Shown: one piece after another, positions 1-64,000 of the stretch
Position numbering within the stretch: the first letter of the stretch is position 1
How the letters are laid out: each line of letters opens with the position of its first letter
Sequence record: PZ496581.1
Strand: one strand, 5' to 3'
DNA from: a phage
Length of the DNA: 64,000 nt
Program-made: the position numbers and the translations under genes
The notes under the pieces: generated by a model
What the model saw: only the letters and a program-made list of their open reading frames with translations
Told to the model about the DNA's origin: nothing
Database searches by the model: none

Positions 1-172
1 TACCAAGGTTATCGTCGGTATTGAACAGTTTACCAGGAGAAATAAATTTTTCGTCCTGAATCATTTTTAAAATATGTTCTAATGGAAGGTTATATTTTTG
101 GGCAAAATAAGGAAGTCCAGATTGCCAGCTTAAACATACACCATCAATATCAGTCAAAATAGTAGGCTTCAT
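1..172 (-). CDS. Partial CDS (N-terminus only; continues beyond window start): HAD-superfamily hydrolase-like
   Basis: ATG at 172 overlaps stop of 169..636 (ATGA); translation MKPTILTDIDGVCLSW... carries a DxDGV HAD motif-I-like signature. Confidence 0.4.
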   Translation of the reverse strand, partial: MKPTILTDIDGVCLSWQSGLPYFAQKYNLPLEHILKMIQDEKFISPGKLFNTDDNLG

Positions 173-636
173 AAAGAGTCTCTTAATAGGTTTAACACGT
201 CAATAAATTCATCTTCAGTTAGTATTGTATCATCTTTTGTTAGGTGGCTGGCCATGCTGTGCTTCAAAATTTTTCCTTTAGAGGCTTGTAAGGCATCACG
301 AAACCCCTTGTTTTGGATCGCGGCTTCAAAATATGCATTTGTGTATAATTCTTTCCACGCTTCGGAGTATCTTGAAAATGGAACTCCTAACCAGAAGAGA
401 GTCCCACTGTCCTGAGCTCTTGCGTAAGACCTTCCAGCTTGCTGTGCAGCCAATCCAGACAACCCAAATATACGTCTTTGTTGTTCAACATTTTTCACCT
501 TACATCCTTGGAGAAATCCTTCAAGACCTCCGAATTGAATACCATCCATAACAAAAGGCCATTGAGCAAAGTTACTTAATGCACATGACGGCCATTTGAA
601 ATTACTTCTTATTTCTAATTCAGACATCTTTAACAC
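169..636 (-). CDS. Hypothetical early protein (155 aa)
   Basis: Track ORF on the early-gene strand, tightly packed with neighbours; no motif recognised. Confidence 0.5.
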   Translation of the reverse strand: MLKMSELEIRSNFKWPSCALSNFAQWPFVMDGIQFGGLEGFLQGCKVKNVEQQRRIFGLSGLAAQQAGRSYARAQDSGTLFWLGVPFSRYSEAWKELYTNAYFEAAIQNKGFRDALQASKGKILKHSMASHLTKDDTILTEDEFIDVLNLLRDSL

Positions 637-838
637 TTATAATTTCAACATCAGCCCAATGTCCGTATCCAGGTATACGGTCTTCGATAGATAAATTTCT
701 GTCATTTTTAGGCATTTTAATTGACGTAACGTATGGTTCTAAACGGTTTTCCGCGTAATATGGAAAAACGTCGGTTACACGATAAGTAACTTCAATCATT
801 TCCGTACCAAACAATTTCTGGATTAATTTATTCAACAT
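620..838 (-). CDS. Hypothetical small protein (72 aa)
   Basis: Track ORF filling the gap on the minus strand; short overlap with the downstream gene. Confidence 0.35.
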   Translation of the reverse strand: MLNKLIQKLFGTEMIEVTYRVTDVFPYYAENRLEPYVTSIKMPKNDRNLSIEDRIPGYGHWADVEIISVKDV

Positions 839-1025
839 GTTTCAACCCTTTAATAGGAGATAACTCTTTACCCATACGTATGTCAGAAGTCCCATCAACC
901 CATTGAACAGCATACGCTTCATTGATAATTCCAGCGGCAGTTTTAAATTCGTTGAGAACTTTAAAAATCATCCCAGGAATTCCAACACCTTTTAATTGGA
1001 CTGTTTGTGCTATTAAAAATTTCAT
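828..1025 (-). CDS. Hypothetical small protein (65 aa)
   Basis: Track ORF on the minus strand. Confidence 0.35.
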   Translation of the reverse strand: MKFLIAQTVQLKGVGIPGMIFKVLNEFKTAAGIINEAYAVQWVDGTSDIRMGKELSPIKGLKHVE

Positions 1026-1079
1026 ATTTTTCCACTTACTAAAGAAATCATTATACTCTAATCCGTCCTTGGATGTACA

Positions 1080-1694
1080 CTACTTAATGAAATTAATTTC
1101 TACCGGATGAACAACAGGTTGAGCAGTGATATATTGAGTAATTGCTTTCATGACTAGAGCTTCAGAACCAGGATTTTTCTCAACGAATTCACGTGCTAGG
1201 TTATGAGCTTCGAGTTCACTCAATAAACCGGAACGCTGGCATCCACGGTCTTGAGTACCCTGTTCAGATAAAAGGACTACTACATATTTTTCATCGTCGT
1301 AGGGCTTAGCCAGTTGAGCAAATGTTCCTTTACTTCCAAAAGGAGAGTTATGTCGCCACATCACGCCGTGAGGAGTTTCAACCTTCGTATATTCGTGCGG
1401 TCCATTTTTCTTAGTTTCTTGATGTGGAACTTCATAGACCTTAGGGTTAGGACATTCAATAAAATGCTCATCTAAATCGGTCGAGAATATTAAAGTAAAA
1501 CAATTACTGAATTTACCAACACCGGCCTGATAAATTTTACCTTCAGAAGTTCTAATTTCACAAACTGAGCCGGCATCAGTAACTTCTAAAACTTCAAAAG
1601 GCTCAATAAGGTCATATGAGAACATGTTTTTAAGGCGTGGAGTAATATCCCCATTTTTAAAATTCATTTTATAAAAAGTATTAACTTTAAACAT
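1080..1694 (-). CDS. Hypothetical protein (~204 aa; start moved to MFKVNTF)
   Basis: Track ORF 1080..1724; the first 10 codons overlap the hairpin at 1707..1722, so the internal ATG is preferred. Confidence 0.5.
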   Translation of the reverse strand: MFKVNTFYKMNFKNGDITPRLKNMFSYDLIEPFEVLEVTDAGSVCEIRTSEGKIYQAGVGKFSNCFTLIFSTDLDEHFIECPNPKVYEVPHQETKKNGPHEYTKVETPHGVMWRHNSPFGSKGTFAQLAKPYDDEKYVVVLLSEQGTQDRGCQRSGLLSELEAHNLAREFVEKNPGSEALVMKAITQYITAQPVVHPVEINFIK

Positions 1695-1706
1695 AATTTC
1701 CTCAGT

Positions 1707-1722
1707 GGGAGCCGAAGCTCCC
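1707..1722 (-). terminator. UUCG-tetraloop hairpin (RNA stability/terminator-like element)
   Basis: gggagc-cgaa-gctccc; reads GGGAGC-UUCG-GCUCCC on the minus-strand RNA; intercistronic. Confidence 0.35.
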
Positions 1723-1729
1723 AATTAAT

Positions 1730-2095
1730 TTAGATATCAAATTCGTTAAGAACTACATCAAAGATTGCTTCGAGATGTTCAGGTTTAGCTCGGTTACTCA
1801 GGATATGACGAATCCAAGTTTTAACCAGAAGTTTACGATTAACACCATTCCAGCAAGGATGAGTACCTAAATCACGCTGACGGAAATCATCATCTAATGC
1901 AATTTTAAAATTTGAACCTTCCATCGTGATTGAAACCGTGATACCATTTTCAAATCGCATATAAACGTAATTAGGAGTCATGCACTGTTCGATTTCACAA
2001 ACTGTACCGTTTTCGTGTTTCCATAAGCAAATAACTTCAGAAGAACCAGCAATACCGTTAGAAACATATTTACGTTCGAAGTTGGTGTAGTTCAT
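1730..2095 (-). CDS. Hypothetical protein (121 aa)
   Basis: Track ORF; shares a CMTP-containing segment with 2170..2538, suggesting local paralogy. Confidence 0.5.
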   Translation of the reverse strand: MNYTNFERKYVSNGIAGSSEVICLWKHENGTVCEIEQCMTPNYVYMRFENGITVSITMEGSNFKIALDDDFRQRDLGTHPCWNGVNRKLLVKTWIRHILSNRAKPEHLEAIFDVVLNEFDI

Positions 2096-2136
2096 TTTAT
2101 TCTCCAGATGTTTAAGTTGTTTGTTGGTACAGGTCT

Positions 2137-2165
2137 ATAATAACATAACCTGTACCAAAGTAAAC
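2137..2165 (-). promoter_or_regulatory. T4-type early promoter (-35 GTTTAC, 17-nt spacer, -10 TATTAT)
   Basis: Read on minus strand; -10 lies inside the inverted repeat ggtacaggt/acctgtacc (2126..2156); ~40 nt upstream of the ATG at 2095. Confidence 0.4.
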
Positions 2166-2169
2166 TGTT

Positions 2170-2538
2170 TTATGCAACTTTAATCCAATTGTCTAAATTT
2201 AAAACACCTTTGGCTTTCATTTTTTCTATCAGGTTATCTGCTGTAATGCGTCCATTTTGATACCATGTAACATCTTCAGAGTAACCAGTTTCTTCGTCAA
2301 CATATGTTTCTGAACGAATTTTACCGGTAATAATAGTTTTTAATTCGTATGTGTCACCTGTGAAAAAGTTTGCTAACACAATTTTCCAAGAGAAATCATC
2401 AGAAGGACCTTCAGGGGTCATACAACCTACGAACTCAAATTGCTCTTTGTATAACATCCACTGGAATTCTTTAATTTCGATAGCTTTATAACCATCGTGG
2501 TCTTTACATTTGATGTATGAGTTCAGATTGATTTTCAT
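2170..2538 (-). CDS. Hypothetical protein (122 aa)
   Basis: Track ORF; CMTP segment shared with 1730..2095. Confidence 0.5.
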   Translation of the reverse strand: MKINLNSYIKCKDHDGYKAIEIKEFQWMLYKEQFEFVGCMTPEGPSDDFSWKIVLANFFTGDTYELKTIITGKIRSETYVDEETGYSEDVTWYQNGRITADNLIEKMKAKGVLNLDNWIKVA

Positions 2539-2645
2539 TTTGTTCTCCAGGTTGTTTTATTGATTAGATGGTACAAGTCTATAGTAACACATCCTACAGG
2601 AGAGTAAACATCTTTTTAAACTTTTTCTGCCCTAAACGCACAAAA

Positions 2646-2663
2646 GGGAGACCGAAGTCTCCC
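2646..2663 (-). terminator. UUCG-tetraloop hairpin (terminator-like)
   Basis: gggagac-cgaa-gtctccc; weak U-tract follows on the minus RNA; immediately downstream of the small basic ORF. Confidence 0.4.
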
Positions 2664-2668
2664 TAAAA

Positions 2669-2848
2669 TTATGCAACAACCTTTCCAAAACGAGAAGCAT
2701 CATCTCGAAGAACTGCACGTGCTCTGCGCATGATCTTCTCAACTGTTTGATTAATACGAGAGTTCGACCCACGCTTGTATCCAGCGCGTTTAGAGGTACC
2801 ATCAACTTTCTTTTCAACTGCTTTCTTTGCTTTAGCTTGTTTTGCCAT
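2669..2848 (-). CDS. Small lysine/arginine-rich protein (59 aa), not in the ORF track
   Basis: Hand translation MAKQAKAKKAVEKKVDGTSKRAGYKRGSNSRINQTVEKIMRRARAVLRDDASRFGKVVA; ATG at 2848, stop before the hairpin. Confidence 0.45.
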   Translation of the reverse strand: MAKQAKAKKAVEKKVDGTSKRAGYKRGSNSRINQTVEKIMRRARAVLRDDASRFGKVVA

Positions 2849-3143
2849 TATAAATTCTCTTTAAATGAAAATGCAGGACTTATTGACATTGCCTGCGCAA
2901 GCCCTCAAGGGGAACATAGGTTTTGGATATTTAACGACAGGATAACCATAAACCCGTCATCATACCAACCACGACTTAGACAGATAACCTTTTTCTGACG
3001 CGTGATAGTACAAAATACATTCAAGAGGTACACCGTAAAACTGCCGGGGCCTTAAAACTATAATGATTCGCAAATCATTAATCAGACAGTTCGACGGCTC
3101 CTCGATTTTCTAGCCGCACTTAAGGTAGCGAATCACCTAAAAC

Positions 3144-3392
3144 TTATTTAAGGGTAATAACAAAATGACGTACTGCTTTACGAGCTGCAGAAGCCAAAGG
3201 CTTAGCATATTTCAGTTCATCTTTTGCTTCCAGTTCAGAGGCCAAAGCTGCCTGTACCGGGTTCAGATGTTTGAAATAATGCAGGATTTCCAGTGCTTCG
3301 GCTTCAACATCAATCGACGCGCCGTAGTTTTCGTGACCGTTATTCCATGCGTTTCGTTGCAGTTCAAGAGCGTGTTGTAATTGTTTAATCAT
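3144..3392 (-). CDS. rIII: rIII lysis-inhibition accessory protein (82 aa)
   Basis: Length and sequence recalled as T4 rIII-like; sits beside gene 31 as in T4. Confidence 0.75.
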   Translation of the reverse strand: MIKQLQHALELQRNAWNNGHENYGASIDVEAEALEILHYFKHLNPVQAALASELEAKDELKYAKPLASAARKAVRHFVITLK

Positions 3393-3516
3393 TTTAAATT
3401 CTCAATTCGAGATAATATTTAGTAGCCACGTTCGTCTGAATTTCACCTTCTTTCGACAAGTCTCTCAGTTGTAGGCTACCGCTTAGAAGAGTGTTCTCTT
3501 CATATAGTTATTTATA

Positions 3517-3849
3517 TCACTTATAAAGACACGGAATAGCTTTATAGTGGCATGTTACGAATTTCTGTTTAATTTCTTTAGGTTGTTTAAGTCCCAAAGC
3601 CACAAATGGATGTGGAACATTTCGAATTTGTCCAACTGGTAGTGGAGTCAAATCACCGACTTCAACAAAACCTTCAGGAACATCAGGACCTACAGAATGA
3701 ACTACACATAGTTCAGGAACTTCACCTTGAACACGTTTACCAATCACAAGTCCTGATTCGGTAACTTCTTCATCACCTGCTTGAGCGGGTTCAGAAACCA
3801 GAATGACATATTCACCAACAGCACGAATTGGGAGTTGTACTTCAGACAT
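3517..3849 (-). CDS. 31: gp31 co-chaperonin (GroES-like), 110 aa
   Basis: [34 protein letters not shown]... is near-identical to remembered T4 gp31. Confidence 0.9.
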
Positions 3850-3906
3850 CTTATTTCCTTGTTGTTTGACGATAGATTAATAATACCATACTATTCGTAA
3901 AGCATA

Positions 3907-4203
3907 TTACATAAGAAGCAAACGTTCTACCGGAGTACCATCAACCGAAATTACTTTATCAAGGCGGAAAGAACGCCACTGACCTAACTTGGTATCGAAT
4001 GCTCGAACTGATTCACGAGGTTCAGAACGAACTTCTGTTGCCGGATTGTTATTTTCATATTTGACTTCAAGTTCATCACGAGAAGCAAACATCGTACGAA
4101 CATCACCGTTAGCCTTTTCAAACACAACACAATGAACGCCTACAGACAGAATAGTTTTAATACGTTCACGAAGAACCATAGTTTCTTGTTCAGTTAAAAT
4201 CAT
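3907..4203 (-). CDS. Hypothetical protein (~98 aa)
   Basis: Track ORF 3907..4215; internal ATG chosen to limit overlap with the cd stop. Confidence 0.4.
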   Translation of the reverse strand: MILTEQETMVLRERIKTILSVGVHCVVFEKANGDVRTMFASRDELEVKYENNNPATEVRSEPRESVRAFDTKLGQWRSFRLDKVISVDGTPVERLLLM

Positions 4204-4204
4204 A

Positions 4205-4786
4205 TTATTCACCACAAAAGTTTCGAATTTGTTCCCAATTCAGAGAACGAAGATTATTACGAGAGTACTGAATTACTTCAATACCGGCTTGTTTTAGAAT
4301 GTCTGCCCAATTTTCAGGAGATCGGTCATATAATTCTGCATATACAACCTTTTTAATACCTGACTGTGTAATAGCTTTAGTGCAATCAGGGCACGGAGAA
4401 AGCGTAGTATATAACGTAGCACCTTCAATAGAATTACCTTTACGAGCTGCAAACAAAATTGCATTCAATTCAGCATGGATTTCGTTATTAGCAGACCATG
4501 CACTATGAGCGGCCCGATGTTCTTTAGCCAAAACAAAATTATCCACCCGTCCAAATGCTGTAGTGCCTTCTTTATGCCCAGCAACGATGTCCGGGCTTGG
4601 TTTATTCTTCAACCAACCGTTTTCGGATGCATGTTCGCAACAGTTTGTACCACCGGCCGGGCTACCGTTATACCCAGTAGAAATAATGCGCCCATCTTTT
4701 TCAATGACGGCACCAACTTTCCATGAACAACATTTTGATTCTTGAGAAATCAGATATGCAATCTGAAGGTATGTGCTAGCTTTCAT
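4205..4786 (-). CDS. cd: dCMP deaminase (193 aa)
   Basis: Zinc-dependent deaminase motifs HAELNAI and PCPDC; same length as T4 Cd. Confidence 0.85.
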   Translation of the reverse strand: MKASTYLQIAYLISQESKCCSWKVGAVIEKDGRIISTGYNGSPAGGTNCCEHASENGWLKNKPSPDIVAGHKEGTTAFGRVDNFVLAKEHRAAHSAWSANNEIHAELNAILFAARKGNSIEGATLYTTLSPCPDCTKAITQSGIKKVVYAELYDRSPENWADILKQAGIEVIQYSRNNLRSLNWEQIRNFCGE

Positions 4787-5778
4787 TATTGAACCTTATT
4801 AATATGAGTTAACAGCTCTTTAGTTTGTTCCCAACTGATGCACGCATCGGTAACGGAAACGCCATAGGACATATTATCAGAAATTTTTTGATTTCCTTCA
4901 TGTAGGAATGATTCTATCATAATTCCTTTGACCAAATCATTAGCTGCTAAATTTTTACCAATACCAATTTGATTGCTATAATGCCCATCAGCGTTTGCAT
5001 GGCTACAGTCAACCATTACATAATGATTCAGACCTACTGCCCTTGCTTTGTTAGAAGCTTCTTGAATATCAGAAGAATGATAGTTCGGGCCGTTGGTCCC
5101 GCCACGCAATACGATATGCGTATTCTGATTACCTTCAGCTTCAACAATGCCTACAGTACCATCGACGTCCATACCCATATACCGATGAGGCCAGGCGGCA
5201 CTATACATCGCGTCTGTAGCTACTTTAATAGAACCATTGGTTGCGTTCTTGAAGCCTACGCACATCGGTAGACCTGAAGCAATTTCACGATGTGTCTGAC
5301 TTTCAGTCGTACGGGCGCCAATAGCAACCCATGAGAAAATACCAGAAAGATACTTAATCGTGAATGGGTCTAATACTTCAGTTGCTAATGGAAGTCCCAT
5401 ACGTAGAAGTTTACGACACAATGTTCGTGCAACTATAAGACCGTGGTTCATATCAAAACTTCCGTCAAGATATGGATCATTTACAAGACCTTTCCAACCT
5501 ACGGTAGTTCGAGGCTTTTCAAAATAAACGCGCATCACTAACAGAACATTAGGAAGACGAGTTTGAAGTTCAGCCAAACGTTTGCCGTATTCAACAGCAG
5601 CAATAGGGTCATGAATTGAACAAGGACCTACAACAATAAGTTTGCGTGGGTCTTCACCGTTCATAATCGAATTAACTTGTTCGCGATGAGAAGCCACTTG
5701 TGATGCGTAAGCTTCCGACAAAGGAATAATCTCAGCCAGTTCTTTTGGAGAAATAAGTTTTCCGACGACAGGTAACAT
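4786..5778 (-). CDS. 3-deoxy-D-arabino-heptulosonate-7-phosphate (DAHP) synthase, class I AroG/F/H-like (330 aa)
   Basis: Conserved blocks LIVVGPCSIHDP, RVYFEKPRTTVGWKGL, GARTTESQTHRE, CVGFKN, LRGG..PNY, SHAN, ESFLHEGNQ match E. coli AroG from memory. Confidence 0.85.
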   Translation of the reverse strand: MLPVVGKLISPKELAEIIPLSEAYASQVASHREQVNSIMNGEDPRKLIVVGPCSIHDPIAAVEYGKRLAELQTRLPNVLLVMRVYFEKPRTTVGWKGLVNDPYLDGSFDMNHGLIVARTLCRKLLRMGLPLATEVLDPFTIKYLSGIFSWVAIGARTTESQTHREIASGLPMCVGFKNATNGSIKVATDAMYSAAWPHRYMGMDVDGTVGIVEAEGNQNTHIVLRGGTNGPNYHSSDIQEASNKARAVGLNHYVMVDCSHANADGHYSNQIGIGKNLAANDLVKGIMIESFLHEGNQKISDNMSYGVSVTDACISWEQTKELLTHINKVQ

Positions 5779-5898
5779 AACAATCCTTAGGAGATATAAA
5801 CAGATTCTGATTCAACAATACCTTTAACCGGATTAGACAGGCTAAGTTGGTAGTGCTCAGATTTATGACCATTCTCGATAGTAATTAGATAGCTCTCA

Positions 5899-6135
5899 TT
5901 ATAGTGTTCCATATACTCGAGTTGCTTCAACTAAACCGTCACTGCCTAATTTAAGGCTAGTAATCTGGTCACCATCTTTAGGATTAACGATTATGAGAAA
6001 AGAACGTGGAGATTCTTGAATAACTCGTAATGTTGCATCCTGGAAACGTTCAGACACTTTATTGATGAGTGCTTGAGCAAATTCTTTTACTTTAATCTGA
6101 AATTCGTGTACTGTAATTGGGTTTTCACTTAGCAT
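5899..6135 (-). CDS. Hypothetical protein (78 aa)
   Basis: Track ORF with its own early-type promoter upstream. Confidence 0.45.
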   Translation of the reverse strand: MLSENPITVHEFQIKVKEFAQALINKVSERFQDATLRVIQESPRSFLIIVNPKDGDQITSLKLGSDGLVEATRVYGTL

Positions 6136-6164
6136 TTCGATTTCCTCATTGTGTTGGTAGAGTC

Positions 6165-6194
6165 ATAGTATCACAACTCTACCATGTTGTAAAC
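6165..6194 (-). promoter_or_regulatory. T4-type early promoter (-35 GTTTAC, 18 nt, -10 TACTAT) inside an inverted repeat
   Basis: -10 lies in the loop of ggtagagt/actctacc (6156..6183). Confidence 0.4.
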
Positions 6195-6196
6195 CA

Positions 6197-6472
6197 TTAA
6201 ATTGCTTTGCATTCAATTTTTTGTGTACCGAAATTGATATCACATTGGATAACTAAATCGCCGTCAAGATCAAATACCACGATGACGTGTGCAGACCCAG
6301 GGAGAAGAGTAATAGCAATAGAATCTACTTGGTCTGGGAGCAAAGCATTGAGTACATGAGTTACTTGAGCATGAACTCTGAGTTCGGCTGCATTATCAAG
6401 CACTTCAAACATATTATTAGCAATAATCTGACTGAAGACTACCTTTACAATTTCAGAATAAGTTGGGAACAT
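6197..6472 (-). CDS. Hypothetical protein (~91 aa; start at MFPTYSEIV)
   Basis: Track ORF 6197..6532 trimmed to an internal ATG to avoid overlap with 6480..6704. Confidence 0.4.
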   Translation of the reverse strand: MFPTYSEIVKVVFSQIIANNMFEVLDNAAELRVHAQVTHVLNALLPDQVDSIAITLLPGSAHVIVVFDLDGDLVIQCDINFGTQKIECKAI

Positions 6473-6479
6473 AATTACC

Positions 6480-6704
6480 TCAGTGTACAGTGTGCACTTT
6501 AACTCGAACAACAAATCGCTCGGTTGGTTCACCTACAGGAACAAACTCTACATGATATTCACCTTTGTAACGAGTATTCAGATCATTACGAATTCCTGCG
6601 AGTTTGTTGATTAATGTAGGACTCATATTAAGTCCCACTAGTTTACGAAGCATTTTGTATGCTTCATCTTCGATTTCATGATGTTTATCATACATAGTTT
6701 TCAT
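6480..6704 (-). CDS. Hypothetical protein (74 aa)
   Basis: Track ORF, minus strand. Confidence 0.45.
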   Translation of the reverse strand: MKTMYDKHHEIEDEAYKMLRKLVGLNMSPTLINKLAGIRNDLNTRYKGEYHVEFVPVGEPTERFVVRVKVHTVH

Positions 6705-6875
6705 TTAACCATTCAATTGCTTGGTCAACACTATCGAAAATAGCACCATCCAAACGTTCTTCATGCTCATAGTCCAGCACATCAATACCGAACTGTCCAT
6801 TTACTAAAGGCCAGGCTACAAACAAATATTCTTTATGCTGTTCGATGGCCTCAATCACTTCATATAATCGTTTCA

Positions 6876-6876
<1 letters not shown>
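6688..6876 (-). CDS. Hypothetical protein (62 aa)
   Basis: Track ORF; start overlaps the pseT stop. Confidence 0.45.
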
Positions 6877-7962
<1,086 letters not shown>

Positions 7963-7963
<1 letters not shown>

Positions 7964-8262
7964 TATTTTATTCCTAAGAAAGTTTCAAGAATACGAATGT
8001 TATGCTCGCGCCGGTCTTTATTAATTTCAGCAACGTTTTTATTAATTGACGTACTTCTAACGTTTGAAGAAATAAATTTAATCATATGACTTTTGAGTTG
8101 TTGCAAATCCAACCCTTTTTCTTTAGCAGCTTTACGAAGAGCTTTACCTGCTTCATCTAGTGCCTTTGCTGCATCTTTGTCATAATCTACAAGTGTCATT
8201 CCACGGCAGATATCAATATACTCATCAGACCGTTTGATGTAATTCTCTAGTAATGTTTTCAT
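7963..8262 (-). CDS. Hypothetical protein (99 aa)
   Basis: Track ORF with promoter module upstream. Confidence 0.45.
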
Positions 8263-8290
8263 TTAGATTTCCTCAATTATCCATAGGAGC

Positions 8291-8320
8291 ATTATACTCT
8301 GCTCCCGAGAGTTTGTAAAC
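8291..8320 (-). promoter_or_regulatory. T4-type early promoter (-35 GTTTAC, 18 nt, -10 TATAAT) inside inverted repeat ggagca/tgctcc
   Basis: Read on minus strand, ~30 nt upstream of the ATG at 8262. Confidence 0.4.
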
Positions 8321-8544
8321 TATTTTACTAAAGATTCAATATACTCATGAAGAGCTTTAGTCGCTACTGCCCACTTATTCTGATATTCATTTTTCAGATT
8401 AGCACGAGACTGAACTAACAAGCGGTCATTAGTCGGAGGCAAAGATTCTAATCGTTGAATCTGGCGTCCATAAATCATAGCCGCCATTTCAGATTCATAG
8501 ATAAGCCCTTTAATGTATTCATGCTGTTCTTTAGTCATTGGCAT
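8320..8544 (-). CDS. Hypothetical protein (74 aa)
   Basis: Track ORF. Confidence 0.45.
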   Translation of the reverse strand: MPMTKEQHEYIKGLIYESEMAAMIYGRQIQRLESLPPTNDRLLVQSRANLKNEYQNKWAVATKALHEYIESLVK

Positions 8545-8825
8545 TTTTCCTCTTTTAAACCACTACGATAATAACATAACATAGTCTTCTGGTCATGTAT
8601 ATATCTTTTTACGTCGTTTAACCAGATACGAAATTCTTGAGAGTCTTCAAATGGCATTCCAACCCACGGATTACCATCAATAACCTTTACTTGCCATTTC
8701 TGGTTATATTCAACAATAGATTCTGGCCATGGCGGATGTAAAGTTTCTTTAGGGCTTAAGGGCACATCCTGGGCACATCCAGCCAAAATACCAATAGATA
8801 ATACAACTGCGGTTAATTTAATCAT
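8535..8825 (-). CDS. Lipoprotein; candidate outer-membrane spanin subunit (96 aa)
   Basis: Signal peptide with lipobox LAGC; 4-nt overlap with the upstream TM/coiled-coil gene; lies upstream of pseT where T4 carries its spanins. Confidence 0.5.
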   Translation of the reverse strand: MIKLTAVVLSIGILAGCAQDVPLSPKETLHPPWPESIVEYNQKWQVKVIDGNPWVGMPFEDSQEFRIWLNDVKRYIHDQKTMLCYYRSGLKEEKCQ

Positions 8826-9178
8826 TCTGAGAGCTTCCTGAGGTCTTCTGCAAAGGAATCGAAGGACCTGTTGATTTGTTTTTCGACCAATCCTGGCTTA
8901 CTTGCCACCACGTTCTTCTTCTTCGAATCCTGACGGAGCTTTTCATTTTCGGCCTTAAGTTGGTCAACTAAAACACGGTTCTTATAAGTCATTTCTTCGA
9001 TTGACTGATATTGAACCTTGAAGTCGTCTAATACTTTAGCATTGTTTTTAGCGGCCTCTTTGACAGAAGCTAATTCAGTATTCAACGAATCAACTTTGTT
9101 GTTTAAGACAACTATTGTTACCGTAGAAACTAGAGCAAAAGCTGCTACTATAGCATAAATCGGATTTACTTTAAGCAT
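8822..9178 (-). CDS. N-terminal TM plus coiled-coil protein; candidate inner-membrane spanin subunit (118 aa)
   Basis: Hydrophobic N-terminus (PIYAIVAAFALVSTVTIVVL) followed by a charged helical region; overlaps the lipoprotein gene. Confidence 0.45.
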   Translation of the reverse strand: MLKVNPIYAIVAAFALVSTVTIVVLNNKVDSLNTELASVKEAAKNNAKVLDDFKVQYQSIEEMTYKNRVLVDQLKAENEKLRQDSKKKNVVASKPGLVEKQINRSFDSFAEDLRKLSE

Positions 9179-9666
9179 GTTTTAATAATCTCAATGATTT
9201 CATCTCGGGATAATCCATTGATAAGAACGGTTTTCAAACCATCACACTGGATTTTGTACGATTCAAACAATACACACAACTCTTCTGCTGTATGATACGG
9301 ACTTGAAATTCCGAGGCGGTTGAATTTGTCGGTAAGAGGGTCGCAAATAATGTAGAATTTTATACCTGCGATATGTACGTTTGGTTGACTAATATTAATG
9401 AACACATTAGCGTCATATTTAGTCAAATTGTTTTGAAGAAATTCTACCATGGCATTAACTGCTTCCGGCATCGCTTCGCGTTTCTCTTCAGCGTATCGGG
9501 TGGAATACTCTTTTTGTTTTACTTTCTTTTTAAGATTTTTGGCCAGTGTAACACGTAGGTCAGTAAGATAACCAACTGGACGTCCCTTCTTAAAGACCCG
9601 GATTCCGTCAGTTGTGTCTCCAAAAGCGGTTACGACCATATCGTTAGTAATCAATTGCATATTCAT
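9166..9666 (-). CDS. Hypothetical protein (~166 aa; start at MNMQLITN)
   Basis: Track ORF 9166..9729; its N-terminal extension is the reverse complement of the promoter module, so the internal ATG is preferred. Confidence 0.45.
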   Translation of the reverse strand: MNMQLITNDMVVTAFGDTTDGIRVFKKGRPVGYLTDLRVTLAKNLKKKVKQKEYSTRYAEEKREAMPEAVNAMVEFLQNNLTKYDANVFINISQPNVHIAGIKFYIICDPLTDKFNRLGISSPYHTAEELCVLFESYKIQCDGLKTVLINGLSRDEIIEIIKTCLK

Positions 9667-9696
9667 AATTTTCTCCTCGTGTTGTTGATAAAAGCC

Positions 9697-9726
9697 ATAG
9701 TAACACCATCCTTGGTGTTTGTAAAC
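9697..9726 (-). promoter_or_regulatory. T4-type early promoter (-35 GTTTAC, 18 nt, -10 TACTAT)
   Basis: Palindrome caccatccttggtg lies in the spacer; -35 overlaps the stop of gene 63. Confidence 0.4.
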
Positions 9727-9728
9727 CA

Positions 9729-10862
<1,134 letters not shown>

Positions 10863-10902
10863 TCAGTTAGTTTTTTAAATTGTACCACAATCCTTGTGGT
10901 GT

Positions 10903-10934
10903 GTAAACTACTTTTTCTTATGTTGGATATTCCA
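10903..10934 (-). promoter_or_regulatory. Candidate early promoter for gene 63 (-35 GTTTAC, -10 TACAAT)
   Basis: Palindrome ccacaaggattgtgg lies in the spacer; position relative to the denA stop is approximate. Confidence 0.3.
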
Positions 10935-11318
10935 AGGCGGGTTGAACTTTTTGATAAAAAGCGGTTCTTCAAGGTCCATTGTTGCGATGGTCATTGAACC
11001 AAGTTCGTTGGTGACTGAAAGGTCAAAACATTGGCGGGCCCAGAATTCAACCTTTTTGCCTTGCATTAAGGCATCCAAAATCATAAGTGATTTTCTTGAA
11101 TCTGAAGTCTGGTCTTTTCGATTTATGGCTGTTCGATAATAGTTAATGCGTTTCTTTAAATTCTTGGTTTTACCAATATACACAAGTTCGTCATCTATAG
11201 CAATAGCGTATATGACATTTTTCTTATTAGGGACATCAACTGTTTTAATTGTTGCATCTTCTAATAGCTCCAATTCTGTATATTTAATAAAGGAATATTC
11301 GGCGGCAATATCTTTCAT
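10908..11318 (-). CDS. denA: Endonuclease II (GIY-YIG-like), 136 aa
   Basis: VIYAIAIDDELVYIGKTKNLKKRINYYR GIY-YIG-like core; same length and position (beside nrdB) as T4 DenA. Confidence 0.8.
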   Translation of the reverse strand: MKDIAAEYSFIKYTELELLEDATIKTVDVPNKKNVIYAIAIDDELVYIGKTKNLKKRINYYRTAINRKDQTSDSRKSLMILDALMQGKKVEFWARQCFDLSVTNELGSMTIATMDLEEPLFIKKFNPPWNIQHKKK

Positions 11319-11326
11319 AATAAAGT

Positions 11327-11340
11327 GGGACCGAAGTCCC
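11327..11340 (-). terminator. UUCG-tetraloop hairpin
   Basis: ggga-ccgaag-tccc between the nrdB stop and the denA start. Confidence 0.35.
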
Positions 11341-11344
11341 GTCC

Positions 11345-12523
11345 TTAGAAATATTTTTTGTATGAATTGATTACATTTTGGTCTACATCATTATCAATTT
11401 GTGCGACAAGATAAGAACTGATTTCAACTTCCTGAGGAGCTGCTTGAACTAAATCAGAGTTCAGATATTCACGAATCCAAGGATACGGATGCTTGGTCGG
11501 AGCATCAGTGATTGGGCATGGCAAACCACACTGTTTCATACGAGACACAGTCAAGTAATCAACAAAAGCACACATACTCTGTGTATTGATACCTGGGCAT
11601 GTACCGTCTTTAAAGAGGTGTGCAGCCCATTCCTTCTCTTGACTATTTACTTCCATAAAAATGTCAACTGCTTCTTGTTCACATTCTTTAGCAATTTGAA
11701 CCCACTCATCGCCATCAGTACCAGATTGAAGTTGACGGATGATGTACTGAGTACCCTTGAGGTGGAGTTGTTCGTCACGAGCAATGAACTTCATAATCTT
11801 TGCATTACCTTCCATAATTTCCATATTTTTATGGAAGTTGAAAGTACATGCAAATGATACGTAAAAACGAATAGCTTCTAAGGCGTTGATAACATGCAAA
11901 CAGAGGTAAAGAGATTTCATTAGCTCACGCTTCCAATATGTCTCATGCTCAATAGCATCTTCAATAACGTCTTCGTCTGCATTAATTTCTTTTTGGTATT
12001 CGATATCAGCTTTAGCATTTTCCCAATAACGAGTTTTAACCAAGACATCATCGTAATAGCGACCAATAGATTCAGCGCGTTTCATGATTGCTTCGTCTAA
12101 TACAATCTCATCAAATACCTTAGATGGGTCCGTATAAAGATTTCGCATAATATGAGTATACGAACGAGAGTGAATAGTTTCACTGAATGTCCATGTTGCA
12201 ACCCACGTATCTAATGAAGGGTCAGAAATCAGTGCCATAAGTACCGCAGATGGGGCCCTGCCTTGGATAGAATCTAATAATGATTGATACTTAAGATTGT
12301 TTGTAAAGATGTCCTGTTGGAACTGAGGAAGCTTATTGAACTGCGCAGAGTCCAACATCAAGTTTACCTCTTCGGGACGCCAGAAAAATGACAAGGATTT
12401 TTCTATAAGTTCTTCAAAAACTTTATGACGCTGAATATCATACCGTGCGAGGCCAAGACAAGAACCAAAGAACATCGGTTCATTCAAAACATCGACTTGT
12501 TGTGTGTTAAAAACTGTACTCAT
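11345..12523 (-). CDS. nrdB: Ribonucleotide reductase small subunit (392 aa), intronless
   Basis: Continuous ORF of full NrdB length, adjacent to nrdA; no intron-sized gap. Confidence 0.85.
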   Translation of the reverse strand: MSTVFNTQQVDVLNEPMFFGSCLGLARYDIQRHKVFEELIEKSLSFFWRPEEVNLMLDSAQFNKLPQFQQDIFTNNLKYQSLLDSIQGRAPSAVLMALISDPSLDTWVATWTFSETIHSRSYTHIMRNLYTDPSKVFDEIVLDEAIMKRAESIGRYYDDVLVKTRYWENAKADIEYQKEINADEDVIEDAIEHETYWKRELMKSLYLCLHVINALEAIRFYVSFACTFNFHKNMEIMEGNAKIMKFIARDEQLHLKGTQYIIRQLQSGTDGDEWVQIAKECEQEAVDIFMEVNSQEKEWAAHLFKDGTCPGINTQSMCAFVDYLTVSRMKQCGLPCPITDAPTKHPYPWIREYLNSDLVQAAPQEVEISSYLVAQIDNDVDQNVINSYKKYF

Positions 12524-12578
12524 TATATTTTCTCACTTAGTTATTAACTCATCCATGAGTAAATTATAATCAAAAGTC

Positions 12579-14834
12579 TTAAAGCTTACAAGCAGAACAA
12601 TCTTCAGCTTTAGGTGTTTCTAATTCATAGTCATCTGTACCTGACCCATCACGAGTGTTATGATAGTAGAGATTTTTTCCGCCAAAGTACCAGAAGTAAA
12701 GCAGATCGTCAAGCATTACTGACATTGGCACTTTACCTTTCTCAAACACTGCAGGGTCATAGTAAGTATTAGCAGAAGCAGATTGGCACACCCATTTCAA
12801 CATGATAGCAACTTGGGTCAAATAAGGTTTATTACCTTTCTTAGCAAGTTTCCACGCATAGTCGTAAAGACTCATGTTATGTTCTATATTAGGAACAACC
12901 TGACGGAAGTTGCCTTCTTTAGATTCTTTAATACTCACTGGACCACGCGGCGGTTCAATCCCGTTTGTAGAGTTTGATACTTGACTGCTTGACTCACAAG
13001 GCATGAGTGCAGACAACGTTGAGTTACGAATTCCATGTTCTTTGAGTTCAGCTCGAAGTTCTTCCCAATCACATACGTAGTTCGGGGCTGCGATTTGGTC
13101 AATCTTTTTATTGTACCAGTCGATAGGTAATTCGCCTCTAGACCATTTAGTGTCTGAATAATACTCGCAACATCCTTTTTCTTTGGCGAGTTTGATTGAT
13201 GCTTTGATAAGGCCATATTGCAATCTCTCAAACAATTCATGAGTCAAATCGTTAGCGTCTTCATATGAAGCAAAGTTAGAAGCTAACCATGCAGCATAGT
13301 TCGTAACACCAACACCAAGATTACGACGCTTTTTAGCTTTTAAAGCTTCTGGAACCGGATAATCTTGATAGTCTAACAGGTTATCAAGTGCACGTACTTG
13401 TACTTCAGCAAGTTCATTAATTTTATCTTGGTCTTGCCAATCAAATTTATCCAATACAAAAGCAGATAATGTGCATAAACCAATTTCAGCATCAGGACCA
13501 TTCACATCATTAGTTGGAATAGCGATTTCACAACATAAGTTACTCTGACGAATTGGAGCTTTTTCACGAATAAATGGAGTGTAGTTATTCGTGTTATCAA
13601 CAAACTGTGGATAAATTCGAGCGGTGCCAGAACGTTCAGTCATGAACAATTCAAAGAGTTCTAGTGCTTTGATTCTTTTCTTTCTGATTGTCGGGTCTTT
13701 TTCAGCTTTCTCATAAAGCTCACGGAATTTATCTTGATCTTCAAAGAACGAGTAGTATAGTTCGCCTGACATTTCATGAGGGCTAAATAAAGTAATATAA
13801 TCATTTTTACCAAGACGTTCCATCATAAGGTCATTAATCTGAATTCCGTAGTCCATATGTCGAATACGGTTTTCATCCACGCCTTTGTTATTTTTCAGAA
13901 CTAATAGGTTCTCTACTTCTAAGTGCCACATCGGATAATACGCTGTAGCAGCACCACCACGAATACCACCTTGAGAACAAGATTTTACTGCAGTTTGGAA
14001 ATGTTTCCAGAATGGAATAACACCCGTATGTCGAACTTCACCCATACCGATCTTAGAACCTTCTGCACGAAGCATACCAACGTTGATACCGATACCAGCT
14101 CGTTTAGAAATATATTCAATAATTGATGCTGAAGTTTTGTTAATAGATTTTAACGAATCACCGGCTTCAATAACTACACAACTAGAGAACTGGCGAGTCG
14201 GAGTACGAGCACCTGCCATAATTGGAGTAGGCAATGAAACTTGATGAGTAGAAACGGCGTCATAAAAACGAATAATATGTTTCAAACGGTCATGAGTTTC
14301 GTCTTGGTGTAAGGCCATGCCAATAGCCATGATAGCAAACTGTGGAGTTTCATAAATCTTCCCAGTTGTTTTATCTTTAACTAGATATTTTTCTTTAAGC
14401 TGCATAGCACCAGCATAAGTCAGGTCAAAGTCTCGTTCATGTTTAATCTGTGAATCGAGATAAATGATTTCTTCTGCTGAATATTGAGACAACAGCTCAG
14501 GGTCATATTTGCCTTCATTAACACAGTAAGAAATATGGTCGATAAAAGCAGGCGGTTCAAACTGCCCATATACATCTTTACGAAGTGCAAACATTAGCCC
14601 TTTGGCGGCGACATACTGATAATCAGGTTCTTCGACAGAAATCGAGTTAGCTGCAACTTTAATACAAATCTTCTGAATATCTTTGGTGCTCATACCATCG
14701 ACAAGATGGGTCTTAATTTCTTCGTACAATTCATATGGGTCAATTTGTGTTCCTTCACATTGCCAAGTTAAGACTTGAATAATTTTCTGTGCATCAAAAT
14801 TTTGGGATACACCACTGCTCTTAGTTACTTGCAT
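12579..14834 (-). CDS. nrdA: Ribonucleotide reductase large subunit (751 aa)
   Basis: Class I RNR length and active-site region NLCCEIAIPT; T4 gene order. Confidence 0.9.
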   Translation of the reverse strand: MQVTKSSGVSQNFDAQKIIQVLTWQCEGTQIDPYELYEEIKTHLVDGMSTKDIQKICIKVAANSISVEEPDYQYVAAKGLMFALRKDVYGQFEPPAFIDHISYCVNEGKYDPELLSQYSAEEIIYLDSQIKHERDFDLTYAGAMQLKEKYLVKDKTTGKIYETPQFAIMAIGMALHQDETHDRLKHIIRFYDAVSTHQVSLPTPIMAGARTPTRQFSSCVVIEAGDSLKSINKTSASIIEYISKRAGIGINVGMLRAEGSKIGMGEVRHTGVIPFWKHFQTAVKSCSQGGIRGGAATAYYPMWHLEVENLLVLKNNKGVDENRIRHMDYGIQINDLMMERLGKNDYITLFSPHEMSGELYYSFFEDQDKFRELYEKAEKDPTIRKKRIKALELFELFMTERSGTARIYPQFVDNTNNYTPFIREKAPIRQSNLCCEIAIPTNDVNGPDAEIGLCTLSAFVLDKFDWQDQDKINELAEVQVRALDNLLDYQDYPVPEALKAKKRRNLGVGVTNYAAWLASNFASYEDANDLTHELFERLQYGLIKASIKLAKEKGCCEYYSDTKWSRGELPIDWYNKKIDQIAAPNYVCDWEELRAELKEHGIRNSTLSALMPCESSSQVSNSTNGIEPPRGPVSIKESKEGNFRQVVPNIEHNMSLYDYAWKLAKKGNKPYLTQVAIMLKWVCQSASANTYYDPAVFEKGKVPMSVMLDDLLYFWYFGGKNLYYHNTRDGSGTDDYELETPKAEDCSACKL

Positions 14835-14921
14835 ATATTCCTCAGTATAGGTTGATAGACATTACTCCAAACGGGATAGTATTTATCCCGTTAATTTATT
14901 ATACACTTTTAAACTGAAGCG

Positions 14922-15176
14922 TTAATTATCCTCAGCAATAATTTCTTCGTATTCTTTAGGTGTCAAGACTGTGATATCGAAATAAACCAATGGTTCTTTT
15001 TCCATACCGTAACCACCACAAAATTCACGATATTCATAAATTCGTTCATGTGAATAACAAATGAATCGTTCACCTTTAACTGTGATTTCACTATTCGGTG
15101 AAGGGATATCTAGTTCGGTAGGATTTTTCATTTCAAAAATTGTGGTGCCATATGAATTAATAAAACGTAAAATCAT
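14922..15176 (-). CDS. Hypothetical protein (84 aa)
   Basis: Track ORF between td exon 2 and nrdA. Confidence 0.45.
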   Translation of the reverse strand: MILRFINSYGTTIFEMKNPTELDIPSPNSEITVKGERFICYSHERIYEYREFCGGYGMEKEPLVYFDITVLTPKEYEEIIAEDN

Positions 15177-15488
15177 TTATACCGCCATTTTAGCTTTGAT
15201 AGTTGGATGAGATTCGTAATTTTTAAGAACGAAATCAGAATGTGTCATCGTTCCAGTAACCCAGTCCATTTGGATTTTTGTAGGCCAATTCTCAAAATTA
15301 CTAGGCCAATTAATTTCAAGAGAACATAATTCTTTAGGTTCACGACGAAGAACTTCTTTGCATTGTTCTACATGATTGCTGTAGATATGCGTGTTGCCGC
15401 CTGAGAACACTAAATCACCTGGGATAAGGTTACACATCTTCGCTACAATATGCGTCAAGGCAGCGTACGAGGCAATGTTGAACGGCAG
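15177..15488 (-). CDS. td: Thymidylate synthase, exon 2 (103 codons plus stop)
   Basis: LPFNIASYAALTHIVAKMCNLIPGDLVFSGGNTHIY is the TS C-terminal core; exon begins CUG CCG UUC immediately after the intron-terminal ...AUG. Confidence 0.8.
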   Translation of the reverse strand: MPFNIASYAALTHIVAKMCNLIPGDLVFSGGNTHIYSNHVEQCKEVLRREPKELCSLEINWPSNFENWPTKIQMDWVTGTMTHSDFVLKNYESHPTIKAKMAV

Positions 15489-16504
15489 CATTATGTTCAG
15501 ATAAGGTCGTTAATCTTATCCCGGAATTATATCCAGCTGCATGTCACCATGCAGAGCAGACTATATCTCCAACTTGTTAAAGCAAGTTGTCTATCGTTTC
15601 GAGTCACTTGACCCTACTCCCTAAAGGGATAGTCGTTAGGCATTTATGTAGAACCAATTCCACTTATCAGATTTTACACGGTAAGTAACTAATCCTGATG
15701 AAATTTCAAAATGTCTAGCCGCATCGGCTGCACATTCAAAAATAATCCCATCGCATGAAATCTTTTTGATGTTAGCTGGCTTTTTGCCTTTCATCTTTTC
15801 AGATAGTTTAGTTTTAGTTTTTTCTGAATGTTTGTGATTAAAGAACGGGTTATTTTCACCTGAACGTTTTCGGCACTTTCCACAAGTATCGGCCGAAGAT
15901 GGTATGCGAACACCGCATTTACAAAACTTGTGGTTTTCTGGATTCCATCGGCCATTTTTACTTCCGTGTTTACCATAAAGAGCTTTCCGACCATCAGGAC
16001 CAAGCTTAAGCATCTTAGCTTTAACAGTTTCAGCTCGTTTCTTAGCAATTTCTTCTTTTAATGGATGATTTGAAAGCACATCGCCAAAAGACGCATCAGC
16101 AATATTATATCCATTAATTTTAGAATTTAGCTCTTTAATCCAAAAATTTTCTCGTTCAATAATCAAATCTTTCTCATATGGAATTTCTTCCAGTACAGAG
16201 CATTCAAAAACATTACCATGTTTATTAAAAGACCTTTGAAATTTTATAGAAGAGTGAACACCGTTTTCAAGGTCTTTAAAATGTCTCTTCCATCTTTTCT
16301 CAAAATCTTTAGCACTTCCAACATACACTTTACCGTTTAAAGTGTTTTTAATCTGATAAATTCCGCTTTTCATAAACACCTCTTTTTATATAGAAGTATT
16401 TATTAAAGGGTAGTCCTACAATTTAGCACGGGATTGTCTACTAGAGAGGTCCCCCGTTTAGATAGATTACAAGTATAAGTCACCTTATACCTAGGCCTAA
16501 ATTA
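15489..16504 (-). mobile_element. Group I self-splicing intron in td (1016 nt) carrying a homing-endonuclease ORF
   Basis: Intron 5' end UAAUUUAGGCCUAGGUAUAAGGUGACUUAUACUUGUAAUCUAUCUAAACGGGG closely matches the remembered T4 td intron; exon 1 ends GGU; length matches T4. Confidence 0.8.
15636..16373 (-). CDS. GIY-YIG homing endonuclease I-TevI (245 aa)
   Basis: MKSGIYQIKNTLNGKVYVGSAKDFEKRWKRH... plus C-terminal zinc finger CKCG...CGKC; near-identical to remembered I-TevI. Confidence 0.9.
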   Translation of the reverse strand: MKSGIYQIKNTLNGKVYVGSAKDFEKRWKRHFKDLENGVHSSIKFQRSFNKHGNVFECSVLEEIPYEKDLIIERENFWIKELNSKINGYNIADASFGDVLSNHPLKEEIAKKRAETVKAKMLKLGPDGRKALYGKHGSKNGRWNPENHKFCKCGVRIPSSADTCGKCRKRSGENNPFFNHKHSEKTKTKLSEKMKGKKPANIKKISCDGIIFECAADAARHFEISSGLVTYRVKSDKWNWFYINA

Positions 16505-17878
<1,374 letters not shown>

Positions 17879-17880
17879 AA

Positions 17881-18144
17881 TTATTTCCTCAGATTTTTCT
17901 TAACAACTTTCCAATCAGCTTTAAACGATTCAACATCAGAGTGGTGAATCCAGAATCCTGCACTTTCACCATCTTCGTAGAGTGGACATCCATCACATTC
18001 TTCGTTCCAACCCATTTCACGTAAAGCTTCTTCAGCTTGTTCAAGGAGTTCAGCATCTTTACCAACGATGTTGAAGTACCATTTACCTCTAACTTCAGAA
18101 TCTTTGATGCTCTGGCGTTGCAATCTCATTTTATTCTCCTTCAC
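17881..18144 (-). CDS. Hypothetical protein (87 aa)
   Basis: Track ORF. Confidence 0.45.
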   Translation of the reverse strand: MKENKMRLQRQSIKDSEVRGKWYFNIVGKDAELLEQAEEALREMGWNEECDGCPLYEDGESAGFWIHHSDVESFKADWKVVKKNLRK

Positions 18145-18151
18145 TTTTATT

Positions 18152-18191
18152 TGATAGGGCTACTATAACATAGCCCTATCTTGTTATAAAC
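18152..18191 (-). promoter_or_regulatory. Early promoter module (-35 GTTTAT, -10 TATAGT) with 9-bp inverted repeat gatagggct/agccctatc
   Basis: -10 lies in the hairpin loop; upstream of the ATG at 18144. Confidence 0.4.
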
Positions 18192-18583
18192 TACTTTTTA
18201 AAAGTTTTTTGCAAAAGTTTGATGATTTCGTCGACGTTGGTTTCATCTACGATACAATGTATTTTTGTTACACCTAAAGTTATACCTTCGTTAGTAGGTT
18301 GAGGCTTTACTAAATCTACCTCAGTAAAGTATTTGAACTCGTCAGGATAAATCTCAAAATAAGTTTCAATTTCACCACCGGCAGAACATACAGTACCATC
18401 TTCCATAGTTACACTTACTACGTTTGATGTATCGCTATCATAATCAGGTTCCATTCCGTTTACAACAAAACTGGGCCCATGGAGTTCAATCAATTTTAAC
18501 ATCTTAGCGTTATTGTGTGGTGCTTCTTGAACAAAGTCATCTTTAAATAAAGGGTTAATGATATAAGATTTTCCGATTTCCAT
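18191..18583 (-). CDS. Hypothetical protein (130 aa)
   Basis: Track ORF. Confidence 0.5.
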   Translation of the reverse strand: MEIGKSYIINPLFKDDFVQEAPHNNAKMLKLIELHGPSFVVNGMEPDYDSDTSNVVSVTMEDGTVCSAGGEIETYFEIYPDEFKYFTEVDLVKPQPTNEGITLGVTKIHCIVDETNVDEIIKLLQKTFKK

Positions 18584-18611
18584 TTTGATTTCCTCATGTT
18601 GTTGATAGGTC

Positions 18612-18640
18612 TATACTAACACATCCAGGGAAGAAGTAAA
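18612..18640 (-). promoter_or_regulatory. T4-type early promoter (-35 GTTTAC, 17 nt, -10 TAGTAT)
   Basis: Read on minus strand; ~30 nt upstream of the ATG at 18583. Confidence 0.4.
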
Positions 18641-18672
18641 CAACTTTTTCGGTAATTTACAGATACTCAAAA

Positions 18673-18690
18673 GGGAGACCGAAGTCTCCC
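18673..18690 (-). terminator. UUCG-tetraloop hairpin terminator-like element downstream of gene 32
   Basis: gggagac-cgaa-gtctccc followed by UUUU on the minus RNA. Confidence 0.45.
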
Positions 18691-18696
18691 AATTTA

Positions 18697-19614
18697 TTAT
18701 AGACCAGCTAACAGGTCATCGAGGTCGCCATCATCAGAGGATGAGGTAGAGCTCATGAAGTCATCTTCAGTTTTTGCAGAACTAAAGGCTTCCATGTCTT
18801 TATCAAAATCGTCAAGGTCAGAAGCAACTTTATCTGCAACAGAAGCTGCTGCGGCTGCTGCACCACCAAGAGCGGCAGTACCAAGAGCGGCAGTACCAAG
18901 AACCTTAGCGAAAGATTCATTTAATTTTTCAAAGGATTTGAACTGGTCTTTAGCCGTCAAAGTAGTAAGGTCTACCATCTGGTCATATAGTTCTTTCTGG
19001 AATGCTTCGTCATTAATACGAGGAATTTCAGATTGACCCAAGAATTTAGATTCGTCATAGTTGCTAAAACCTGAAACCTGCTTAGCTTTCAGAACGAAGT
19101 TAGCACCTTCAAACGGACAAGTAACATCAACTGGAGTTTCACCCATTTCGGTATCAACAGCAATCATTGCATTGATTTTGTCCCAAATCTTTTTACCGAA
19201 ACGATATTTAAATACTTTACCTTCGTTATCTGGAGCTTGAGGGTCTTTAACAACCAGAATATTAGCCCAATAAGAAGTTTTACGTTTCAGTTGAGAATAT
19301 TCATTTTTGTTGGTATTGTACAGGTCATTTTTACTAATGTACTGACATACAGGACAAGAGTCATAATCACCATGTGTAGAAGAGCAATTTTCAATATACC
19401 ATTTACCATTTTTCTTGAAACCGTGGTTAACAAGAATTGCAAATGGTAGTGCATCATCAGTTTTTGCTGGCAAGAAACGAATTACCGCTTGACCATTACC
19501 GGATGCATCTAGCTTCAGCTTCCATTCGCCTTTATCTTCTGAAGAGAAACCTTTGTTACCATTCAGTTTAGCCATTTGAGCAGCGAGGTCAGCAGTAGAT
19601 TTACGTTTAAACAT
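18697..19614 (-). CDS. 32: gp32 single-stranded DNA-binding protein (305 aa)
   Basis: Zinc site [16 protein letters not shown] and acidic C-terminus [12 protein letters not shown]; near-identical to remembered T4 gp32, with an extra LGTAA repeat. Confidence 0.9.
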
Positions 19615-19621
19615 GGATTAT

Positions 19622-19735
19622 TACCTTTTATTTAGATTATTTAATTTATTTACAGTTGGTTGCTACGACACTAGTTGGTTGCTACGACACTTATACCTCG
19701 TAGCTGGTATGATTTATTTATAAAGTAATTTTAAC
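19622..19735 (-). promoter_or_regulatory. Gene 32 5' leader: candidate translational operator (structured element plus AU-rich tract)
   Basis: Stem GCUACGA/UCGUAGC, then CAACCAAC, then AU-rich UAAAUAAAUUAAAUAAUCUAAAUAAAAGG before the AUG; contains a 19-bp tandem duplication. Confidence 0.5.
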
Positions 19736-19751
19736 ACACAAGAAATAAAGC

Positions 19752-20405
19752 TTAATACTTACATGATTTGATTGTTTCTATGAACAATTTCTTAGCAGCA
19801 TTTCCATCGATTTGAAGTATTTTTCGATATGCCTTTAATTTGGTAGAATAATTTTGCCAGACTAAATTATCGGTGAGTTCGTCGTGCTTATCTATAATAT
19901 TCAAAAACGAGTCCAACAATAAGAAAGTTTCAAATGAAATTATATTGCTTTGTAGCAATTTAAATATGTAGCTCGACTGAACGTTGTTATTATAATCAAA
20001 TATCTCTTGAAGCGCACTAACTTCAACTTTCTTACTGAAATAGTAGATGTTACGTACGTCTTCAGCAAACGTCTCTTTAGCTTGTTTTAGTCGTCCAATA
20101 TATTCCCTATAGAAAACTAATGCATCAGCGTCTGATATCTCACCAATCCATGCGTCTTGGTTAGCAACTAAGTTGCTTATGAATATCAAGGTGAGTTCCT
20201 TCAATTTATATTTCTCTGATAGTTTTTCAAAGAAATATTTATCTCGGCGTTTTTGATACGCATTATCCGAAACACGCATGCACCAGTTATATTTGATTAC
20301 GTCATACCGACCACCAAAGTGGTTTTTGCACATCAAGTATAGTTTATATACTGATTTACCGTTAATATAACGTTCTCCGTCAGGAGGCATACGTATTTTA
20401 ATCAT
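19752..20405 (-). CDS. 59: gp59 helicase loader (217 aa)
   Basis: MIKIRMPPDGERYINGKSVYKLYLM...KYNWCMRVSD...QSSYIFKLLQSNIISFETF near-identical to remembered T4 gp59. Confidence 0.9.
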   Translation of the reverse strand: MIKIRMPPDGERYINGKSVYKLYLMCKNHFGGRYDVIKYNWCMRVSDNAYQKRRDKYFFEKLSEKYKLKELTLIFISNLVANQDAWIGEISDADALVFYREYIGRLKQAKETFAEDVRNIYYFSKKVEVSALQEIFDYNNNVQSSYIFKLLQSNIISFETFLLLDSFLNIIDKHDELTDNLVWQNYSTKLKAYRKILQIDGNAAKKLFIETIKSCKY

Positions 20406-20740
20406 AATAAGAAATCTAACGTATTAGTTTTTTCACCACGAGCAACTGATGGGCGAAGCATGTTTTCGTCAATTGCTTCGCTTGTAATTTTTTCAACAAT
20501 TCCTGTAGGAATAAATTTAGCAAATTGTGTTTCTGGAATAGAATTTTCTTCCAAGAAAGCAGTTGTTGCTTCTAAATAAGACATACCAAATTGTTCAACC
20601 ATGGATTCGATAATGAATCCGTTTTCTTGTCGGTCAAGCAATTTAGCGATATCATCTTTATCGTGTTTTACTGCTAATTCTTGTTCAGATAAACCGGCCT
20701 CATCAACCGGTTTAATATCACTTAGTGAAAACTGTGTCAT
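20402..20740 (-). CDS. 33: gp33 late-transcription co-activator (112 aa)
   Basis: Length, position between 59 and dsbA, and C-terminal ...TNTLDFLL tail. Confidence 0.8.
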   Translation of the reverse strand: MTQFSLSDIKPVDEAGLSEQELAVKHDKDDIAKLLDRQENGFIIESMVEQFGMSYLEATTAFLEENSIPETQFAKFIPTGIVEKITSEAIDENMLRPSVARGEKTNTLDFLL

Positions 20741-20987
20741 AAAGCTCGACTACCTCTTCGTTTTCAGCTTCAAATTGGTCACGAGCGTCTTTATGATAAA
20801 GAGCTAACAAACGATTAAACATTTTTCCATCGACACCAAGCTCTTCTTTAACACGAGTACGAATGTCTTTAATCAGTTCATTATAACCAGAAATTTTAAG
20901 TTTGTTATCGGAAGCTTCCTTGACTAGTTTAGCCAGTTCTTCACCATGCACATCTTGATTAAATTCAACTGCTTCTTTCTTAGCCAT
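20718..20987 (-). CDS. dsbA: DsbA late-transcription accessory dsDNA-binding protein (~89 aa; start at MAKKEAVEF)
   Basis: Position between rnh and 33; size matches T4 DsbA once the start is moved to an internal ATG. Confidence 0.6.
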   Translation of the reverse strand: MAKKEAVEFNQDVHGEELAKLVKEASDNKLKISGYNELIKDIRTRVKEELGVDGKMFNRLLALYHKDARDQFEAENEEVVELYDTVFTK

Positions 20988-20994
20988 GTTTACC

Positions 20995-21912
20995 TCAGAA
21001 TTCATTAATTACACTTGTTAATTTAGAAAGACCGGATTTTACAAAATATGAATAAATCTTGCCTTTAGGTTGTTGTTTATATGAGTTATAATACTCTATA
21101 ATGGTTGAAGCAATATTATCAGGGATATAATCAAAATCAATGAGAACCAAATTTTCTTGATACCGTTTATATTCTTCTGCACTTAATAATACTTCAGCTT
21201 GAGAACGGTCATTGGCAATTGCTTCAATAATCGTTGTTTTCATGCTCGGAGTTCGTTCACCATCAACTCTGGTAAACCAGAAGTCGCCACGAACTCGAAC
21301 AGATGCAACACCATCCTTACGGTCACCTTTAAGAATTTTAGTCATGCAATCAATTTCAGCAGAACCGTTCTTAATTTTAACCCATTTTTTCTGTGGTGGT
21401 GACCACTGTTTAACGTTAGGATATTTGTGTAATTGTGTAAAGTCACCATCTGATGCAACAATACATACTTTATGTCCGGCTAATGACAAATATTTAGTTA
21501 ATACACCAATATGGTCATCCGCTTCATACTTGTCAATATCCATTACAACGTATGGCATGTATTTCTTAATCTCATCAACAACTTGATGGAGTGCAGTAAA
21601 ATATCCTTCCCAATCCCACTTTGAAGCTTCACGATCGGTTTTACGATTTTTCTTGTAATAGTAAGCAAAGTCCCGACGCCAATAACCTGAAGTAGCATTA
21701 TCCATACACAATACAAATTTTGTATAGCCTTGCTTACGGAACATCACTACGTTTTTACGAATTGAATTCAAGATTACATGGCGAACCATCGGAACAGTAA
21801 TTTTATCACCATCTTCAAAGTTGTTTAATGCGGCTGCCAATGCAATGTTACTAAAGTCGGCAAGTGCAATACCTTCTTTGTAATCTTCATCCAACATCAT
21901 TTCTAAATCCAT
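20995..21912 (-). CDS. rnh: RNase H (5'-3' exonuclease, FEN family), 305 aa
   Basis: Same length as T4 Rnh; divergent from gene 34 as in T4. Confidence 0.9.
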   Translation of the reverse strand: MDLEMMLDEDYKEGIALADFSNIALAAALNNFEDGDKITVPMVRHVILNSIRKNVVMFRKQGYTKFVLCMDNATSGYWRRDFAYYYKKNRKTDREASKWDWEGYFTALHQVVDEIKKYMPYVVMDIDKYEADDHIGVLTKYLSLAGHKVCIVASDGDFTQLHKYPNVKQWSPPQKKWVKIKNGSAEIDCMTKILKGDRKDGVASVRVRGDFWFTRVDGERTPSMKTTIIEAIANDRSQAEVLLSAEEYKRYQENLVLIDFDYIPDNIASTIIEYYNSYKQQPKGKIYSYFVKSGLSKLTSVINEF

Positions 21913-21944
21913 ATGAACCTCTTGTTCAGTTAGTCAACTTGACT

Positions 21945-21974
21945 ATAGTAACACACTCATTTGAAAGCGTAAAC
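21945..21974 (-). promoter_or_regulatory. T4-type early promoter for rnh (-35 GTTTAC, 18 nt, -10 TACTAT)
   Basis: Palindrome agtcaacttgact lies downstream of the -10; back-to-back with the gene 34 late promoter. Confidence 0.45.
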
Positions 21975-21977
21975 TGG

Positions 21978-21985
21978 TATAAATA
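21978..21985 (+). promoter_or_regulatory. T4 late promoter TATAAATA for gene 34
   Basis: Exact TATAAATA ~30 nt upstream of the gene 34 ATG, with an AAAGGA ribosome-binding site between. Confidence 0.55.
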
Positions 21986-22015
21986 AGTATTATTGAAACA
22001 ATAAAGGAAAAACGA

Positions 22016-25000
22016 ATGGCCGACATCAAACGTAAGTTCAGAGCCGAAGACGGTCTGGACGCCGGTGGCGACAAGATTGTTAACGTAGCATTAGCCGACC
22101 GTACAGTAGGTACTGATGGCGTAAACGTTGACTTCCTGGTACAAGAAAACACCGTTCAAGTATATGATTCTACGCGTGGATATAACAAAGGATTTGTTGT
22201 TCTTTATGACAACCGTTTATATCAAGCAATAAATGATATCGTGTCTCCTTCCGGGGCATTTAACCTTTTACAATGGCGTGCAGTTCGTACCGATGCACAA
22301 TGGATAACTGTCGCTTCTGGGACTTATCAACTTTCTTCAGGTGAATCGATTTCGGTTAACACTGGTGCCGGCAATGATATGGTTTTCACATTGCCAAATA
22401 CTCCGGTTGATGGTGATACTGTTGTTTTGGCTGATATTGGTGGAAGAACCGGGACAGTTAAAGTACAGATTAACGCGTCTGTGCAGAGTATTTTAAACTT
22501 TAGAGGTGAACAAGTTCGTACAGTTTTAATGACGCGCCCACGTTCACAACTATTGTTTGTGTTTAGTAATCGTTTGTGGCAGATGTATATTACCGATTAT
22601 GGTAAAGAATCAATCACTGTTACACCTGCGACACCATATCAAGCACAAGCAAATGATTTTATCGTTCGTCGTTTTACTAGTGCAGCACCAATCAACATTA
22701 CACTTCCACGTAATGCTAATAATGGTGATATAATCCACCTAGTTGATTTAGATAAATTAAACCCACTGTATCATACAATTGTTAAAACATTTGATGATAC
22801 AACGTCTATTGGTGAAGTCGGGACTCATATTGCCGAAGGCAGAAATGACTCTGACGCGTTTTTTGTTTTTGATGCTGCAAATAGTTTATGGCGTATATGG
22901 GAAGGCGACCAGAAATCGCGTCTTCGTATTATCCGTGCGGATTCAAATATTCGTCCAAATGAAGAAGTTCTTATTTTTGGCACAAATAACGCTACAACCG
23001 GAACTATTAATCTTACGCTGCCTTCCGGAATTTTGAGTGGTGACAGTGTTAAAATTTCAATGAACTACATGCGTAAAGGCCAAACAGTAAAAATTAAAGC
23101 TGCCAAAGGTGATACAATTGCTTCTTCTGTTGCATTGCTTCAGTTCCCTAAACGTTCTGAATATCCACCTGATGCTCAATGGGTCTCTGTTACTGAACTA
23201 GAATTCAATGGCACTACTTCATATGTTCCTGTATTAGAATTAGCGTATATCGAAGACACCGTTGCTGGTACACGTTATTGGGTTGTGCAACAGAATGTCC
23301 CTACGGTAGAACGTGTTGATGCTGGAACTGATGCTACACGAGCTCGTTTAGGTGTTATTGCTCTTGCTACTCAAGCGCAAGCAAATGTTGATTTAGAGAA
23401 TACTCCAGCTAAAGAAGTGGCTATTACTCCTGAAACGTTGGCAAATCGTACAGCAACTGAAGCTCGACGTGGTATCGCTAAAATTGCTACAACAGCACAA
23501 GTTAACCAGAATTCCACAGCAGCATTTGTGGACGATACTATTGTTACGCCTAAAAAACTAAATGAGCGTACAGCAACTGAAACTCGTCGCGGTCTTGCTG
23601 AAATTGCTACTCAGACTGAAACCGATGCTGGTCTTGATGACACAACGATTATTACACCTAAGAAATTGCAGGCACGTCAGGGTTCTGAAACACTATCTGG
23701 TATAGTTAAATATGTATCAACTACTTCTGCTACTCCTGCTGAAACTCGTGGGGCTGCAGGCACTAACGTTTATAATAAAACCGTAAATAATTTAACTATT
23801 TCTCCTAAAGCCCTTGACCAATATAAAGCAACTTATGCTCAACAAGGTGCAGTAATTTTAGCTGTTGATAGTGAAGTAATTGCTGGACAATCTCAAGCAG
23901 GTTATTCTCATGCTGTAGTAACTCCTGAAACACTACATAAGAAAACTTCTACTGATGGACGTATTGGTTTAATTGAAATTGCTACGCAAGCAGAAACTAA
24001 TGCTGGGACTGATTATACACGTGCAGTAACGCCTAAGACGTTAAATGATAGGAAAGCTACGGAAGGATTATCCGGCATAGCCGAACTTGCTACGCAAGTT
24101 GAATTTGATACTGGAACTGATGATACTCGTATCTCGACTCCACTGAAAATTAAAACTCATTTTGATTCTTCTGACCGTACCAGTGTTAATTCTGATTCCG
24201 GACTTATTGAAGAAGGAACCTTGTGGAACCATTATACTCTTGATATTTCTAAAGCAAATGAAACACAACGTGGTACACTTCGCGTAGCGACCCAGGCAGA
24301 ATCTAATGCAGGAACTTTAGATGATGTTCTTATTACTCCTAAAAAGCTTTTAGGGACTAAGTCCACTGAAACGTCTGAAGGCGTAATTAAGGTTGCTACT
24401 CAGGCTGAAACTGTAACAGGAACTTCTGCTAATACTGCTGTATCTCCTAAGAATTTAAAATGGATTGTCCAGTCTGAACCAACATGGGCTGCTACTACAG
24501 CAATTCGTGGATTTGTTAAAACTTCATCTGGTTCAATTACATTCGTTGGTAATGATACAGTCGGTTCTACCCAAGATTTAGAACTGTACGAGAAAAATAG
24601 CTATGCGGTATCACCATATGAATTAAATCGCGTATTAGCAAATTATTTGCCATTGAAAGCTAAAGCCGTAGATAGTAATTTATTAGATGGACTAGATTCA
24701 TCTCAGTTCATTCGTAGGGACATTGCACAGACGGTTAATGGTTCACTAACCTTAACCCAACAAACGAATCTGAGTGCCCCTCTTGTATCATCTAGTACTG
24801 CTACGTTTGGTGGTTCAGTTTCGGCAAATAGTACATTAACTATTTCTAACTCTGGAACAGCAACTCGTCTGATTTTTGAAAAGGGACCTCAAACTGGAAC
24901 TAACCCAGCGCAGACGATGACTATCAGAGTTTGGGGAAATCAGTTTGGCGGCGGATCAGATACAACACGTTCTACTGTATTTGAAGTTGGAGATGAAACA

Positions 25001-25891
25001 TCTAATCACTTTTATTCTCAACGTAATAAAGCTGGGAATATAACGTTTAGCGTTAACGGTACTGTGATGCCGATAAATGTTAACGCTTCAGGTTCTTTAA
25101 ATGCGAATGGCGTTGCAACATTTGGTAGTTCAGTTACAGCCAATGGTGAATTCATTAGCAAGTCTGCAAATGCTTTCAGAGCAATTAGTGGTGATTACGG
25201 ATTCCTTATTCGCAATGATGGCACTAATACCTATTTTTTGCTAACCCATCCAGGAGGCCAGACTAGTGGATTTAGTGGATTACGTCCTTTAGCTATTAAT
25301 AATGCATCTGGCCAAGTAACGATTGGTGAAGGCTTAATCATTGCCAAAGGTGCTACTATAAATTCAGATGGTTTAACTGTTAACTCGAGAATTCGTTCTC
25401 AGGGCACTAAAACATCTGATTTATACACCCGCGCACCAACATCTGATACTGTAGGATTCTGGTCAATTGATATTAACGATTCAGCCACTTATAACCAGTT
25501 CCCAGGTTATTTTAAAATGGTTGAAAAAACTAATGAAGTGACTGGGCTTCCATACTTAGAACGTGGCGAAGAAGTTAAATCTCCTGGTACATTGACTCAG
25601 TTTGGTAACACACTTGATTCGCTTTACCAAGATTGGATTACTTATCCAACAACTCTAGAAGCACGTACAACCCGTTGGACACGTACATGGCAGAAAACTA
25701 AAAATTCTTGGTCAAGTTTTGTTCAGGTATTTGATGGCGGAAACCCTCCTCAACCTTCTGATATTGGTGCTTTACCTTCTGATAATGCAACAATCGGAAA
25801 CTTGACAATAAGGGATTTCTTAAGGATTGGTAATGTCCGCATTATTCCAGACCCTGTGAATAAATCTGTTAAATTCGAGTGGATTGAATAA
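22016..25891 (+). CDS. 34: gp34 long tail fibre proximal subunit (1291 aa)
   Basis: N-terminus MADIKRKFRAEDGLDAGGDKIVNVALADRTVGTDGVNVDFLVQENTVQ matches remembered T4 gp34; length matches. Confidence 0.9.
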   Translation: MADIKRKFRAEDGLDAGGDKIVNVALADRTVGTDGVNVDFLVQENTVQVYDSTRGYNKGFVVLYDNRLYQAINDIVSPSGAFNLLQWRAVRTDAQWITVASGTYQLSSGESISVNTGAGNDMVFTLPNTPVDGDTVVLADIGGRTGTVKVQINASVQSILNFRGEQVRTVLMTRPRSQLLFVFSNRLWQMYITDYGKESITVTPATPYQAQANDFIVRRFTSAAPINITLPRNANNGDIIHLVDLDKLNPLYHTIVKTFDDTTSIGEVGTHIAEGRNDSDAFFVFDAANSLWRIWEGDQKSRLRIIRADSNIRPNEEVLIFGTNNATTGTINLTLPSGILSGDSVKISMNYMRKGQTVKIKAAKGDTIASSVALLQFPKRSEYPPDAQWVSVTELEFNGTTSYVPVLELAYIEDTVAGTRYWVVQQNVPTVERVDAGTDATRARLGVIALATQAQANVDLENTPAKEVAITPETLANRTATEARRGIAKIATTAQVNQNSTAAFVDDTIVTPKKLNERTATETRRGLAEIATQTETDAGLDDTTIITPKKLQARQGSETLSGIVKYVSTTSATPAETRGAAGTNVYNKTVNNLTISPKALDQYKATYAQQGAVILAVDSEVIAGQSQAGYSHAVVTPETLHKKTSTDGRIGLIEIATQAETNAGTDYTRAVTPKTLNDRKATEGLSGIAELATQVEFDTGTDDTRISTPLKIKTHFDSSDRTSVNSDSGLIEEGTLWNHYTLDISKANETQRGTLRVATQAESNAGTLDDVLITPKKLLGTKSTETSEGVIKVATQAETVTGTSANTAVSPKNLKWIVQSEPTWAATTAIRGFVKTSSGSITFVGNDTVGSTQDLELYEKNSYAVSPYELNRVLANYLPLKAKAVDSNLLDGLDSSQFIRRDIAQTVNGSLTLTQQTNLSAPLVSSSTATFGGSVSANSTLTISNSGTATRLIFEKGPQTGTNPAQTMTIRVWGNQFGGGSDTTRSTVFEVGDETSNHFYSQRNKAGNITFSVNGTVMPINVNASGSLNANGVATFGSSVTANGEFISKSANAFRAISGDYGFLIRNDGTNTYFLLTHPGGQTSGFSGLRPLAINNASGQVTIGEGLIIAKGATINSDGLTVNSRIRSQGTKTSDLYTRAPTSDTVGFWSIDINDSATYNQFPGYFKMVEKTNEVTGLPYLERGEEVKSPGTLTQFGNTLDSLYQDWITYPTTLEARTTRWTRTWQKTKNSWSSFVQVFDGGNPPQPSDIGALPSDNATIGNLTIRDFLRIGNVRIIPDPVNKSVKFEWIE

Positions 25892-25899
25892 GAGGTATT

Positions 25900-27027
25900 A
25901 TGGAAAAATTTATGGCTAAGTTTGGACAAGGATACGTCCAAACGCCATTTTTATCGGAAAGCAATTCAGTACGATTTAAATTAAGCATAGCGGGCTCTTG
26001 CCCGCTATCAACATCTCCTACTTATATTAAGTTCCAGGATAATCCACTCGGGTCCCAGGTTTTTTCCGTTGGATTAAACGTTCGTGTAATAAATCCTACA
26101 ACAGGTGCAGTAGTTGAATCTAAGTCATATAATTTCTCTACTGAAAATGACGCCACGTCAAGTGCATTTGTTACTTTCATGGACACATATGCTTCAAATT
26201 TTATATTTGCTCTTGTTACTAACGCTAAAACAAACTTTCCACCTGAAGTTCTTGCATGGTTTACTAAAGCTGGGAGTTCTGCTATTCCATTAGCTCAACA
26301 AGTTTTAAATATAGTGGACATTTCTTATTCTGCATTTTATATTTCTGGTAAGAATGCTATAGCACTAGAACATATTAAGTATAGTAATAAGAAAACTTCA
26401 ACCGACTATAGTACACCACTTGATGTTGTGTACGACACGATCGATGATATTGGTGCTACCGGCTTCCCTAGTCGTACGTACGAATCGACAGACACATTTT
26501 TATCTGCTGTTGGAGGTACTAATAATGAAATTAAAAGGATGCCTACAACATCCCTTATTACACCTCTCGCTGGGTATAAATTGAAGCCTGGAGATTTCCT
26601 TTATATGAAATTCCAACTAATGGCCGATGCTGATTTGTTAGCACAAGGGACGACACGACTTTCTATTCGTTTCTTTAAATCTTCTTCCACTTCACCTATT
26701 TCATTTAAGGATACAAACTTTGATGGGGTTGCAGGTGAATGGAAGATATATGAAGACTACATAGAAATTCCTGCTGGTGCTGACGGGTTCACGATTTATT
26801 GTTATCGTACAGCTCCAGTCGGGCAAGGTGGATTAAGAAACGTTATATTCACTGAAGTATCATGTAATGGAAGCGTTTCAAAACCTGCTGAGTTTGGTAT
26901 AAATGGTATTCGTGTAAATTATGTTTCAGAGTCTTTAAGTGCCCCAGACATAATGACATTACCTACTCAATCTTCAACTGATACTGGTAAGGTATTTGGA
27001 CAAGAATTTAAAGAAGCATCAGAATAA
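25900..27027 (+). CDS. 35: gp35 long tail fibre hinge connector (375 aa)
   Basis: Position and length within the 34-35-36-37 cluster. Confidence 0.8.
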   Translation: MEKFMAKFGQGYVQTPFLSESNSVRFKLSIAGSCPLSTSPTYIKFQDNPLGSQVFSVGLNVRVINPTTGAVVESKSYNFSTENDATSSAFVTFMDTYASNFIFALVTNAKTNFPPEVLAWFTKAGSSAIPLAQQVLNIVDISYSAFYISGKNAIALEHIKYSNKKTSTDYSTPLDVVYDTIDDIGATGFPSRTYESTDTFLSAVGGTNNEIKRMPTTSLITPLAGYKLKPGDFLYMKFQLMADADLLAQGTTRLSIRFFKSSSTSPISFKDTNFDGVAGEWKIYEDYIEIPAGADGFTIYCYRTAPVGQGGLRNVIFTEVSCNGSVSKPAEFGINGIRVNYVSESLSAPDIMTLPTQSSTDTGKVFGQEFKEASE

Positions 27028-27032
27028 ATTTA

Positions 27033-27050
27033 GGGAGACTTCGGTCTCCC
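27033..27050 (+). terminator. UUCG-tetraloop hairpin (plus-strand orientation) after gene 35
   Basis: gggagac-ttcg-gtctccc followed by a T-rich tract. Confidence 0.45.
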
Positions 27051-27057
27051 ATTTTTG

Positions 27058-27065
27058 TATAAATA
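27058..27065 (+). promoter_or_regulatory. T4 late promoter TATAAATA for gene 36
   Basis: Exact TATAAATA ~25 nt upstream of the gene 36 ATG, ahead of an AAGGAG ribosome-binding site. Confidence 0.55.
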
Positions 27066-27089
27066 TGGTATACATATAAGGAGACAACT

Positions 27090-27752
27090 ATGGCCGATTT
27101 AAAAGCTGGTAGTACAACTGGCGGTGCTGTTATATGGCATCAAGGTAATTTCCCTTTAATGCCAGCAGGTGATGACGTCCTGTATAAAACGTTTAAACTC
27201 TATTCAGAATATAATAAGCCACAAGCTGCTGATAACGATTTCGTTTCTAAAGCAAATGGTGGTACTTACGCTGCAACTGTTCGATTTAATGGAGGAGTAC
27301 ATGTTCCTACTGTAGGTAGTAGTCAACAGTGTGGTGTTTATCCAGGTAACGGTGATGCAGCTACTTTTGATATGGCAAATATTGACATCGTTTCGTGGAA
27401 TGGTATTGGTTTTAAGTCATCACAAGGTTCAGCAGACCGAACTGTTGTAATTAATGCACGCAATGGTGATATTAGTACAAAAGGCGTTGTGACAGCAGTA
27501 GGTCAAATAAGAAGTAATGCAGTTGCTCCAGTTGCAGCGAATGACCTTACTAGAAAAGATTATGTTGATGGACGAATAAATATTGTTACGGATAACGCAA
27601 ATTCCCGTGTATTGCGTTCTGGCGACACCATGACTGGTACTTTAACAGCACCAAACTTTTTCTCACAGAATCCGGCGTCTGAGGCTAATCATGTTCCTCG
27701 TTTCGACCAGATTGTAATTAAAGATTCTGTTCAAGATTTCGGCTATTATTAA
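27090..27752 (+). CDS. 36: gp36 long tail fibre distal connector (220 aa)
   Basis: Length and position. Confidence 0.8.
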
Positions 27753-27760
27753 GAGGACTT

Positions 27761-30700
27761 ATGGCTACATTAAAACAGATACAATTTAAAAGAAGCAAAG
27801 TGGCAGGAGTTAATCCTACTGCAGCACAATTAGCCGAAGGCGAATTAGCGATAAACTTAAAAGATCGAACTCTTTTTACTAAAGATGACCTCGGTAATAT
27901 TATTAGCCTAGGCTTTGCTAAGGGCGGGGATATTAACGGTAATGTAACTCAAAATGGTGATTATTTACAAAACGGCACATATAATCTTAATGGAAATCAG
28001 TTTGTTTATGCAGGAAAATATATTGAATTTTTACCTAAAATAGCTGGTAATGGCGCTTGGGCAAATCAACACCTAAATAAAGCTCCTATCTTTACAGATT
28101 TAAGTTCAACTACTTCTGTTTCAGAATACCATCCGCTGATTAAACAACGCTATAAAGATGGAACTTTTTCTGCTGGTACATTAGTAAACGAAGGTAGTTT
28201 TAAATTCCATTATATTGATGAAACCGGGACTTCAAAATACTGGACTTTTAATAGAAATGGTAATTTCATCGTAGATTCTGGCAATATTGAAGTTCGTGCC
28301 GGTAATATTTCTGCTTCAGGCAATATAAATTCAGCTACTGGGCGAGTTTCGGCTCCTCGTGTCATTACAAAAAATATTAATTTAAGTACAAAGACTTTTA
28401 TTCCTAATAACGACGCCGGGTATGATTTAGTTTCTTTGCCTACTTGGATTTATAATCCGCCGGCAGATGGTTCTGACCGTAATACAAATGGTCTTAACTA
28501 CATTCGTAAGATGAGAGCTTCAAATACTTCTAGTATTTTCCATGAAATAGTTGATTGCCGTTCAGGAAAGCCACAAGAAATTTCTTGGTGGACAGGTGTA
28601 GGCCCGGAATCTTTCCAATGGGCGTTTGATACCTCCGGTCGTATTACTGCAGGTAAATCGATTTCGGTAGGTCTTCCTGATAATGGTACAAATGGACGTT
28701 ATCCTTTAGATTCTGCGATTTCTATAGGTATTGCAATTGGTGATAACGACACCGGTATTAAATGGGTCCGCGACGGTGTTATTGATTTCATGGCTAACGG
28801 TATTTCATCCGCTACCATTTTGAATAACGGTATTAACAGCACTAAGAAATTGATGGTCGGTTATAGCCGCGATTCTGGTACTACTTGGGATTACCCAAAT
28901 AACAACCAAGCAATGTTTACTGCGCGTACCGATGTTGATGGTAATAATAACGGCGATGGGCAAACTCATATCGGTTATAGCAGCAATGCCAAGATGTATC
29001 ACTATTTCCGTGGTACAGGTCGTATGTCCGTTAGTATGGACGATGGACTTCTTGTTGAGCCTGGCATTTTAGATATTAAAACCGGTTCTAATAGCGTTGC
29101 TATTAGAGCAGACGGAACAATTAACTCCACCCAACGTATTTCAATGCGTACGGGCTTGTTTTTAAATGGTGATGATAATACCAATGCTTTGTCATTTAAA
29201 GCGCCTACAGGTGTTGACGGGACAAAAACCATTAACTGGGATGCAGGTACTCGTAATGGTCAGAATAAAAATACTGTAACCATTAAAGCATGGGGTAACT
29301 CATTTAACGCTGAAAAGGGTAATAGAGAAACTGTATTTGAAGTATCAGATTCACAAGGTTATTATTTTTATGCTCAACGTACCAACCCGGCTTCTGGTGA
29401 AACAGTAGGTCCGGTTAACTTTAAATTTAACGGAACTGTCGAAACAGGCCGTATCATAGGCCTTGGTAATATAAGTGCCTCCGGTACAGGTTCTTTTGGT
29501 GGCAATGTTACTATGTCTAACGGTTTGTTTGTCCAAGGTGGTTCTTCTATTACTGGACAAGTTAAAATTGGTGGAACAGCTGATGCATTAAGAATTTGGA
29601 ATGCTGAATACGGGGCTATTTTCCGTAGTTCTGAAGATAAGCTTTATATTATTCCAACTCCACAGAATGCTGGTGAATCAGGTGGTATTTCTAATTTACG
29701 TCCGTTCTATATTACATTAAGTACCGGTAAAGTTTCTATGGATCATGATGTAGATATCGGCGGCGGTAGATTTAAAGTAGAAGCGGCTGGAACTACGGCT
29801 GGTCAACGCATAACAGTAAATATGGCATCAGATGCTATTAGAATAAATGCTCCAACACAAGAGTCTTCTAACTTCATTCAAGGACGTAAAGCAGATGTTC
29901 CGAAATGGTATTTAGGTATTGGCGATGGCGGCAACGTCGTTCGTATGCACAGCTACACATATTCACATGGTATTGCATTAAACTCTGATTCTGTCGATAT
30001 TACTAAACCATTAAAAGTTGGTAATGCTCAATTCGGTACTGATGGTAATATTACTGGCGGTTCTGGTAATTTTGCTAACTTGAATACCACAATAAATAAC
30101 CTTAAGACGGATATTGTCTCGAGTTACCCAATTGGTGCTCCGATTCCTTGGCCTACTGATACACCTCCTGAAGGTTATGCCATAATGGAAGGTCAAACAT
30201 TTGATGTTGGCTTGTATCCTAAGTTAGCTGCGGTGTATCCTTCCGGCGCTCTGCCTGATATGCGTGGTCAAACTATCAAGGGTAAACCATCTGGGCGTGC
30301 TGTATTAAGTACAGAAGCAGATGGTGTTAAGTCACATAGCCATAGTGCAAGTGCATCAAGCACAGATTTGGGTACTAAAAACACATCAAGTTTTGATTAT
30401 GGTACTAAAACATCTTCAAGCTTTGATTATGGTACTAAGACCAGTAATACCACTGGTGACCATAACCATACAGTAAGCGGTACCACTGACGCAGCAGGTG
30501 ACCACCAGCACTCACAGACCGGTCCAAGGGGTCCTAATAATCAACCAACAGGAATATATCCTAATGGATCTACTCAAATTAGCGGAACCCTGGTTGTTGG
30601 TTTTGGCCTAAGCAACGGTGTTGTGCCTGGTACAAGCCAATATATTGCAAAGTCATCGACAGAAGGTAACCATACACACTCTTGGTCTGGTACTACTAGC

Positions 30701-30883
30701 TCTACGGGTAACCATGCCCATACCGTTGGTATTGGTGCCCATACACATACTGTAGGTATTGGTGCCCACTCTCATTCGGTAGCGATTGGTTCTCATGGTC
30801 ATACAATAACTGTAAATGCCACAGGAAATACAGAAAACACAGTTAAAAACGTTGCTTTTAACTATATCGTTCGTTTAGCATAA
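27761..30883 (+). CDS. 37: gp37 long tail fibre distal subunit with His-rich tip (1040 aa)
   Basis: C-terminal HxH repeats GNHTHSWSG...[34 protein letters not shown] and terminal [11 protein letters not shown] as in T4-type gp37. Confidence 0.9.
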
Positions 30884-30889
30884 GGAGAA

Positions 30890-30908
30890 GGGACTTCGGT
30901 CCCTTTTT
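30890..30908 (+). terminator. UUCG-tetraloop hairpin plus T-tract after gene 37
   Basis: ggga-cttcgg-tccc followed by ttttt. Confidence 0.45.
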
Positions 30909-30913
30909 ATAAT

Positions 30914-31465
30914 ATGAAACTCTATCATTATTATTTTGACACTAAAGAATTTTACAAAGAAGAAAATTATAAACCATTAAAAGGCGTAGGATTTCCGGCT
31001 CATTCGACACCAAAAAAACCTTTAGACCCTAAAGAAGGCTATGCTGTTGTATTTGATGAACGTGAACAAGAATGGGTATATGTTGAAGACCATCGTGGAA
31101 AAACAGTATGGACTTATGATAAGCAAAAAATTGTTATTGACACTCCAGGTGCTCTTCAAAATGTTACTACAGAAGAACCTGGCGAATTTGACATTTGGAC
31201 CGACGACGGGTGGAAGGAAGATGAAGCATATAAACGCGTAGTTCAACGTGATAAGAAAATTCATGAACTCTATAAATTATTCAGTGTTTTAAGTTCTCTT
31301 ATTGACGCAGAGGTTGCTAATAGAGAAGAAAAACGAAAATTTAAAGAGCTCAAAAAATTCTTTGCCCTTTTAGAAAAACATGAACATCTTGGCGGCGAAT
31401 TCCCTAAATTCCCTGACCTTGAAAACAAATCTATTGTCAAAGCGATTATAAATATCTTTAAGTAA
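30914..31465 (+). CDS. 38: gp38 tail-fibre assembly chaperone, T4-type (183 aa)
   Basis: MKLYHYYFDTKEFYKEENYKP...FALLEKHEHLGGEFP matches remembered T4 gp38. Confidence 0.85.
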   Translation: MKLYHYYFDTKEFYKEENYKPLKGVGFPAHSTPKKPLDPKEGYAVVFDEREQEWVYVEDHRGKTVWTYDKQKIVIDTPGALQNVTTEEPGEFDIWTDDGWKEDEAYKRVVQRDKKIHELYKLFSVLSSLIDAEVANREEKRKFKELKKFFALLEKHEHLGGEFPKFPDLENKSIVKAIINIFK

Positions 31466-31476
31466 GGAGGTATATT

Positions 31477-32136
31477 ATGGCAACACCAAAAGTGTCATTT
31501 TCGCCTAGTGATATTCTATTTGGGTTGCTAGATCGTATTTTCAAAGATAACGCTACTGGAAAGGTTTTAATGTCCCGAGTAGCGGTAATTATTCTTTTGT
31601 TCCTAATGGCACTAATATGGTACAAAGGAAGTATTTTGCTGGATTATTATGTAAGAGCTAAGTATGATACTTATACTGAAATAATCCAAAAAGAACGAGC
31701 TTTACGTTTTGAATCTGCGGCTCTAGAACAACTGCAAATAGTTCATATCTCATCTGGTGCAGATTTTAGTGCTGTGTATTCTTTCAGACCTAAAAACTTA
31801 AATTATTTTGTCGACCTTATAGCTTATGAAGGCAAACTACCTAGCACAATTTCTGAAAAGTCCCTTGGTGGATTCCCGGTGGATAAAACGGCCAATGAAT
31901 ATATAATTCATTTAAGTGGCCGTCATTTCTCATCTAAATCAGAATTTGCATTTTTGCCTACAAAATCTAAGACTGCCGAACTTTCTTATATGTATAGTTG
32001 TCCATACTTTAATTTGGATAACATCTATGCTGGAACTGTGACGATGTATTGGTATAAGGGGAATAATATACTTGAGGAAGATCGCTTAGCGGCTATATGC
32101 AACCAAGCGGTCCGAATACTAGGAAGGGCTAAATAA
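31477..32136 (+). CDS. t: Holin T (219 aa)
   Basis: MATPKVSFSPSDILFGLLDRIFKDNATGKVL... with a single N-proximal TM segment; ends NQAVRILGRAK as in T4 T. Confidence 0.9.
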   Translation: MATPKVSFSPSDILFGLLDRIFKDNATGKVLMSRVAVIILLFLMALIWYKGSILLDYYVRAKYDTYTEIIQKERALRFESAALEQLQIVHISSGADFSAVYSFRPKNLNYFVDLIAYEGKLPSTISEKSLGGFPVDKTANEYIIHLSGRHFSSKSEFAFLPTKSKTAELSYMYSCPYFNLDNIYAGTVTMYWYKGNNILEEDRLAAICNQAVRILGRAK

Positions 32137-32409
32137 TTAGTTGTTAGAATACATCGCTAAATGACGATAAATATTTTCAAAACCTTCATTGAATTCACTA
32201 ATCAGTGTTTTCTTTTCTTCGGCAGTTAAATTTGTAATTAGTTTTCTAAAAGAATTCTGATTTAGCTGCCGACCATCTTTTTTAATTCCAATCTCATTCA
32301 AGAATCCGATGAAACTTGCTCGGTCTTCAACAATATCTTCCCTAGAGAATTTAATCAAAATAGAAGCAATAGTAATAATTTCACGTACGATTTCAATGTC
32401 TTTATTCAT
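32137..32409 (-). CDS. asiA: AsiA anti-sigma-70 factor (90 aa)
   Basis: MNKDIEIVREIITIASILIKFSREDIVEDRASFIGFLNEIG... near-identical to remembered T4 AsiA. Confidence 0.9.
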   Translation of the reverse strand: MNKDIEIVREIITIASILIKFSREDIVEDRASFIGFLNEIGIKKDGRQLNQNSFRKLITNLTAEEKKTLISEFNEGFENIYRHLAMYSNN

Positions 32410-32455
32410 AACGTTTTATTCATTCCATTTAGTTGATATGGATATAGTACCATTA

Positions 32456-32617
32456 TCAGTGTTGATTGTAAACGGCTTTTTCTACGCTTTTAACGTAATT
32501 GGTATAGTCTTCCTGTTCGTACGAGTGTAAGACCAAGAACAGAACTAATAGTTCATTATAGACTAAAGCCTCACGCTCACGTTCGGCCTCTACTACGTTC
32601 TGAAGATTATGACTCAT
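32456..32617 (-). CDS. Hypothetical small protein (~53 aa; start at MSHNLQN)
   Basis: Track ORF 32456..32671 trimmed to an internal ATG to limit overlap with 32607..32906. Confidence 0.3.
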   Translation of the reverse strand: MSHNLQNVVEAEREREALVYNELLVLFLVLHSYEQEDYTNYVKSVEKAVYNQH

Positions 32618-32906
32618 ATTGTTCCTTATAACTATCAATGTAGTCCTGTATGTCAAAGAATGACATTTCATATTCTAGGACATTAAGAGCCTGTTCTTCG
32701 GTGTAGTCAGAACCAAATACAATAGTGATTTCACCGGGTTTAGAATGACTGAAATCAACACTAAACTCAATTCGAGAACAGACTTCATCTTCCATATCTA
32801 CGATAACACTACGACACACTTCTCGGTTAACCTGATAAAGCTCTGCAAGTTCTTCACATCGAATAACAAGTTCAGTGGCAGGATTTTCTTTTATTTTAGT
32901 AAGCAT
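32607..32906 (-). CDS. Acidic small protein (99 aa); weak positional candidate for an Arn-like anti-restriction protein
   Basis: Strongly acidic (many E/D); next to asiA, where T4 encodes Arn; no sequence match could be verified. Confidence 0.4.
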   Translation of the reverse strand: MLTKIKENPATELVIRCEELAELYQVNREVCRSVIVDMEDEVCSRIEFSVDFSHSKPGEITIVFGSDYTEEQALNVLEYEMSFFDIQDYIDSYKEQYES

Positions 32907-32980
32907 AGTCTTTACCCTTATGTTTTTGTTTGCGTTTAGATTGAAGTTCTGATTTCTTTTTGTCCTTATGGACAGAAGCC

Positions 32981-33208
32981 TTATTGAAATCGTGTTTTGC
33001 TACAAGATTGTTCATAATGATTTATAACCTCATTTAAACATTTATCGGTAAAAGAAAACTTTTTAGCCACAGAACATTCGATAATGTGCTCTTTCAAATC
33101 TTTAGAGTCGGTATATCCCATCTCAGTAATAAAGTGGCGAATTAAAGCTTTATTCTTATCATTAACAGAATTAAAATAATCTGCTTTAGAATCAATTATT
33201 CTCATCAT
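32981..33208 (-). CDS. Hypothetical protein (75 aa)
   Basis: Track ORF. Confidence 0.4.
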   Translation of the reverse strand: MMRIIDSKADYFNSVNDKNKALIRHFITEMGYTDSKDLKEHIIECSVAKKFSFTDKCLNEVINHYEQSCSKTRFQ

Positions 33209-33473
33209 CTAATTTCCTTAATTGATATTGCAACGAGCTAATAATTTCTTCGTTCATTTTAATATACATGTCGCGCAAGAAAGGTTTTAACCCATCACGA
33301 ATAATTGCTAACGTATCACCTTTACATAAATTAACCAAATAAGGATGGTCTAAAGCATCCCAACCAGGCTGATTAGCATACATACCATAGTTTTCTTCCA
33401 TCATATGATTAAGACGTTTGATATCTTGGATACGTGATTCAATAGCATCTTTCTGGAGCTGTTTAATATTCAT
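33192..33473 (-). CDS. Hypothetical protein (93 aa)
   Basis: Track ORF. Confidence 0.45.
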   Translation of the reverse strand: MNIKQLQKDAIESRIQDIKRLNHMMEENYGMYANQPGWDALDHPYLVNLCKGDTLAIIRDGLKPFLRDMYIKMNEEIISSLQYQLRKLDDENN

Positions 33474-33934
33474 TAGTAAAGGTCCTCAGAGTAAAGTTCT
33501 TTTTCATTACCACCACGTTCAATACGTACTTGTCCAGCGTAAGTTGCAATAATCATTGCTTCTTCACGCGTCCAGTAATTAGAGTATTGGTCAATAAAGC
33601 CTTGGTCGTCATCACAAACTTGTTGAGTAACTAATTGAGGTTTAACTACATCTAAAACTTCTGCCATATCTTTAGAATAATGACGAGCACCTGGAATAAT
33701 AAGAGTTCGTCCATCTTTTAATTTAAAACGGTTGGCTGCACAGACAATTCGTCGTTGATACTTTTGGTTTTCATCCCAATACAAAGTCTGCCAACAGATT
33801 TCAGGAACTTCATCTAAAACATTTTGTTCTGTATATTCACCGCCGTAAGAAGCTAATTTAGCAGCCAGACTTTCCGGAGTCTCACGCGACAAAGCTTTAT
33901 CTAACAGAGCTAAACGTTCTTTAAAAGTTTTCAT
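33473..33934 (-). CDS. Hypothetical protein (153 aa)
   Basis: Track ORF; ATGA-type overlap with neighbours; no motif recognised. Confidence 0.5.
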
Positions 33935-34260
33935 TTAAACCATCCTTTAATACGTTGCCAAATAGATTTTTGTGCTTGTTTATTTACACCAATCGAACGA
34001 ATAACCGGTTGTGACTGCTGATATTCTTTATAATCTTCTTTATAGATTTCGTAAGCTGCATCAACAAATGAACTGATCGCTGCCATGTAGTTTTTACGAA
34101 GGCCAAATGGCGCGTCATTATTTTCACGAATAACCATATATTGGCCTGCTTTAATCTTTACAATTGTCCCTAAATAAGCCCCGTGGTACCAAATATCCCA
34201 TCCTTCCTGAGTAGGTTCTGCACATTTACGAAGTTCGTTAATAATATTCAGCTTATTCAT
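33931..34260 (-). CDS. Hypothetical protein (109 aa)
   Basis: Track ORF immediately downstream of motA. Confidence 0.5.
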
Positions 34261-34270
34261 TATGTATTCC

Positions 34271-34903
34271 TCACAGTACGTTAGTTACAAGGGTAATGAT
34301 TTCTTTAGACACATTAGGGAAGTCAATGTAAGTATATTTACCACCGATCTTAATCTTAACATCATTTTCAAGAGAAGTAAACAGCTTTGATTCAGTTTCT
34401 GACATGTTGTATGCAAAGATTCTAAGAGAACCATCTCGACGAATTTCGATCTGACGAATACCTAGAACTCGTTTTGCAAATCGAACTTCCAAGTTACTAC
34501 GGTTTTCACCAATTTCTTTAACTTCAACTTTATCTTTAATATTTTCAAAAACAAAGTTTGCTAATTCATGCATTTCAGGAGTAACTCCACGTGCTTTTCT
34601 AGTGTTACGTTTCTGAAGAAGTTCTGGAGCATTTTCTTGAGCAAATAAGTCTGCAGCTTTTTGGATAATATCCATTGCTTCGCCTGTTGCTACAAGTCCA
34701 TCACCGGATTTTTCGACTAAACCTTTCTTAATCAATACACCAATGTTAGAGTTAACAACCGATGCATTGTATTCCGCTTCCAGAGCTTCACGGACATTGG
34801 CAGCAGTGGTGAAGTTGTTCTTAATGATATAAACCATTATTGCAGCAGTTTTTTCATTCAGAGCGTTTTCAGAAGCTTTGATGATGTAAGTAACTTTAGA
34901 CAT
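34271..34903 (-). CDS. motA: MotA middle-transcription activator (210 aa)
   Basis: MSKVTYIIKASENALNEKTAAIM...NSNIGVLIKKGLVEKSGDGL... near-identical to remembered T4 MotA. Confidence 0.9.
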   Translation of the reverse strand: MSKVTYIIKASENALNEKTAAIMVYIIKNNFTTAANVREALEAEYNASVVNSNIGVLIKKGLVEKSGDGLVATGEAMDIIQKAADLFAQENAPELLQKRNTRKARGVTPEMHELANFVFENIKDKVEVKEIGENRSNLEVRFAKRVLGIRQIEIRRDGSLRIFAYNMSETESKLFTSLENDVKIKIGGKYTYIDFPNVSKEIITLVTNVL

Positions 34904-34940
34904 TTTATTTCTCCAAATTAGTATTTGTTTTGATAGGTCT

Positions 34941-34969
34941 ATAATATCATGTTTGAAGCAAAAGTAAAC
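34941..34969 (-). promoter_or_regulatory. T4-type early promoter for motA (-35 GTTTAC, 17 nt, -10 TATTAT)
   Basis: Near-identical copy of the module at 35263..35291. Confidence 0.45.
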
Positions 34970-35007
34970 TTTATTTTGGGCTCTTTTTCCAAAAGCCCTG
35001 GTAAAAT

Positions 35008-35223
35008 TTACAAACTCATTTCTTTAATAAGGCCAATAAGTTTTGCCTTTTTAGAACGAAGCTTTTCTAAACGATGTCCATTTGAACCGCGAACCACTAA
35101 AGAATTGATTTCAACTTCTAAGAAATTTAATTCTTCAACAAGTGCTTTACGGGGAGCATTCATACCAGGTTTAACTTTACCGAAACGAGTAGTTGTGTTT
35201 TGGGTTAATTTCATTTTAGACAT
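35008..35223 (-). CDS. Hypothetical basic protein (71 aa)
   Basis: Track ORF flanked by two near-identical promoter modules. Confidence 0.45.
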   Translation of the reverse strand: MSKMKLTQNTTTRFGKVKPGMNAPRKALVEELNFLEVEINSLVVRGSNGHRLEKLRSKKAKLIGLIKEMSL

Positions 35224-35262
35224 TTTATTTCTCCAATTTGGTTGTTTTGTTTTGATAGGTCT

Positions 35263-35291
35263 ATAATATCATGTTTGAAGCACATGTAAAC
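35263..35291 (-). promoter_or_regulatory. T4-type early promoter (-35 GTTTAC, 17 nt, -10 TATTAT), duplicate of the motA promoter
   Basis: The ~35-nt core ttgataggtctataatatcatgtttgaagca recurs 320 bp away. Confidence 0.45.
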
Positions 35292-35316
35292 TGTTTTGTG
35301 AGAAAAATGCACAAAA

Positions 35317-35332
35317 GGGAGCCGAAGCTCCC
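35317..35332 (-). terminator. UUCG-tetraloop hairpin downstream of gene 52
   Basis: gggagc-cgaa-gctccc followed by UUUU on the minus RNA. Confidence 0.45.
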
Positions 35333-35408
35333 TAATCATGTTTGTCCAACCAATACAGCCAAATCACTAGTGCAGCTATTGCACCGAGAAATCCTAAGGC
35401 TAGGGCAC

Positions 35409-36734
35409 TCAAAGTGCCTCCAAGTCTTTAGTGTACTCTATCACAACATCAGTAGACTTCCAATACTCATTTTCTTCTTTCTTAGCTTTAGCTTCTTCTG
35501 CTAGTTTACGTGCTTCATCGGAAGTGATATGGAAGATGTTAAGACCTACCAGTTTATCGACATGTTCTTTATACATTTCGATTTGTGCTAGCTCTTCAGT
35601 CAAAGCTTTACGAGTCTTGCCCTGAATCACAATTTCGCCACTGATAACTTTTTTGATGAAGTGTGCCTTAGCAAAAGCAAGTTTAAATGCTTTTTCAGAT
35701 TCAAGGATTTTATTGTCAATACGTTTCTGAACGTAAGTCTTACGGACTTCAACAAAATCTTTGATTAAGTCCACTACGTTATCGTAGACCGCTAATTTAC
35801 CCTTTTCATTAATCACTGTGATGTTTTGTGAACGACGTTCGATGAGACTAAAATCTTTCATGATTTTTTCATGACGTAGCTCTTCATCATCAGGAAGCGA
35901 GTACTCTTTACGGAACTTCACCTTAAACCCAAAGCCGTGTTCACCACAATCATCTTCCCATGAGATTAGACCTTTGTCTTCCAACGGGTCAAGAACCTTA
36001 CTCACATACGTTTCACGGTCGAATTTATATGGGATTTCAGTTATCTGCATTTGAGTGCGAGATGTGAACTTATACGTTCCGTGAATCTCATAACGCCCAT
36101 CAACTTCATGTACTTCACCACGGAATTCCGGGAATTCAACTTTTGGCTTAGTGACATTTTTACCTTGAAGAGCTTGTAATACAGCCTTTTTTACCGATTT
36201 AAAACTATGAGGCAGAATATTTGTTGCGTAACCGGTTGCAATACCAGAGACGCCATTCAAAAGAACTGTCGGAATAATAGGAAGATAGAATTTTGGTGGA
36301 ATGTGTTCTTTATCTTCATGAGCTGGAGCATATTCAGTATCTTTATATACGTTATAGAAATTTTTACTTACACGAGCAAAAATATAACGAGATGCTGCAG
36401 CTTTTTGGACTGTTCGAGAACCAAAGTTGCCTTGGCCATCTAACAGTGGATAGTTGTTGTTCCATGTGTTAGCCATCAATGCACCTGCATCTTGTGCAGA
36501 ATATTCACCATGGTGATAACCTAAATCTGCAACACCGCCTGCAATTGACGCAAGTTTATGAAATTTTTCTTTATTACCACGAGCCAAATCTAACGCACGA
36601 TGAACCACAAAACGTTGAACCGGCTTAAATCCATCAATCATGTTTGGGATTGCACGGTTTTCAACGGTGTACATCGCATATGCTAAGGCTTCGTTATCAA
36701 TAATACTTTTTAGATTACGAGAATTCAATTGCAT
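35409..36734 (-). CDS. 52: gp52 DNA topoisomerase II medium subunit (GyrA-like), 441 aa
   Basis: DGFKPVQRF, catalytic-Tyr region AASRYIFARVS and DGQGNFGS motifs. Confidence 0.9.
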   Translation of the reverse strand: MQLNSRNLKSIIDNEALAYAMYTVENRAIPNMIDGFKPVQRFVVHRALDLARGNKEKFHKLASIAGGVADLGYHHGEYSAQDAGALMANTWNNNYPLLDGQGNFGSRTVQKAAASRYIFARVSKNFYNVYKDTEYAPAHEDKEHIPPKFYLPIIPTVLLNGVSGIATGYATNILPHSFKSVKKAVLQALQGKNVTKPKVEFPEFRGEVHEVDGRYEIHGTYKFTSRTQMQITEIPYKFDRETYVSKVLDPLEDKGLISWEDDCGEHGFGFKVKFRKEYSLPDDEELRHEKIMKDFSLIERRSQNITVINEKGKLAVYDNVVDLIKDFVEVRKTYVQKRIDNKILESEKAFKLAFAKAHFIKKVISGEIVIQGKTRKALTEELAQIEMYKEHVDKLVGLNIFHITSDEARKLAEEAKAKKEENEYWKSTDVVIEYTKDLEAL

Positions 36735-36738
36735 ATTT

Positions 36739-36879
36739 TCACCATATTAATGAACGAATAACCATTATAACATCTGAAATGAAAAGCACTACTTGGATTA
36801 GTCCAAACATCACACCATAGTACAGAACCGTAAGCAACAACAAGAGCCCGAAGGCTCCTGCTAAGATTTTCTTAATCAT
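36739..36879 (-). CDS. Small hydrophobic protein (46 aa), not in the ORF track
   Basis: Hand translation MIKKILAGAFGLLLLLTVLYYGVMFGLIQVVLFISDVIMVIRSLIW; start overlaps the stop of the next small ORF. Confidence 0.35.
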   Translation of the reverse strand: MIKKILAGAFGLLLLLTVLYYGVMFGLIQVVLFISDVIMVIRSLIW

Positions 36880-37025
36880 TACTCGCCTTTTAACACGTTA
36901 AGAAGAGCTAAGACCGCTAAGGTACCTTGTGATACGGCCTGTTGAAATACTGTTGTTTCGCCTGTAACTAAAGTGTTAACGAATAAAAACGACCAACACA
37001 GCAATGCAATAATCCATGCTACCAT
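36879..37025 (-). CDS. Small hydrophobic protein (48 aa), not in the ORF track
   Basis: Hand translation MVAWIIALLCWSFLFVNTLVTGETTVFQQAVSQGTLAVLALLNVLKGE; lies where T4 carries ac/stp. Confidence 0.35.
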   Translation of the reverse strand: MVAWIIALLCWSFLFVNTLVTGETTVFQQAVSQGTLAVLALLNVLKGE

Positions 37026-37077
37026 TTTAATTACCTCAAAAATAAATTAAAGGCCCAACTTAATAGGCCTATATAAA

Positions 37078-37524
37078 TTAGTAACTCTGCAGAATGAATT
37101 TGAAATTATCTGCCAGAAGACGGTTCATTTCAGTGAGTGTTTGATATTCTGATGTATGGTTGCGAGTGAATGCCAGAGCCAATTGTCCTTTACCATAACC
37201 AGTAGTCAGTGGTTTCATGTTCTTAGCTGCAACAAAGATTACATCATATTCAATATTGTTAGTGCCCATGGTACGGGCTAGTTGCGAACGGCCTTGACGA
37301 ATGTGAGAAAGAATTGCATCCAACCCTTGTTTAGAACGTTGACGTCCTACAAAGAATCGTGCTGCTACTTGTCGCCAATCAGATGAACCTTTAACGAAGA
37401 AGTAAAAACCTTCACGAGAACGAAACTCTTTAGAAACTTCAGAACCGTATTCGCCATTACGAACTACTGCAACAACTTCACCGCCAACTGCCAGAAGGTC
37501 TTTACGAGTTAAATATTTGGACAT
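37078..37524 (-). CDS. ndd: Ndd nucleoid-disruption protein (148 aa)
   Basis: [10 protein letters not shown]...[32 protein letters not shown]...[40 protein letters not shown] matches remembered T4 Ndd. Confidence 0.8.
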
Positions 37525-37600
37525 GCTAATTTCCTCAATTGATTAATGTTTTTGTAATCCATGAGAGCATTATACTCTGCTCTCAAGAGTTTGTACAATT

Positions 37601-37801
37601 TTATTCGGCTATATCAGAACGTTCAAAAAGCTCTTCAACAGTTAAACATTCAGTGTCATCTTCAATAAAGAATCGAGTCCAACACGTTGGGGCGATACAG
37701 TTATGAGTTTGTCCGGCGATAGAAGCTACACGAATAAGCTGCTGACCATTATTCAGGACAAATTTTTCACCAATTTCAACATCTTTAAAAAGCTTAGCCA
37801 T
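37601..37801 (-). CDS. Hypothetical protein (66 aa)
   Basis: Track ORF with early promoter module at ~37826..37859. Confidence 0.4.
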   Translation of the reverse strand: MAKLFKDVEIGEKFVLNNGQQLIRVASIAGQTHNCIAPTCWTRFFIEDDTECLTVEELFERSDIAE

Positions 37802-38051
37802 TTTGTGTTCCTCATATTTTGATAGGACTACTATACCATAATCCTACCTTGATGTAAACAATTAAATTACATTAAAATATGTTAAAGCCAACCATGTTCC
37901 AGTGAACGAACATGCGATGTAAAAACCCGTATCACAAATTGTTCTTAGTACAATAAGAAGTGCATTTTTCATAAGTACCTCAATGCAATTGAAAATATTA
38001 TACAAATCATAGGGATACTAAGCAACCATATTCCGATCCACATTTTAGAGC

Positions 38052-38315
38052 TCATATCTCAACTTCCGCGAGTTCCATATATCCTTTGTTGATAACCTCT
38101 TTAAGGTCTTTAGAAAGAATAACACCAAAATGGTCGTTCATATGTCCATTAACCAGACGAGTTATTTCGGATTCAGATGACATATAAGGCACGTCTGAGT
38201 CCCAATGAGATAGACCCAAATGGGTATAAATCATCCCTTCGTCATCTGCAGTGTTGTACATTGAAACAAATTCGCCTGTTACTTTATGTTTTGCGTAGAA
38301 AAATTTAAATTTCAT
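38052..38315 (-). CDS. Hypothetical protein (87 aa)
   Basis: Track ORF; promoter module upstream. Confidence 0.45.
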   Translation of the reverse strand: MKFKFFYAKHKVTGEFVSMYNTADDEGMIYTHLGLSHWDSDVPYMSSESEITRLVNGHMNDHFGVILSKDLKEVINKGYMELAEVEI

Positions 38316-38341
38316 GATGTTATCCTCTTTTAGATAGGACT

Positions 38342-38371
38342 ACTATATCATAGTCCTACTTAGTTGTAAAC
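38342..38371 (-). promoter_or_regulatory. T4-type early promoter (-35 GTTTAC, 18 nt, -10 TATAGT) inside an inverted repeat
   Basis: Inverted repeat taggacta/tagtccta flanks the -10. Confidence 0.4.
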
Positions 38372-38383
38372 ACTTTTATGAAA

Positions 38384-38860
38384 TTAAAGATGAAGATACC
38401 ACCCGTTGTAGTTGCTCTTGCGGACGATTTTCTTTAGGTCTTCATGGTCTCCCACGAACTTTATAGAATAAGAGAAGACGTCAGGTGAGGTTTCTTTGAC
38501 ATCTAATATAATAATGCAATCTGCGACTCGATGATTCAAGAAGGGCCCTATATTGATTCCATTACCACCCGGATAATCACCACTGTATCCTGTGGTAACC
38601 GAAATCCATTTAGAATCTATCTGGTGCGTCTTGACTTCGACACGCAACCCGCAGTATTTAGGATGAGCTAACACATCCCATGCATACGTGTACGGGTCTT
38701 CTACGTCTTCATTACCTTTATTAACATATCCGTCTAGCCAATTTGCTACTACATACTCTGCAAAGACTGCAACCTTACAACGTCGAACAACGTCTTCTTT
38801 TATTTGACCTGGATCTTGTTTCAACGAGTACCGAGCAGTGTCAGCAATCTTCACCTTCAT
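38384..38860 (-). CDS. Hypothetical protein (~158 aa; start at MKVKIADTARY), in the T4 denB position
   Basis: Track ORF 38384..39004; its N-terminal 48 codons overlap 38877..39164 out of frame, so the internal ATG is preferred. Confidence 0.45.
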   Translation of the reverse strand: MKVKIADTARYSLKQDPGQIKEDVVRRCKVAVFAEYVVANWLDGYVNKGNEDVEDPYTYAWDVLAHPKYCGLRVEVKTHQIDSKWISVTTGYSGDYPGGNGINIGPFLNHRVADCIIILDVKETSPDVFSYSIKFVGDHEDLKKIVRKSNYNGWYLHL

Positions 38861-38876
38861 TTCACTAGTCAAAAAC

Positions 38877-39164
38877 TCATTCGACAGGATAAATGTCGGA
38901 AGACTCTTCAGCCTCAACAGCCCCAAGTTCGTCTTTACCATAGATACCTCTGATATGTAGTTCGCCAAAATAAATGCGGTCACCTTCTTCAAGATATTCT
39001 GCATCTACAGGCGGAATTTCAATAACAACTTCGTCGCATTCTAACCAGCCGTAGTGTGCATCGCCAGGATGTTTTACCAATTTAGCACAATAAACTGATT
39101 TACACTTATGATGACCACGAAGATTAGCAATTTTGGATTCTGATACGTCAAATGGATGAATCAT
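38877..39164 (-). CDS. Hypothetical protein (95 aa)
   Basis: Track ORF immediately downstream of rIIB. Confidence 0.4.
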   Translation of the reverse strand: MIHPFDVSESKIANLRGHHKCKSVYCAKLVKHPGDAHYGWLECDEVVIEIPPVDAEYLEEGDRIYFGELHIRGIYGKDELGAVEAEESSDIYPVE

Positions 39165-39184
39165 AATTACCCCTAAAGAAAAAA

Positions 39185-39200
39185 GGGGACCGAAGTCCCC
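39185..39200 (-). terminator. UUCG-tetraloop hairpin plus U-tract downstream of rIIB
   Basis: gggga-ccgaag-tcccc followed by UUUUUU on the minus RNA. Confidence 0.5.
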
Positions 39201-39205
39201 AATTA

Positions 39206-40153
39206 TTATTCTGTAAATAATTCAGTAACGTCTGAAATTACTTCATAACGACAAGTACGCATCTTAGCATCACCATAGTCAACCGGGATGGATACAACAT
39301 CACGTGGATGAACTTTAACTTTCACAACTTTATCTGAGCTTGAACCAAAGTGGCGAATATAAGATTTAGCACAAACGTGGAGACCGCGAGAACAGGTTTG
39401 AGTATCATCGTCGTTAACTCGAGTACGAGGCATTGAAACAACTTTACCTGGGGAGTTATCAAATGTACCACTATAACAGTCTAAATAGTCCTTACGAACT
39501 ACTTTCCACGCATAGAAATGACCATCTTCAGTGATTTCAATATCGTTTGCAACCAAGAAGTCGAATAAACGTTGTACAGCTTTTTCGCTTGGGTTTTCTA
39601 ACAGGTTTTCAAGGAATGGCAGATAGAATTTAAAGTCTTCACCTTTTTCCATGGAATCAATAATACGGTTAACCAGCCCTGAACGAATCTCTATACCTTG
39701 ATAAAATAAACTACCACCTTCAATAGTAACATTACCATCAACAAACTTAGTAATAGCTTTCTTGATGTTAATAAGTTCGACAGCTTTACTAAGGTTTCCT
39801 GCGACCAGATTAGCTTTAATTTCTTCAAAATTTGCATGACTTGATGGAGTCGCATTGTATGCTACGCGTCCTTCAATAATTGAAATAAATTTAGATGACG
39901 CGTTCCATACGATTTCAGGACGATGTCCGCCGATAATAGGTTCATCATTTTCTGGAACTTCTTCGATTACATAAGAGGCATCGTTTGCTTCAGGGACAAC
40001 GCCTTCTGCTTTAAAATTCTTAACAATCTTACGAAGAGTATCTGTTGAAATGTCGAAGTAATCGGCAATTTCTTTACGAGTCCATTTGCCTGATTCAACC
40101 AGGCCGTAAGCTTCTAACTGTTCTTCTTGGGACAAGCATTTAATATTGTACAT
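39206..40153 (-). CDS. rIIB: rIIB (315 aa)
   Basis: MYNIKCLSQEEQ... and C-terminal block SPGKVVSMPRTRVNDDDTQTCSRGLHVCAKSYIRHFGSS match remembered T4 rIIB. Confidence 0.85.
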   Translation of the reverse strand: MYNIKCLSQEEQLEAYGLVESGKWTRKEIADYFDISTDTLRKIVKNFKAEGVVPEANDASYVIEEVPENDEPIIGGHRPEIVWNASSKFISIIEGRVAYNATPSSHANFEEIKANLVAGNLSKAVELINIKKAITKFVDGNVTIEGGSLFYQGIEIRSGLVNRIIDSMEKGEDFKFYLPFLENLLENPSEKAVQRLFDFLVANDIEITEDGHFYAWKVVRKDYLDCYSGTFDNSPGKVVSMPRTRVNDDDTQTCSRGLHVCAKSYIRHFGSSSDKVVKVKVHPRDVVSIPVDYGDAKMRTCRYEVISDVTELFTE

Positions 40154-40162
40154 AATGTTTCC

Positions 40163-42378
40163 TTATTTGGCCGCTTCCACGGCCTTCATGAATTTAACGA
40201 TTTGAGCGACCTGTTCTTTGGAAAGAGTACCACGTCGTCCCATGTATTCTGACACAATATGATAATTGGTTTCGAATTCAATAACCATTTTATCATCATT
40301 ATCGTAAGCATTATCTTTAAGCTTATCGAAAATTTTAGCGCACAATTCTAACTTCCTGTTCAGGTCTCTGTTATCAGCACCTGCGAATCGATTCCATCCC
40401 CAGCGATTATTTACTGTTGAGAGTTTTGCAAAGTCTTTACTGATTTCTTTGTTCTTAGAGCTAAAATACTTACTAAGGAAGTTAAGCTCTTCGTTACGAG
40501 TAATATGATTCAAATAAGGCTGTGCTCTACGACTTGGTGATACATACTCATCATAATCCACTTTATCAATTAGCGTAATATAGTCGTTAATTGATTTTTC
40601 GAACAAGCATTCTACTTCACCAAGTTTACGAACTTTCTTAGCAATCTGTGGACGGACTACAGTGAACTCTTTAATACCTGACAAATCAGCAATACGGGTC
40701 AAGAAATTGGAGTCATAGTTCAACCAACCTTTATCTGCGTCAAGACATTCAGCATTAGAACGATTACGAACTATAGCATAACCTTGGATTTCATCAGCTT
40801 CACTCGCTGGAATAAAGAGATCTTCCGATACCCAAACATCGTTTTCGTTCTTGAAGAAACGATGGGCACTCGGTGATTTAGGGCGAGGCCCATTAGAACG
40901 AGTCTTGACTTCAATCCATGGCTTAACGATTTGTAAAAGCTCTGAAGTCTTGTACATGTTAATGTTGTCGCCATCAAAGATAACTTTAAGGCGTTCCAGA
41001 AGTTTCATTGCATCTTCGTCTGTAGGGTCAACGAATAGTACGCTTTTACCAAAACCGCGTGGAACTTTACCGGTTAATTTAACCTCGTCTTTAGACATTT
41101 CAATTGAATTAAGAGCTCGCATTAATGGAACGCGTCCCTTAACGTCGTCAATAACAATTTCAACGTTTTTAATGTTAATGCCAATCAGGCTATTAATTGA
41201 AATGGTTGTTGATGAGCTACCACTTTCACGAATACGACGAAGACGAGGGGATTCAACGATATCGTATACGACGCCAAGATTACACCACTCAGGCCCCATT
41301 TTAAAACGTTTGTACAACTCGGAATAAGTTAGTTGTTCTTTAGAGTATTTCAGTGATTCAATATTAGACCCGGCCTTTTCCATGTATTTACGAGCGGTAT
41401 AGCCAAGAGAATCAATTTCACGGAACACATGACGTGGGTATTTACAATCAATCCATTTCTTAGAATCTTCAGCGAACAATTTAGCATCGATTTCTGCAAC
41501 ACGTTTATGGATATTTGCTACTGTACGTTTATCAAATGACAATGCTTCACGAGACGGGGCTACATCTAGTTCACCCATAGGGAATTTAATATAAGCTGTA
41601 GTGCATCGCGTCATCATCCATGTTTGTTCTTTAATAACACTTCCGATTGGATATACAATACCACCATAAACAGCCATGATATTACCACGTTCACCCCATG
41701 GAGCTTCCTTGGCCAAATATACATCGTCAAATTCAGGAAAGTATTTAATATCTTTAACACCACGAACTTCTGCAATATCACCTAGAGGACGCATAACATA
41801 TGCAATTTCAGATGCGAACTTTTCAAAATCTTCTGGGTTAACCGGTACAACTACTTCTACACCCGTACGGTCATCGGGGCCCATCTTATCTACAAAGGTT
41901 GGCTTAATTTGTGGACCTGTGTCATCTTGGTAGATTACGTAACCACGAACTTCACCGTTGTGATAAGACGTAAGGTTAAACGTATCGGTATATGCTAGTG
42001 GAGCTTTAGAGCCGAGTCCGAATCCACCAATGAAATCGTTACTCGATGTTTTAGTTGAAGCAAAATATGAGTTATAGATTCCTGGCTCTTCGTCATTACC
42101 TCGAATGGTGAAATCACTCATACCAGGACCAAAGTCTCGAACTACAAAACGCGGGTCTAAACGACCTGGAGCCTGAACAATAAACTTATCAGTGCAACCA
42201 TTAAGAATTTGTCCATCGATACAGTTTGTGATTAATTCACGTACACAAGCCAATTCTTTGTTTGTATAAAGGTCTCATTAGACAAAATCTTATAAACTTT
42301 GCTATTGCCTTGAATAGTGAATGCTGTGCTCTTACCGCCTGAACCAATAATTGTTTCTTTAGCCGTTTCAATAATCAT
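40163..42378 (-). pseudogene. rIIA: rIIA with broken reading frame: 48-codon N-terminal ORF (42232..42378) plus 696-codon remainder (40163..42253) in another frame
   Basis: N-terminus MIIETAKETIIGSGGKS...KILSN then frame break at gaga (plus tctc 42273..42276); the downstream frame reads DLYTNKELACVRELITN...DFGPGMSDF...GGFGLGSK (GHKL-like). Confidence 0.6.
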
Positions 42379-42390
42379 ATTTTTCTCTCA

Positions 42391-42591
42391 TCACAAGTTA
42401 CGTTTAAAAATTTCTGCTACTTCAAGAAGTTCTTCTTTAGTAGCTGTATCGGTTTGTATTTTATATCGAATTTCTTTAAAGCGTTCTTTAAAGGACTCTG
42501 CTGACTCGATATCAAAAAATCTTTGGATAAGCCGGAATTCCCGGAGCACTGCTTTATCAAAAAGTTCCAAGTCCACGTTATATGTTCTCAT
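42391..42591 (-). CDS. Hypothetical small protein (66 aa), rIIA.1 position
   Basis: Track ORF directly upstream of rIIA. Confidence 0.45.
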   Translation of the reverse strand: MRTYNVDLELFDKAVLREFRLIQRFFDIESAESFKERFKEIRYKIQTDTATKEELLEVAEIFKRNL

Positions 42592-42683
42592 AATATTCTC
42601 TTCAGTAGATTCCTAGGGCACTATTACTAAAGACCATATAATCTATCATCTTATGTGTAATAGTGTCTCAGGCTATTCAGGAT

Positions 42684-43784
42684 TTACGCTGTGAAGATTT
42701 TATCCCACATCGCAACAACTGCATCTCGGTTATACTTCTTCCATACTGCTTCAGCACGTTTAACTCGAGCTTCGTATGTGTCAGTGAATTCTAATACAGC
42801 TTTTGTGTAAAGCGCAACTACTTCTTTCTTAGGAGTAGAGGAATCAATTTCTACACGCACAGTATCTGGGTCATATTCGAATGTCGCGTGCGGATAATCC
42901 TTAAAAACTAACTGGATTACAGGGACACCTTTAGAGATGGCTTCAATAGAACTATTCTCTACCGTACCTGTGTCAGGACATGTATTAATAAGTGCTTTAG
43001 CTGTTTTAAGACGTTCCATGATTTCACTGTGTGGAGCATCAATAATAACAGGATATTTAGCTGGTGGTGCCCATTTGCTTGGACAATAACCAATACCATT
43101 TTCGCCTAGTGCTTTAATTGCTTCAAGAGCAACATCAGTGCGACGCATTTTAGTGTCATAACGTTGAGCACTAATAATCAAATCAGTTGCTGGGAGAACT
43201 TCTGGCTTTTCAGTCAAACAAATAACCGGATAATCTTCGGCTTCAAACAACGGATTTGCTCGCCAATAATCATAATCAATTTTGTCAGTCAGACCTGAAG
43301 TCATATAACAATATTTGCGTTCAAATTCACGGAAGGCTTTAGTAGGAGCATAACTCTTACCACCATTCTTATGAATTTGAATAGTCTGGTCCCAAATTTG
43401 AACAATGCCACGAGATACCGGTTCAAATGGTGTTGCCATAAAATTCTTATGAACTTTAGAGAGACCTGCGTCTTTAATTGCCTGAACGGTTAGTTTAGTC
43501 GGTTCCATAGTAACAACAAAATCGTATTCATGGATGCCGGCTAGTTCAACAATCTTACGAGCCATAGTATAACTCATACCTAGACTGAATTTAGTCAGAT
43601 GACCAACAGGATGGTGTGTAACTTTCCAGTCACCAAACGTGTCATTATCAAAGCCGATATAATCAATATCAGCACCGATGGACACAAGATATTTCAACAC
43701 ATTTAAATGTACTGCTTCAAGACCACCTTGTACACGGTCAGGATTAAATGGGACTGCACGAGATGGGATAAACATAACTTTCAT
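42684..43784 (-). CDS. Putative GT-B-fold glycosyltransferase (366 aa)
   Basis: N-terminus MKVMFIPSRAVPFNPDRVQGGLEAVHLNVLKYL and C-terminal E..A.....PVI block typical of GT-B retaining glycosyltransferases; between 39 and rIIA.1, where T4 has none. Confidence 0.55.
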   Translation of the reverse strand: MKVMFIPSRAVPFNPDRVQGGLEAVHLNVLKYLVSIGADIDYIGFDNDTFGDWKVTHHPVGHLTKFSLGMSYTMARKIVELAGIHEYDFVVTMEPTKLTVQAIKDAGLSKVHKNFMATPFEPVSRGIVQIWDQTIQIHKNGGKSYAPTKAFREFERKYCYMTSGLTDKIDYDYWRANPLFEAEDYPVICLTEKPEVLPATDLIISAQRYDTKMRRTDVALEAIKALGENGIGYCPSKWAPPAKYPVIIDAPHSEIMERLKTAKALINTCPDTGTVENSSIEAISKGVPVIQLVFKDYPHATFEYDPDTVRVEIDSSTPKKEVVALYTKAVLEFTDTYEARVKRAEAVWKKYNRDAVVAMWDKIFTA

Positions 43785-43811
43785 AATTAAGCCTTATTAA
43801 AATTAAAATGA

Positions 43812-43827
43812 AGCTCCCGAAGGAGCT
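43812..43827 (-). terminator. UUCG-tetraloop hairpin at the 3' end of gene 39
   Basis: agctcc-cgaa-ggagct. Confidence 0.35.
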
Positions 43828-45644
43828 TAGGACATCCATTCTTTACGAAGTTCTGAATCATCACCCATCAACATTTCAAAGAGTTCTTTCCAATTTTCAG
43901 GAAGTTTAACTACGTCGTACACAGGGTTCTGAATCATTTCACGATATTCTGACTTTTCAAGGGAGCCTAATCCCTTGATGTATCGAATACTATGCTTAGG
44001 CAGTGTATCTTTAACTTCTTCATACTCAGCTACAGTATAAAACCATTTTTGAGTTTTGCCAATTTGTGCAATAATTACAGGCGTTTTAACAAAGCGAATA
44101 CGTCCTTGTTCAAACAATTCAGGCCAATTACTAAAGAAAGCAAGCAAAGCCGGATAGATACTTCCAAGACCGTCGTGATCTGCATCAGTCATAATTGCAA
44201 TATTACGATAGTTCGTATTCTCTGCCTTTTCACCAAGAATAAGACCTGTGATAGCACAGATATCAAAGAGCTCTTTGTTCTTCATCATATCAGCATATGA
44301 CATACCCCAGCTATTCATCACCTTACCACGTAATGGGAATCCGCCGTGTAGTTCACGGTCACGAACATCAATGAGATAACCAATTGCCGAATCACCTTCT
44401 GTTAAAAACAATGTCGTATCTGCATCTTTACCACATTGGTTAGCTTTAATATGCTTATGAACCTTAGCTTTAGTCGCCTTTTTAGCTGCTTTAGTTTCTG
44501 CAGCCTTTTCTGCTGCCAATTTACGAGCTAATGCTGCTTCAACAATAGGCATAATCAAGGCTTCGTTTTTAAGAAGTGCCTGAGCAATTTTCTTAGCATC
44601 TAATTGGATATGATTACGAATATCACCATACGTTGACGTTAAACGTTCTTTAGTCTGAGAATCAAAACGCATGTTGCTCATGTCTCTAATAAACATCAAC
44701 ATTGTGAGGCATTCTTTAACACGAGCTTTAGTGACTTCAATACCCTTATATTTCTTTTTAATACCCGGCAAAAGATGTTCACAGATATCATCCATTACAC
44801 ATTCAACATGATGGCCACCATTTTTAGTATGGATGTTATTCACATAAGTTAAATGACGGAAGCCATCTGGTGATGTTGTGAATGCTATAGAGACTTTATC
44901 ATTTTCTTGAATGATGTTATCTTCACCGAATTGTTTAGCAAATCGTTTAAAATTACCATCAACCTTTTTACCATTAAATGTGAACTTGATATCAGGATAA
45001 ACGACTGCCAATGTTTGAAGTCGGTCTAAAGTAATATCTAAATAAATTTGAGATAAATTATGCTCTTCAAATGAAGTGAAATCAGGAGTGAAGATTACTT
45101 TAGTGCCTTTACCTTTAGATTTCTTAGAAGACCATGATTTGTTTTCCATTCCGTTTGAACAGTTAACAGTGATTTCATTTTCGCCATCTGATGTGATGCC
45201 TGTAAACAACGTAGAGAAGATATTAGTTAAACTACTCCCGACGCCGTTCATACCACCAGTCTTGCGTTCAGAGTCATCACCAAAGTTACCACCAGCCTTT
45301 GGAATAGTCCAGGCTGCTACAGGCCCAGGAATTTGTTCACCCGTTTGGTCGGTAACTAAACCTTGAGGAATACCACGTCCGTTATCTTCCACCGAAACTT
45401 GATTATTTTTAATTTGCACATCAATTTTATTTGCAAACTTAAATGATGTACGAATAGCTTCATCAACCGAGTTGTCAATAATCTCATCGATTAATTTAAC
45501 CAGGCCAGGAACATATTCAACTTGTTGATATTTACCAAACAAAAAACGCTCATGTGCTTCTTTAGCCGAAGAACCAATATACATACCACTACGTTTCTTA
45601 ATATGTTCTACATCTGACAATACCTTAATTTCATTTTTAATCAT
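43827..45644 (-). CDS. 39: gp39 DNA topoisomerase II large subunit (GyrB-like ATPase plus TOPRIM), uninterrupted 605 aa
   Basis: GHKL N-terminus with SGMYIG; TOPRIM LFLTEGDSA; one ORF covers both the T4 gene 39 and gene 60 equivalents. Confidence 0.9.
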   Translation of the reverse strand: MIKNEIKVLSDVEHIKKRSGMYIGSSAKEAHERFLFGKYQQVEYVPGLVKLIDEIIDNSVDEAIRTSFKFANKIDVQIKNNQVSVEDNGRGIPQGLVTDQTGEQIPGPVAAWTIPKAGGNFGDDSERKTGGMNGVGSSLTNIFSTLFTGITSDGENEITVNCSNGMENKSWSSKKSKGKGTKVIFTPDFTSFEEHNLSQIYLDITLDRLQTLAVVYPDIKFTFNGKKVDGNFKRFAKQFGEDNIIQENDKVSIAFTTSPDGFRHLTYVNNIHTKNGGHHVECVMDDICEHLLPGIKKKYKGIEVTKARVKECLTMLMFIRDMSNMRFDSQTKERLTSTYGDIRNHIQLDAKKIAQALLKNEALIMPIVEAALARKLAAEKAAETKAAKKATKAKVHKHIKANQCGKDADTTLFLTEGDSAIGYLIDVRDRELHGGFPLRGKVMNSWGMSYADMMKNKELFDICAITGLILGEKAENTNYRNIAIMTDADHDGLGSIYPALLAFFSNWPELFEQGRIRFVKTPVIIAQIGKTQKWFYTVAEYEEVKDTLPKHSIRYIKGLGSLEKSEYREMIQNPVYDVVKLPENWKELFEMLMGDDSELRKEWMS

Positions 45645-45694
45645 GTTGTCTCCTCGTTATGAAGGTATTCTATCATCCAAAATCTAAAGCAAAA

Positions 45695-45708
45695 AGGGCC
45701 TAAGCCCT
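45695..45708 (-). terminator. Hairpin plus U-tract upstream of gene 39
   Basis: agggc-ctaa-gccct followed by UUUUU on the minus RNA. Confidence 0.4.
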
Positions 45709-46134
45709 TATTTAAATTTAATTTTCTGAAGTGCATCAATTGCAGCCAAACGCCCTTGTTCACTTTTAACTGTAATGACCACATCGCCTGATACGATCAC
45801 CGAACCATCAACAAATTCTATAGAGCCCTTTTTTGAAATCGACAGCTGTATCTGGTTCCGGAACTTCTTCAAAGAATTTAAATTCTGCACCATAAAGCAG
45901 AATATCACCTTGCATACTATGAATAGTTCGGCCATAATCGCCTACGGCTTCTACAGCAATCATCGAAACACCGTAACCAATCATCTCTTCCACAATAAAA
46001 TCTTTGGACAATAAAGTAGTATGCAGATTAGTATTAAGACGTTTACCAGTCGTATTAAGAATTCTCAAGAAATTATCTTCCTGTCCTTTGATAATACGAT
46101 ATTTCTTACCAACTTCAAAACCTTTAAAAGCCAT
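45708..46134 (-). pseudogene. Apparent single gene (~143 aa) split into two overlapping ORFs by a frame change at a homopolymer run
   Basis: ORF 45808..46134 ends 8 codons after the A6 run (plus T6 at 45829..45834); ORF 45708..45935 carries the protein-like C-terminus GSIEFVDGSVIVSGDVVITVKSEQGRLAAIDALQKIKFK in the +1 frame. Confidence 0.4.
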
Positions 46135-46136
46135 AA

Positions 46137-46315
46137 TTAACCCTTCTTAAGTAAGTCGTAAAAACCACCGTTCACATGTTTAGGAGCAGAAACCCGACGA
46201 GTAGACAGACGATGACATTCAGGGCAAACATCGTTTTCTCGTTCAGAAATTCTTTTAATTTTTTCATATTCATGACCACAATCTTCAGATTGACATTTAT
46301 AGTCGTATAACGGCA
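46137..46315 (-). pseudogene. FmdB-like zinc-ribbon protein gene with apparent frame break at an A5 run
   Basis: N-terminus [19 protein letters not shown]; reading the run as A6 restores ...VCPECHRLSTRRVSAP...GGFY (second CxxC half); as written the frame runs into a hydrophobic tail. Confidence 0.35.
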
Positions 46316-46747
46316 TTATTGTTCCTTAAAGTGAGCTTTCAACATTTGATACAAAGACCATGCCTGGTCGTTATTTTCGATAGTAATCGTCATCACCGGA
46401 AATTCAGACAATTCGTCAAGTTCACCAGAATCTTGCTCTTTAGACTCTTGATATGGATTTCCAACTTCGTCAAAGAACTCTGCTTCATTCGTGGAGAGCC
46501 AGATAAAGTTTTCATCAAGGATATCACCGCCTGTTGCGTATCCAACCATGCCAGTAGATGTCACAATTTTAGTAGGACGACCAAGATGGTCAACATCTAA
46601 TACTTTAAATGGTTCCATGCCAAGACGTCGTGCATAAATCCCATTATCAGTGTGGTCTTTAATAAACTCTTCTTGGGCACGTTTATCTTTAAATTGGTAC
46701 CATGAGTTAACGCGGAATTTATTAGCCATTAGTAAGTTTCCTTCCAA
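46316..46747 (-). CDS. Hypothetical protein (143 aa)
   Basis: Track ORF. Confidence 0.45.
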
Positions 46748-47001
46748 TAAGTTGTACCGTTTTCAGTGATTTCACGGAAGATACCATAGATAGGCATTTC
46801 ATCGCCGAGTTTTTCGTAAACGTAAACCACTTCAGTGTAGCATAAAAATTCGGTCCAGTTTTTCTGTACAACAACTAAATCAGGATTAAACAGAACATCT
46901 TCAAACTCATCGATGTTTGAATCAGTAGTTACGTTTTTAATGATTTGACGTTTCATAATATTCTCCTCTTGTTTTGATAGGTCTATAGTATCATAGACCA
47001 T
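46729..47001 (-). CDS. Hypothetical protein (90 aa)
   Basis: Track ORF; promoter module ~46976..47010 upstream. Confidence 0.45.
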
Positions 47002-47013
47002 AGTTGTTGTACA

Positions 47014-47538
47014 TCATTTTAGCAAAATAAAATCAACTTGTTCTGCCAATGAACGTCTGAACATTGATTGACAACTTCCGAGTATGAAATCAGGTGCTTC
47101 ATAGACCGCGATGTAGTATCCTTTAGCTTTCAAGAGTTCAACATCCACCTGGTCATCAAACCATGCATAAACCGCGTCAACACTTTCAAATCCAAAATAG
47201 AACCCTTGAGCCCAATCTTCACTCAATTCAAATGTGTGCTCAATTCTATAGTATCTTAAGATATTTTGTTCAAGGAGTTTGTCTTCATTTACTGTAGGAC
47301 GATTAGGGACGTTATAGTTGTCGCCGTGATGGTAGAAATTACCTGAGATTATTCCATGTTTATCAAGGAACTCCCATGTTTCTTCAGAGTTGTCGGTGCC
47401 CGACCAACCGTATGGTGAGCGAGGTTCTTTATTCCAAGAGGTTTCCCAAATTCTGACGGCTTTACCGTCTTCGATAGCAATTCCTGGTAATGATTCACGT
47501 TGAGTACAAAAACTACGTTCTACGCGGTAAACTAACAT
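47014..47538 (-). CDS. Hypothetical protein (174 aa)
   Basis: Track ORF; its ribosome-binding site lies in the 3' arm of the promoter-embedded inverted repeat. Confidence 0.5.
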   Translation of the reverse strand: MLVYRVERSFCTQRESLPGIAIEDGKAVRIWETSWNKEPRSPYGWSGTDNSEETWEFLDKHGIISGNFYHHGDNYNVPNRPTVNEDKLLEQNILRYYRIEHTFELSEDWAQGFYFGFESVDAVYAWFDDQVDVELLKAKGYYIAVYEAPDFILGSCQSMFRRSLAEQVDFILLK

Positions 47539-47564
47539 ATTATTCTCCTCTGGTTGATATGGTT

Positions 47565-47593
47565 ATAATACCAAAACCAGAGGAGAAGTAAAC
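47565..47593 (-). promoter_or_regulatory. T4-type early promoter (-35 GTTTAC, 17 nt, -10 TATTAT) nested in a 9-bp inverted repeat that pairs with the downstream Shine-Dalgarno
   Basis: 5' arm CUCCUCUGG lies in the -35/-10 spacer; 3' arm CCAGAGGAG (47545..47553) contains the GAGGAG ribosome-binding site of 47014..47538. Confidence 0.45.
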
Positions 47594-47597
47594 AACT

Positions 47598-48017
47598 TTA
47601 TGCGAAAGCAGCTGGGCTATATTTTTTAATTTGGAATTCAGGAACTACCATGAACTGTCCAGCGAAAACGATGTTATAAAGCTTAACACCATCTTCTACC
47701 CAACGGTCGCTAATAAATCCAGCGATTTGCTTAGTTTTCCACGGTGTTCCATCAGTTGCCGCAGCAATAGTGAATTCATGGTCTTTTTCAACAGAAACTG
47801 ATCTGCATAGTCCCCATTTGAACGCTTTTTCTTCTGGTTCAATGAATTGGCTTGAGACATAACCAATGTTACCATCAGCGTCACGAACTTTAACTTCGTT
47901 ACGTCCAAAAACCGGATCACTCACAGAAAGAACTTCAACCAACTTCCCGGCAACTTTAGAGCGAGAAGCAACGGATACATATACATAATCACCTGTAGAG
48001 AGATTTACAATATTCAT
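47598..48017 (-). CDS. Hypothetical protein (139 aa), tandem paralogue of 48027..48491
   Basis: Shared blocks SRSKxAGKLVEV, FKWxLC, GFISDxWVEDGxKLYNIVF with its neighbour. Confidence 0.5.
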   Translation of the reverse strand: MNIVNLSTGDYVYVSVASRSKVAGKLVEVLSVSDPVFGRNEVKVRDADGNIGYVSSQFIEPEEKAFKWGLCRSVSVEKDHEFTIAAATDGTPWKTKQIAGFISDRWVEDGVKLYNIVFAGQFMVVPEFQIKKYSPAAFA

Positions 48018-48026
48018 AATAATTCC

Positions 48027-48491
48027 TTAAGCTTTACGAGGAGACACATAGCGAGTGATTTCAGATTCTTTAACAACTCGGAAGTCACCTAAGAATACGA
48101 TATTGTATAACTTTTCACCATCTTCAACCCATTGGTCACTAATGAAGCCACACATAGTATCAGTTTTGCTTGGATAACCGTATTCGTCGATGTAATCAAA
48201 TTCTTTATCGGTTATAAATTCAACGCCTTTGCAAAGGGCCCATTTGAACTGTGTAGTAGGCTCAACGATATCGCTTGAAGCAAAGTGGGCACTTACACGA
48301 GTTTCCAAAAATTTAGGACTTACGTAAGCGTACTGAGTTTCAGTTTTTCCAGAACTAGGAATGATTCGAACTTTAACTTCTTTAATACGGCCCATGCCAT
48401 TAGTACGAAGTCCTACTACTTCAACCAGCTTTCCTGCAGCTTTAGAACGAGACGCTGTCGATACACGTTTAATTTCACCAATATTAATCAT
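48027..48491 (-). CDS. Hypothetical protein (154 aa), tandem paralogue of 47598..48017
   Basis: See paralogue; own promoter module ~48523..48552. Confidence 0.5.
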   Translation of the reverse strand: MINIGEIKRVSTASRSKAAGKLVEVVGLRTNGMGRIKEVKVRIIPSSGKTETQYAYVSPKFLETRVSAHFASSDIVEPTTQFKWALCKGVEFITDKEFDYIDEYGYPSKTDTMCGFISDQWVEDGEKLYNIVFLGDFRVVKESEITRYVSPRKA

Positions 48492-48557
48492 ATTTTTTTC
48501 TCTCTTTGTTTAAGATAGATTCATTATACTCCAACCATCCTTGGTTGTAAACTGGTT

Positions 48558-49235
48558 TTATCGCTGTTTTACACTTAACGGGTCAGGATTCTCAGGGACA
48601 TCTTCAAGGCCAAGCGCATAACGCTGAGCATATTTTAACATCAAAATATCTTTAGCACAATCATGAATACTATCATGGGCAACGAATCCTTTTAGCGTAC
48701 CCATCGGTAATGGACACATACTTAATCCTCGTGTCAAAGAGTAAGCTTCGATTGCCGTACGAATATCACGTTGAGCCCAGAATTTAACAGGTTCTAATTT
48801 ATCAGTATCAATATCTGGTTCAAGAACACCTTCATCACGATAGAGGTCACGAATCAAATCGACCAAGATCGGGAAGTCAAAGCTCATACCACGGCACCAC
48901 ATCTGTGATTTCCATTGGTCAACTTTATTAGCTCGGCAATAGTCTAAAAAGATTTTAATGCCTTCAAGCGTAGTGACATCGTCTTCAGACGGAGCCAAGT
49001 TTTTACGCGCTTCAACCGATTGTTCTTTCCACCATTTCATAGTTGATTTAGCGAAAACTCGCTTCCCTTTCTGAGAAGCTAAATTAAATTTAATTCGCTT
49101 ACCTCGTTGAACAAGTTCTTCAAATGATTCAACAACTTCAGGGTCGGAATTATATGCAATAACCGCAAGGTCAATAACAGCCGCTTTTGATGTATTGCCG
49201 AATGTTTCAAAATCTATAATAACATCAGTGCTCAT
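48558..49235 (-). CDS. dexA: DexA 3'-5' exonuclease (DnaQ-like), 225 aa
   Basis: Exo I motif IIDFETFG; immediately downstream of dda as in T4. Confidence 0.8.
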   Translation of the reverse strand: MSTDVIIDFETFGNTSKAAVIDLAVIAYNSDPEVVESFEELVQRGKRIKFNLASQKGKRVFAKSTMKWWKEQSVEARKNLAPSEDDVTTLEGIKIFLDYCRANKVDQWKSQMWCRGMSFDFPILVDLIRDLYRDEGVLEPDIDTDKLEPVKFWAQRDIRTAIEAYSLTRGLSMCPLPMGTLKGFVAHDSIHDCAKDILMLKYAQRYALGLEDVPENPDPLSVKQR

Positions 49236-49244
49236 AATTTTCTC

Positions 49245-50558
49245 TCAAATAAAATGGACGTCAAACCGACCACGAGTTGTGCCGACGTACAATAACTGTT
49301 TAGCTAATTCTGAATCAGCATAATGGATACACGGTGTATAAACAAAGGCCGTGTCAACAGACATACCCTGGGCCTTATGGAAGGTTGATACTGGTAGTGC
49401 CTTCACCTTAGTGAACATACGTTTAGCATCCCAGAATTCGCTCCATGGAGCTTTACCGCCTTTATTCCAGAATTTGTATGTTTCTGCGGTCTTAGCCAAA
49501 AACAAATTGAATTTATAAAGCTCTTCTTCAGAAGAAATAACCTTTATATCTTCGCGGATATATTCTTCATCATCCCCATATGTTTCTACTGTAAGATTCC
49601 AGTATCGTATCATATATTCGCCTGAAACACCACGTGCTTTAACGAATGTAGACGTTTCTACAGCATCTCGAATACGAACGAATTGCCCGTTATTGAAAAG
49701 CATTTCGGTCATATTTTTACCATCTAGCTTATATGTCTTAGTAAATGGCTCTTGTAGAACAATGACTTCGTCTTTAATAAATGGTTTTTCTGTTTCAAGA
49801 AGTTTTCGGCGAATAATTGAATTTAACTTATCCACCGACTTATTTGTGAATGCCATCATTCGATTTTCGAAAAGGTCTTCAGGAGTTTTAACGACGTTAA
49901 AATAGTTCATCATATACGATTTAAGGTCTGTATATCCATGAACACCGTGCCCATCAACTACTTTATCGTAAATCCATTTGCCATTACGAATATCAGTCGC
50001 AACATCAATAATTGGTGCATTGCTACGTTTAACTTCTGTAAGGTTGCATTGCACGAAGTCTTTGTGAGTGAAGAAAGGACTTAGATACGCAGTTGATTCG
50101 CCTGGGTCTACCGGTCGAATCTGACATCGGTCACCAATTCCAATTACTGTGCACCATTTAGGGATACTAGCTAACATTATTTTAAACAGAGAACGGTCGC
50201 ACATTGACGCTTCATCAAATAACAGTACACGACACAAGGCTAAGTCGGGAACCTTTTTCTGTTCAAACAATACGTTTTCTTCGTATGTAGTTGGGTTGAT
50301 TTTAAGAATGCTATGAATAGTCGATGCTTCTTGACCCGCAAGTTTGCTTAGAACCTTTTTAGCAGCATGTGTAGGGGCTGCTAAAATAATACCTGATTCT
50401 CCAGAAGAAATAAGGGCTTCAACGATGAATCTAGTAAGGGTTGTTTTACCTGTACCAGCGGGCCCATTAATAGTTACATGATGTTTCTTTTCTTTAATAG
50501 CGTTCATAACAACGTTGAAGGCGTTTTTCTGGCCTTCAGTCAAATCATCAAATGTCAT
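49245..50558 (-). CDS. dda: Dda DNA helicase (SF1), 437 aa
   Basis: MTFDDLTEGQKNAFNVVMNAIKEKKHHVTINGPAGTGKTT... near-identical to remembered T4 Dda. Confidence 0.9.
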   Translation of the reverse strand: MTFDDLTEGQKNAFNVVMNAIKEKKHHVTINGPAGTGKTTLTRFIVEALISSGESGIILAAPTHAAKKVLSKLAGQEASTIHSILKINPTTYEENVLFEQKKVPDLALCRVLLFDEASMCDRSLFKIMLASIPKWCTVIGIGDRCQIRPVDPGESTAYLSPFFTHKDFVQCNLTEVKRSNAPIIDVATDIRNGKWIYDKVVDGHGVHGYTDLKSYMMNYFNVVKTPEDLFENRMMAFTNKSVDKLNSIIRRKLLETEKPFIKDEVIVLQEPFTKTYKLDGKNMTEMLFNNGQFVRIRDAVETSTFVKARGVSGEYMIRYWNLTVETYGDDEEYIREDIKVISSEEELYKFNLFLAKTAETYKFWNKGGKAPWSEFWDAKRMFTKVKALPVSTFHKAQGMSVDTAFVYTPCIHYADSELAKQLLYVGTTRGRFDVHFI

Positions 50559-50866
50559 CGTAAAGTCCCTGCAATTGGAATACTAACAATACGGCCTGTG
50601 TCCAGGATTCGTTGATACAATCTTTGCGTCTCCGCATCTAGTTTAATGTGTTTCATTTCAAGCTTATTAAACCAGAACTTACGCGGAGTTTCGACCATTC
50701 TTAGAACTCCCATTTTTAAATCTGTTTTATACTGTGTTTTCAAAGTATCGAAAACTTTATCTGCAATATCCTTTCTAAAAAATACTGCAGGACGATGCTC
50801 ATCAAGTGGAACCGGGACAGTAAATCCTTCCATATCTCGATAAACTATTGCATATACATAAACCAT
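50555..50866 (-). CDS. Hypothetical protein (103 aa)
   Basis: Track ORF; ATGA overlap with dda. Confidence 0.45.
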   Translation of the reverse strand: MVYVYAIVYRDMEGFTVPVPLDEHRPAVFFRKDIADKVFDTLKTQYKTDLKMGVLRMVETPRKFWFNKLEMKHIKLDAETQRLYQRILDTGRIVSIPIAGTLR

Positions 50867-50868
50867 AA

Positions 50869-51615
50869 TTAACCTTTAATCAGTTGGAATAATGATGCGC
50901 TAAGTGGTAAGCCACGTTTCAATTTTAATTTACCAATGAAACCAATCTTTTCAAAACGTTGCAGACCTTGGATAACTTTATCATATGTATCGAAAAGCGA
51001 TTCAGCGTCAGTTAATTTAGTTTTAGTTTTCCAGTCAGAGCCTTTAAGAAGAACGTTGAGTTTAGTAAGTTCATGGCCTTCTGCTTGATGTGAGCCATTA
51101 ATGCGTGCTTTCAAAGCAACAATTCTAAGTTTAGATTCGTTAGATAAAGGTTGATTTTTCATCATGTTCGCCATATGCTTAACACGATTTTCACGTTTTG
51201 CTCGGATTTTTAAAATAGTGTCATAAACCTTTTTAATTTGGGCCCATTTCTTCTCGTCGAGATTAAGTTTCTCTACTTTACGGGCAGAAGGATTAGCGAT
51301 ACGTCTTGCAATGGCATCACGTTTCCTAATAAGTTCTTCTAATGTTAAATCAGAACGAGCCGTGTTATATTTTTTCTTAACTGGGATAACATTACCTTTA
51401 ATGTAGCCTATATCATTATTAAAACGTTCTAAGGATAATTTCTCACCTTCAACAGAGTTATTAAAAGATTCACCTGAGTAAGCGCAGACCTTTTGATCAA
51501 GAATGTTTTTAAGGTAATTAAAGTCTAAGTTAAAATCCTTAGAGCGTCTCTTCGCAGAAGCTCTGGTGTGGTCAAGACGTCGATTGATTTTGTTAATTTT
51601 ATTATTTGATAACAT
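50869..51615 (-). CDS. Basic protein with degenerate HNH-like segment (248 aa); positional candidate for Srd
   Basis: VCAYSGESF...LSLERFNNDIGYIKGNVIPV resembles an HNH core without the usual Cys/His ligands; lies between dda and the Mod paralogues. Confidence 0.4.
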   Translation of the reverse strand: MLSNNKINKINRRLDHTRASAKRRSKDFNLDFNYLKNILDQKVCAYSGESFNNSVEGEKLSLERFNNDIGYIKGNVIPVKKKYNTARSDLTLEELIRKRDAIARRIANPSARKVEKLNLDEKKWAQIKKVYDTILKIRAKRENRVKHMANMMKNQPLSNESKLRIVALKARINGSHQAEGHELTKLNVLLKGSDWKTKTKLTDAESLFDTYDKVIQGLQRFEKIGFIGKLKLKRGLPLSASLFQLIKG

Positions 51616-51768
51616 AATATTTTCCTCTGTCTTACGGACGTTAAGGTCATTTAGCTGATAAGCTTATAATATCATGCCCTCAGGTAGTGTACACTCTTTT
51701 TTCATAAAATGCTTTAATTTTTTATGTGTTATAATGGTTCTGAGTTCCATCCGGTTATTCCAATTCAG

Positions 51769-52377
51769 TCAGTAACTGACAATAGACAGATTCCAGATTG
51801 TATAACGTCCATCTTGAATAATAGAATCTACACGTAGTGTAGTCCCTATAGGGAGCATAAATTCACATTCGTCAGATATAAGTCTAGCATTAGACCGTCT
51901 TGTCGCTTCAGGGAAAGCTCCATTGAACTCACAAGATGGCGCAGCCAGAATCATGTTAAGCATATGTTCACGGAAGTTGAAAGCAAATGGTGCATCTTTG
52001 ATGCAGAACATATTAAATGTTCCGTAAAAATTATACGAAGCAAAGTTACGTGCTACACCGAACACTGGGCTGAAGCTCATTACTCTGTCAAATTTAATAA
52101 TACTACCAATGCCTTTATCATCGAGTGTGGCCATAGTTTTCTTAGAGATTCCACGATACATTGTCTCAGGAACAGAAGACGACCAATTTCTACGAACAAT
52201 TGCACTTAAATCTTGTTGGATGCTATCGGGCTTGTTTTCCATACACTGCCACAGTACACTTTGTTCAATGTCGCTGAATTGCTCATCGATTTTGTACTGA
52301 AGCATATCTTGATAATCTGGGCATTGAGCACGACGAACCATTTCTTCAATTTCACACTCGTTATACGGCATAAACAT
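51769..52377 (-). CDS. Mod-family ADP-ribosyltransferase-like protein (202 aa)
   Basis: R-S-E style motifs: MYRGI, FSPVFGVARNF, SDECEF; tandem paralogue of 52435..53016; ModA versus ModB not resolved. Confidence 0.6.
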   Translation of the reverse strand: MFMPYNECEIEEMVRRAQCPDYQDMLQYKIDEQFSDIEQSVLWQCMENKPDSIQQDLSAIVRRNWSSSVPETMYRGISKKTMATLDDKGIGSIIKFDRVMSFSPVFGVARNFASYNFYGTFNMFCIKDAPFAFNFREHMLNMILAAPSCEFNGAFPEATRRSNARLISDECEFMLPIGTTLRVDSIIQDGRYTIWNLSIVSY

Positions 52378-52401
52378 TTAGGTTTCTCCTCTGGATGATA
52401 G

Positions 52402-52432
52402 GTCTATAATATCATCGTCCTTGTTGTTTGTA
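52402..52432 (-). promoter_or_regulatory. Candidate early promoter (-35 GTGTAC, -10 TATTAT) with the conserved downstream CCTATCA element
   Basis: Module gataggtctataatatcat upstream of the ATG at 52377. Confidence 0.35.
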
Positions 52433-52434
52433 CA

Positions 52435-53016
52435 CTAAAAATTCAACATTTTCAAATGAATGATTTTGTATAATCGAGATAAAGGGTCATATTCTAAGTC
52501 TTCAATTTCCACAATCTCAAATCGAGAGATACCTGAGACCATGTACTCTTGTTCAGATTCAATCATATCTAGGACATCGATACGAGTTTCTTCCATAACA
52601 TGCTTAGGGTTCTTTCCGGCGAGTACAATGTTAACCATGTTTTGGTAGTAATCAAAAATGAATGGAGCATTCCTGAGACTAAGAATAGTGTACGTCTGAT
52701 ATTCCCATCTCCCGGAGAATTGACGAGCTGTACTGAAATCAGTTGTGAACGATGTTACTCGTCCAGGAGACCAATGGCATCCAACAGAAAGAAGGGAAAG
52801 ACGTTCTACTTCTTCTGGAGTTACACCACGGTAGAGTTCTACTGGTACTGTAGAAGTCATATGCTTACGAACAAGATGGTCTAATTCATAGTGGAAATCC
52901 GGGTCTTCCTTAGAATCGGTGCAAGCCCAGAGAATGTTTTGTTCTTGGCGGGTGAATTTGCTATCAATCAGATTTGTTAGGTATTCACGTTCTTGAAGTT
53001 CAGATTGACATGTCAT
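52435..53016 (-). CDS. Mod-family ADP-ribosyltransferase-like protein (193 aa)
   Basis: R-S-E style motifs: LYRGV, FTTDFSTARQF, ESEQEY; tandem paralogue of 51769..52377. Confidence 0.6.
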   Translation of the reverse strand: MTCQSELQEREYLTNLIDSKFTRQEQNILWACTDSKEDPDFHYELDHLVRKHMTSTVPVELYRGVTPEEVERLSLLSVGCHWSPGRVTSFTTDFSTARQFSGRWEYQTYTILSLRNAPFIFDYYQNMVNIVLAGKNPKHVMEETRIDVLDMIESEQEYMVSGISRFEIVEIEDLEYDPLSRLYKIIHLKMLNF

Positions 53017-53232
53017 GATAGACCTCCATTTAAAGATAAGCCTATCATAACACGAGAGGAGGGAATGTAAACTACTTTTTAAGCTTTCCTACTAAAGGTC
53101 CATCAGGACCAGGTTGTTCTAACATGAATAAGGATGCTTTAAAAAGCAATGTCAACCCTTTCACCATTCGATACCATGTCTCAAAGTCTTTTTCCTTGAT
53201 TTCTAGTAAGAATTTCTCTTTAAATTTCTCTT

Positions 53233-53421
53233 TCATTTCCAAGGACTCCATGGTGGAGGGTCGTCATAATAAGAGGCAAGGTCTTTCAGGGCTTCGACAG
53301 GTAAACTAAAGCCGTGTCGTTGTATAATACTATCTAGTTCATCAACAAGTTCACTACGATGCACTTTAAGAGCCTCAACTTCAGGCTCGTCAAACATACT
53401 CATAAGGTCCATATTATTCAC
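53233..53421 (-). CDS. Hypothetical protein (62 aa)
   Basis: Track ORF. Confidence 0.4.
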   Translation of the reverse strand: MNNMDLMSMFDEPEVEALKVHRSELVDELDSIIQRHGFSLPVEALKDLASYYDDPPPWSPWK

Positions 53422-53878
53422 CTAAATAAAAACTAGGCTGCTCGGAGAATGTTTCTAGCACTACACCTTTTGTCTTAAAAAATTTCCAAATAGCTCGTTG
53501 CAAATGGATTAAATCTGCTAATGATGTAATAAAGTATTTTTTGGCAAAATACTTATGGTCTCGCTTTTCAAACAAGTCTAAACGCTTTTCAGGATTCACA
53601 TAAACGGCATTTTCCGTAGATTCATAACCTAAGTCCTTTATGCCTTCTTCAAGACTAAACGGAGAATTTTTAGAACGAGTAATAGCTCCAACTCGCTCTA
53701 CACGAATTTTGTAACCTTTAGGAATCTGCAATTTGCAGAATTCTTCTACGATATATTGCGGATTATTTAGACTTTTGTTAATGAGGATAGCTATTTCTAG
53801 TGGAGTCTTATCTTCCACTGGTATATGTTTAAATGACTTGGCTTCAAGCAAATACATTTTAAATAGCATAGCATCCAT
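53414..53878 (-). CDS. Hypothetical protein (154 aa), mrh position
   Basis: Track ORF between soc and the Mod paralogues. Confidence 0.45.
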   Translation of the reverse strand: MDAMLFKMYLLEAKSFKHIPVEDKTPLEIAILINKSLNNPQYIVEEFCKLQIPKGYKIRVERVGAITRSKNSPFSLEEGIKDLGYESTENAVYVNPEKRLDLFEKRDHKYFAKKYFITSLADLIHLQRAIWKFFKTKGVVLETFSEQPSFYLGE

Positions 53879-54057
53879 TATAATTTCCTCGATGGTTCAC
53901 CCATATAAAGTTTTACAATACGTTCGCCTTCATCTTCGACGAGCTTTTCTTCATGTTTCTGGAATTCTTTAGCCATATTCTCTTCAAGAACATCCAGCCA
54001 ATCTTCTGGACCGACACCATCGTCCCAGCTTTTAAACCATCTTACCAATCTGTTCAT
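53878..54057 (-). CDS. Hypothetical small protein (~59 aa)
   Basis: Track ORF 53878..54084 trimmed to an internal ATG. Confidence 0.3.
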   Translation of the reverse strand: MNRLVRWFKSWDDGVGPEDWLDVLEENMAKEFQKHEEKLVEDEGERIVKLYMGEPSRKL

Positions 54058-54302
54058 TCGCAGCTCCCTGAGCTTGAACCACAATCAGAATAACTTGACC
54101 CAGAATCACCAGGCCAAGACGATACGTATGAATGATTATAACTTGAAGAGCTTGAAGCATTAACATGTTTTGTTTTTGGACGAACAACTTCTTCCATCAT
54201 TCCGTCACCGATATATTCCCAACTTTTTTCGTGTGTATCAGGAATAGGCATCATACCTTCGCCTGGTTTAACAGCAAACAACTTCTTCAGTATCGTAAGC
54301 AT
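54054..54302 (-). CDS. Hypothetical protein with Ser-rich C-terminal tail (~82 aa)
   Basis: Track ORF 54054..54377 trimmed to MLTILKK; C-terminus NASSSSSYNHSYVSSWPGDSGSSYSDCGSSSGSCE. Confidence 0.4.
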   Translation of the reverse strand: MLTILKKLFAVKPGEGMMPIPDTHEKSWEYIGDGMMEEVVRPKTKHVNASSSSSYNHSYVSSWPGDSGSSYSDCGSSSGSCE

Positions 54303-54495
54303 TAATTGTTCCTCGAACAAAACGAACACCACCATCATCCCAGCGGATTTCGGCATTAAATTTGACGTCTTCACCATCCATCATGAATGAGTGTACGACT
54401 ACATCATCATAATATCCAAGACCGTACTTTAATGAAACTTCTTGAGCAATCAAAGCACCTAATGTGTTATTAGGTTTAATCCAACGATTTAACAT
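54268..54495 (-). CDS. Hypothetical protein (75 aa)
   Basis: Track ORF. Confidence 0.4.
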   Translation of the reverse strand: MLNRWIKPNNTLGALIAQEVSLKYGLGYYDDVVVHSFMMDGEDVKFNAEIRWDDGGVRFVRGTINAYDTEEVVCC

Positions 54496-54561
54496 ATTGT
54501 TCTCCTCTTGAGTAAGTAAGATATCTTAACACAGTTTTTAGTGGTTGTAAACTGTAGAAAC

Positions 54562-54589
54562 AAAAAAAAAGGAATCCCGAAGGATTCCT
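54562..54589 (-). terminator. Intrinsic terminator downstream of soc (UUCG hairpin plus U9)
   Basis: ggaatcc-cgaa-ggattcc followed by nine U on the minus RNA. Confidence 0.55.
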
Positions 54590-54598
54590 TAAATTATT

Positions 54599-54838
54599 TA
54601 ACCATTTACTGGTGTAGGGGTAAACATTGCAGCGTTCTTAGTTTTCCAGTCAGCTGCATCAGAAACTACAGTAGAATAAGCTGCCTTTTCTGATGGAAAG
54701 ATTTGGTAATGAGAATCTGCAATCCGATGTTCGTTTGAATAAATCTCAAACGGCACAGAAACTTCCATACCTTTAACTTCTTTACTTTCACCAGCAGGAT
54801 GCGTAAAGGTTTTGATGTTTACATAACCACCAATAATT
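54599..54838 (-). CDS. soc: Soc small outer capsid protein (~78 aa), no canonical start codon
   Basis: GYVNIKTF...HYQIFPSEKAAYSTV matches remembered T4 Soc; not in the track because no ATG/GTG/TTG precedes the conserved N-terminus; AAGGAG is followed by TTA ATT ATT GGT GGT. Confidence 0.7.
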
Positions 54839-54871
54839 AACTCCTTTGTTGTTTAATTACAGGTGTATTTA

Positions 54872-55087
54872 TTATGCATATTTCTTGTCGATATAAAAAT
54901 GACCACCGCCTTTAACAAAGACCCAGAATAGATTTCTATCGTCTGTATCCCGGCAGTAAAAATCATCTAACCGGAAATAGTTTTCTTCAGGGAATTCAAG
55001 ATGTCGCCCGAGTTCTATCGCATCAGAACCGAACGCTTTAGTAGCGGGACGACCATCATCGTCCCATTTCTTGAAATTGAATTGCAT
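54872..55087 (-). CDS. Hypothetical protein (71 aa)
   Basis: Track ORF; stop overlaps the gene 56 start. Confidence 0.45.
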   Translation of the reverse strand: MQFNFKKWDDDGRPATKAFGSDAIELGRHLEFPEENYFRLDDFYCRDTDDRNLFWVFVKGGGHFYIDKKYA

Positions 55088-55608
55088 TAATAACCTCGGT
55101 CTTGGCGAGCGAAGTTTTCAGCATTCTTCAGATAATACAGTTTGAAGATTTCTTCAGCAGAAAGTCCCAGACCTTGGAACATATTTAGAACGAAATGCAG
55201 AATATCAATCATTTCAAATTTAATTTCAAGCTGGTCTTCAGGAGACAGTTCATCGATACGACGATTTCGATATTCAGCATGTTGTGCTTTCCATGGCTTC
55301 CATACAGAGCTAGCGGCTTTCTCACCATTGCTCATACCGCCAAGTGAAGTCAGCAGTTCACGGAATTCATCATCAATATAATCTTTCTGATTACGCAGCC
55401 AATCAACAACATCGCCAGCAGTAGCCAATTCATCAGGATGTTTGTTATGTTCAGGCTTGTCATTTGCCAGACGAACCTGTAAAGATTTCTGCATATCAAG
55501 CATTACCTGCAGTGGGTCTTTATCTTCGTGAATCAGAGCATTAAAATAAGCTTCTTCTGCTTTATCAACACCAGAAATAAGTTGTGAACATTCGTTAAAG
55601 TGCGCCAT
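55087..55608 (-). CDS. 56: gp56 dCTPase/dUTPase (MazG-like), ~173 aa
   Basis: MAHFNECSQLISGVDKAEEAY...DPLQVMLDMQ...EIFKLYYLKNAENFARQDRGY matches remembered T4 gp56; start moved to MAHF. Confidence 0.8.
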   Translation of the reverse strand: MAHFNECSQLISGVDKAEEAYFNALIHEDKDPLQVMLDMQKSLQVRLANDKPEHNKHPDELATAGDVVDWLRNQKDYIDDEFRELLTSLGGMSNGEKAASSVWKPWKAQHAEYRNRRIDELSPEDQLEIKFEMIDILHFVLNMFQGLGLSAEEIFKLYYLKNAENFARQDRGY

Positions 55609-55696
55609 TATTTTTCCTTTCAATTCAGTATAAGAGAGTTAATTCTAACATTAATTTTATAAAGCGTAATAAATAATAGGTAACTAAGGAGATATT

Positions 55697-55894
55697 ATGT
55701 TTAAACTTCCATCGTTAATCAACGCTATTAAAGGCAATAAAAAGAAAACTGCTATCGCTGCAATAGTTGTAGGTGGCATTATTTCATGGAACTTCGGGAT
55801 TGCACCATTGTTAGTTGCCCATGGTGTTATGGTTCCTTCTGTTCCATTGGATACTGTAGTTGATTTGGCCTTTGCTATTATAGGGCTTGTTTAA
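55697..55894 (+). CDS. Small membrane protein (65 aa) on the opposite strand
   Basis: Strong ribosome-binding site AAGGAG 7 nt before the ATG; two hydrophobic segments; convergent 3-nt stop overlap with gene 61. Confidence 0.4.
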   Translation: MFKLPSLINAIKGNKKKTAIAAIVVGGIISWNFGIAPLLVAHGVMVPSVPLDTVVDLAFAIIGLV

Positions 55895-56913
55895 ATCTTC
55901 GAATAACGAGATAATCTCATTTTAGCATGCAACCCACTTGAAATATTCTGTTTCATATATTCTAAAATTTCTTGTGGTGTTGCATTTTCTTTCATTACCA
56001 TATCATTCACATCCTTTGATCTCCATGGAGCTCGGTCCCAGAACATGACACGTTCGCCTGCATTAACTAATCGCTTCATGCGAGCTATAGTATCCGGATG
56101 CCTAGGTTCATTATCCATTACCCATACCCGACGTTCTTTAAATGGTACCACATCTAAATCTATTGAGCCGCCTGTAATAGCGATTGCATTGGGTATGAAT
56201 AAACTATCAATAGGACCTTCCATTACCCAGACGTCTCCTTCCTTAACACGTTCAACACCATAAATTTTTGTTGCAGATTCAAAAGCTTTAATAGTGATAT
56301 ATTTTTGAGGAGCATCTTTACGAAGTGCACGTCCTTGGAATGACTCGGCCTTCCCATCTTTATTAAAAATAGGAATAACTAAACGCGGTTCAGGAATCTC
56401 TTTCTTATATGTGCCAGGTTGAATCTTGTTGACCAATTTAGGCCATTCTAATGTGAACCATAATCTGTTCCATGATTCTTTAGGAATGCATCTAGACTTA
56501 ACATATTTCACAATAGGATGCTCTTCAGGCAGCTTGTCCAGACGAGAACAAGACGGCAAAGAATTTATAGTCTTTTTTTCCGGCTCCGGCTTAGCTTCAG
56601 GAACCTTTTCAATCTTTGGTTCCATTCTAGCTTTTTCTTTACGAACTTCCATTAGATATTCGCGATAAAGCTCTTCATCATACTCTTTTAAGTATCCGGA
56701 AATTGTATTGTGGTATTGACAGTTATAGCAATGTACATTACCAGGAGTACCGCCATAATACCATCCGCGAGCTTTCATTGCATCTGTCTGGGAGTCGCCA
56801 CAAACTGGACAACGAAACGTTAATTTAAATGTGCTTGAATTATTGATTTGTCTAAAACGAGGGAGGTGAGAAAACGCACGATAAGCAAATTCATTATCTA
56901 TCCATTCAGCCAT
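55891..56913 (-). CDS. 61: gp61 DNA primase (340 aa)
   Basis: Zinc ribbon FRCPVCGDS...CYNCQYH followed by a TOPRIM-like region; length as in T4. Confidence 0.9.
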   Translation of the reverse strand: MAEWIDNEFAYRAFSHLPRFRQINNSSTFKLTFRCPVCGDSQTDAMKARGWYYGGTPGNVHCYNCQYHNTISGYLKEYDEELYREYLMEVRKEKARMEPKIEKVPEAKPEPEKKTINSLPSCSRLDKLPEEHPIVKYVKSRCIPKESWNRLWFTLEWPKLVNKIQPGTYKKEIPEPRLVIPIFNKDGKAESFQGRALRKDAPQKYITIKAFESATKIYGVERVKEGDVWVMEGPIDSLFIPNAIAITGGSIDLDVVPFKERRVWVMDNEPRHPDTIARMKRLVNAGERVMFWDRAPWRSKDVNDMVMKENATPQEILEYMKQNISSGLHAKMRLSRYSKI

Positions 56914-56952
56914 AGTATTCTCCAGAGGCCTTAAATTAATAAGGCCATCTTA

Positions 56953-57447
56953 TCACAACTTATTAATATTTACTTTAATTCGCTTTCTTTTCTTGGAAGG
57001 AATTTGTTCGGGACCTTTATTTACGACTGCACCTGTAGTTGTTCCTGATGCAATAGCTTGAGGACTGCCGCCTGAATCACCAGCAACCATATCCTCAAAT
57101 AAAGGGAGTTCTTTAAATATTTCTTTCTGTTGTTCTTCCGTAATGTTATAGCGTGAAGCTACAGCACTCCAAGCAGACATCATTGATGCCATTCCATTAA
57201 GACCTGGAACAGTGTTCATCATTCGCTTCATTGAACGAACTGAAGCATGAAAAGGTGTATAAGCCGCTTTCTCTTCAGGAGTGGAAGGGCGTTTAAGAAC
57301 ACTTCCACGTTCATCGATGATTTTGGCTTCGTATGCTTTCCATTCGGTAAAAGGTTTTTGCATTAGTCGAATAAACTTATATGCGTAAACAGAATCTATT
57401 GCAGTGTTAATAATACCCATAGGTACCTCCTGAGTATATTTAATCAA
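56953..57447 (-). CDS. Hypothetical protein (164 aa)
   Basis: Track ORF. Confidence 0.5.
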   Translation of the reverse strand: MIKYTQEVPMGIINTAIDSVYAYKFIRLMQKPFTEWKAYEAKIIDERGSVLKRPSTPEEKAAYTPFHASVRSMKRMMNTVPGLNGMASMMSAWSAVASRYNITEEQQKEIFKELPLFEDMVAGDSGGSPQAIASGTTTGAVVNKGPEQIPSKKRKRIKVNINKL

Positions 57448-57637
57448 TTACAAAGATTGCTTTGTCACCATTTATATCTGTGACTTCATATGTAGTGCCT
57501 TCATACTGTGGAATATTCCAAATTACACCGTCATTAGCTTTTACGCTAATATGGCATTGGTGTTTTGAAACAACTTCATAATCTTCAAAACTTGTAAAAA
57601 CACTAATTTTAGAACCAGTGCAAATTGCAGTAGTCAT
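57440..57637 (-). CDS. Hypothetical protein (65 aa)
   Basis: Track ORF. Confidence 0.4.
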   Translation of the reverse strand: MTTAICTGSKISVFTSFEDYEVVSKHQCHISVKANDGVIWNIPQYEGTTYEVTDINGDKAIFVID

Positions 57638-57638
57638 T

Positions 57639-58298
57639 TTAACCTCGATTCATAAATGCATTAAATATTTGGTCATCAACAGAAATTTCTAATTCGACTT
57701 CAATTGCTTCAGCCTTTTCTTCAGGTGGTAATTCGTATCCACACACTACAATTTTTTCATCGATATCAAAATATACAGAAGCAATACGATTAATGTTATT
57801 TTCAGTTAAGTCTAATTCAACATCAACATCTTTTTGGCCTACACTTAGAGGATAACTAATACGGGTTATTTTATTATCTTTAACAAAGAGTCCACCAACA
57901 TACTCTGTACTACGTTTGAAGTTTACACGTTTCCGAATTGAAAGATATGATGCATCTTTACCGTGAGCTCGGCTCATAGCACATAATGAATAGCTAGAAT
58001 AAGAGATGTCAAATCCTACACCTTCAATATGAGCCAACGTGTCATGATTAAACCAATTATAATCATATGCCAAATCCATTATATTGTAATATGTGAAAGG
58101 CACAGGATTAACATCATATGTTGTACCTTTAAAATCTGCCCAGGCAACGATTTCGTTATCTTTAACAATTACAAAAATTACACCGAGATGGTATCCGTTA
58201 TTATTTTCATTCGGCGTTATATTATAACATTGTGCATTAGGAAATTTACCATATTTAAATGGCGCATTTTTGTGCATATAATAAATCATATTATTCAC
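57639..58298 (-). CDS. Hypothetical protein (219 aa)
   Basis: Track ORF. Confidence 0.5.
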   Translation of the reverse strand: MNNMIYYMHKNAPFKYGKFPNAQCYNITPNENNNGYHLGVIFVIVKDNEIVAWADFKGTTYDVNPVPFTYYNIMDLAYDYNWFNHDTLAHIEGVGFDISYSSYSLCAMSRAHGKDASYLSIRKRVNFKRSTEYVGGLFVKDNKITRISYPLSVGQKDVDVELDLTENNINRIASVYFDIDEKIVVCGYELPPEEKAEAIEVELEISVDDQIFNAFMNRG

Positions 58299-58584
58299 CT
58301 GTGATTTCGGTTACGATATCTTTGTTATCGAAATTAGGGTCACAATACAAAACATAGTTGTACTGCATGATACCGCCAGACTTAAGTTGTTCAACAACTT
58401 TATTAACCATATTAGGACGGTCTCGTTTAGTGATGTTCATGATATCAGAGAAGATTTGTTGTTCAACATCTTCTTGATTTGCAGTCATTGACCACTCACA
58501 GAGGTCTTTATCATAACCTGCCGTAACTGGAGCCGGTGCACATGATACTGCAAGTAAGATTGCTGCCAATGATAACTTTTTCAT
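58291..58584 (-). CDS. sp: Spackle periplasmic superinfection-exclusion protein (97 aa)
   Basis: Signal peptide then AGYDKDLCEWSMTANQEDVE...LKSGGIMQYNYVLYCDPNFDNKDIVTEITGE, matching remembered T4 Sp. Confidence 0.8.
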   Translation of the reverse strand: MKKLSLAAILLAVSCAPAPVTAGYDKDLCEWSMTANQEDVEQQIFSDIMNITKRDRPNMVNKVVEQLKSGGIMQYNYVLYCDPNFDNKDIVTEITGE

Positions 58585-58647
58585 TTTAACTCCTTAGTTG
58601 ATTTGATAGGACTACTATACTATAGTCCATCTATAATGTAAACAAGT

Positions 58648-58896
58648 TTATTCTTTTTCGCGAATAATAATTACTTGTTGAGGCTGCTGAGCCGATTTCT
58701 TTTCGGCAACGATAGACCAAATTAAAGTTCCAATCCAACCAACCATCGTCCAGTTAAAGAGTAAAGATACAAAGAAAATTGCTGTTGTGCTTTTTGTGCC
58801 ACGAATAAGTGCGATTACCCAAGGCAACATGTAAATGATGATTGAACCAATACCTGCGATTAAAACTGCTACTGAACTAGCTACGAATAATTCCAT
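58648..58896 (-). CDS. Superinfection-immunity (Imm-like) small membrane protein (82 aa)
   Basis: YMLPWVIALIRGTKSTTAIFFVSLLFNWTMVGWIGTLIWSIV resembles the superinfection-immunity family signature; two TM helices. Confidence 0.5.
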   Translation of the reverse strand: MELFVASSVAVLIAGIGSIIIYMLPWVIALIRGTKSTTAIFFVSLLFNWTMVGWIGTLIWSIVAEKKSAQQPQQVIIIREKE

Positions 58897-58957
58897 GTTA
58901 ATTTCCTCTTGATTTGTTATGTTTATAGTATCTTATTTTAACTTTGGTGTAAACCAA

Positions 58958-59326
58958 TTAATTAAATTTGTTTAAACGTTCAATACACTGGACGTAGTTA
59001 TTCGCGATTTGTTTCTGGGTAGGCTCTTTACCGGTTGTTTCAACATAGCGAATGAATGCGATTTCAGTAGCCTGTAAGCAATGTTCTTTAACGCGTTGTT
59101 CTTTTGACAATGCTACAGTATCAGAGTCACGATAACGTTGAGCATGGGCATCAGCTTGAATCATTCGATTACCTACAGTAACCGGGTCTTCCACTTCAAC
59201 TTTAGGTTGGTCGTACTGTTTAACATTCGGATTGTAAATCAATTGGCCGACGTTATTAGGGATAAAGCCATGGGCACCACATCCGGTTAATCCAAACACC
59301 ATTGCTAAAGCGATTAATTTTTTCAT
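58958..59326 (-). CDS. Lipoprotein (122 aa)
   Basis: Signal peptide with lipobox LTGC (MKKLIALAMVFGLTGC). Confidence 0.5.
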   Translation of the reverse strand: MKKLIALAMVFGLTGCGAHGFIPNNVGQLIYNPNVKQYDQPKVEVEDPVTVGNRMIQADAHAQRYRDSDTVALSKEQRVKEHCLQATEIAFIRYVETTGKEPTQKQIANNYVQCIERLNKFN

Positions 59327-59386
59327 TTCAATTTCCTCTGTAGTTGATAGAAAGATAGTAACACAGTATGTGGTGCTTGTAAACAG

Positions 59387-59644
59387 CTATTTTAAACTTT
59401 TGCGAAATTTGCGTTTTTCTTGACGAATCTGTCGTTTAGTCGGACGTACAGCAAATTTAACGAAGTCCACTTTGCCGTGTGGAAACTTTTCAGATGCTTC
59501 GCAGTCCATCATTAGTTCCCATCCTTCCAGAATAAGAGCTTTCCATTGTGTAGTTGATGCAAATTCGTATGTTGATGGTTTAAACACAGTTGAATACATA
59601 TTATCCTCTGAAATCAGCTTCAAAAACTTTCTCGTCATTAACAA
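59387..59644 (-). CDS. Hypothetical protein (85 aa or shorter)
   Basis: Track ORF; C-terminal basic tail. Confidence 0.4.
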   Translation of the reverse strand: MLMTRKFLKLISEDNMYSTVFKPSTYEFASTTQWKALILEGWELMMDCEASEKFPHGKVDFVKFAVRPTKRQIRQEKRKFRKSLK

Positions 59645-59792
59645 ATGCTTTAACTAATGCTTTGTTCACTTCAGCAAGTTGTACCGTAACCCACTCGATT
59701 TCTTCGCGATCACCTGATAACATGATATCTTTAGTGAACATCTCACCGCTTTTAAACCAACCGATAAAAGTAACTTTAGTTAATTTGCTCAT
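59601..59792 (-). CDS. dmd: Dmd antitoxin (inhibitor of RnlA/LsoA RNases), ~63 aa
   Basis: KVTFIGWFKSGEMFTKDIM...AEVNKALVKAFVNDEKVFEADFRG matches remembered T4 Dmd; start moved to MSKLTKV. Confidence 0.75.
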   Translation of the reverse strand: MSKLTKVTFIGWFKSGEMFTKDIMLSGDREEIEWVTVQLAEVNKALVKAFVNDEKVFEADFRG

Positions 59793-60106
59793 ATTTCCTC
59801 GCAAAATGCCCATTCAGCGTGATAAACTGTAGCACCTTTAGTATTATTCATTTGAACTACGTCTACCGGAGAAATTACTCGATAGAGACGTGGTTCACCT
59901 CCATAAGAGCGTGCTGCTCGTCCTGCATAAATCTTTGCTAAACCGATATCTTCAGTAAAGAATACACGATCCAAGTTTTTCTTACGTCCAGTTTCAGACA
60001 GAACTCCTGTTTCCTCAGGAGGACAAAGCATGTTTTCGATGTTAGCTGAACTACTTGAACCGTGATAAAAAATCTTAAATTCTGCTTTACAATCGATGGT
60101 TTTCAT
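59789..60106 (-). CDS. Hypothetical protein (105 aa) with H-G-S motif
   Basis: Track ORF; contains FYHGSSS; between gene 41 and dmd. Confidence 0.45.
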   Translation of the reverse strand: MKTIDCKAEFKIFYHGSSSSANIENMLCPPEETGVLSETGRKKNLDRVFFTEDIGLAKIYAGRAARSYGGEPRLYRVISPVDVVQMNNTKGATVYHAEWAFCEEI

Positions 60107-60132
60107 TTTGTTCTCCAGTAGTTGATAGGACT

Positions 60133-60161
60133 ATAATAACACAACTACTGGAGAAGTAAAC
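60133..60161 (-). promoter_or_regulatory. T4-type early promoter (-35 GTTTAC, 17 nt, -10 TATTAT) nested in a 12-bp inverted repeat that pairs with the downstream Shine-Dalgarno
   Basis: Arms at 60142..60153 (in the spacer) and 60113..60124 (contains the GGAG of 59789..60106). Confidence 0.45.
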
Positions 60162-60536
60162 TTAAAAACGTAATTTAGATATATCTGCGTTGATTTCGTT
60201 TTGGTTTGCATCGTATGCAATTAAACGAACCGCTTTAGATGGGTCATTCAATGCATAGAAATGATGGAACATTGCTCGAACGATATCACCATTTACGAGT
60301 TCTACCTGGATAGGAGAACCTTTTTCGAGTTGGAAATGTTCATAAGCTTTGATGGTTCGTAGATAATCAAGTTTTTGATTTCCGGCTCCAACTATTTGTA
60401 CGATACGTTTGCCCATGTTTTCCATACGAGATACAATAGTTTTAGGAGCAAGAATAACGTAGGTTGCCAGTGGAGAAACTACTTCAACAGTTGTGTTTTC
60501 GGTGATTGCAGTAAAAATTGCTTGAGACATATTCAT
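60162..60536 (-). CDS. Hypothetical protein (124 aa)
   Basis: Track ORF directly downstream of gene 41. Confidence 0.45.
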   Translation of the reverse strand: MNMSQAIFTAITENTTVEVVSPLATYVILAPKTIVSRMENMGKRIVQIVGAGNQKLDYLRTIKAYEHFQLEKGSPIQVELVNGDIVRAMFHHFYALNDPSKAVRLIAYDANQNEINADISKLRF

Positions 60537-60602
60537 AATGTTTTCCTCTTGGTTGGTGTAAGTACATCATATCATGCCTAGAGGAAGATGTAAACCCCGA
60601 AA

Positions 60603-60618
60603 GGAGACCGAAGTCTCC
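60603..60618 (-). terminator. UUCG-tetraloop hairpin downstream of gene 41
   Basis: ggagac-cgaa-gtctcc; the -35 GTTTAC of the next promoter follows. Confidence 0.4.
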
Positions 60619-60625
60619 TTTTTTA

Positions 60626-62068
60626 TTAAAATTTTAACTCATTGGCTAAGCTATCTAGGTCAGCACGTGTTGCTTTGGCTTTACCTACGCGTTCCGTACG
60701 ATTCACCTCTGCCTGACGCATCTGAGCACCTGCGTTTTCATTTACTGTGTTAGGTGTGTTCATGCCTTCTTGCTCAATCTCAATCCATTTCTGGTTGCCT
60801 TTACGTACACCCATCAGGAATTTATTCCACTTATTCTTATCACCATATCGTGATTTGATTTGTTTGATAAGTTGTTGTTCAGCTTGTGCAAGTTCTTCGG
60901 TTTCAATTACGGCCAACATGAAATCTGCCGTTGCTGGTAAACCTGCTGATTCTGCGATATCACTCATGTTCATATCCGAAGCATCCCATGCTGCACGTCC
61001 TACTTGAGCTGCAGTCCATAGAACCGTTTCAGATTCTACTGCTAATGCACGAAGTTCTTCTGCGATAGCTTTAACTAATGTGTAGCTATTTTCAGTGTAA
61101 ACTCTGATACGACAAGACCCACAAATACCTAAGTAATCAACCATGATTACAGATGGCACAAAGTTCTTCTTAAGTTTTAACTCATTAAGCAATGCACGGA
61201 ATGTATTAGCATTAGCTCCACCAGTAGGATACTGTTTAACTACTAAACGTCCTAATGTGGATTTTGAACGCCATTTTTCCATCTTGGCTTTATATTCAGC
61301 ATAAGATACGTTACCATCATCGATATCATCGAGTGATACGTCAAGCATGTTTGCATCTATACGCTTAGCACAAACTTCTTCAGCCATTTCCATGGAAATA
61401 TAAAGAACATTATGACCTGTTTGAAGATAATCTGCAGCAAGTGAACAAAGGCCTAAAGATTTACCAACGTTAACACCGGCCATTAAAACGTTTAGTGTAC
61501 CTGTTTCAGCACCACCTTTAGTGATTTTATTCAAAATGTTTAATTTGAACGGGACCTTACGTGCTTTATTTAGATAAGAAAGCCAGCGTGCTTCGTAGTC
61601 TTCCATCCAGTCATGTCCAACATAACTATCGAACGAAATTGAAAGTGCTTGACGCATAATATCAGGAATAGCTCCTACGTCAGGCATTTTCTTGTTACGT
61701 TGTTCTGGAGGTAGTTCAGCATTAGACTGAATCTCAATGATTTTGGATGTAGCATTATACATCGCTTTTTGCTGGACATATTTCTCAGTTTCTTTAACCA
61801 ACCATTCATGGTCTTCAGGAGTATCAGCCAATTTTTCAATTAGGTCTGAAGTTCCTTTATATTCGGCTTCAGTTAAAGAACTGTTATCTAAAGCCACCTT
61901 TAACGCATTGATAGATGGCATTGCATTATATTCGTTAACGTGGCTCTTTATAATTTTAAAGACATTTTTTGCCGGTCCACGCTCAAAATACTCAGAATCC
62001 ATATAAGGCCAGACCTTAGAAAAATAAGCCTGGTCATATACGAGATGAGACAAAATAATTTCTACCAC
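60626..62068 (-). CDS. 41: gp41 replicative helicase (DnaB-like), 480 aa
   Basis: Walker A GVNVGKS; N-terminal helical domain; T4 gene order 41-61. Confidence 0.9.
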   Translation of the reverse strand: MVEIILSHLVYDQAYFSKVWPYMDSEYFERGPAKNVFKIIKSHVNEYNAMPSINALKVALDNSSLTEAEYKGTSDLIEKLADTPEDHEWLVKETEKYVQQKAMYNATSKIIEIQSNAELPPEQRNKKMPDVGAIPDIMRQALSISFDSYVGHDWMEDYEARWLSYLNKARKVPFKLNILNKITKGGAETGTLNVLMAGVNVGKSLGLCSLAADYLQTGHNVLYISMEMAEEVCAKRIDANMLDVSLDDIDDGNVSYAEYKAKMEKWRSKSTLGRLVVKQYPTGGANANTFRALLNELKLKKNFVPSVIMVDYLGICGSCRIRVYTENSYTLVKAIAEELRALAVESETVLWTAAQVGRAAWDASDMNMSDIAESAGLPATADFMLAVIETEELAQAEQQLIKQIKSRYGDKNKWNKFLMGVRKGNQKWIEIEQEGMNTPNTVNENAGAQMRQAEVNRTERVGKAKATRADLDSLANELKF

Positions 62069-62077
62069 GATAACTCC

Positions 62078-62440
62078 TTAAAAGAATTTAAATTTTTTCT
62101 TGGTTCGTTCATTAAAAGCTTGTTGTACTTGCATTGTAACACATTTTTCAACATGTGGTGCAAGTTCTGCTTTTCTGTCCTGGTCAAGAACTGCAAAGTC
62201 CATTACGATTTTACCATCAACCCAGTCTAGTTTTGTAATATAGACTATATGATGGGAACCGTCTTCAAGTGTAATCAGAATCTCTTGAATGACATTTTCC
62301 ATTGCTGAACGGATAATTTTAAGAGATTCATTAAACACTCGTTCTTTGCGAATGTCCTCCCCTTCCGAAGAAGGGGATTCATCAACGATTTCTAGATTTA
62401 AATCATCGAGATTATTCATCGAAATCTTCCATTTCGTCAA
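62078..62440 (-). CDS. 40: gp40-like protein (120 aa)
   Basis: Position between uvsX and 41 as in T4; similar size; sequence not independently recognised. Confidence 0.55.
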   Translation of the reverse strand: MTKWKISMNNLDDLNLEIVDESPSSEGEDIRKERVFNESLKIIRSAMENVIQEILITLEDGSHHIVYITKLDWVDGKIVMDFAVLDQDRKAELAPHVEKCVTMQVQQAFNERTKKKFKFF

Positions 62441-63584
62441 GGTCGTTTTCTATATCTGCTGCAGATGGAGCATCAGAAGTTTTAACCGGAACTTTAGTTG
62501 TTGCTTTGCAATTAATAAGGTCGTTAACAGCGTCATCAACTTCTTTAATAGAAGAGATAGCACCTAGTTTATATTTAGTTTCAATTGCATCTCGGAAAGG
62601 TTTGTGTTTAAACAAAGGTCCCCAGAATTCTACACAATCAGTAGCTTTAGCACGCCATGATTTTTCTTCACGAATCATTTCACCTGTTTCTTCGTCAAGG
62701 AATTCGCGAGCATACCAACCGGCTTTAGGCTTAACCACAAAACCGATTTCAGTTGCCATTTCTAACAAGCCACTGAATGGGTCAATACCGCCATCAAAAT
62801 TAACCGTGATCGGGAAAGTAGATTTCTCTTTAACTGTGCGAGATTTTTCTGCTTTCAACGTGAAGTCATAACCGGTCAATTCTGTACCTTCTTTAACCTG
62901 ACGTTTAGAGATAAAAAACACTGTGTTGGCAGAATAAAGAATACCTGTACCACCGCCCATAATCTCTTTAGGATACAATCCGCCAATTTCCATTGCGGTA
63001 TGGTTAATTGCAACACACGGAATATCTTTAATAGTCAGATACGGGGTCACAATACGGAAAAGAGATTTAAGTGCCTTAGCACGAGACATATCACCTACAA
63101 CTTTCTCGTTCAATGCATCTTCAGTTTCTTTCTTAGATGCAGTATTACCGATTGAATCGATAAAGATAATAACTTTATCACCCCGTTCAATCGCGTCAAG
63201 CTGATTAGTCATATCAACTTTAAGTTGTTCGACGGATTGAATCGGAGTATGAACTACACGGTCTAAATCAACACCCATTGAACGAAAATAAGATTCTGAA
63301 GCACCGAATTCTGAGTCATAAAACAAACAGATTGCATCTTTATATTTCTTCATATACGCTGCGACCATAGTTAGTCCAAACAATGTTTTAAAATGTTTAG
63401 AAGGTGCAGCAAAAATAGTCAAGCCTGATTGCAATCCTGCATTCAGAGCACCACCTAGTGCAATATTCAACATCGGAATACGAGTAGGGACTTCATCACG
63501 ATTATTAAACAGCTTAGACTTAGTCAAGTCTGCAGTCATTTTAGAAGTAGAAGCTTTAATCAGACGAGATTTTAAATCAGACAT
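62412..63584 (-). CDS. uvsX: UvsX recombinase (RecA-like), 390 aa
   Basis: MSDLKSRLIKASTSKMTADLTKSKLFNN...IPMLNIALGGALNAGLQSGLTIFAAPSKHFKTLFGL matches remembered T4 UvsX. Confidence 0.9.
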   Translation of the reverse strand: MSDLKSRLIKASTSKMTADLTKSKLFNNRDEVPTRIPMLNIALGGALNAGLQSGLTIFAAPSKHFKTLFGLTMVAAYMKKYKDAICLFYDSEFGASESYFRSMGVDLDRVVHTPIQSVEQLKVDMTNQLDAIERGDKVIIFIDSIGNTASKKETEDALNEKVVGDMSRAKALKSLFRIVTPYLTIKDIPCVAINHTAMEIGGLYPKEIMGGGTGILYSANTVFFISKRQVKEGTELTGYDFTLKAEKSRTVKEKSTFPITVNFDGGIDPFSGLLEMATEIGFVVKPKAGWYAREFLDEETGEMIREEKSWRAKATDCVEFWGPLFKHKPFRDAIETKYKLGAISSIKEVDDAVNDLINCKATTKVPVKTSDAPSAADIENDLDEMEDFDE

Positions 63585-63682
63585 TGTATTTTTCCATAGG
63601 CATCATTATATTTTACTCATGTTTAAAAGATAAGATGATTATATACTAAGGGTTATACAGCATTTAAAACTTTAAATGGCTC

Positions 63683-64000
63683 TTAACGAGCCCATTTGAT
63701 GATTTCTGTAATCAAATCATTACGTTCGCTTGCATTAAATCCTATAACTTTGTTAGCACCATCATGATTAAGTAATTGATACGTTTGGATTTTGTTATGA
63801 ATTGCAAACTCTTCAAAATGTGAAATGACTGTATTAAAACCGAATGAAGACAAAGTAATAAGGTCGTCTTCAAAACTTTCAGTCATTTCGTTACGTGTTA
63901 AAATAATTGTGAACACATCATGGTTTTGGCAAAGACGAACATAATCCTGTTCATAAACGTCAAGAACCGAGTCCGCATCTTGTCGAATACGTCCATAAAC
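63683..64000 (-). CDS. Partial CDS (C-terminal part; 5' end beyond the window), hypothetical
   Basis: The frame of track ORF 63683..63916 stays open upstream to position 64000 with no stop; the GTG at 63916 is probably internal. Confidence 0.4.
   Translation of the reverse strand, partial: VYGRIRQDADSVLDVYEQDYVRLCQNHDVFTIILTRNEMTESFEDDLITLSSFGFNTVISHFEEFAIHNKIQTYQLLNHDGANKVIGFNASERNDLITEIIKWAR

Follow-up and report, generated by a model that had tools for sequence, protein, structure and literature searches.

A phage DAHP synthase with an altered feedback site: a possible source of prephenate for oxygen-independent cytosine hydroxylation in Mosigvirus

The stretch of DNA analysed here (64,000 nucleotides of sequence record PZ496581.1; hereafter the window) belongs to a Mosigvirus, an RB69-like phage, and is 99% identical to phage a20. 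On its minus strand, at 4786..5778, lies a gene of 330 codons (ATG at 5778-5776, TAA at 4788-4786) for a type I-alpha, AroF-like DAHP synthase of 330 aa. A Shine-Dalgarno-like AAGGA can be read at 5784..5788 (minus strand), 5 nt 5' of the ATG (5778), and the stop codon overlaps the ATG (4786-4784) of cd, the dCMP deaminase gene directly downstream (4205..4786, minus strand). This TAATG junction (4784..4788, minus strand), implying translational coupling of DAHP synthase to cd, has a similar counterpart in the uncultured phage contig L028. An initial annotation of this DNA had placed the start of the DAHP synthase gene over the stop of cd; the reverse is true, as the DAHP synthase gene is the upstream one. 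Its view that the gene is an integrated part of the operon holds, the gene being packed within the pseT-cd transcription unit.

On the other side of the gene, small ORFs on the minus strand (47 aa; 78 aa, DUF7320; 111 aa, DUF7355; 74 aa; 62 aa) occupy 5787..6876 and are the counterpart of the RB69 cd.2-cd.4 region. They are followed by pseT, the polynucleotide kinase/phosphatase gene (6876..7775, minus strand), which forms the upstream border of a conserved pseT-(small ORFs)-DAHP synthase-cd order. Farther along from pseT come alc, rnlA, nrdB, nrdA, td exon 1, frd and gene 32, a neighbourhood of nucleotide-metabolism genes such as the initial annotation had described, and the phage also has an anaerobic ribonucleotide reductase. 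The best sigma-70-like (early-type) promoter match lies upstream of the unit at 8291..8319 (minus strand; TTTACA-17-TATAAT, 11/12), and a MotA-box-like middle-promoter match (TGCTTCA-N12-TACAAT) lies within pseT, upstream of DAHP synthase, at 7159..7183 (minus strand). Promoter and terminator scans of the window gave consensus-level matches only, which do not fix the timing of expression; MotA-box-like matches number 14 in the window against 3.8 expected.

The five AroG/F/H blocks quoted in the initial annotation are all present in the ORF (GPCSIHDP, KPRTTVGWKG, GARTTESQ, VGFKN, LRGGTNGPNY), and the assignment to class I DAHP synthases was confirmed by profile searches that scored far above their thresholds: 252 bits for Pfam PF00793 (cut-off 25.5, E 5e-75), 428.7 bits for NCBIfam TIGR00034 aroFGH (cut-off 173) and 455.9 for NF009395 (cut-off 343). 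The AroG- and AroH-specific NCBIfam cut-offs are not reached, so that the phage protein is neither of these isozymes. The E. coli AroF structure 6agm is matched at E 3e-105, and AroF (6agm/6agl) shares with the phage enzyme 51% identity over the full length, identical metal, PEP and E4P residues and a common fold.

All 14 of these metal, PEP and E4P residues (C53, R83, K88, P89, R90, T91, G154, A155, R156, K177, R225, H260, E289, D311) are invariant in an alignment of 25 phage-clade and 98 cellular sequences. The metal ligands C53, H260, E289 and D311, found in 25/25 phage-clade sequences, are the counterparts of the AroG metal ligands Cys61, His268, Glu302 and Asp326. The remaining residues, R83, K88-P89-R90-T91, G154-A155-R156, K177 and R225, correspond to AroG Arg92, Lys97 with its KPRT motif, Gly163-Ala164-Arg165, Lys186 and Arg234. 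An AlphaFold model of the enzyme (pLDDT 92.5, pTM 0.91) superimposes in Foldseek on 1gg1, 4hso and 1kfl (AroG and Neisseria DAH7PS) with TM 0.95-0.96 and rmsd 1.3-1.6 A, and keeps the (beta/alpha)8 barrel with its beta6a/6b insertion (strands 198-203 and 209-214). No catalytic residue of an AroF-like, type I-alpha DAHP synthase is missing from the ORF, and both sequence and model predict a catalytically competent enzyme.

In the regulatory parts of the protein the phage enzyme departs from its cellular relatives. In AroG, the N-terminal segment completes the inhibitor site of the neighbouring subunit, as seen in the AroG-Phe structure. The first residue of the phage-clade proteins aligns with AroG residue 9-11, a shortening of 8-9 residues, and residues aligned to AroG D6/D7 (AroF N7/N8) are missing in 25/25 of its members. 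The initial annotation had noted this loss and held it to be the only one; compared with AroF, however, the phage enzyme not only lacks the first 9 residues but is also shortened by two small deletions close to the C-terminus and in its tail, and its inhibitor pocket has I, K, G and P where AroF has P151, Q152, D156 and S181. In AroG numbering, the window protein has I141, K142, G146, P171 and Y200 in place of P150, Q151, D155, S180 and F209; the I/K/G/P/Y set is found in 24-25 of the 25 phage sequences, and P/Q/D/S/F in 91-98 of the 98 cellular ones. The position that governs Tyr/Phe selectivity in AroF (G212) is Gly in the phage enzyme too.

In AroG, P150L and S180F confer feedback resistance, and Q151 and S180 contact the main chain of the inhibitor (PMC9529685). 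The pocket positions that laboratory work on engineered or selected feedback-resistant enzymes (AroG P150L, S180F, D146N; AroF P148L and related) has identified, P150, Q151, S180 and D155 (PMC9529685), are altered in the phage enzyme as well; here, several changes have come together naturally with an N-terminal truncation and are fixed across the whole phage clade. Given the missing N-terminus and the fixed changes at AroG P150, Q151, D155 and S180, with these four resistance positions replaced in every phage copy, loss of Phe/Tyr/Trp feedback inhibition is likely, and the prediction of the initial annotation on this point is a reasonable one. The conserved substitutions could also mean a new effector instead of no regulation: the site may have been re-tuned to, for example, prephenate or a modified nucleotide, which would fit any of the roles discussed below. 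The near-invariance of I141, K142, G146, P171 and Y200 across the clade, with no drift, and the retention of the beta6a/6b regulatory insertion in the model speak for such re-tuning; we nonetheless think it improbable, as the segment that completes the inhibitor site is gone in all phage-clade members and no candidate ligand is known.

The gene is a presence/absence polymorphism within the genus. A 1.1-kb segment (4790..5889, minus strand), comprising DAHP synthase and a short upstream stretch, is precisely absent from RB69, where the counterparts of window positions 4102-4789 and 5890-7646 abut (blastn). An imperfect direct repeat lies at its ends, with one copy in the cd start region (AATAATGAAAGCTAGC, 4775..4790, minus strand) and the other at 5888..5902 (minus strand; TATAATGAGAGCTATC). 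RB69 has a single hybrid copy of this repeat, which is consistent with deletion of the segment between the two. No DAHP synthase remnants were found in RB69, in Yersinia TG1 or in the cluster regions of JS98 and Thanatos. Since RB69, JK42, phiE142, the Yersinia Tegunaviruses and Pectobacterium PM2 all lack DAHP synthase while carrying the U32-family gene discussed below, the DAHP synthase gene is dispensable.

One may ask whether it is then a passenger of little present use in Mosigvirus, retained by linkage in a variable region. The interval between cd and pseT is known to vary among T4-like genomes, the clean difference from RB69 between short repeats is what such a passenger would leave, and three Mosigvirus copies differ by 7 non-synonymous against 2 synonymous changes, a comparison with no sign of constraint and very low power. 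Nevertheless, at least six genera, as well as contigs of uncultured phages, have the gene at this same pseT-cd locus, its dN/dS between genera is 0.12-0.24, the catalytic residues are all kept in 25 cluster representatives, and a good ribosome-binding site accompanies the coupling to cd. We therefore regard a mere passenger as very improbable.

A tblastn survey for DAHP synthase gave matches in 213 of 50,697 phage records. Coliphage matches are either at least 95% identical to the window copy or, in phage EcS1, 68% identical; T4-type phages (Tequatrovirus) lack the gene, as had been said of T4 in the initial annotation. The protein of phage GADS24 is 100% identical to that of the window. The window enzyme is a member of PHROG 5045 (E 5e-182), a family labelled in GenBank 'phospho-2-dehydro-3-deoxyheptonate aldolase / aroF' and present in Mosigvirus, Marfavirus, Kanagawavirus, Winklervirus and Bragavirus. 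The existence of the gene is hence not new: some 190 phage genomes carry an annotation for it, and an auxiliary metabolic role has been proposed. In the literature searched, a single paper names a phage DAHP synthase as an auxiliary gene, an amino-acid-related one in Klebsiella phage KLB31 (PMC11845039). The PHROG 5045 records and papers that we found neither analyse regulation nor connect the gene with the DNA-modification cluster. In the NJ tree, the phage sequences form a monophyletic clade (100/100), about equally far from AroF and from homologues of unrelated bacteria. The gene is thus not a recent capture, and it was acquired once. A distant DAHP synthase in Aeromonas phage HJ05 (38% identity) was considered as an independent acquisition and set aside as uninformative; a ParB-like protein, a methyltransferase and a PP-loop enzyme are encoded around it, and there is no U32.

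Mosigviruses modify their cytosines. They make arabinosyl-5-hydroxycytosine, not hydroxymethylcytosine, using a flavin/O2-dependent thymidylate-synthase homologue as 5-hydroxy-dCMP synthase, which draws its oxygen from O2 (PMC13326640). In the window, only the start of the cytosine-modification cluster is visible, as the truncated 3' part of its first gene, a thymidylate-kinase-like gene homologous to RB69 gp45 (63683..64000, minus strand). A further gene of this cluster, which the sequence of phage a20 places about 2.1 kb past the end of the window, encodes a U32-family protein, the homologue of RB69 gp50.

The phage U32 protein is a remote member of its family. It scores 42.2 bits with Pfam PF01136 (cut-off 22.4) and matches NCBIfam UbiU weakly, and hhalign aligns it with E. 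coli TrhP/RlhA/UbiU/UbiV at a probability of 92% (E 6.5e-7); a fold match to 5d88 has been published (PMC13326640 Table 1). All 13 of its Cys are invariant across six genera. In TrhP, E162, C170 and C177 are essential (PMC6599085), and hhalign pairs these with phage E185, C203 and C209, and TrhP C193 with C233; plain MAFFT sets another phage Cys (C192) opposite TrhP C170, so that the Glu/Cys/Cys motif is a candidate one.

RlhA yields 5-hydroxycytidine, requires prephenate and Fe-S clusters, and depends on the aro genes and chorismate mutase; a stoichiometric use of prephenate by U32 enzymes is only speculation in the same paper (PMC5727448). TrhP is active anaerobically (PMC6599085). Together, RlhA and TrhP carry out a prephenate-dependent, O2-independent C5 hydroxylation of 23S rRNA cytidine and tRNA uridine that is fed by the host shikimate pathway, and the product proposed for the phage U32 protein would arise by the same 5-hydroxy-pyrimidine chemistry. 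Unlike in these systems, the phage substrate would be a deoxynucleotide or DNA, at millions of hydroxylations per infected cell, and the supply enzymes are virus-encoded. E. coli also provides a precedent for pairing, in that TrhO/TrhP and UbiI,H,F/UbiU,V each combine an O2-dependent enzyme with a U32-type O2-independent one for a single product (PMC6599085). We propose the same logic for the phage, except that the pair would be viral and that its O2-dependent partner is a flavin-binding thymidylate-synthase homologue.

Presence of DAHP synthase follows that of U32 closely. A chimeric DAHP synthase-U32 tblastn query matched 243 records at 436 places, while the single queries matched 213 (DAHP synthase) and 222 (U32), so that 192 records have both. 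With 17 distant homologues (less than 60% identity) set apart, 192 of the 196 records with DAHP synthase also have the U32-family protein; the 21 DAHP synthase-only records are these 17 and 4 close copies, at least 2 of which are sub-genomic contigs. As a single acquisition implies few independent gain or loss events behind the figure of 192/196, this nesting may be largely inheritance. The two genes are not neighbours: physical adjacency was ruled out in uncultured phage contigs, where DAHP synthase always lies between pseT and cd.

An indirect pointer to prephenate is that most U32-positive genera have a phage chorismate mutase gene next to U32. A CM_2 chorismate mutase gene (Pfam 38-45 bits, cut-off 27) directly adjoins it in Kanagawa-, Winkler-, Braga- and Marfavirus and, by tblastn, also in Tegunavirus and Pectobacterium PM2, and in Shewanella phage Thanatos the mutase stays beside U32 in a rearranged cluster. 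Mosigvirus itself seems to lack such a mutase: an HMM built from five phage mutases, which gives E 1e-37 to 1e-58 in other genera, found none in the window and the rest of a20 (best E 0.36). A 79-aa ORF at the equivalent a20 position was rejected as a mutase, since Pfam gave no match and the hhalign probability was only 0.1%.

These observations bear on the standard reading of the enzyme, namely that a deregulated DAHP synthase keeps aromatic amino acids and other chorismate products flowing for phage protein synthesis after host shut-off. This reading, which is the one proposed for KLB31 (PMC11845039) and was offered as a simpler alternative in the initial annotation, agrees equally well with an intact active site and an altered regulatory one, and with a gene that some relatives do without. 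It gives no account, however, of the confinement of the gene to U32-bearing phages, of why the many further T4-like phages that infect these hosts lack it, or of the placement of a monofunctional chorismate mutase in sister genera beside U32 and the 5-hydroxy-dCMP synthase gene, and not beside amino-acid functions. We keep it as a rival that is unlikely but deserves to be taken seriously.

The initial annotation favoured a role in folate supply, by which extra chorismate would raise p-aminobenzoate and with it the folate available to td, frd and dCMP hydroxymethylase. Chorismate is an established precursor of folate, and td and frd lie close by in the same early region. Yet the Mosigvirus homologue is the flavin/O2-dependent 5-hydroxy-dCMP synthase and not a folate-dependent dCMP hydroxymethylase, and the gene is missing from the Tequatroviruses, which do make hydroxymethylcytosine and need more folate. 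Folate is, moreover, a recycled cofactor of which small amounts suffice, and a phage chorismate mutase would draw chorismate off the folate branch. We give this idea very little credence, and the interpretation in the initial annotation is, as a whole, only partly supported.

A direct link of DAHP synthase to the sugar part of the modification was considered and dropped, as the arabinose genes are far more widely spread than DAHP synthase and Marfaviruses have DAHP synthase but no arabinose-5-phosphate isomerase. The arabinose-activating gene (bifunctional arabinose kinase/uridylyltransferase) occurs in 374 records and the isomerase in 276, and 57 Acinetobacter phages are in both sets. In an indirect version, the drain on erythrose-4-phosphate would pull transketolase toward pentose phosphates and so provide more ribulose-5-phosphate, with which the published arabinose pathway begins; every DAHP synthase-positive genome examined does have the arabinose-activating gene. 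Against this carbon routing, the 57 Acinetobacter phages and the Dhakaviruses have sugar genes without DAHP synthase, DAHP synthase tracks U32 far more closely than it does the sugar genes, and the mechanism is indirect and wastes PEP; its chances appear very slight.

The nesting of DAHP synthase is specific to U32-bearing phages and not to the sugar pathway. Phages of the strictly aerobic Acinetobacter and the Dhakaviruses have the sugar genes and lack DAHP synthase, U32 and chorismate mutase; no U32 was found in Acinetobacter phages by tblastn over the phage records. The cluster of Dhakavirus JS98 contains the thymidylate-synthase homologue and the sugar genes but neither U32 nor chorismate mutase, and record counts imply that JS98 lacks DAHP synthase as well. 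As Dhakaviruses infect E. coli with the thymidylate-synthase homologue but without U32, an anaerobic route is not obligatory.

With this in mind, a most likely role for the enzyme can be proposed. On this reading, phage DAHP synthase, produced early or in mid-infection from the pseT-cd operon and blind to aromatic feedback, would push PEP and erythrose-4-phosphate into the shikimate pathway of the host despite an ample supply of Phe, Tyr and Trp. The purpose of the extra flux would be prephenate rather than amino acids or folate. The phage U32 protein would consume this prephenate and give 5-hydroxy-deoxycytidine without O2, beside the known flavin/O2-dependent 5-hydroxy-dCMP synthase, and the base would then be arabinosylated in Mosigvirus DNA. 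Related genera, by adding chorismate mutase, would carry both allosterically controlled steps from central metabolism to prephenate. While the identity of the enzyme, its intact active site, its altered regulatory site, the nesting among phages and the gene neighbourhoods are observations, we infer the loss of inhibition, the substrate and chemistry of U32, and the link between U32 and DAHP synthase. We hold the proposal that DAHP synthase supplies the prephenate for an O2-independent synthesis of 5-hydroxy-deoxycytidine to be evenly poised between right and wrong. The broader claim, that T4-like phages of facultative anaerobes possess a dispersed three-gene module (feedback-blind DAHP synthase, monofunctional chorismate mutase and U32 hydroxylase) for making 5-hydroxy-deoxycytidine without O2 in DNA hypermodification, is slightly more doubtful still.

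By itself, a DAHP synthase gene is an ordinary and well-annotated auxiliary metabolic gene. If the link to U32 holds, it would offer a concrete reason for a shikimate enzyme in a lytic phage, for which 'aromatic amino acids' has until now been the guess, and it would address a gap in the arabosyl-5-hydroxycytosine pathway, whose sole characterised hydroxylase needs O2 although the phages replicate in the gut. It would also provide a natural, multiply substituted and probably feedback-insensitive DAHP synthase of use in metabolic engineering, and a high-flux system in which to study U32/prephenate hydroxylation chemistry. If true, the model would describe a virus that rewires shikimate metabolism so that prephenate serves as a stoichiometric reagent in nucleic-acid chemistry, and its U32 hydroxylase would be the first whose substrate is DNA or a DNA precursor. 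In the literature searched, no paper connected the DNA modification of phages with DAHP synthase, chorismate mutase or prephenate, and the most recent one assigns no role to RB69 gp50; He et al. and Mahler et al. 2025, on the arabinosyl-5-hydroxycytosine pathway, lay outside that search and may assign gp50.

One more gene of the window may belong to the modification pathway. A 366-aa ORF at 42684..43784 (minus strand), a member of PHROG 8302 (unknown function), lies between large ORFs that are presumably rIIA (40163-42253) and the topoisomerase gene (43827-45644). By position only, it is a candidate for the second DNA arabinosyltransferase of Mosigvirus, which the literature places at a matching site (PMC13390438).

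The ORF at 4786-5778 on the minus strand (330 codons) encodes a class I DAHP synthase, and both the ORF call and the features read from it by the initial annotation were borne out by family matches and neighbouring genes. The profile search and the alignment to AroF/G/H, which that annotation had proposed as a check, gave a strong family match: Pfam PF00793 at E 5e-75, NCBIfam aroFGH at 429 bits and NF009395 at 456 bits (cut-off 343), with identities of 51%, 47% and 44% to E. coli AroF, AroG and AroH. The AroF crystal structure is matched at E 3e-105, and an AlphaFold model (pLDDT 92.5) superposes on solved type I-alpha enzymes with TM 0.95-0.96. The phage protein was aligned with AroF/G/H and 119 database homologues, 25 sequences falling in the phage clade. 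All 14 AroG residues that we take to be metal, PEP or E4P ligands are present in the window protein and invariant in 25/25 phage-clade sequences, and dN/dS among phage genera is 0.12-0.24. Judged from these ligand residues and the dN/dS, the enzyme is very probably catalytically active.

The gene is preceded by an AAGGA ribosome-binding site 5 nt before its ATG; at its other end, the TAA stop and the ATG of cd (dCMP deaminase, 4205-4786) overlap in a TAATG, both genes being on the minus strand. The overlap had been described as DAHP synthase start with cd stop; the order is the reverse, cd being the next gene downstream. Upstream, five small ORFs separate the gene from pseT (6876-7775), beyond which lie alc, rnlA, nrdB, nrdA, td exon 1 and its adjacent I-TevI-like endonuclease, frd and gene 32. 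The window belongs to Mosigvirus, the RB69-like branch of the T4-like coliphages. Across 4 kb its identity to phage a20 is 99%, and this stretch is covered to 80% or more by 140 phage records.

The bare presence of the gene is not new, because PHROG 5045 ('phospho-2-dehydro-3-deoxyheptonate aldolase') includes the window protein (E 5e-182), tblastn finds DAHP synthase in 213 phage records, the majority annotated as aroF or DAHP synthase, a survey of the cd-pseT junction places an orthologue in the same slot in Marfavirus, Kanagawavirus, Bragavirus and two uncultured T4-like contigs, and the DAHP synthase of Klebsiella phage KLB31 has been listed as an amino-acid-related auxiliary gene (PMC11845039). 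What goes beyond the known gene, and is worth an experiment, is a natural remodelling of the feedback site and a tie to a system of U32 protein, chorismate mutase and 5-hydroxycytosine.

The phage DAHP synthases form one clade (NJ bootstrap 100/100), roughly equidistant from enterobacterial AroF and from homologues of unrelated bacteria, which marks the gene as acquired long ago and not captured recently from a host. All of them begin 8-11 residues later than the cellular enzymes, so that the positions aligned to AroG D6/D7 (AroF N7/N8) are absent from every member. N-terminal changes in AroF, namely N8K and deletion of I11, desensitise that enzyme. In the inhibitor pocket, AroG P150, Q151, D155 and S180, conserved in 91-98 of 98 cellular sequences, are replaced by I, K, G and P in 24-25 of the 25 phage sequences, and the F209 position is Tyr in all phage copies. 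Inhibition of AroG by Phe is abolished by P150L and S180F, the inhibitor main chain is bound by Q151/Q152 and S180/S181 (AroG/AroF), and D155/D156 makes a stabilising salt bridge (PMC9529685). The loss of feedback control predicted from the missing N-terminus is therefore supported beyond truncation alone, with substitutions at known resistance sites. On sequence grounds, the enzyme is likely to be insensitive to Phe, Tyr and Trp. Alternatively, the regulatory site may be re-tuned instead of dead, since the replacement residues in the pocket are themselves conserved across the phage clade.

As to the purpose of a deregulated enzyme, folate supply for dCMP hydroxymethylase had been suggested, and this fits poorly. 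RB69 and other Mosigviruses have DNA with arabinosylated 5-hydroxycytosine, not hydroxymethylcytosine, and the thymidylate synthase (TS) homologue of their modification cluster makes 5-hydroxy-dCMP with flavin, the oxygen atom coming from O2 (PMC13326640; PMC13390438), so there is no folate-drawing dCMP hydroxymethylase here. Conversely, the hydroxymethylcytosine-making Tequatroviruses are absent from the tblastn matches for DAHP synthase in phage records, in agreement with the earlier remark that T4 has no such gene. The folate reading is probably wrong.

A truncated kinase gene at the window's end (63683-64000) opens the modification cluster. In phage a20 the TS homologue shares this cluster with a kinase, a glycosyltransferase, a 79-aa ORF and a phosphatase; a bifunctional arabinose kinase/uridylyltransferase, an arabinose-5-phosphate isomerase and a 'peptidase' complete it. 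The 'peptidase', a homologue of RB69 gp50 encoded about 2.1 kb past the window end (a20, L004:6491-7651), is a member of the Peptidase_U32 family (Pfam 42 bits). Alignment by hhalign to E. coli TrhP/RlhA/UbiU/UbiV gives a probability of 92% and places phage E185, C203 and C209 opposite residues shown essential in TrhP and RlhA (PMC6599085), plain MAFFT being ambiguous on one Cys. The E. coli U32 enzymes are O2-independent hydroxylases. RlhA forms 5-hydroxycytidine in 23S rRNA, for which it depends on Fe-S assembly, on the aro genes and on prephenate from chorismate mutase activity (PMC5727448), and TrhP forms 5-hydroxyuridine in tRNA in a prephenate-dependent, anaerobic reaction, alongside the O2-dependent TrhO (PMC6599085). 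The latest pathway paper calls gp50 merely a 'sugar or heterocycle reductase' and mentions neither U32, prephenate nor chorismate (PMC13326640); PHROGs labels the U32 family 'peptidase' and the chorismate mutase family 'unknown function'. The U32 protein shows unusual conservation: between genera it is 81-89% identical, against 42-77% for DAHP synthase, arabinose kinase/uridylyltransferase or isomerase. All 13 of its cysteines are invariant, among them those of a C-terminal CX4CX3CX2C cluster that is not in the E. coli U32 proteins.

U32 homologues occur in 222 records, none of them below 80% identity to the a20 protein, and the host names of this set approximately mirror those of the 213 DAHP synthase records, where coliphage matches have 95% identity or more, except for EcS1 at 68%. 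The arabinose kinase/uridylyltransferase (374 records) and isomerase (276) each include 57 Acinetobacter phages; neither U32 nor phage-type DAHP synthase was found in any phage of the strictly aerobic Acinetobacter among the phage records searched. A single tblastn with a DAHP synthase-U32 chimera matched 243 records at 436 places, so that 192 carry both genes, 21 DAHP synthase alone and 30 U32 alone. Of the 21, 17 are distant homologues (<60% identity) from faecal and 'Acinetobacter phage MD-2021a' contigs, a Salmonella contig and Aeromonas phage HJ05. Of the remaining 4, which are close copies, 2 or more lie on sub-genomic contigs. The 30 include RB69, JK42, phiE142, Yersinia Tegunaviruses and Pectobacterium PM2. 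In Dhakavirus JS98, which carries the sugar genes and the TS homologue, U32 was not found. With the sugar genes far more widespread than U32, DAHP synthase is therefore nested in U32-positive phages, not in arabinosylating phages generally. Phage DAHP synthase counts need filtering, since AGRM01000002.1 in the phage collection is a 691-kb Salmonella enterica contig adding a bacterial aroF-type match, and the MD-2021a contigs hold cellular-looking aroF copies. HJ05 (79 kb, non-T4-like) encodes a 387-aa DAHP synthase (L018:6257-7420, 38% identity) beside a ParB-like protein, a methyltransferase and a PP-loop/asparagine-synthase-like enzyme, and may represent an independent acquisition in a different modification cluster.

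A small AroQ-type chorismate mutase (Pfam CM_2 38-45 bits, cut-off 27) immediately adjoins U32 and lies next to the TS homologue in several genera: Kanagawavirus, Winklervirus, Bragavirus, most Marfaviruses, Tegunavirus, Pectobacterium PM2 and Shewanella phage Thanatos. In Thanatos the U32-mutase pair is kept together despite a rearranged cluster. Among Klebsiella phage records, tblastn finds the mutase in 18 and U32 in 26. Marfavirus EI (L008) lacks the mutase between U32 and the TS homologue, a loss by deletion relative to PWKp16 (L027:3670-3915), where the mutase annotation overlaps the start given for the TS homologue. No chorismate mutase was found for Mosigvirus anywhere in the window or the rest of the a20 genome; the 79-aa ORF (a20_155, L004:6255-6494, PHROG 8601), at the position of a 79-aa mutase elsewhere, is unrelated to it (hhalign probability 0.1%). 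From central metabolism to prephenate, the feedback-controlled steps in E. coli are DAHP synthase and the PheA/TyrA chorismate mutase domains, and these are the two that phages encode.

With this in mind, one may propose that the phage DAHP synthase would raise shikimate-pathway flux whatever the aromatic amino acid level, that host enzymes would carry this flux on to chorismate and a host or phage mutase to prephenate, and that the U32 protein would use prephenate for C5 hydroxylation of a deoxycytidine substrate when O2 is short, parallel to the O2-dependent TS homologue. Whether such prephenate supply is the selective role of the gene we consider evenly poised. A genome of ~169 kb at 37.7% G+C holds ~64,000 cytosines, and with an assumed burst of 100-200 each cell would, as a rough estimate, have to carry out 6-13 million hydroxylations. 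By E. coli composition figures this is sizeable relative to the Phe and Tyr made per cell generation, which supports a need for extra flux. In an aromatic-replete gut, the host's own DAHP synthases would be mostly inactive. An anaerobic ribonucleotide reductase is also encoded by the phage, and anaerobic replication is therefore part of its biology; against an obligatory anaerobic U32 route, Dhakaviruses grow on E. coli without U32. As DAHP synthase was acquired once, the record counts shrink to a handful of evolutionary events. The gene is also dispensable: RB69 lacks exactly window 4790-5889 (~1.1 kb), a segment that has at each end an imperfect direct repeat, TAATGA(A/G)AGCTA, corresponding to the cd start region (4775-4790 and 5888-5902). 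At the junction RB69 has a single hybrid repeat copy (L013, ~8243-8255), so that in this type phage of the genus a deletion has probably removed the gene. Among three Mosigvirus copies there are 7 non-synonymous and 2 synonymous differences.

Several minor observations concern the neighbouring genes. In a DAHP synthase-bearing uncultured contig (L029:1-4915), nrdA is fragmented into three, with inserted ORFs and an intein-splicing domain. In the window, td is seemingly split, the ORF at 16502-17053 (minus) matching only positions 1-175 of 266 of the thymidylate synthase profile; a 247-aa GIY-YIG homing endonuclease (15636-16379, minus), I-TevI-like and complete, lies just downstream, recalling the td group I intron of T4. 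The frd ORF as listed (17050-17784, minus, 244 aa) has a TTG start, its DHFR profile match is confined to residues 70-203, and its true start is probably farther downstream. Over the whole window, matches to the MotA-box-type middle-promoter pattern TGCTTNA-N11-13-TANNNT number 14 for an expected 3.8, most of them on the minus strand, and the late-promoter motif TATAAATA shows no enrichment, with 5 matches and 6.9 expected.

Follow-up and report, generated by a model that had tools for sequence, protein, structure and literature searches.

The gene 32 operator is a textbook pseudoknot in autogenous translational control. In T4 and RB69, autorepression sets in once gp32 exceeds the available single-stranded DNA, and the specificity of the protein is thought to depend on UUAAA/UAAA units. 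According to the accepted mechanism, gp32 nucleates at the pseudoknot and spreads cooperatively over the AU-rich tract and the RBS, as summarized together with the T2 NMR structure and the McPheeters/Shamoo footprints of the T4/T2 operator (PMC3014915). For RB69, experiments demonstrated that gp32 represses its own translation, and probing with DMS, DEPC, and RNase V1 indicated that the pseudoknot region is RNase V1 sensitive and that A(-45)..A(-1) is unstructured (Borjac-Natour, Petrov and Karam 2004, PMC535899). In the same study, strong protection on RB69 RNA covered U(-14)..G(-61) with RB69 gp32 and C(-42)..G(-61) with T4 gp32, the C-terminal domain and the mRNA target were speculated to co-diverge, and a small C-terminal deletion in T4 gp32 reportedly left autogenous control unaffected (PMC535899). 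How gp32 discriminates its own mRNA from other RNA is described as still unresolved (PMC535899, PMC3014915).

The window, that is, the whole stretch of 64,000 nt analyzed here (sequence record PZ496581.1), comes from a Mosigvirus (RB69-like, Tevenvirinae) and shows ~97-98% identity to PaulHMueller, APCEc01, JK36, and G53 over 6 kb; the nearest relatives differ from it by ~108 SNPs per 6 kb, and the region is otherwise a normal diverged Mosigvirus region. Gene 32 (18697..19614, minus strand, with the AUG at 19612-19614) encodes a 305-aa gp32, the single-stranded DNA binding protein and repressor, which is 97% identical to annotated Mosigvirus gp32; in a gp32 alignment, the MFKRK motif of the N-terminal cooperativity segment and the Zn-binding Cys-X3-His-X5-Cys-X2-Cys residues (C77, H81, C87, and C90) were invariant. 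Upstream lies gene 59, the helicase loader (19752..20405, minus strand), which was assigned from the ORF list and the annotation of matching genes in relatives. Directly past the gene 32 stop lies a terminator-like hairpin (18673..18690, minus strand), GGGAGAC-UUCG-GUCUCCC with a U run behind it, and the G53 record annotates a terminator at this 3' hairpin. Because gene 32 occupies 18697-19614 and gene 59 ends at 19752, both on the minus strand, the repeat considered here falls within the 59-32 intercistronic leader (19615-19751, minus strand), which contains the operator; the original prediction had thus placed it correctly in the leader of gene 32.

Several features elsewhere in the window were also recorded. 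Two ORFs (16502-17053 and 15177-15491, minus strand) together make up thymidylate synthase and are separated by an insert of ~1 kb, which carries a GIY-YIG-type ORF (15636-16379; GIYQIKN...KVYVGSA) and which APCEc01 lacks. By analogy with T4, this insert looks like the td group I intron with its homing endonuclease; a search of the suspected td intron against Rfam at the gathering threshold returned no match. One nucleotide present in APCEc01, JK36, and G53 is missing from the window at ~18148, where a spacer separates two small ORFs of the frd region; the site is just 3' (in the minus-strand sense) of a strong hairpin, GATAGGGCTA...TAGCCCTATC (~18151-18178). The long-tail-fibre gene region contains imperfect tandems of 30 nt and 27 nt (30371-30438 and 30712-30790, 80-87% matches), with small indels clustered there relative to APCEc01.

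To describe the operator, the leader was read in the mRNA sense, i.e., from high to low coordinates on the minus strand, as ...UAUAAAUAAAUC AUACC A GCUACGA GGUAU AAGUG UCGUAGC AACCAACU, followed by AGUG UCGUAGC AACCAACU GUAAAUAAAUUAAAUAAUCUAAAUAAAAGGUAAUAAUCC AUG. A pseudoknot scan revealed an H-type pseudoknot, AUACC-A-GCUACGA-GGUAU-AAGUG-UCGUAGC, with a stem 1 (S1) of 5 bp, a loop 1 of one A, a stem 2 (S2) of 7 bp, and a loop 2 of AAGUG. The S1 5' strand AUACC (19706..19710), supported by the scan and covariation, corresponds to RB69 -76..-72 and is separated by the single nucleotide of loop 1 (19705) from the S2 5' strand GCUACGA (19698..19704), which occurs in single copy and was found by the scan, by covariation, and by an inverted-repeat search. 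The S1 3' strand GGUAU (19693..19697; scan, covariation, and RB69 match) is followed by loop 2 (19688..19692; scan and RB69 match), the final 4 nt of which, AGUG, open the duplicated unit. The unit nearer the mRNA 5' end (19673..19691), equal to RB69 A(-56)..U(-38), consists of AGUG, the S2 3' strand UCGUAGC (19681-19687), and AACCAACU (19673-19680), whereas the second unit (19654..19672), the 19 nt missing in relatives, consists of AGUG, a spare UCGUAGC (19662-19668), and AACCAACU (19654-19661). Downstream, an unstructured AU-rich tract of UAAAUAAAU/UAAAUAAUC 9-mers (19615..19653), in which Tandem Repeats Finder (TRF) reported a 9-nt array at 19628-19652, includes the Shine-Dalgarno GG (19624-19625). 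All of these elements are on the minus strand, as is TATAAATA (19715..19722), a putative T4 late promoter immediately 5' of the pseudoknot that is kept in all aligned relatives; it fits the T4 late-promoter consensus, from which we presume its promoter role.

As had been anticipated, a gp32 operator layout is made up here of the stem, CAACCAACU, and the AU-rich tract. The GCUACGA/UCGUAGC stem is indeed a perfect 7-bp inverted repeat, but it had been taken for a plain hairpin, and the second, interleaved stem AUACC/GGUAU had been overlooked. From the first S1 base to the end of AACCAACU (-76..-38), the window is the same as RB69 base for base, and the 11 nucleotides to which the RB69 paper assigns positions (G-61, A-45, C-42, A-21, U-20, U-14, G-10, G-9, U-8, U-2, and A-1) all fit the RB69 record. 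The adjoining tract is longer than 40 nt, A+U-rich, and provided with UUAAA/UAAA repeats, and it runs into the Shine-Dalgarno and the AUG. Judged by its sequence, the leader is thus furnished with every testable feature of a translational operator of the T4/RB69 gene 32 type; gp32 binding and repression, known from experiments on the identical RB69 sequence, would by analogy extend to the duplicated allele.

Covariation further supported the pseudoknot. In a small set of four sequence types (window/RB69, T4, a T2-type IMG/VR contig, and Klebsiella phage JD18), aligned at equal length with only loop 2 trimmed to hold the stems in register, 7/12 pairs had changed on both sides, and pairing was present in 95.8% of cells compared with 23-56% when the partners were slid by 1-3 columns, a result in agreement with the published structures. 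The corresponding pseudoknots are UGCC-A-GCUAUGA-GGUA-AAGUG-UCAUAGC in T4, UGACC-A-GCUAUGA-GGUCA-UACAUCG-UCAUAGC in the T2-type contig (L022), and GUCC-A-GUUGCAA-GGAC-CCAUG-UUGCAAC, followed by AACAACUGU, in JD18. The JD18 pseudoknot (L018) lies ~30-60 nt upstream of gene 32 and has the same architecture with almost wholly different stem sequences. No such pseudoknot was found over the 130 nt preceding gene 32 in PG7, STML-198, JS98, Aeromonas phage 31, or Delraymugoa. The IMG/VR sample of gp32 loci comprised 80 loci, only ~5 of which exceeded 50% identity, the others being at 35-45%, and L022 was useful among them; further pattern matches (L023, L017, L034, and others), ~70-100 nt upstream, were chance-like, with those in L023 and L017 lying inside gene 59 coding sequence. 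Searching the leader against Rfam 15 at E values up to 10 gave no family match, which is uninformative should Rfam hold no such model, and the snoRNA and CRISPR matches obtained were at chance level. A plus-strand sigma-70-like site (19684-19713, 9/12), partly within the repeat, was set aside, the count of such sites in the region not being above that of shuffles. In addition, an 11-nt inverted repeat of 82% complementarity links 19579-19589 (gene 32 codons 9-12, ACCUCGCUGCU) with 19695-19705 (pseudoknot strands, AGCUACGAGGU).

Within this operator, AGTTGGTTGCTACGACACT occurs twice in perfect tandem, head to tail (19654-19672 and 19673-19691). TRF reported a period of 19, 2.0 copies, 100% matches, and a score of 76 for 19654-19691, and a separate repeat search returned the same two 19-nt copies with 100% identity. 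A third copy with up to 3 mismatches was not found in the 64-kb window, and 0.00 were expected from 100 shuffles. The 19-nt tandem duplication is genuine and no chance event, and the original prediction was right both about its position and perfection and about its content, namely, the 3' stem half and the CAACCAACU segment. More exactly, the duplicated unit comprises the 4 nt that end loop 2, the S2 3' strand in full, and AACCAACU, which forms the first 8 nt of the tract; in RB69 numbering it is A(-56)..U(-38), and the event can equivalently be described as a 19-nt insertion, with 47% G+C, between U(-38) and G(-37). The unit overlaps 15/20 nt of G(-61)..C(-42), the segment of RB69 RNA most strongly protected by both gp32 proteins.

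The duplication is private to this genome. APCEc01, JK36, and G53, all of the genus Mosigvirus, each lack exactly one 19-nt unit, and a base-by-base alignment of eight Mosigvirus leaders revealed a single copy in 8/8, with the pseudoknot and the linker invariant, so that the related leaders, with which the original prediction had proposed a comparison, share the operator and in no case the duplication. Removal of one copy turns the window leader into the JK45 allele, identical across the 142 nt aligned (-127..+15). The operator core was detected in 152 phage records, with a single copy in all 30 among the matches listed, as judged from the two-copy query being covered as two overlapping pieces over 58 nt. 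A junction-centred 34-mer, which matches only if the unit is duplicated, gave 0 matches in 50,697 phage records and 0 in 5,426 E. coli genomes, and exact junction patterns gave 0 matches in IMG/VR, JGI metagenome contigs, and GTDB genomes. Loss of junction matches through low-complexity masking was excluded by a local megablast control with DUST on, in which the junction query survived the filter. The literature search for a duplication in the gene 32 operator retrieved no report of a duplicated pseudoknot strand. Moreover, the duplication is recent, because the two copies are identical and the rest of the leader is unchanged.

Such privacy would also be expected if the duplication were no natural allele and had arisen as an error of sequencing or assembly, or by mutation during laboratory propagation or engineering of the isolate. 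Besides its absence from every other sequence searched, this explanation could draw on the duplication junction, GTAGCAACCAACTAGTGTCGTAGC, which creates a SpeI site (the palindrome ACTAGT, 19670-19675), and on the lack of flanking microhomology: in the single-copy sequence (UAUA/AGUG...AACU/GUAAAU, slashes marking the limits of the unit), the base preceding the unit is A and the last base of the unit is U, while the base after the unit is G and its first base is A, so that the mark of slippage that was sought is absent. However, a perfect tandem of 38 nt is much shorter than a read, assemblers seldom generate such repeats, and the surrounding region is normal diverged Mosigvirus sequence with its ~108 SNPs per 6 kb. 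The insertion also brings in nothing from a vector or linker and copies the adjacent bases exactly; a propagation mutant would nonetheless be a real biological allele. We therefore regard an artefactual or laboratory origin as improbable. The SpeI site is probably a coincidence, relevant should an engineered origin be suspected.

The duplication provides two perfect 7-bp S2 3' arms, 10 nt and 29 nt from the sole GCUACGA 5' arm, and the alternative pairings that had been anticipated are indeed created, with two UCGUAGC copies competing for one GCUACGA at near-equal predicted energy. When the proximal copy pairs (conformer P), the native RB69 pseudoknot would form, followed by an open tract of 66 nt instead of the 47 nt of the parental allele. 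When the distal copy pairs (conformer D), loop 2 would be 24 nt long, and the native junction of S2, AACCAACU, and the AU-rich sequence would be preserved together with the native 47-nt tract. The two conformers are mutually exclusive, and no native part of the operator is destroyed. The original prediction that the structured element is moved away from the AU-rich tract thus applies to the proximal conformer, whereas the distal conformer has the native pseudoknot-tract junction. It had also named an unaffected structured element as an outcome that would speak against it; that outcome has half come about, because the native pseudoknot sequence is fully intact.

As the stems are identical, the balance between the two conformers is set by loop terms. 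The distal conformer was calculated to be less stable than the proximal one by +1.7 kcal/mol from loop entropy alone (~6% distal) and by +1.1 kcal/mol with S2 treated as a plain hairpin; constrained ensembles gave -0.6 to +0.8 kcal/mol, differences of -0.3 to +0.5 kcal/mol, corresponding to 31-61% distal depending on context, came from constrained partition functions in which the S1 strands were withheld from pairing, and unconstrained nested folding of the 57-nt element returned the distal pairing. Since ViennaRNA is unable to score pseudoknots, these values bracket the balance only between 6% and ~60% distal, and the two folds are predicted to differ by no more than about 1-2 kcal/mol. Co-transcriptional order would favor the proximal conformer. 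In this fold, prediction leaves the 66-nt tract open, with an MFE of -0.9 kcal/mol, an all-unpaired centroid, and z = +1.4 relative to shuffles. A conserved bistable switch is not indicated, because a second S2 3' strand is present in no relative among the aligned leaders, the listed operator-core records, and the phage records.

Folding also raised the idea that the spare UCGUAGC pairs over a long range with the gene 32 coding start, encloses the RBS, and alters translation independently of gp32. With the 3' limit set at +30, the MFE fold pairs the spare copy with +20..+29, at a gain of ~3.8 kcal/mol over the single-copy leader. The predicted long-range partner, however, shifts with each 3' context (+20..29, +22..33, +34..50, +144..149, and +230..243), the tract on its own has no folding advantage over shuffles, as its z score shows, and such weak helices would be melted by ribosomes and gp32. 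Because the partner changes with every 3' boundary, the helix between the spare copy and the coding region was rejected as not robust, and an effect by this route seems very improbable.

Mosigvirus gene 32 leaders vary in length only through the AU-rich UAAAUAAAU/UAAAUAAUC 9-mer array, the pseudoknot and AACCAACU being invariant, a natural polymorphism that the original prediction had overlooked. Tract lengths are 45 nt in RB69 and O157tp6, 46 nt in NHEP10, 47 nt in JK45, 51 nt in HX01, 54 nt in mogra and p000y, 55 nt in LNA2, 56 nt in PhAPEC2, and 63 nt in SHSML-52-1; no tract above 63 nt was found among the best 60 records when the longest natural leader was used as the query. The mogra record annotates a repeat_region in the 9-mer array of this leader. 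As relatives span 45-63 nt, the 66 nt of the window in its proximal conformer is only 3 nt past the natural range, and the tract is odd by its composition (47% G+C in the insert) and less so by its length.

The regulatory effect was estimated with a finite lattice of the McGhee-von Hippel type (site size of 7, cooperativity of 1000, and uniform affinity, sequence preference being ignored). Lengthening the tract from 47 to 66 nt lowered the gp32 concentration for half-coverage of the Shine-Dalgarno, expressed in 1/(K·omega), by 17% (1.94 to 1.61) when no nucleation bonus was given and by 4% (1.49 to 1.43) when the pseudoknot received a 100-fold bonus; values for the natural alleles ranged from 2.02 to 1.64 in this model. 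The predicted shift of the repression threshold is thus 4-17%, and any change of the set point would be of the same order as that caused by the 9-mer copy-number changes of relatives. Both this effect size and the balance of the conformers are modeled quantities. The uniform-affinity model may mislead, given that an insert of 47% G+C is unlike the natural AU-rich expansions, and the second copy could matter beyond its length because the segment overlaps 15/20 nt of the strongest gp32 footprint. Autoregulation is most likely retained, since neither conformer would lose the pseudoknot, the open AU-rich lattice, or the RBS. The altered autoregulation suggested in the original prediction would thus probably be a small effect. 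On the basis of this modeling, the reading that we favor, and consider reasonably probable, is a private and recent duplication in an RB69-type operator with autoregulation preserved and the set point shifted mildly at most.

A second duplication lies in gene 32 itself. At 18865-18901 (minus strand), TRF and the alignments identified a perfect in-frame 15-nt tandem of 2.5 copies (score 74), which adds GTAAL to the Gly/Ala linker before the acidic C-terminal tail, so that gp32 has 305 aa in the window versus 300 in close relatives. The GTAAL insertion is absent from the gp32 of T4, JD18, JS98, Aeromonas phage 31, and PG7, and the junction of this duplication had no match in phage records, the filter control being passed. 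In the alignment with APCEc01 (~47 kb, 96-97% identity), the only in-alignment indels of >5 nt were the 19-nt and 15-nt duplications, and the fact that both fall in gene 32 is a hint that they are not neutral but reflect selection or have a cause in common.

This pattern is compatible with an adaptive re-tuning of the gp32 supply, in which the operator duplication materially changes the set point, for instance by way of a longer lattice or a doubled footprint segment, and is functionally coupled to the GTAAL linker duplication. Two of the two indels of >5 nt in ~47 kb are perfect tandems within ~1 kb of gene 32, with a chance of ~0.02 (calculated post hoc) for a second event in the same 1-kb unit; both are private, the duplicated RNA covers most of the G(-61)..C(-42) footprint, and co-divergence of the C-terminal domain and the mRNA target has been proposed for RB69 (PMC535899). 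On the other hand, the lattice model yields a shift of merely 4-17%, natural tracts already reach 63 nt, and autogenous control in T4 reportedly withstands the small C-terminal deletion of gp32 (PMC535899). Nor do two events suffice for statistics, the p-value having been computed post hoc. Moreover, because the 15-nt unit is now present in 2.5 copies (1.5 before), the ancestor had a 7-nt flanking direct repeat, and a duplication between pre-existing 7-nt direct repeats reflects a slippage-prone context. Re-tuning is an unlikely explanation, and the coupling of the two duplications is at best a minority hypothesis of low probability. In its strongest form, a bistable pseudoknot with two registers toward the RBS, created by doubling the segment that gp32 protects best, and a 5-residue linker expansion altering how the acidic tail gates RNA binding would jointly re-set the gp32 level as a co-adapted pair; this proposal is quite doubtful, and, if true, the pair would be a caught-in-the-act case of the repressor-operator co-divergence proposed by Borjac-Natour et al.

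The duplicated leader is a natural allele that may serve as a ready-made construct for asking whether repression is set by the spacing between pseudoknot and RBS, by the length of the lattice, or by the footprinted sequence, given that the pseudoknot would lie 19 nt farther from the RBS in one fold and at native spacing in the other. Together with the natural alleles of 45-63 nt, it provides a gauge of how well the operator tolerates changes in length; if the effect is negligible, its value would be that of a record of length tolerance only.

Among known systems, the locus is close to the RB69 operator, with which the AU-rich 9-mer tract, the gene order of 59 then 32, and the repressor protein family are all shared. 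It differs from RB69 in the additional 19 nt, a copy of A(-56)..U(-38) that results in two possible S2 3' strands, in a tract of 66 nt versus 45 nt, in an SD-proximal region with 2 additional nt, a feature of the JK45/APCEc01 allele as well, and in the extra GTAAL of its gp32. With T4 and T2 it shares the H-type fold, in which S1 has 4-5 bp, loop 1 is a single A, S2 has 7 bp, and loop 2 has 5-7 nt, as well as the (A)ACCAACUGU and UUAAA/UAAA repeats that follow the pseudoknot and overlap the RBS, and the mechanism of pseudoknot nucleation followed by cooperative spreading would likewise be common to them. The stem sequences, by contrast, differ through compensatory changes, the tract measures 39 nt in T4 and 34 nt in the T2-type operator, and no duplication of a stem strand was reported for T4 or T2 in the literature searched. 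The Mosigvirus 9-mer alleles (e.g., SHSML-52-1, PhAPEC2, and mogra) likewise represent changes in tandem-repeat length, by which the tract gains 4 to 18 nt, and consist of AU-rich UAAAUAAAU/UAAAUAAUC units within the gp32-binding tract in many isolates. Unlike these alleles, the duplication in the window has 47% G+C, includes a pseudoknot strand, and occurs in a single genome; it is neither a new system nor a conserved switch but a new single-genome variant of a well-known operator.

Follow-up and report, generated by a model that had tools for sequence, protein, structure and literature searches.

A repeated, predicted early promoter module around an optional ORFan upstream of motA: a probable case of PeSL-type shuffling in T4-type phages

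In the 64,000-nucleotide stretch of phage DNA analysed here (hereafter the window), almost the same promoter-like sequence is found twice on the minus strand, once ahead of motA and once ahead of a 71-codon open reading frame (ORF71) that separates motA from gene 52. The question raised by this arrangement is whether the two copies only resemble each other as early promoters of one phage may do, whether they are what is left of an old duplication, or whether they are the sites at which the gene between them is gained, lost and exchanged.

The repeat between gene 52 and motA

The 2.6-kb stretch around the locus shows 98-99% identity to about 156 genomes of Mosigvirus coliphages (RB69-like, T4-type), and every gene between 33 and 37 kb of the window lies on the minus strand. 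Gene 52 (35409..36734, minus strand), which encodes the 441-aa medium subunit of topoisomerase II, was identified by its matches to phrog_551 (2.6e-216) and to the Pfam family DNA_topoisoIV (2.8e-77). Its counterpart in relatives is annotated as gp52, and this upstream neighbour fixes the locus as the T4-type 52-motA interval. It is followed by a small hydrophobic ORF of 26 aa (35332..35412, minus strand), which starts with TTG in a TTGA overlap with the gene 52 TGA and is preceded by a GGAGG Shine-Dalgarno (SD) sequence. This ORF is the positional equivalent of T4 motA.1, which has 49 aa and overlaps the end of gene 52; at the same place JS98 and Bp7 encode a 34-aa membrane peptide (phrog_16377) with an ATGA overlap. 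Downstream of ORF71 lies motA (34271..34903, minus strand), whose 210-aa product, the activator of middle-mode transcription, matched MotA_activ (2.4e-39) and MotCF (2.1e-8) in Pfam and phrog_1345 (4.1e-90). The order in the window (gene 52, 26-aa ORF, ORF71, motA and an arn.4-like gene) is that of T4, 52 - motA.1 - motA - arn.4, with one gene more.

The first-pass annotation had described a core of about 35 nt occurring twice, 320 bp apart. The repetition was borne out: the 31-mer TTGATAGGTCTATAATATCATGTTTGAAGCA is present exactly at 34930-34960 and 35252-35282 only, no further copy was found in the window at up to three mismatches, and none was obtained in 100 dinucleotide-preserving shuffles. 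The length proved to be greater, since the repeat spans 84 nt in one copy (34895-34978) and 86 nt in the other (35215-35300), with one 2-nt indel, 76 identical positions in 86 aligned columns and exact runs of which the longest measures 37 nt and another 22 nt. The distance of 320 nt holds for the SD and start codon part and has to be changed to 322 nt for the promoter core.

The minus-strand promoter that had been proposed (GTTTAC, 17 nt, TATTAT) was recovered in both copies by the consensus scan, with 10 of 12 and 9 of 12 matches for the two copies and an extended -10 TG in each, one base upstream of the -10 (TGn). Each copy consists, on the minus strand, of an A/T-rich lead-in, GTTTAC, the 17-nt spacer with TGn, TATTAT and AGACCTATCAAAAC, and continues with a short A-rich leader, GGAG, AAATAAA and ATG TCT AAA. 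Both modules were delimited by the repeat alignment together with the consensus scan. In copy A, the putative ORF71 promoter module (35215..35300, minus strand), the -35 GTTTAC lies at 35286-35291, TGn at 35269-35271 and the -10 TATTAT at 35263-35268, with a predicted +1 near 35256, the GGAG SD at 35231-35234 and ATG TCT AAA at 35215-35223. In copy B, the putative motA promoter module (34895..34978, minus strand), the -35 GTTTAC is found at 34964-34969 and the -10 TATTAT at 34941-34946, with a predicted +1 near 34934, the GGAG SD at 34911-34914 and ATG TCT AAA at 34895-34903.

The first reading had overlooked that the repeat covers the GGAG SD and, in ORF71 as in motA, codons 1 to 3 (MSK). As the repeat ends in ATG TCT AAA, the promoter, the entire 5'UTR, the ribosome-binding site (RBS) and three codons all lie within it. 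Copies A and B can be told apart by four markers: the sequence that flanks them upstream, the 4 nt behind GTTTAC (ATGT or ACGT in A, TTTT in B), the UTR (AAAACAACCAAA in A versus ATACTAATT in B) and the codons that follow ATGTCTAAA. Upstream, copy A is flanked by a terminator, a T-run and CACAAAACAGTTTACA, a stretch orthologous to the motA promoter region of T4 and RB69.

Both copies have the sequence elements of T4-type early promoters (A/T tract, GTTTAC, TGn and TAnnAT). GTTTAC is the early -35 consensus of T4 and RB69, and 57 early promoters have been predicted in RB69, 13 of them before novel ORFs (PMC1524935). A literature search for transcript starts in RB69-like phages found none. From the fit to the consensus and the orthology to the T4 motA early promoter, we strongly infer that both copies are active as early promoters. 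Promoters of this type number 8 in the window under strict and about 21 under relaxed criteria, all of them on the minus strand, and many of these promoter-like sites have hairpins or inverted repeats around or overlapping the -10. An extra strong early promoter directly upstream of motA was one of the points stressed in the first-pass annotation; the upstream copy may or may not add to the transcription of motA.

ORF71 and the RNA elements around it

The basic reading frame that had been pointed out at 35008..35223 (minus strand) exists: it starts with ATG and encodes 71 aa (pI 10.6; 15 K+R versus 6 D+E). The protein matched phrog_6200 (1.6e-39), a PHROG family of unknown function, and no family in Pfam. 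Among 5.8 billion proteins its homologues make up just 8 clusters, all with at least 72% identity and none below that value, and a profile search of 1.8 billion representatives returned one 50% cluster (ORF71 itself) and spurious coiled-coil matches, with no remote relatives. The AlphaFold2 model (pLDDT 76) consists of a disordered basic tail (residues 1-22) and a two-helix hairpin, for which Foldseek searches against PDB and BFVD gave only designed or generic hairpins and the Bp7 orthologue. Comparison with the Dhakavirus homologues gave dN/dS values of 0.17-0.25 at a dS of about 1.0-1.4; the corresponding values for motA are dS 0.94 and dN 0.24. A dN/dS of about 0.2 together with a dS near that of motA indicates that ORF71 is a real gene, and it was probably inherited together with motA since the split between Mosigvirus and Dhakavirus. 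By these measures ORF71 is a conserved ORFan, an optional cargo under purifying selection where present, and it should be annotated (phrog_6200) as a real, optional, predicted early gene.

Two hairpins accompany the two modules. The first, behind gene 52 and the small ORF (35303..35333, minus strand), GGGAGC-UUCG-GCUCCC followed by UUUUGUGCAUUUUU, has a predicted RNA folding energy of -15.7 kcal/mol (z -3.3) and adjoins copy A on its upstream side. With its G+C-rich stem and U-tract it is predicted to be a canonical intrinsic terminator for the gene 52/small-ORF transcript, and it would be the stem-loop of module A. A rho-independent terminator is annotated for the gene 52 hairpin in SA79RD, ATK47 and PhAPEC2, and an orthologous hairpin with a T-run lies ahead of the T4 motA promoter.

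The hairpin between ORF71 and copy B (34964..35011, minus strand; -12.2 kcal/mol, z -2.9) has an upper stem of 8 bp at 34978-34998. Its longer fold has an A/U-rich lower stem, GUAAAUUUUA/UAAAGUUUAC, which takes in the ORF71 stop codon and the copy B -35, so that a terminator-like element and a promoter overlap. A 4-U run, UUUUGCUU, comes after it. This hairpin was left uncalled by the simple terminator scan, and WebGeSTer annotates a terminator there in SA79RD; with its A/U-rich base and short U run, it may not terminate. In the 5 distinct sequences from Mosigvirus, Dhakavirus and Tequatrovirus that were aligned, every cell (100%) is paired; one pair is compensatory (A-U / G-C, VR5 having the intermediate G-U) and another shows a C-G / U-G change. 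The covariation in these 5 sequences is not significant alone (142 of 500 shuffles). In short, the ORF71 and motA units are separated by a conserved hairpin, which shares the -35 with the downstream copy and precedes UUUUGCUU.

Both leaders contain GGAGAAAUAAA, which agrees with 9 of the 11 positions of the strong RegB consensus GGAGRAYARAA, and both are predicted to be unstructured (-2.2 and -2.6 kcal/mol, z about 0.3). RegB targets are intergenic GGAG motifs in the SD, with the 3' context GGAGRAYARAA and in unstructured RNA (PMC3014915). The RegB of RB69 has been described as divergent.

The spacer of both copies also includes the MotA-box-like sequence TTTGCTTCA. In middle promoters the MotA box, (a/t)(a/t)(a/t)TGCTTtA, is separated from the -10 downstream of it by 12 +/- 1 bp (PMC2988021), whereas TTTTGCTTCA is found 7 bp from TATTAT and a -35 GTTTAC is present, an arrangement unlike that of a MotA-dependent middle promoter; TTTGCTTCA is about half a helical turn out of register. 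This spacing rules out the two copies as middle promoters. Elsewhere in the window, seven correctly spaced MotA-box sites were found.

The locus in related phages and its probable history

An IMG/VR search for motA loci gave 2 loci, and GenBank phage records were used for the comparison. Searching with ORF71 by tblastn retrieved 94 phage records, made up of 76 of Mosigvirus type (90% identity or more), 17 of Dhakavirus type (72-78%) and a single one at 87%. ORF71 is present in 76 of the approximately 156 Mosigvirus records, about half being without it, and it is absent from RB69 and T4. Both states are found inside single ICTV species (in mar005p1, APCEc01 has ORF71 and G2469 lacks it; in JS09, JS09 has it and SSE1 lacks it), and they are interspersed on clustering by the flanking motA or gene 52 sequence. 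Comparison of the motA upstream region among relatives, suggested earlier as a check, showed that precisely the ORF71 segment is missing from RB69, from ECTP3 and from about half of the Mosigvirus records.

In place of this segment, the ORF71-less Mosigvirus genomes have a single chimeric module with at least two classes of junction. In the RB69 class (RB69, and also PTK and pEK20) the flank is of type A, the 4 nt are A-like, the UTR is of type B and the motA codons follow ATGTCTAAA. In the ECTP3 class, which comprises ECTP3, phiE142, SSE1, phiC120, G2469, S143_2, PNJ-9 and one IMG/VR contig, flank, 4 nt and UTR are all of type A and motA again follows ATGTCTAAA. AV112 is a mosaic, with flank A, the 4 nt of B, UTR A and motA after ATGTCTAAA. 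Each of these combinations would result from one crossover between the two repeats, every time at another point, which implies at least two independent exchanges and probably more. The counts of the junction classes, obtained with two short queries, are upper bounds, because two-copy genomes of the NHEP11 type also match the ECTP3-type junction. The ECTP3-class junction could come from window-type or NHEP11-type parents, or it could be the recipient state for an insertion, and any single event may have been either a loss or a gain. The ORF71-less state of RB69 is probably derived.

The two copies of one genome tend to share variants. NHEP11 has the rare -10 TAGTAT and an A-type UTR in both copies, which form a 74-nt perfect repeat; VR5 has a private TTAT in both, the two cores of JS98 are identical, SA79RD has TTTT in both copies, and in Bp7 the SD context is alike in both. 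On a wider scale, both Mosigvirus copies read CTTCAA...TATTAT, and in most Dhakavirus both read CTTTAA...TACTAT. With the 4-nt patch excluded, A and B of one genome differ on average by 0.75 per 36 nt, versus 2.3-2.5 differences between the orthologous copies of Mosigvirus and Dhakavirus (12 genomes; small counts). The rare variants common to both copies of one genome, as in NHEP11 and VR5, indicate gene conversion.

Expansion and transfer of the unit are also seen among the relatives. IME08 has three modules in a row, with a second cargo ORF (73 aa, phrog_13302) between ORF71 and motA, and the UTR of its second module is exactly that of the first. In a Klebsiella T4-like phage, two related promoters surround a different ORF, encoding a 30-aa membrane peptide, upstream of motA. 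In three Tequatrovirus genomes (BGP, 168.7 kb; UoN_LDJ77_1; Maryam), gene 52, motA.1, terminator, promoter and motA match T4 at about 99% identity, and an insert that is about 94% JS98-like lies between the T4-type promoter and motA. This insert begins with the ORF71 SD/RBS, includes the hairpin and ends at GTTTACTTCTGCTTTAA in the second promoter, and the two promoters of these ORF71 carriers are not duplicates, with 17 differences in 40 nt. An assembly chimera was considered, since UoN_LDJ77_1 and Maryam measure just 111-113 kb, and it was rejected because the full-length BGP has identical junctions and because the junction sequences are not stretches common to T4 and JS98. The limits of the insert therefore define the mobile unit as the gene, its trailing hairpin and a promoter, inserted downstream of a promoter already in place. 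Wherever its limits can be drawn in this way, the resident motA promoter would then drive the inserted ORF71. The earlier proposal that a cassette had been duplicated or inserted as a unit agrees with its loss and gain as a whole in relatives; the unit, as proposed, was promoter plus gene, and this part has to be revised.

We consider it likely, with a probability of roughly 0.8, that the two repeats are a pair of cassettes of the promoter-early stem-loop (PeSL) type, between which recombination gains, loses and exchanges ORF71. Each cassette would comprise a hairpin, a T4-type sigma-70 early promoter and a 5'UTR with a GGAG RBS. Host RNA polymerase would start at both copies directly after infection, making ORF71 and motA separately promoted immediate-early genes with a common leader and translation start context, and the hairpin after ORF71 would probably attenuate read-through or stabilise the ORF71 message. 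The comparison with relatives speaks for the direct repeats of 84-86 nt as substrates of the phage homologous recombination: a crossover between them deletes ORF71 and leaves one chimeric module, insertion takes place by the reverse reaction or by recombination with a co-infecting relative, and non-crossover exchange homogenises the copies (gene conversion). Recombination between the repeats makes the 52-motA interval a small hot spot of cassette exchange, with ORF71 as its optional ORFan cargo.

Other histories of the repeat have to be weighed against this one. Early promoters of this phage all share GTTTAC, TG, TAnnAT and, after the -10, AG(A/T)CCTATCAA, and two independent promoters might in principle have come to look alike by chance or convergence, merely through nearness to this strong T4-type consensus. 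Such an origin is wholly implausible, as the identity extends over the non-consensus spacer, the UTR, the SD and three codons with the 37- and 22-nt runs mentioned above, the spacer is present in none of the other 6 strict promoters of the window, and the shuffles failed to produce the 31-mer; these exact runs, unshared spacer and shuffles refute it. A history in which the motA promoter region underwent one ancient tandem duplication in situ, ORF71 arose or was captured between the copies and one deletion followed has more in its favour: ORF71 occupies the same place in Mosigvirus and Dhakavirus, its dS compared with that of motA fits old vertical inheritance, and the A-type and B-type UTRs are recognisably orthologous across both genera. 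It is nevertheless very unlikely to be the whole history. One deletion does not account for at least two junction classes and mosaics in the ORF71-less genomes, nor for the occurrence of both states inside single species, interspersed on the flank-based clustering; private variants are common to both copies; in Tequatrovirus a Dhakavirus-like cassette lies between T4-like flanks although the promoters are non-duplicate; and IME08 has a third module with other cargo. A single ancient duplication without ongoing exchange is therefore disfavoured by the data.

It may also be asked whether the identity of the core was kept by selection for a common protein-binding site, at which MotA or another early factor would shut off both promoters, with ORF71 as a co-regulated partner. 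We regard this as unlikely, even though several observations fit it. In Mosigvirus and Dhakavirus the spacers of both copies contain TGCTT(C/T)A, as do the motA promoters of Klebsiella phage Biddle_MM4, and TGCTT or AAGCA occurs in the spacer of only 1 of about 19 other early-promoter-like sites of the window. The T4 motA promoter has an inverted core, AAAGCA, at a similar place, only about 2-4 nt of the 40-nt core change from one genus to the other, against a divergence of about 28% in the flanking genes, and over-expression of several early genes is seen in motA- infections (PMC2988021). Nevertheless, the box is displaced from the spacing of a MotA site, Serratia phage X20 has a degenerate TGCATTA there, and the private variants shared by both copies (TAGTAT of NHEP11, TTAT of VR5), like the chimeric modules, need recombination anyway. 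An operator is compatible with recombination between PeSL-type cassettes and is not a replacement for it. There is a slight chance that MotA, alone or with AsiA, could bind TTTGCTTCA and shut off its own promoter; ORF71, being preceded by this core and leader as well, would switch together with motA and be a candidate accessory of the early-to-middle transition.

Comparison with PeSLs and other known systems

One close counterpart is the motA gene of T4, whose early promoter and leader were reported by Uzan, Brody and Favre (1990), as cited in PMC3014915 and PMC1702504 and summarised in PMC2988021. T4 makes MotA early, from an mRNA that is a good RegB substrate and is cut in the SD GGAG (PMC2988021, PMC1702504); the window has GGAGAAAUAAA at this place, with the 9 of 11 consensus positions given above. 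The T4 promoter resembles the present ones in its position after the gene 52/motA.1 terminator and in the flank TTTTCACAAAAC(G/A)GTTTACA, the GGAG SD and the start ATG TCT AAA GT(A/T) ACT TAC. It differs in being single, in its spacer and -10 (AACCAAAGCATACTGTGG TACTAT) and in the absence of ORF71. Another parallel is offered by the morons of lambdoid phages, autonomous promoter-gene-terminator units inserted between conserved genes. As in morons, the gene between the conserved neighbours is small and optional, comes with a promoter and a terminator-like hairpin of its own, and is present or absent in close relatives. Unlike morons, the flanking regulatory elements are here themselves the putative substrates of homologous recombination, and the cargo is a predicted immediate-early lytic gene and not one for lysogenic conversion.

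The system to which the locus conforms best is that of the PeSL cassettes of T4-type phages, described for ORFan192 of the RB49/phi1 pair (Arbiol et al. 2010, PMC2839356) and later for the T4/PST and KVP40/nt-1 pairs (Comeau et al. 2014, PMC4122927). PeSLs flank ORFans and allow them to be inserted, deleted or replaced through homologous recombination, and in RB49/phi1 the ORFan-less relative has a single chimeric element (PMC2839356). All the features of PeSLs that can be read from sequence were observed at the present locus. The promoter of both copies, GTTTAC(A/T)-N17-TATTAT with TGn and an A/T-rich upstream region, fits the T4/PST PeSL consensus TTTACW-N17-TAYWAT (PMC4122927), and a stable stem-loop adjoins or overlaps each promoter. 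Both elements are intergenic, copy A reaching from the small-ORF TAG to the GGAG/ATG of ORF71 and copy B from the ORF71 TAA to the GGAG/ATG of motA. The two flank an ORFan and belong to a window with many such elements; the insertion/deletion is marked by ORF71-less relatives with one chimeric element. The two PeSL papers (PMC2839356, PMC4122927) make no mention of motA or RB69, and the locus is therefore counted as a new example of the PeSL kind. It is less unusual than the first-pass annotation implied, the architecture having already been described.

The mechanism is accordingly not new, as one phage pair had led to the proposal of PeSL shuffling in 2010 and two more pairs were added in 2014. 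The value of the locus lies in the unusually complete series of natural states that about 175 sequenced genomes provide, which spans two-copy and one-copy states (two junction classes and a mosaic), a three-copy state, homogenised copies and an inter-genus cassette. As all these states occur at one short, easily amplified interval by an essential regulator, the locus is a convenient measuring system. The rates of repeat-mediated gain, loss and gene conversion in T4-type phages, the existence of excised circles, and the effect of an extra early unit before motA on the timing of the early-to-middle switch could all be measured here.

Several traits set this locus apart from the PeSLs described before. 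It lies directly upstream of a core regulatory gene, motA, and not in a large hyperplastic region; the repeat reaches into the first three codons; and the copy B hairpin overlaps the -35 and takes the promoter spacer as its U-run. Experiments on RB49/phi1 have demonstrated mini-circles as well as promoter and terminator activity (PMC2839356), whereas the present locus is known from its sequence. In return, it exhibits several junction classes, homogenisation within genomes, a three-module array and an inter-genus transfer. Taken together, the repeat is confirmed, the cassette reading is supported, and the locus is best described, on the comparative evidence, as an instance of the known PeSL-type modular shuffling accompanied by gene conversion.

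Small ORFs and promoter modules in front of motA

A further genus, too, has small optional cargo in the interval in front of motA, since in the Klebsiella phage vB_KpnM_Biddle_MM4 a pair of related early promoters (GTTTACTTTGCTTTCAAAACAGG... and GTTTACTTCTGCTTCAAACGTG...; about 250-490 of the extracted locus L027) flanks a different ORF, which encodes a 30-aa membrane peptide distinct from ORF71 (the 71-aa basic ORF of the window) and lies directly upstream of motA. Three tandem promoter modules were found upstream of motA in phage IME08 (HM071924.1; about 500-1230 of locus L019). The -35 element of module 1 is GTATAC, as opposed to GTTTAC, and the UTR of module 2 is an exact repeat of the module 1 UTR. 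Module 2 is the predicted promoter of an additional 73-aa ORF (MKTLNINSFFYN..., phrog_13302, function unknown) located between the ORF71 homologue and motA.

A Dhakavirus-like ORF71 cassette was also present in the T4-like Tequatrovirus genomes vB_Eco_BGP (L025), UoN_LDJ77_1 (L017) and vB_EcoM_Maryam (L026), the records of the last two comprising just 111-113 kb each. In vB_EcoM_Maryam the motA frame stops about 85 nt past its start and is followed by unrelated sequence, which may reflect a deletion or an assembly problem. The motA gene of Bp7 (NC_019500.1; 788-1422 of locus L005) is annotated as two adjacent CDS of 426 and 210 nt, suggesting a frameshift or a sequencing error in this middle-transcription activator.

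The ORF between gene 52 and promoter copy A

One small hydrophobic ORF of 26 aa (MSALALGFLGAIAALVIWLYWLDKHD) was identified on the minus strand at positions 35332-35412, with a GGAGG Shine-Dalgarno (SD) sequence and a TTG start that overlaps the gene 52 stop codon TGA as TTGA. This ORF is without annotation in RB69, ECTP3 and several other relatives. Its positional equivalent in T4 is motA.1 (49 aa). JS98 and Bp7 carry at the same spot an unrelated 34-aa membrane peptide (phrog_16377) with an ATGA overlap.

Motifs around the promoter elements

Both promoter copies (34941-34969 and 35263-35291, minus strand) contain a MotA-box-like motif, TTTGCTTCA, in the spacer, 7 bp from the -10 element. The spacing proper to middle promoters occurs at seven MotA-box sites elsewhere in the window, at 51708 (plus strand) and at 54161, 45693, 24258, 21114, 17131 and 3906 (minus strand).

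Many further early-promoter-like sites of the window, all on the minus strand (about 60160, 58642, 47592, 38370, 37858, 8319, 6193, 2608 and 2164), have an inverted repeat, one arm of which falls within the spacer and the other shortly downstream from the -10 element, as exemplified by TCTCCAGTAGTTG...CAACTACTGGAGA at 60160 and CTCCTCTGGTT...AACCAGAGGAG at 47592. Because the SD often lies within the 3' arm, a hairpin overlapping the -10 could form and mask the SD solely in transcripts reading through from upstream. These inverted repeats correspond to the 'stem-loop overlapping the -10' subclass of PeSL, the promoter-early stem-loop cassettes of T4-type phages.

Follow-up and report, generated by a model that had tools for sequence, protein, structure and literature searches.

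A duplicated GA dinucleotide interrupts the rIIA reading frame in a Mosigvirus genome segment

Frameshifts in the rII genes are textbook mutations of phage genetics. On E. coli B, T4 without functional rIIA shows rapid lysis, and lambda RexAB excludes such phages (10.1101/2025.10.21.683753); moreover, rII deletions became fixed during the laboratory evolution of T4, which abolished growth on a lambda lysogen (eLife 2022, PMC9391042). Wild-type Tevenvirinae including Mosigvirus are insensitive towards RexAB while a T4 rII mutant is sensitive, and modern isolation hosts often lack rexAB, by which the selection for rII is removed (BASEL, 10.1101/2021.03.08.434280). Moreover, RIIB is sensed by a CARD-gasdermin defence, and T6 mutants escaping from it become RexAB-sensitive (10.1101/2023.05.28.542683). 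A characterised rII mutant of a Mosigvirus was not found in the literature searched. Here, we describe an rIIA gene of this genus that is split into two reading frames by two additional nucleotides, and we weigh whether this lesion is a mutation of the phage or an error in its sequence record.

The rIIA locus and its additional dinucleotide

The window, i.e. the whole 64-kb stretch of DNA that was analysed, has 37.7% G+C and 0 ambiguous bases and derives from the genome of a Mosigvirus (Straboviridae), an RB69-like T-even coliphage. Its nearest public relatives are APCEc01, JM17, mar005P1-type phages and NRG-P0074, with approximately 97-98% identity over 25 kb. The nucleotide identity over the rIIA coding sequence amounts to 90.9% with RB69 and to 99.5% with NRG-P0074; the latter phage was considered as a sister genome and rejected, being one more mosaic relative of about 98% identity. 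The gene order rIIA.1 - rIIA - rIIB (Table 1) matches that of JM17, moskry, APCEc01 and T4. Both pieces of the split gene are recognised by the profile of PHROG 612 (RIIA, in T4 an inhibitor of lysis and protector of membrane integrity), the 48-aa piece at positions 1-36 (E=2.9e-7) and a 696-aa piece at positions 44-724 (E=9e-207), and the repaired 737-aa protein can be aligned end to end with T4 rIIA (725 aa), with 342/737 identical residues (46%). Profile, T4 alignment and gene order hence all agree with the identification as rIIA that an earlier note had made from the sequence.

An rIIA gene is expected to form a single uninterrupted ORF of about 725-746 codons. The window instead contains a 48-codon ORF and a separate frame of 703 codons, therefore it carries an rIIA gene with a disrupting lesion and not an intact member of the family. 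The short ORF starts with the ATG at 42378, encodes MIIETAKETIIGSGGKSTAFTIQGNSKVYKILSN followed by the out-of-frame part ETFIQTKNWLVYVN, and ends at the TAA at 42234-42232, as the earlier note had described. The remainder lies in the +2 frame (...GTC TAA TGA GAC CTT TAT ACA AAC AAA GAA TTG..., DLYTNKELACVRELITN) and continues to the natural stop at 40165-40163. In tblastn, residues 35-737 of the JM17 rIIA match 42274-40166 at 99.7% identity. The earlier note had correctly placed the rest of rIIA in this frame directly behind TAA TGA, but its count of 696 codons is obtained only when starting from the TTG at 42253, while the open frame comprises 703.

Table 1. Features of the rIIA region and other positions in the window that bear on the lesion.
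Feature	Position	Strand	Basis or remarks
19-nt tandem duplication	19655-19692		perfect; missing in three relatives
TA duplication, private	31471		in Shine-Dalgarno-to-ATG spacer
rIIB, intact, 315 aa	39206..40153	-	starts 9 nt downstream of the rIIA stop; own AAGGAA ribosome-binding site
rIIA remainder, +2 frame, 703 open codons (D35-K737) + stop	40163..42274	-	tblastn, PHROG 612
MotA-box-like middle-promoter match (TGCTTA...N...TAAAAT)	40287..40310	-	in rIIA 3' end, ~135 nt upstream of the rIIB start
Truncated rIIA 5' ORF, 48 codons: 34 native (M1-N34) + 14 out-of-frame, then TAA	42232..42378	-	PHROG 612
TTG (wild-type Leu42), theoretical reinitiation codon	42251..42253	-	in rIIA frame, without Shine-Dalgarno pairing
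GAGA, dinucleotide GA repeated in tandem (+ strand: TCTC)	42273..42276	-	2-nt gap in aligned relatives
The same GA duplication, as private indel	42273		in rIIA
rIIA.1, intact, 66 aa	42391..42591	-	Pfam PF24210 T4_RIIA1, E=2e-30; directly upstream of rIIA; relatives' annotations
Second broken gene, 141-aa ORF, PHROG 622	46134-45708		split by one extra C at 45826-45828
+C, private	45826		in the 141-aa PHROG 622 ORF
-A, private	54520		in AA pair

The break results from a tandem duplication of GA at codon 35. The minus strand reads TCT AAT GAG ACC in the rIIA of the window and TCT AAT GAC C in the Mosigvirus relatives (about 97 sampled), i.e. owing to the extra GA, GAG ACC stands where the wild type has GAC (Asp) as codon 35, and the frame is displaced by +2. 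With the motif TAATGAGACC at 42280-42271, GAGA is found at 42276-42273, where the earlier note had located a 2-nt insertion. The wild-type site AATGACC is thereby changed into AATGAGACC, and neither of them includes a homopolymer. A nucleotide alignment with four relatives displays a clean 2-nt gap (TAAT--GACC) between almost identical flanks, and a compensating second-site indel was not detected in this alignment, in which each frame agrees with the relatives as far as the GA. All 40 of the 40 best Mosigvirus records are 2 nt shorter than the window across rIIA, and the gene has exactly 2,214 nt in 57 of 57 full-length records, which were sampled over the whole ranking of 156 Mosigvirus matches, compared to 2,216 nt here. 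The comparison with closely related genomes that had been proposed in the earlier note thus gave about 97 relatives with a continuous rIIA that is 2 nt shorter. The insertion is a deterministic feature of the sequence and not a statistical one, and it has the form of a classical rII frameshift, an indel not divisible by three within rIIA with a stop 14 codons further on. Removal of one GA restores a single ORF as previously proposed; it encodes 737 aa, a length similar but not identical to the 725 aa of the T4 protein with which it had been equated.

Predicted consequences for RIIA, RIIB and phage growth

Translation from the normal ATG yields a peptide of 48 residues, 34 native ones followed by 14 nonsense residues, before the stop. 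The remaining 703 codons are intact but devoid of a usable start, such that functional RIIA would probably not be made. Among the 34 retained native residues, 16 are invariant across Mosigvirus, Tequatrovirus, Dhakavirus and Gaprivervirus, and the pattern of conservation indicates strong purifying selection on this N-terminal part. A Pfam search of rIIA returned no family at E<=0.01, and a PDB sequence search gave neither a RIIA structure nor an entry linked to a RIIA ATPase assay. When a profile of the first 300 residues, built from four sequences, was compared with PDB sequences, the N-terminal ATPase domains of the Hsp90 family were found with a best E-value of 6e-4; the top matches were all Hsp90, GRP94 or HtpG, and rIIA 18-142 aligned to Hsp90 8-147. 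The aligned elements are the helix-1 motif, the E..N..D helix, DxGxG and, as a GxxGxG-like element, GGFGLGSK. This likeness to the Hsp90/GHKL N-domain is remote and is used here just to place the break within the fold. According to the profile alignment, the break falls in the loop between helix 1 and the E..N..D ATP-binding helix (ELITNCID), and the lost or disconnected segment would comprise the first strand and the first helix of a GHKL ATP-binding domain similar to that of Hsp90.

Translational restart is judged unlikely to rescue the protein. The TTG at 42253 is the sole ATG, GTG or TTG in the rIIA frame ahead of the stop of the upstream ORF, and for its duplex with the 16S 3' end an energy of +2.4 kcal/mol was obtained, compared to -2.9 to -8.9 kcal/mol for nearby native starts. 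The first in-frame ATG (42121) sits within the conserved DFGPGM motif, past the ATP-binding helix, and initiation there would drop this helix. A ribosome-binding site was not found at any start codon near the 703-codon frame. Because the TTG is devoid of a Shine-Dalgarno sequence and the ATG lies beyond the ATP-binding helix, functional RIIA appears unlikely. Taken together with the N-terminal conservation and the Hsp90-like domain, the lack of a restart codon with a Shine-Dalgarno sequence implies that the lesion should be null.

Full-length RIIA could still arise if the ribosome changed frame at the duplicated GA-GA within TCTAATGAGACCTTT, either by a +2 slip of tRNA-Glu from GAG to the overlapping GAC, by a -1 shift or by a hop similar to that in gene 60, which would make the break leaky or even programmed. 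In this regard, the duplication does generate overlapping GAG and GAC codons, such that a tRNA slipping by +2 could pair again through the first two bases, and translational bypassing is employed by T4 gene 60, whose annotation places it in the same neighbourhood. The leakiness of some classical rII frameshift mutants also counts in favour of recoding. However, the insertion is missing from all sampled relatives, each of which has a continuous ORF, so that it cannot be a conserved programmed signal. Furthermore, the site contains neither an X XXY YYZ slippery heptamer nor a homopolymer, the zero frame offers no rare or stop codon beside the site at which the ribosome might pause (the next codon is ACC), and a matched pair of take-off and landing codons was not found around TCT AAT GAG ACC TTT. 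Any slip would be expected at background efficiency. A programmed frameshift or bypass was rejected, given that the lesion occurs in a single genome and lacks a slippery site, and recoding in any form is regarded as extremely improbable. A contingency locus was likewise rejected, because phage contingency loci are homopolymers of at least 6 bases (10.1101/2025.10.21.683753) and the GAGA site has none of this length.

If the duplication is a null allele of rIIA, the neighbouring rIIB is probably still expressed. It is intact, passes the comparison with the APCEc01 rIIB in the CDS audit described below, and its start has a Shine-Dalgarno energy of -6.2 kcal/mol, so that it may be expressed from the ribosome-binding site of its own and from a putative middle promoter inside rIIA. 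The MotA-box-like match in the 3' end of rIIA, which is a match to the consensus only, could render rIIB expression independent of rIIA translation; since 29 such matches were observed in the window versus 18.7 expected, a single one is no more than suggestive. By analogy to T4, the phage would then behave as an rIIA mutant. Lysis inhibition would be altered, with plaques of the rapid-lysis type on B-type hosts, growth would be normal where the host is devoid of rexAB, and lambda RexAB would exclude the phage. The predicted failure to plate on lambda lysogens is an extrapolation from T4, and it is consistent with the RexAB insensitivity of wild-type Tevenvirinae and the sensitivity of the T4 rII mutant. 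One might go further and regard the duplication as a selected allele, i.e. a real null mutation that was retained because loss of RIIA was advantageous on the isolation host, with escape from an RII-sensing defence as a possible route (compare CARD-gasdermin and RIIB, 10.1101/2023.05.28.542683), and which could be made leaky by +2 re-pairing of tRNA-Glu on GAG/GAC. We consider this combination very unlikely; if true, it would represent a natural polymorphism in the rII trade-off outside T4.

A recent mutation or an error in the record

The age of the event can be judged from its distribution and from the state of the remaining gene. A 40-mer centred on the insertion, designed such that each 28-nt megablast seed must contain GAGA, had 0 matches in 50,697 phage records and 0 in 20,395 E. 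coli replicons. The exact 28-nt junction pattern, with a known T/C polymorphism allowed, was absent from IMG/VR, the GTDB species genomes and the JGI metagenomes, and exact-product look-ups of the 696-aa, 652-aa and 48-aa rIIA products and of the truncated product of a second broken gene found none of them on record. As these look-ups and the five DNA collections gave nothing, we know of no independent assembly showing the GA insertion. The rest of rIIA contains two private substitutions, both synonymous, and none that is nonsynonymous, while the relatives have 1-5 nonsynonymous private changes each. The absence of the junction from five public collections and the undecayed state of the gene hence indicate that the GA event is either very recent or artefactual. 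An old pseudogene was rejected, because the 703 remaining codons form an open frame that shares 99.7% identity with JM17 and is free of nonsynonymous private changes.

The earlier note had left the choice between a genuine rIIA frameshift mutant and an assembly error, and this alternative still stands for an insertion that is private and lies at neither a slippery site nor a homopolymer. In order to place it within the quality of the entire record, the whole window was compared with the annotated CDSs of JM17 and APCEc01 in an end-to-end ORF test. Intact ORFs were obtained in 149 of 165 comparisons, and two genes are frame-broken in 64 kb, rIIA and the ORF of PHROG 622. The other exceptions comprise JM17 homing-endonuclease insertions that are missing here (nrdA, nrdB), stop shifts by 1-3 codons and one divergent gene. 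Since the window contains just one further frame-broken gene, the assembly is not generally error-ridden. In that gene, CC on the + strand became CCC beside a T6 run, a change that is private within the phage collection searched. When private short indels were counted in an alignment of eight genomes over positions 31,000-54,800 of the window (about 24 kb), four were found in our phage (Table 1) versus 0-2 in each of the seven relatives. The window thus has the highest number of the eight and sits at the upper end of the group, yet it is not riddled with indels.

These data can be read in two ways. According to the first, the phage possesses a normal rIIA of 2,214 nt and the extra GA exists in the deposited consensus alone, owing to a sequencing, base-calling or assembly error. 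This explanation fits to the private nature of the insertion and to the excess of private indels, and an artefact in an otherwise pristine rIIA without private nonsynonymous changes would look identical to a recent mutation. Moreover, the +C at 45826, which breaks another gene, and the -A at 54520 resemble homopolymer-length errors. Modification of T-even DNA degrades nanopore base calling, which also counts for an error. The DNA of T-even phages is heavily modified, with arabinosyl-hmC in Mosigvirus (PMC13390438), and among the causes of frameshifts given in a phage annotation guide, sequencing error comes first (PMC8785237).

However, several observations do not support an error. Leaving aside rIIA and the 141-aa ORF, homing endonucleases or natural variation of the ends account for the exceptions in the CDS audit, and the window contains 0 Ns. 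Homopolymer-length errors are typical of long-read and flow-based platforms, to which a dinucleotide duplication in the non-repetitive AATGACC does not fit; it would be an atypical platform error. In addition, mar007P3 and GADS24, both sequenced elsewhere, have private tandem duplications of 2 nt as well, and the duplication in GADS24 breaks the same 141-aa PHROG 622 ORF, in which mobillu carries a private 3-nt deletion. Because this ORF tolerates real lesions in GADS24 and mobillu, its break in the window need not be an error. Altogether, an error in the record is a serious possibility, albeit a tentative one.

According to the second reading, the GA duplication is a real, very recent loss-of-function frameshift of rIIA that arose during isolation or propagation of the phage, and this we regard as probable. 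It is favoured because the event is a dinucleotide tandem duplication in non-repetitive sequence and not a change in homopolymer length, and because independently sequenced relatives privately carry the same class of event. The TA duplication at 31471 together with the 19-nt duplication (Table 1) suggests a real mutational spectrum of the duplication type. Furthermore, rII is dispensable on hosts without rexAB, which likewise counts for a real mutation. Collectively, the evidence tilts modestly towards a real and very recent mutation.

A real mutation would not have to be spontaneous, since the same sequence might stem from a knockout of rIIA by design or by a mutagen, for instance a marker allele or a frameshift of the acridine type. 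The rII region is a classical marker locus, acridine- or topoisomerase-mediated frameshifts of T4 include short tandem duplications, and the insertion creates a BsaI site (GGTCTC). However, the window has about as many BsaI sites as expected by chance (15 versus 14.3), hence the new site carries no signal. A stop codon or deletion would be the normal design of a knockout, the remaining private indels are located in an intergenic spacer and an unrelated accessory gene with no sign of design, and a search of the literature for a paper on such a construct found none. Deliberate or mutagen-induced origin is therefore considered highly improbable compared to a spontaneous recent event. In either of the two main readings, the lesion is a very recent ordinary knockout or a sequencing error and not a new mechanism.

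Relation to described rII alleles

The duplication raises no new biological question; it matters mainly for the quality of the record and for the users of the phage, and it is worth flagging to the holder of the phage or the curator of the record. If it is real, the isolate is an rIIA mutant, and neither its plaque morphology and the timing of its lysis nor its host range on strains with lambda or rexAB would be those of the wild type, a point of relevance to host-range work and to cocktails for phage therapy. An error, in turn, would call for a correction of the record, lest rIIA be annotated as two genes or as a pseudogene.

Compared with the intact rIIA of other Mosigvirus members (JM17, APCEc01, NRG-P0074, RB69), the locus has the same flanking genes and 90.2-99.5% nucleotide identity over the CDS, however, these phages possess one ORF of 2,214 nt and 737 codons where the window has 2,216 nt in two frames. 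The T4 rIIA contingency locus, an A6 tract (10.1101/2025.10.21.683753), is likewise turned off by a frameshift, and reversion by slippage would be possible in principle at the GA site as well. However, reversion at the T4 locus exceeds point mutation about 10,000-fold, whereas the GA site has two GA units only, and hypermutable reversible switching is not expected there. The closest counterparts are the classical T4 rIIA frameshift (r) mutants of Benzer, Crick and Brenner, with which the allele shares the gene, the gene order and the kind of lesion, a short insertion followed by an early stop, as well as the expected trade-off, rapid lysis of E. coli B versus sensitivity to exclusion by lambda RexAB (10.1101/2025.10.21.683753, PMC9391042). 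It differs from them in that it belongs to Mosigvirus and not to Tequatrovirus, comes from a deposited genome and not from a selected mutant, is known from sequence alone and does not lie at a homopolymer hotspot. The GA duplication is thus a newly found allele of a very well known kind.

A second broken gene and small duplications

The break in rIIA is accompanied by a second one in the window, in an ORF of the family PHROG 622 that lies directly upstream of the topoisomerase large-subunit gene. The ORF is split by an extra C at 45826-45828 (CC to CCC on the plus strand), adjoining a run of six T, and no second instance of this change was found in the phage collection searched. Two further relatives are also altered in this ORF, GADS24 by its own independent 2-nt insertion and mobillu by a private 3-nt deletion, i.e. 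one seen in no other genome compared; hence, the gene appears to be dispensable.

Table. Features of the window
Feature	Position	Strand	Remark
nrdA and nrdB	about 11849-14834		both continuous
Perfect 19-nt tandem duplication, GTTGGTTGCTACGACACT-A/T x2	19655-19692		intergenic
Private TA dinucleotide duplication	31471-31474		Shine-Dalgarno-to-ATG spacer
MotA-box-like middle-promoter consensus, TGCTTA N13 TAAAAT	40287-40310	-	consensus match
rIIA N-terminal about 140 residues	42277-42378 + 41950-42274		profile-level similarity to Hsp90/GRP94/HtpG
366-aa ORF	42684-43784	-	between rIIA.1 and topoisomerase gene
141-aa ORF, PHROG 622	45708-46134	-	frame-broken

The TA duplication makes the spacer, which reads GGAGGTATATTATGG in the window versus GGAGGTATTATGG in eight relatives, 2 nt longer in front of a 183-aa tail-fibre assembly/gp38-like gene, itself followed by the holin gene. 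The 19-nt duplication is situated between the genes for the ssDNA-binding protein and the helicase loader, and the close relatives APCEc01, JM17 and NRG-P0074 lack it.

The rII region

At the profile level, the rIIA N-terminus resembles the GHKL-type ATP-binding domain of Hsp90, GRP94 and HtpG, and the similarity takes in helix 1, the E..N..D helix and the motifs DxGxG and GGFGLGSK. At E<=0.01, Pfam offers no model for this stretch. The MotA-box-like match lies within rIIA, at the gene's 3' end, and rIIB starts about 135 nt downstream of it; window-wide the pattern is modestly enriched, with 29 matches compared to 18.7 expected from shuffling. The 366-aa ORF occupies the place in which a second putative DNA arabinosyltransferase is encoded in Mosigvirus phages (PMC13390438); its annotation is 'glycosyltransferase' in NRG-P0074 and, in the BASEL phage ChristianSchoenbein, 'putative hmC-arabinosyltransferase'.

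Homing endonucleases

In JM17 and NRG-P0074, homing-endonuclease genes split or flank nrdA and nrdB, whereas both genes are unbroken in the window. Moreover, NRG-P0074 carries a homing endonuclease between the topoisomerase large-subunit and glycosyltransferase genes, where the window has none. These differences from the two relatives are presence/absence polymorphism of mobile elements.
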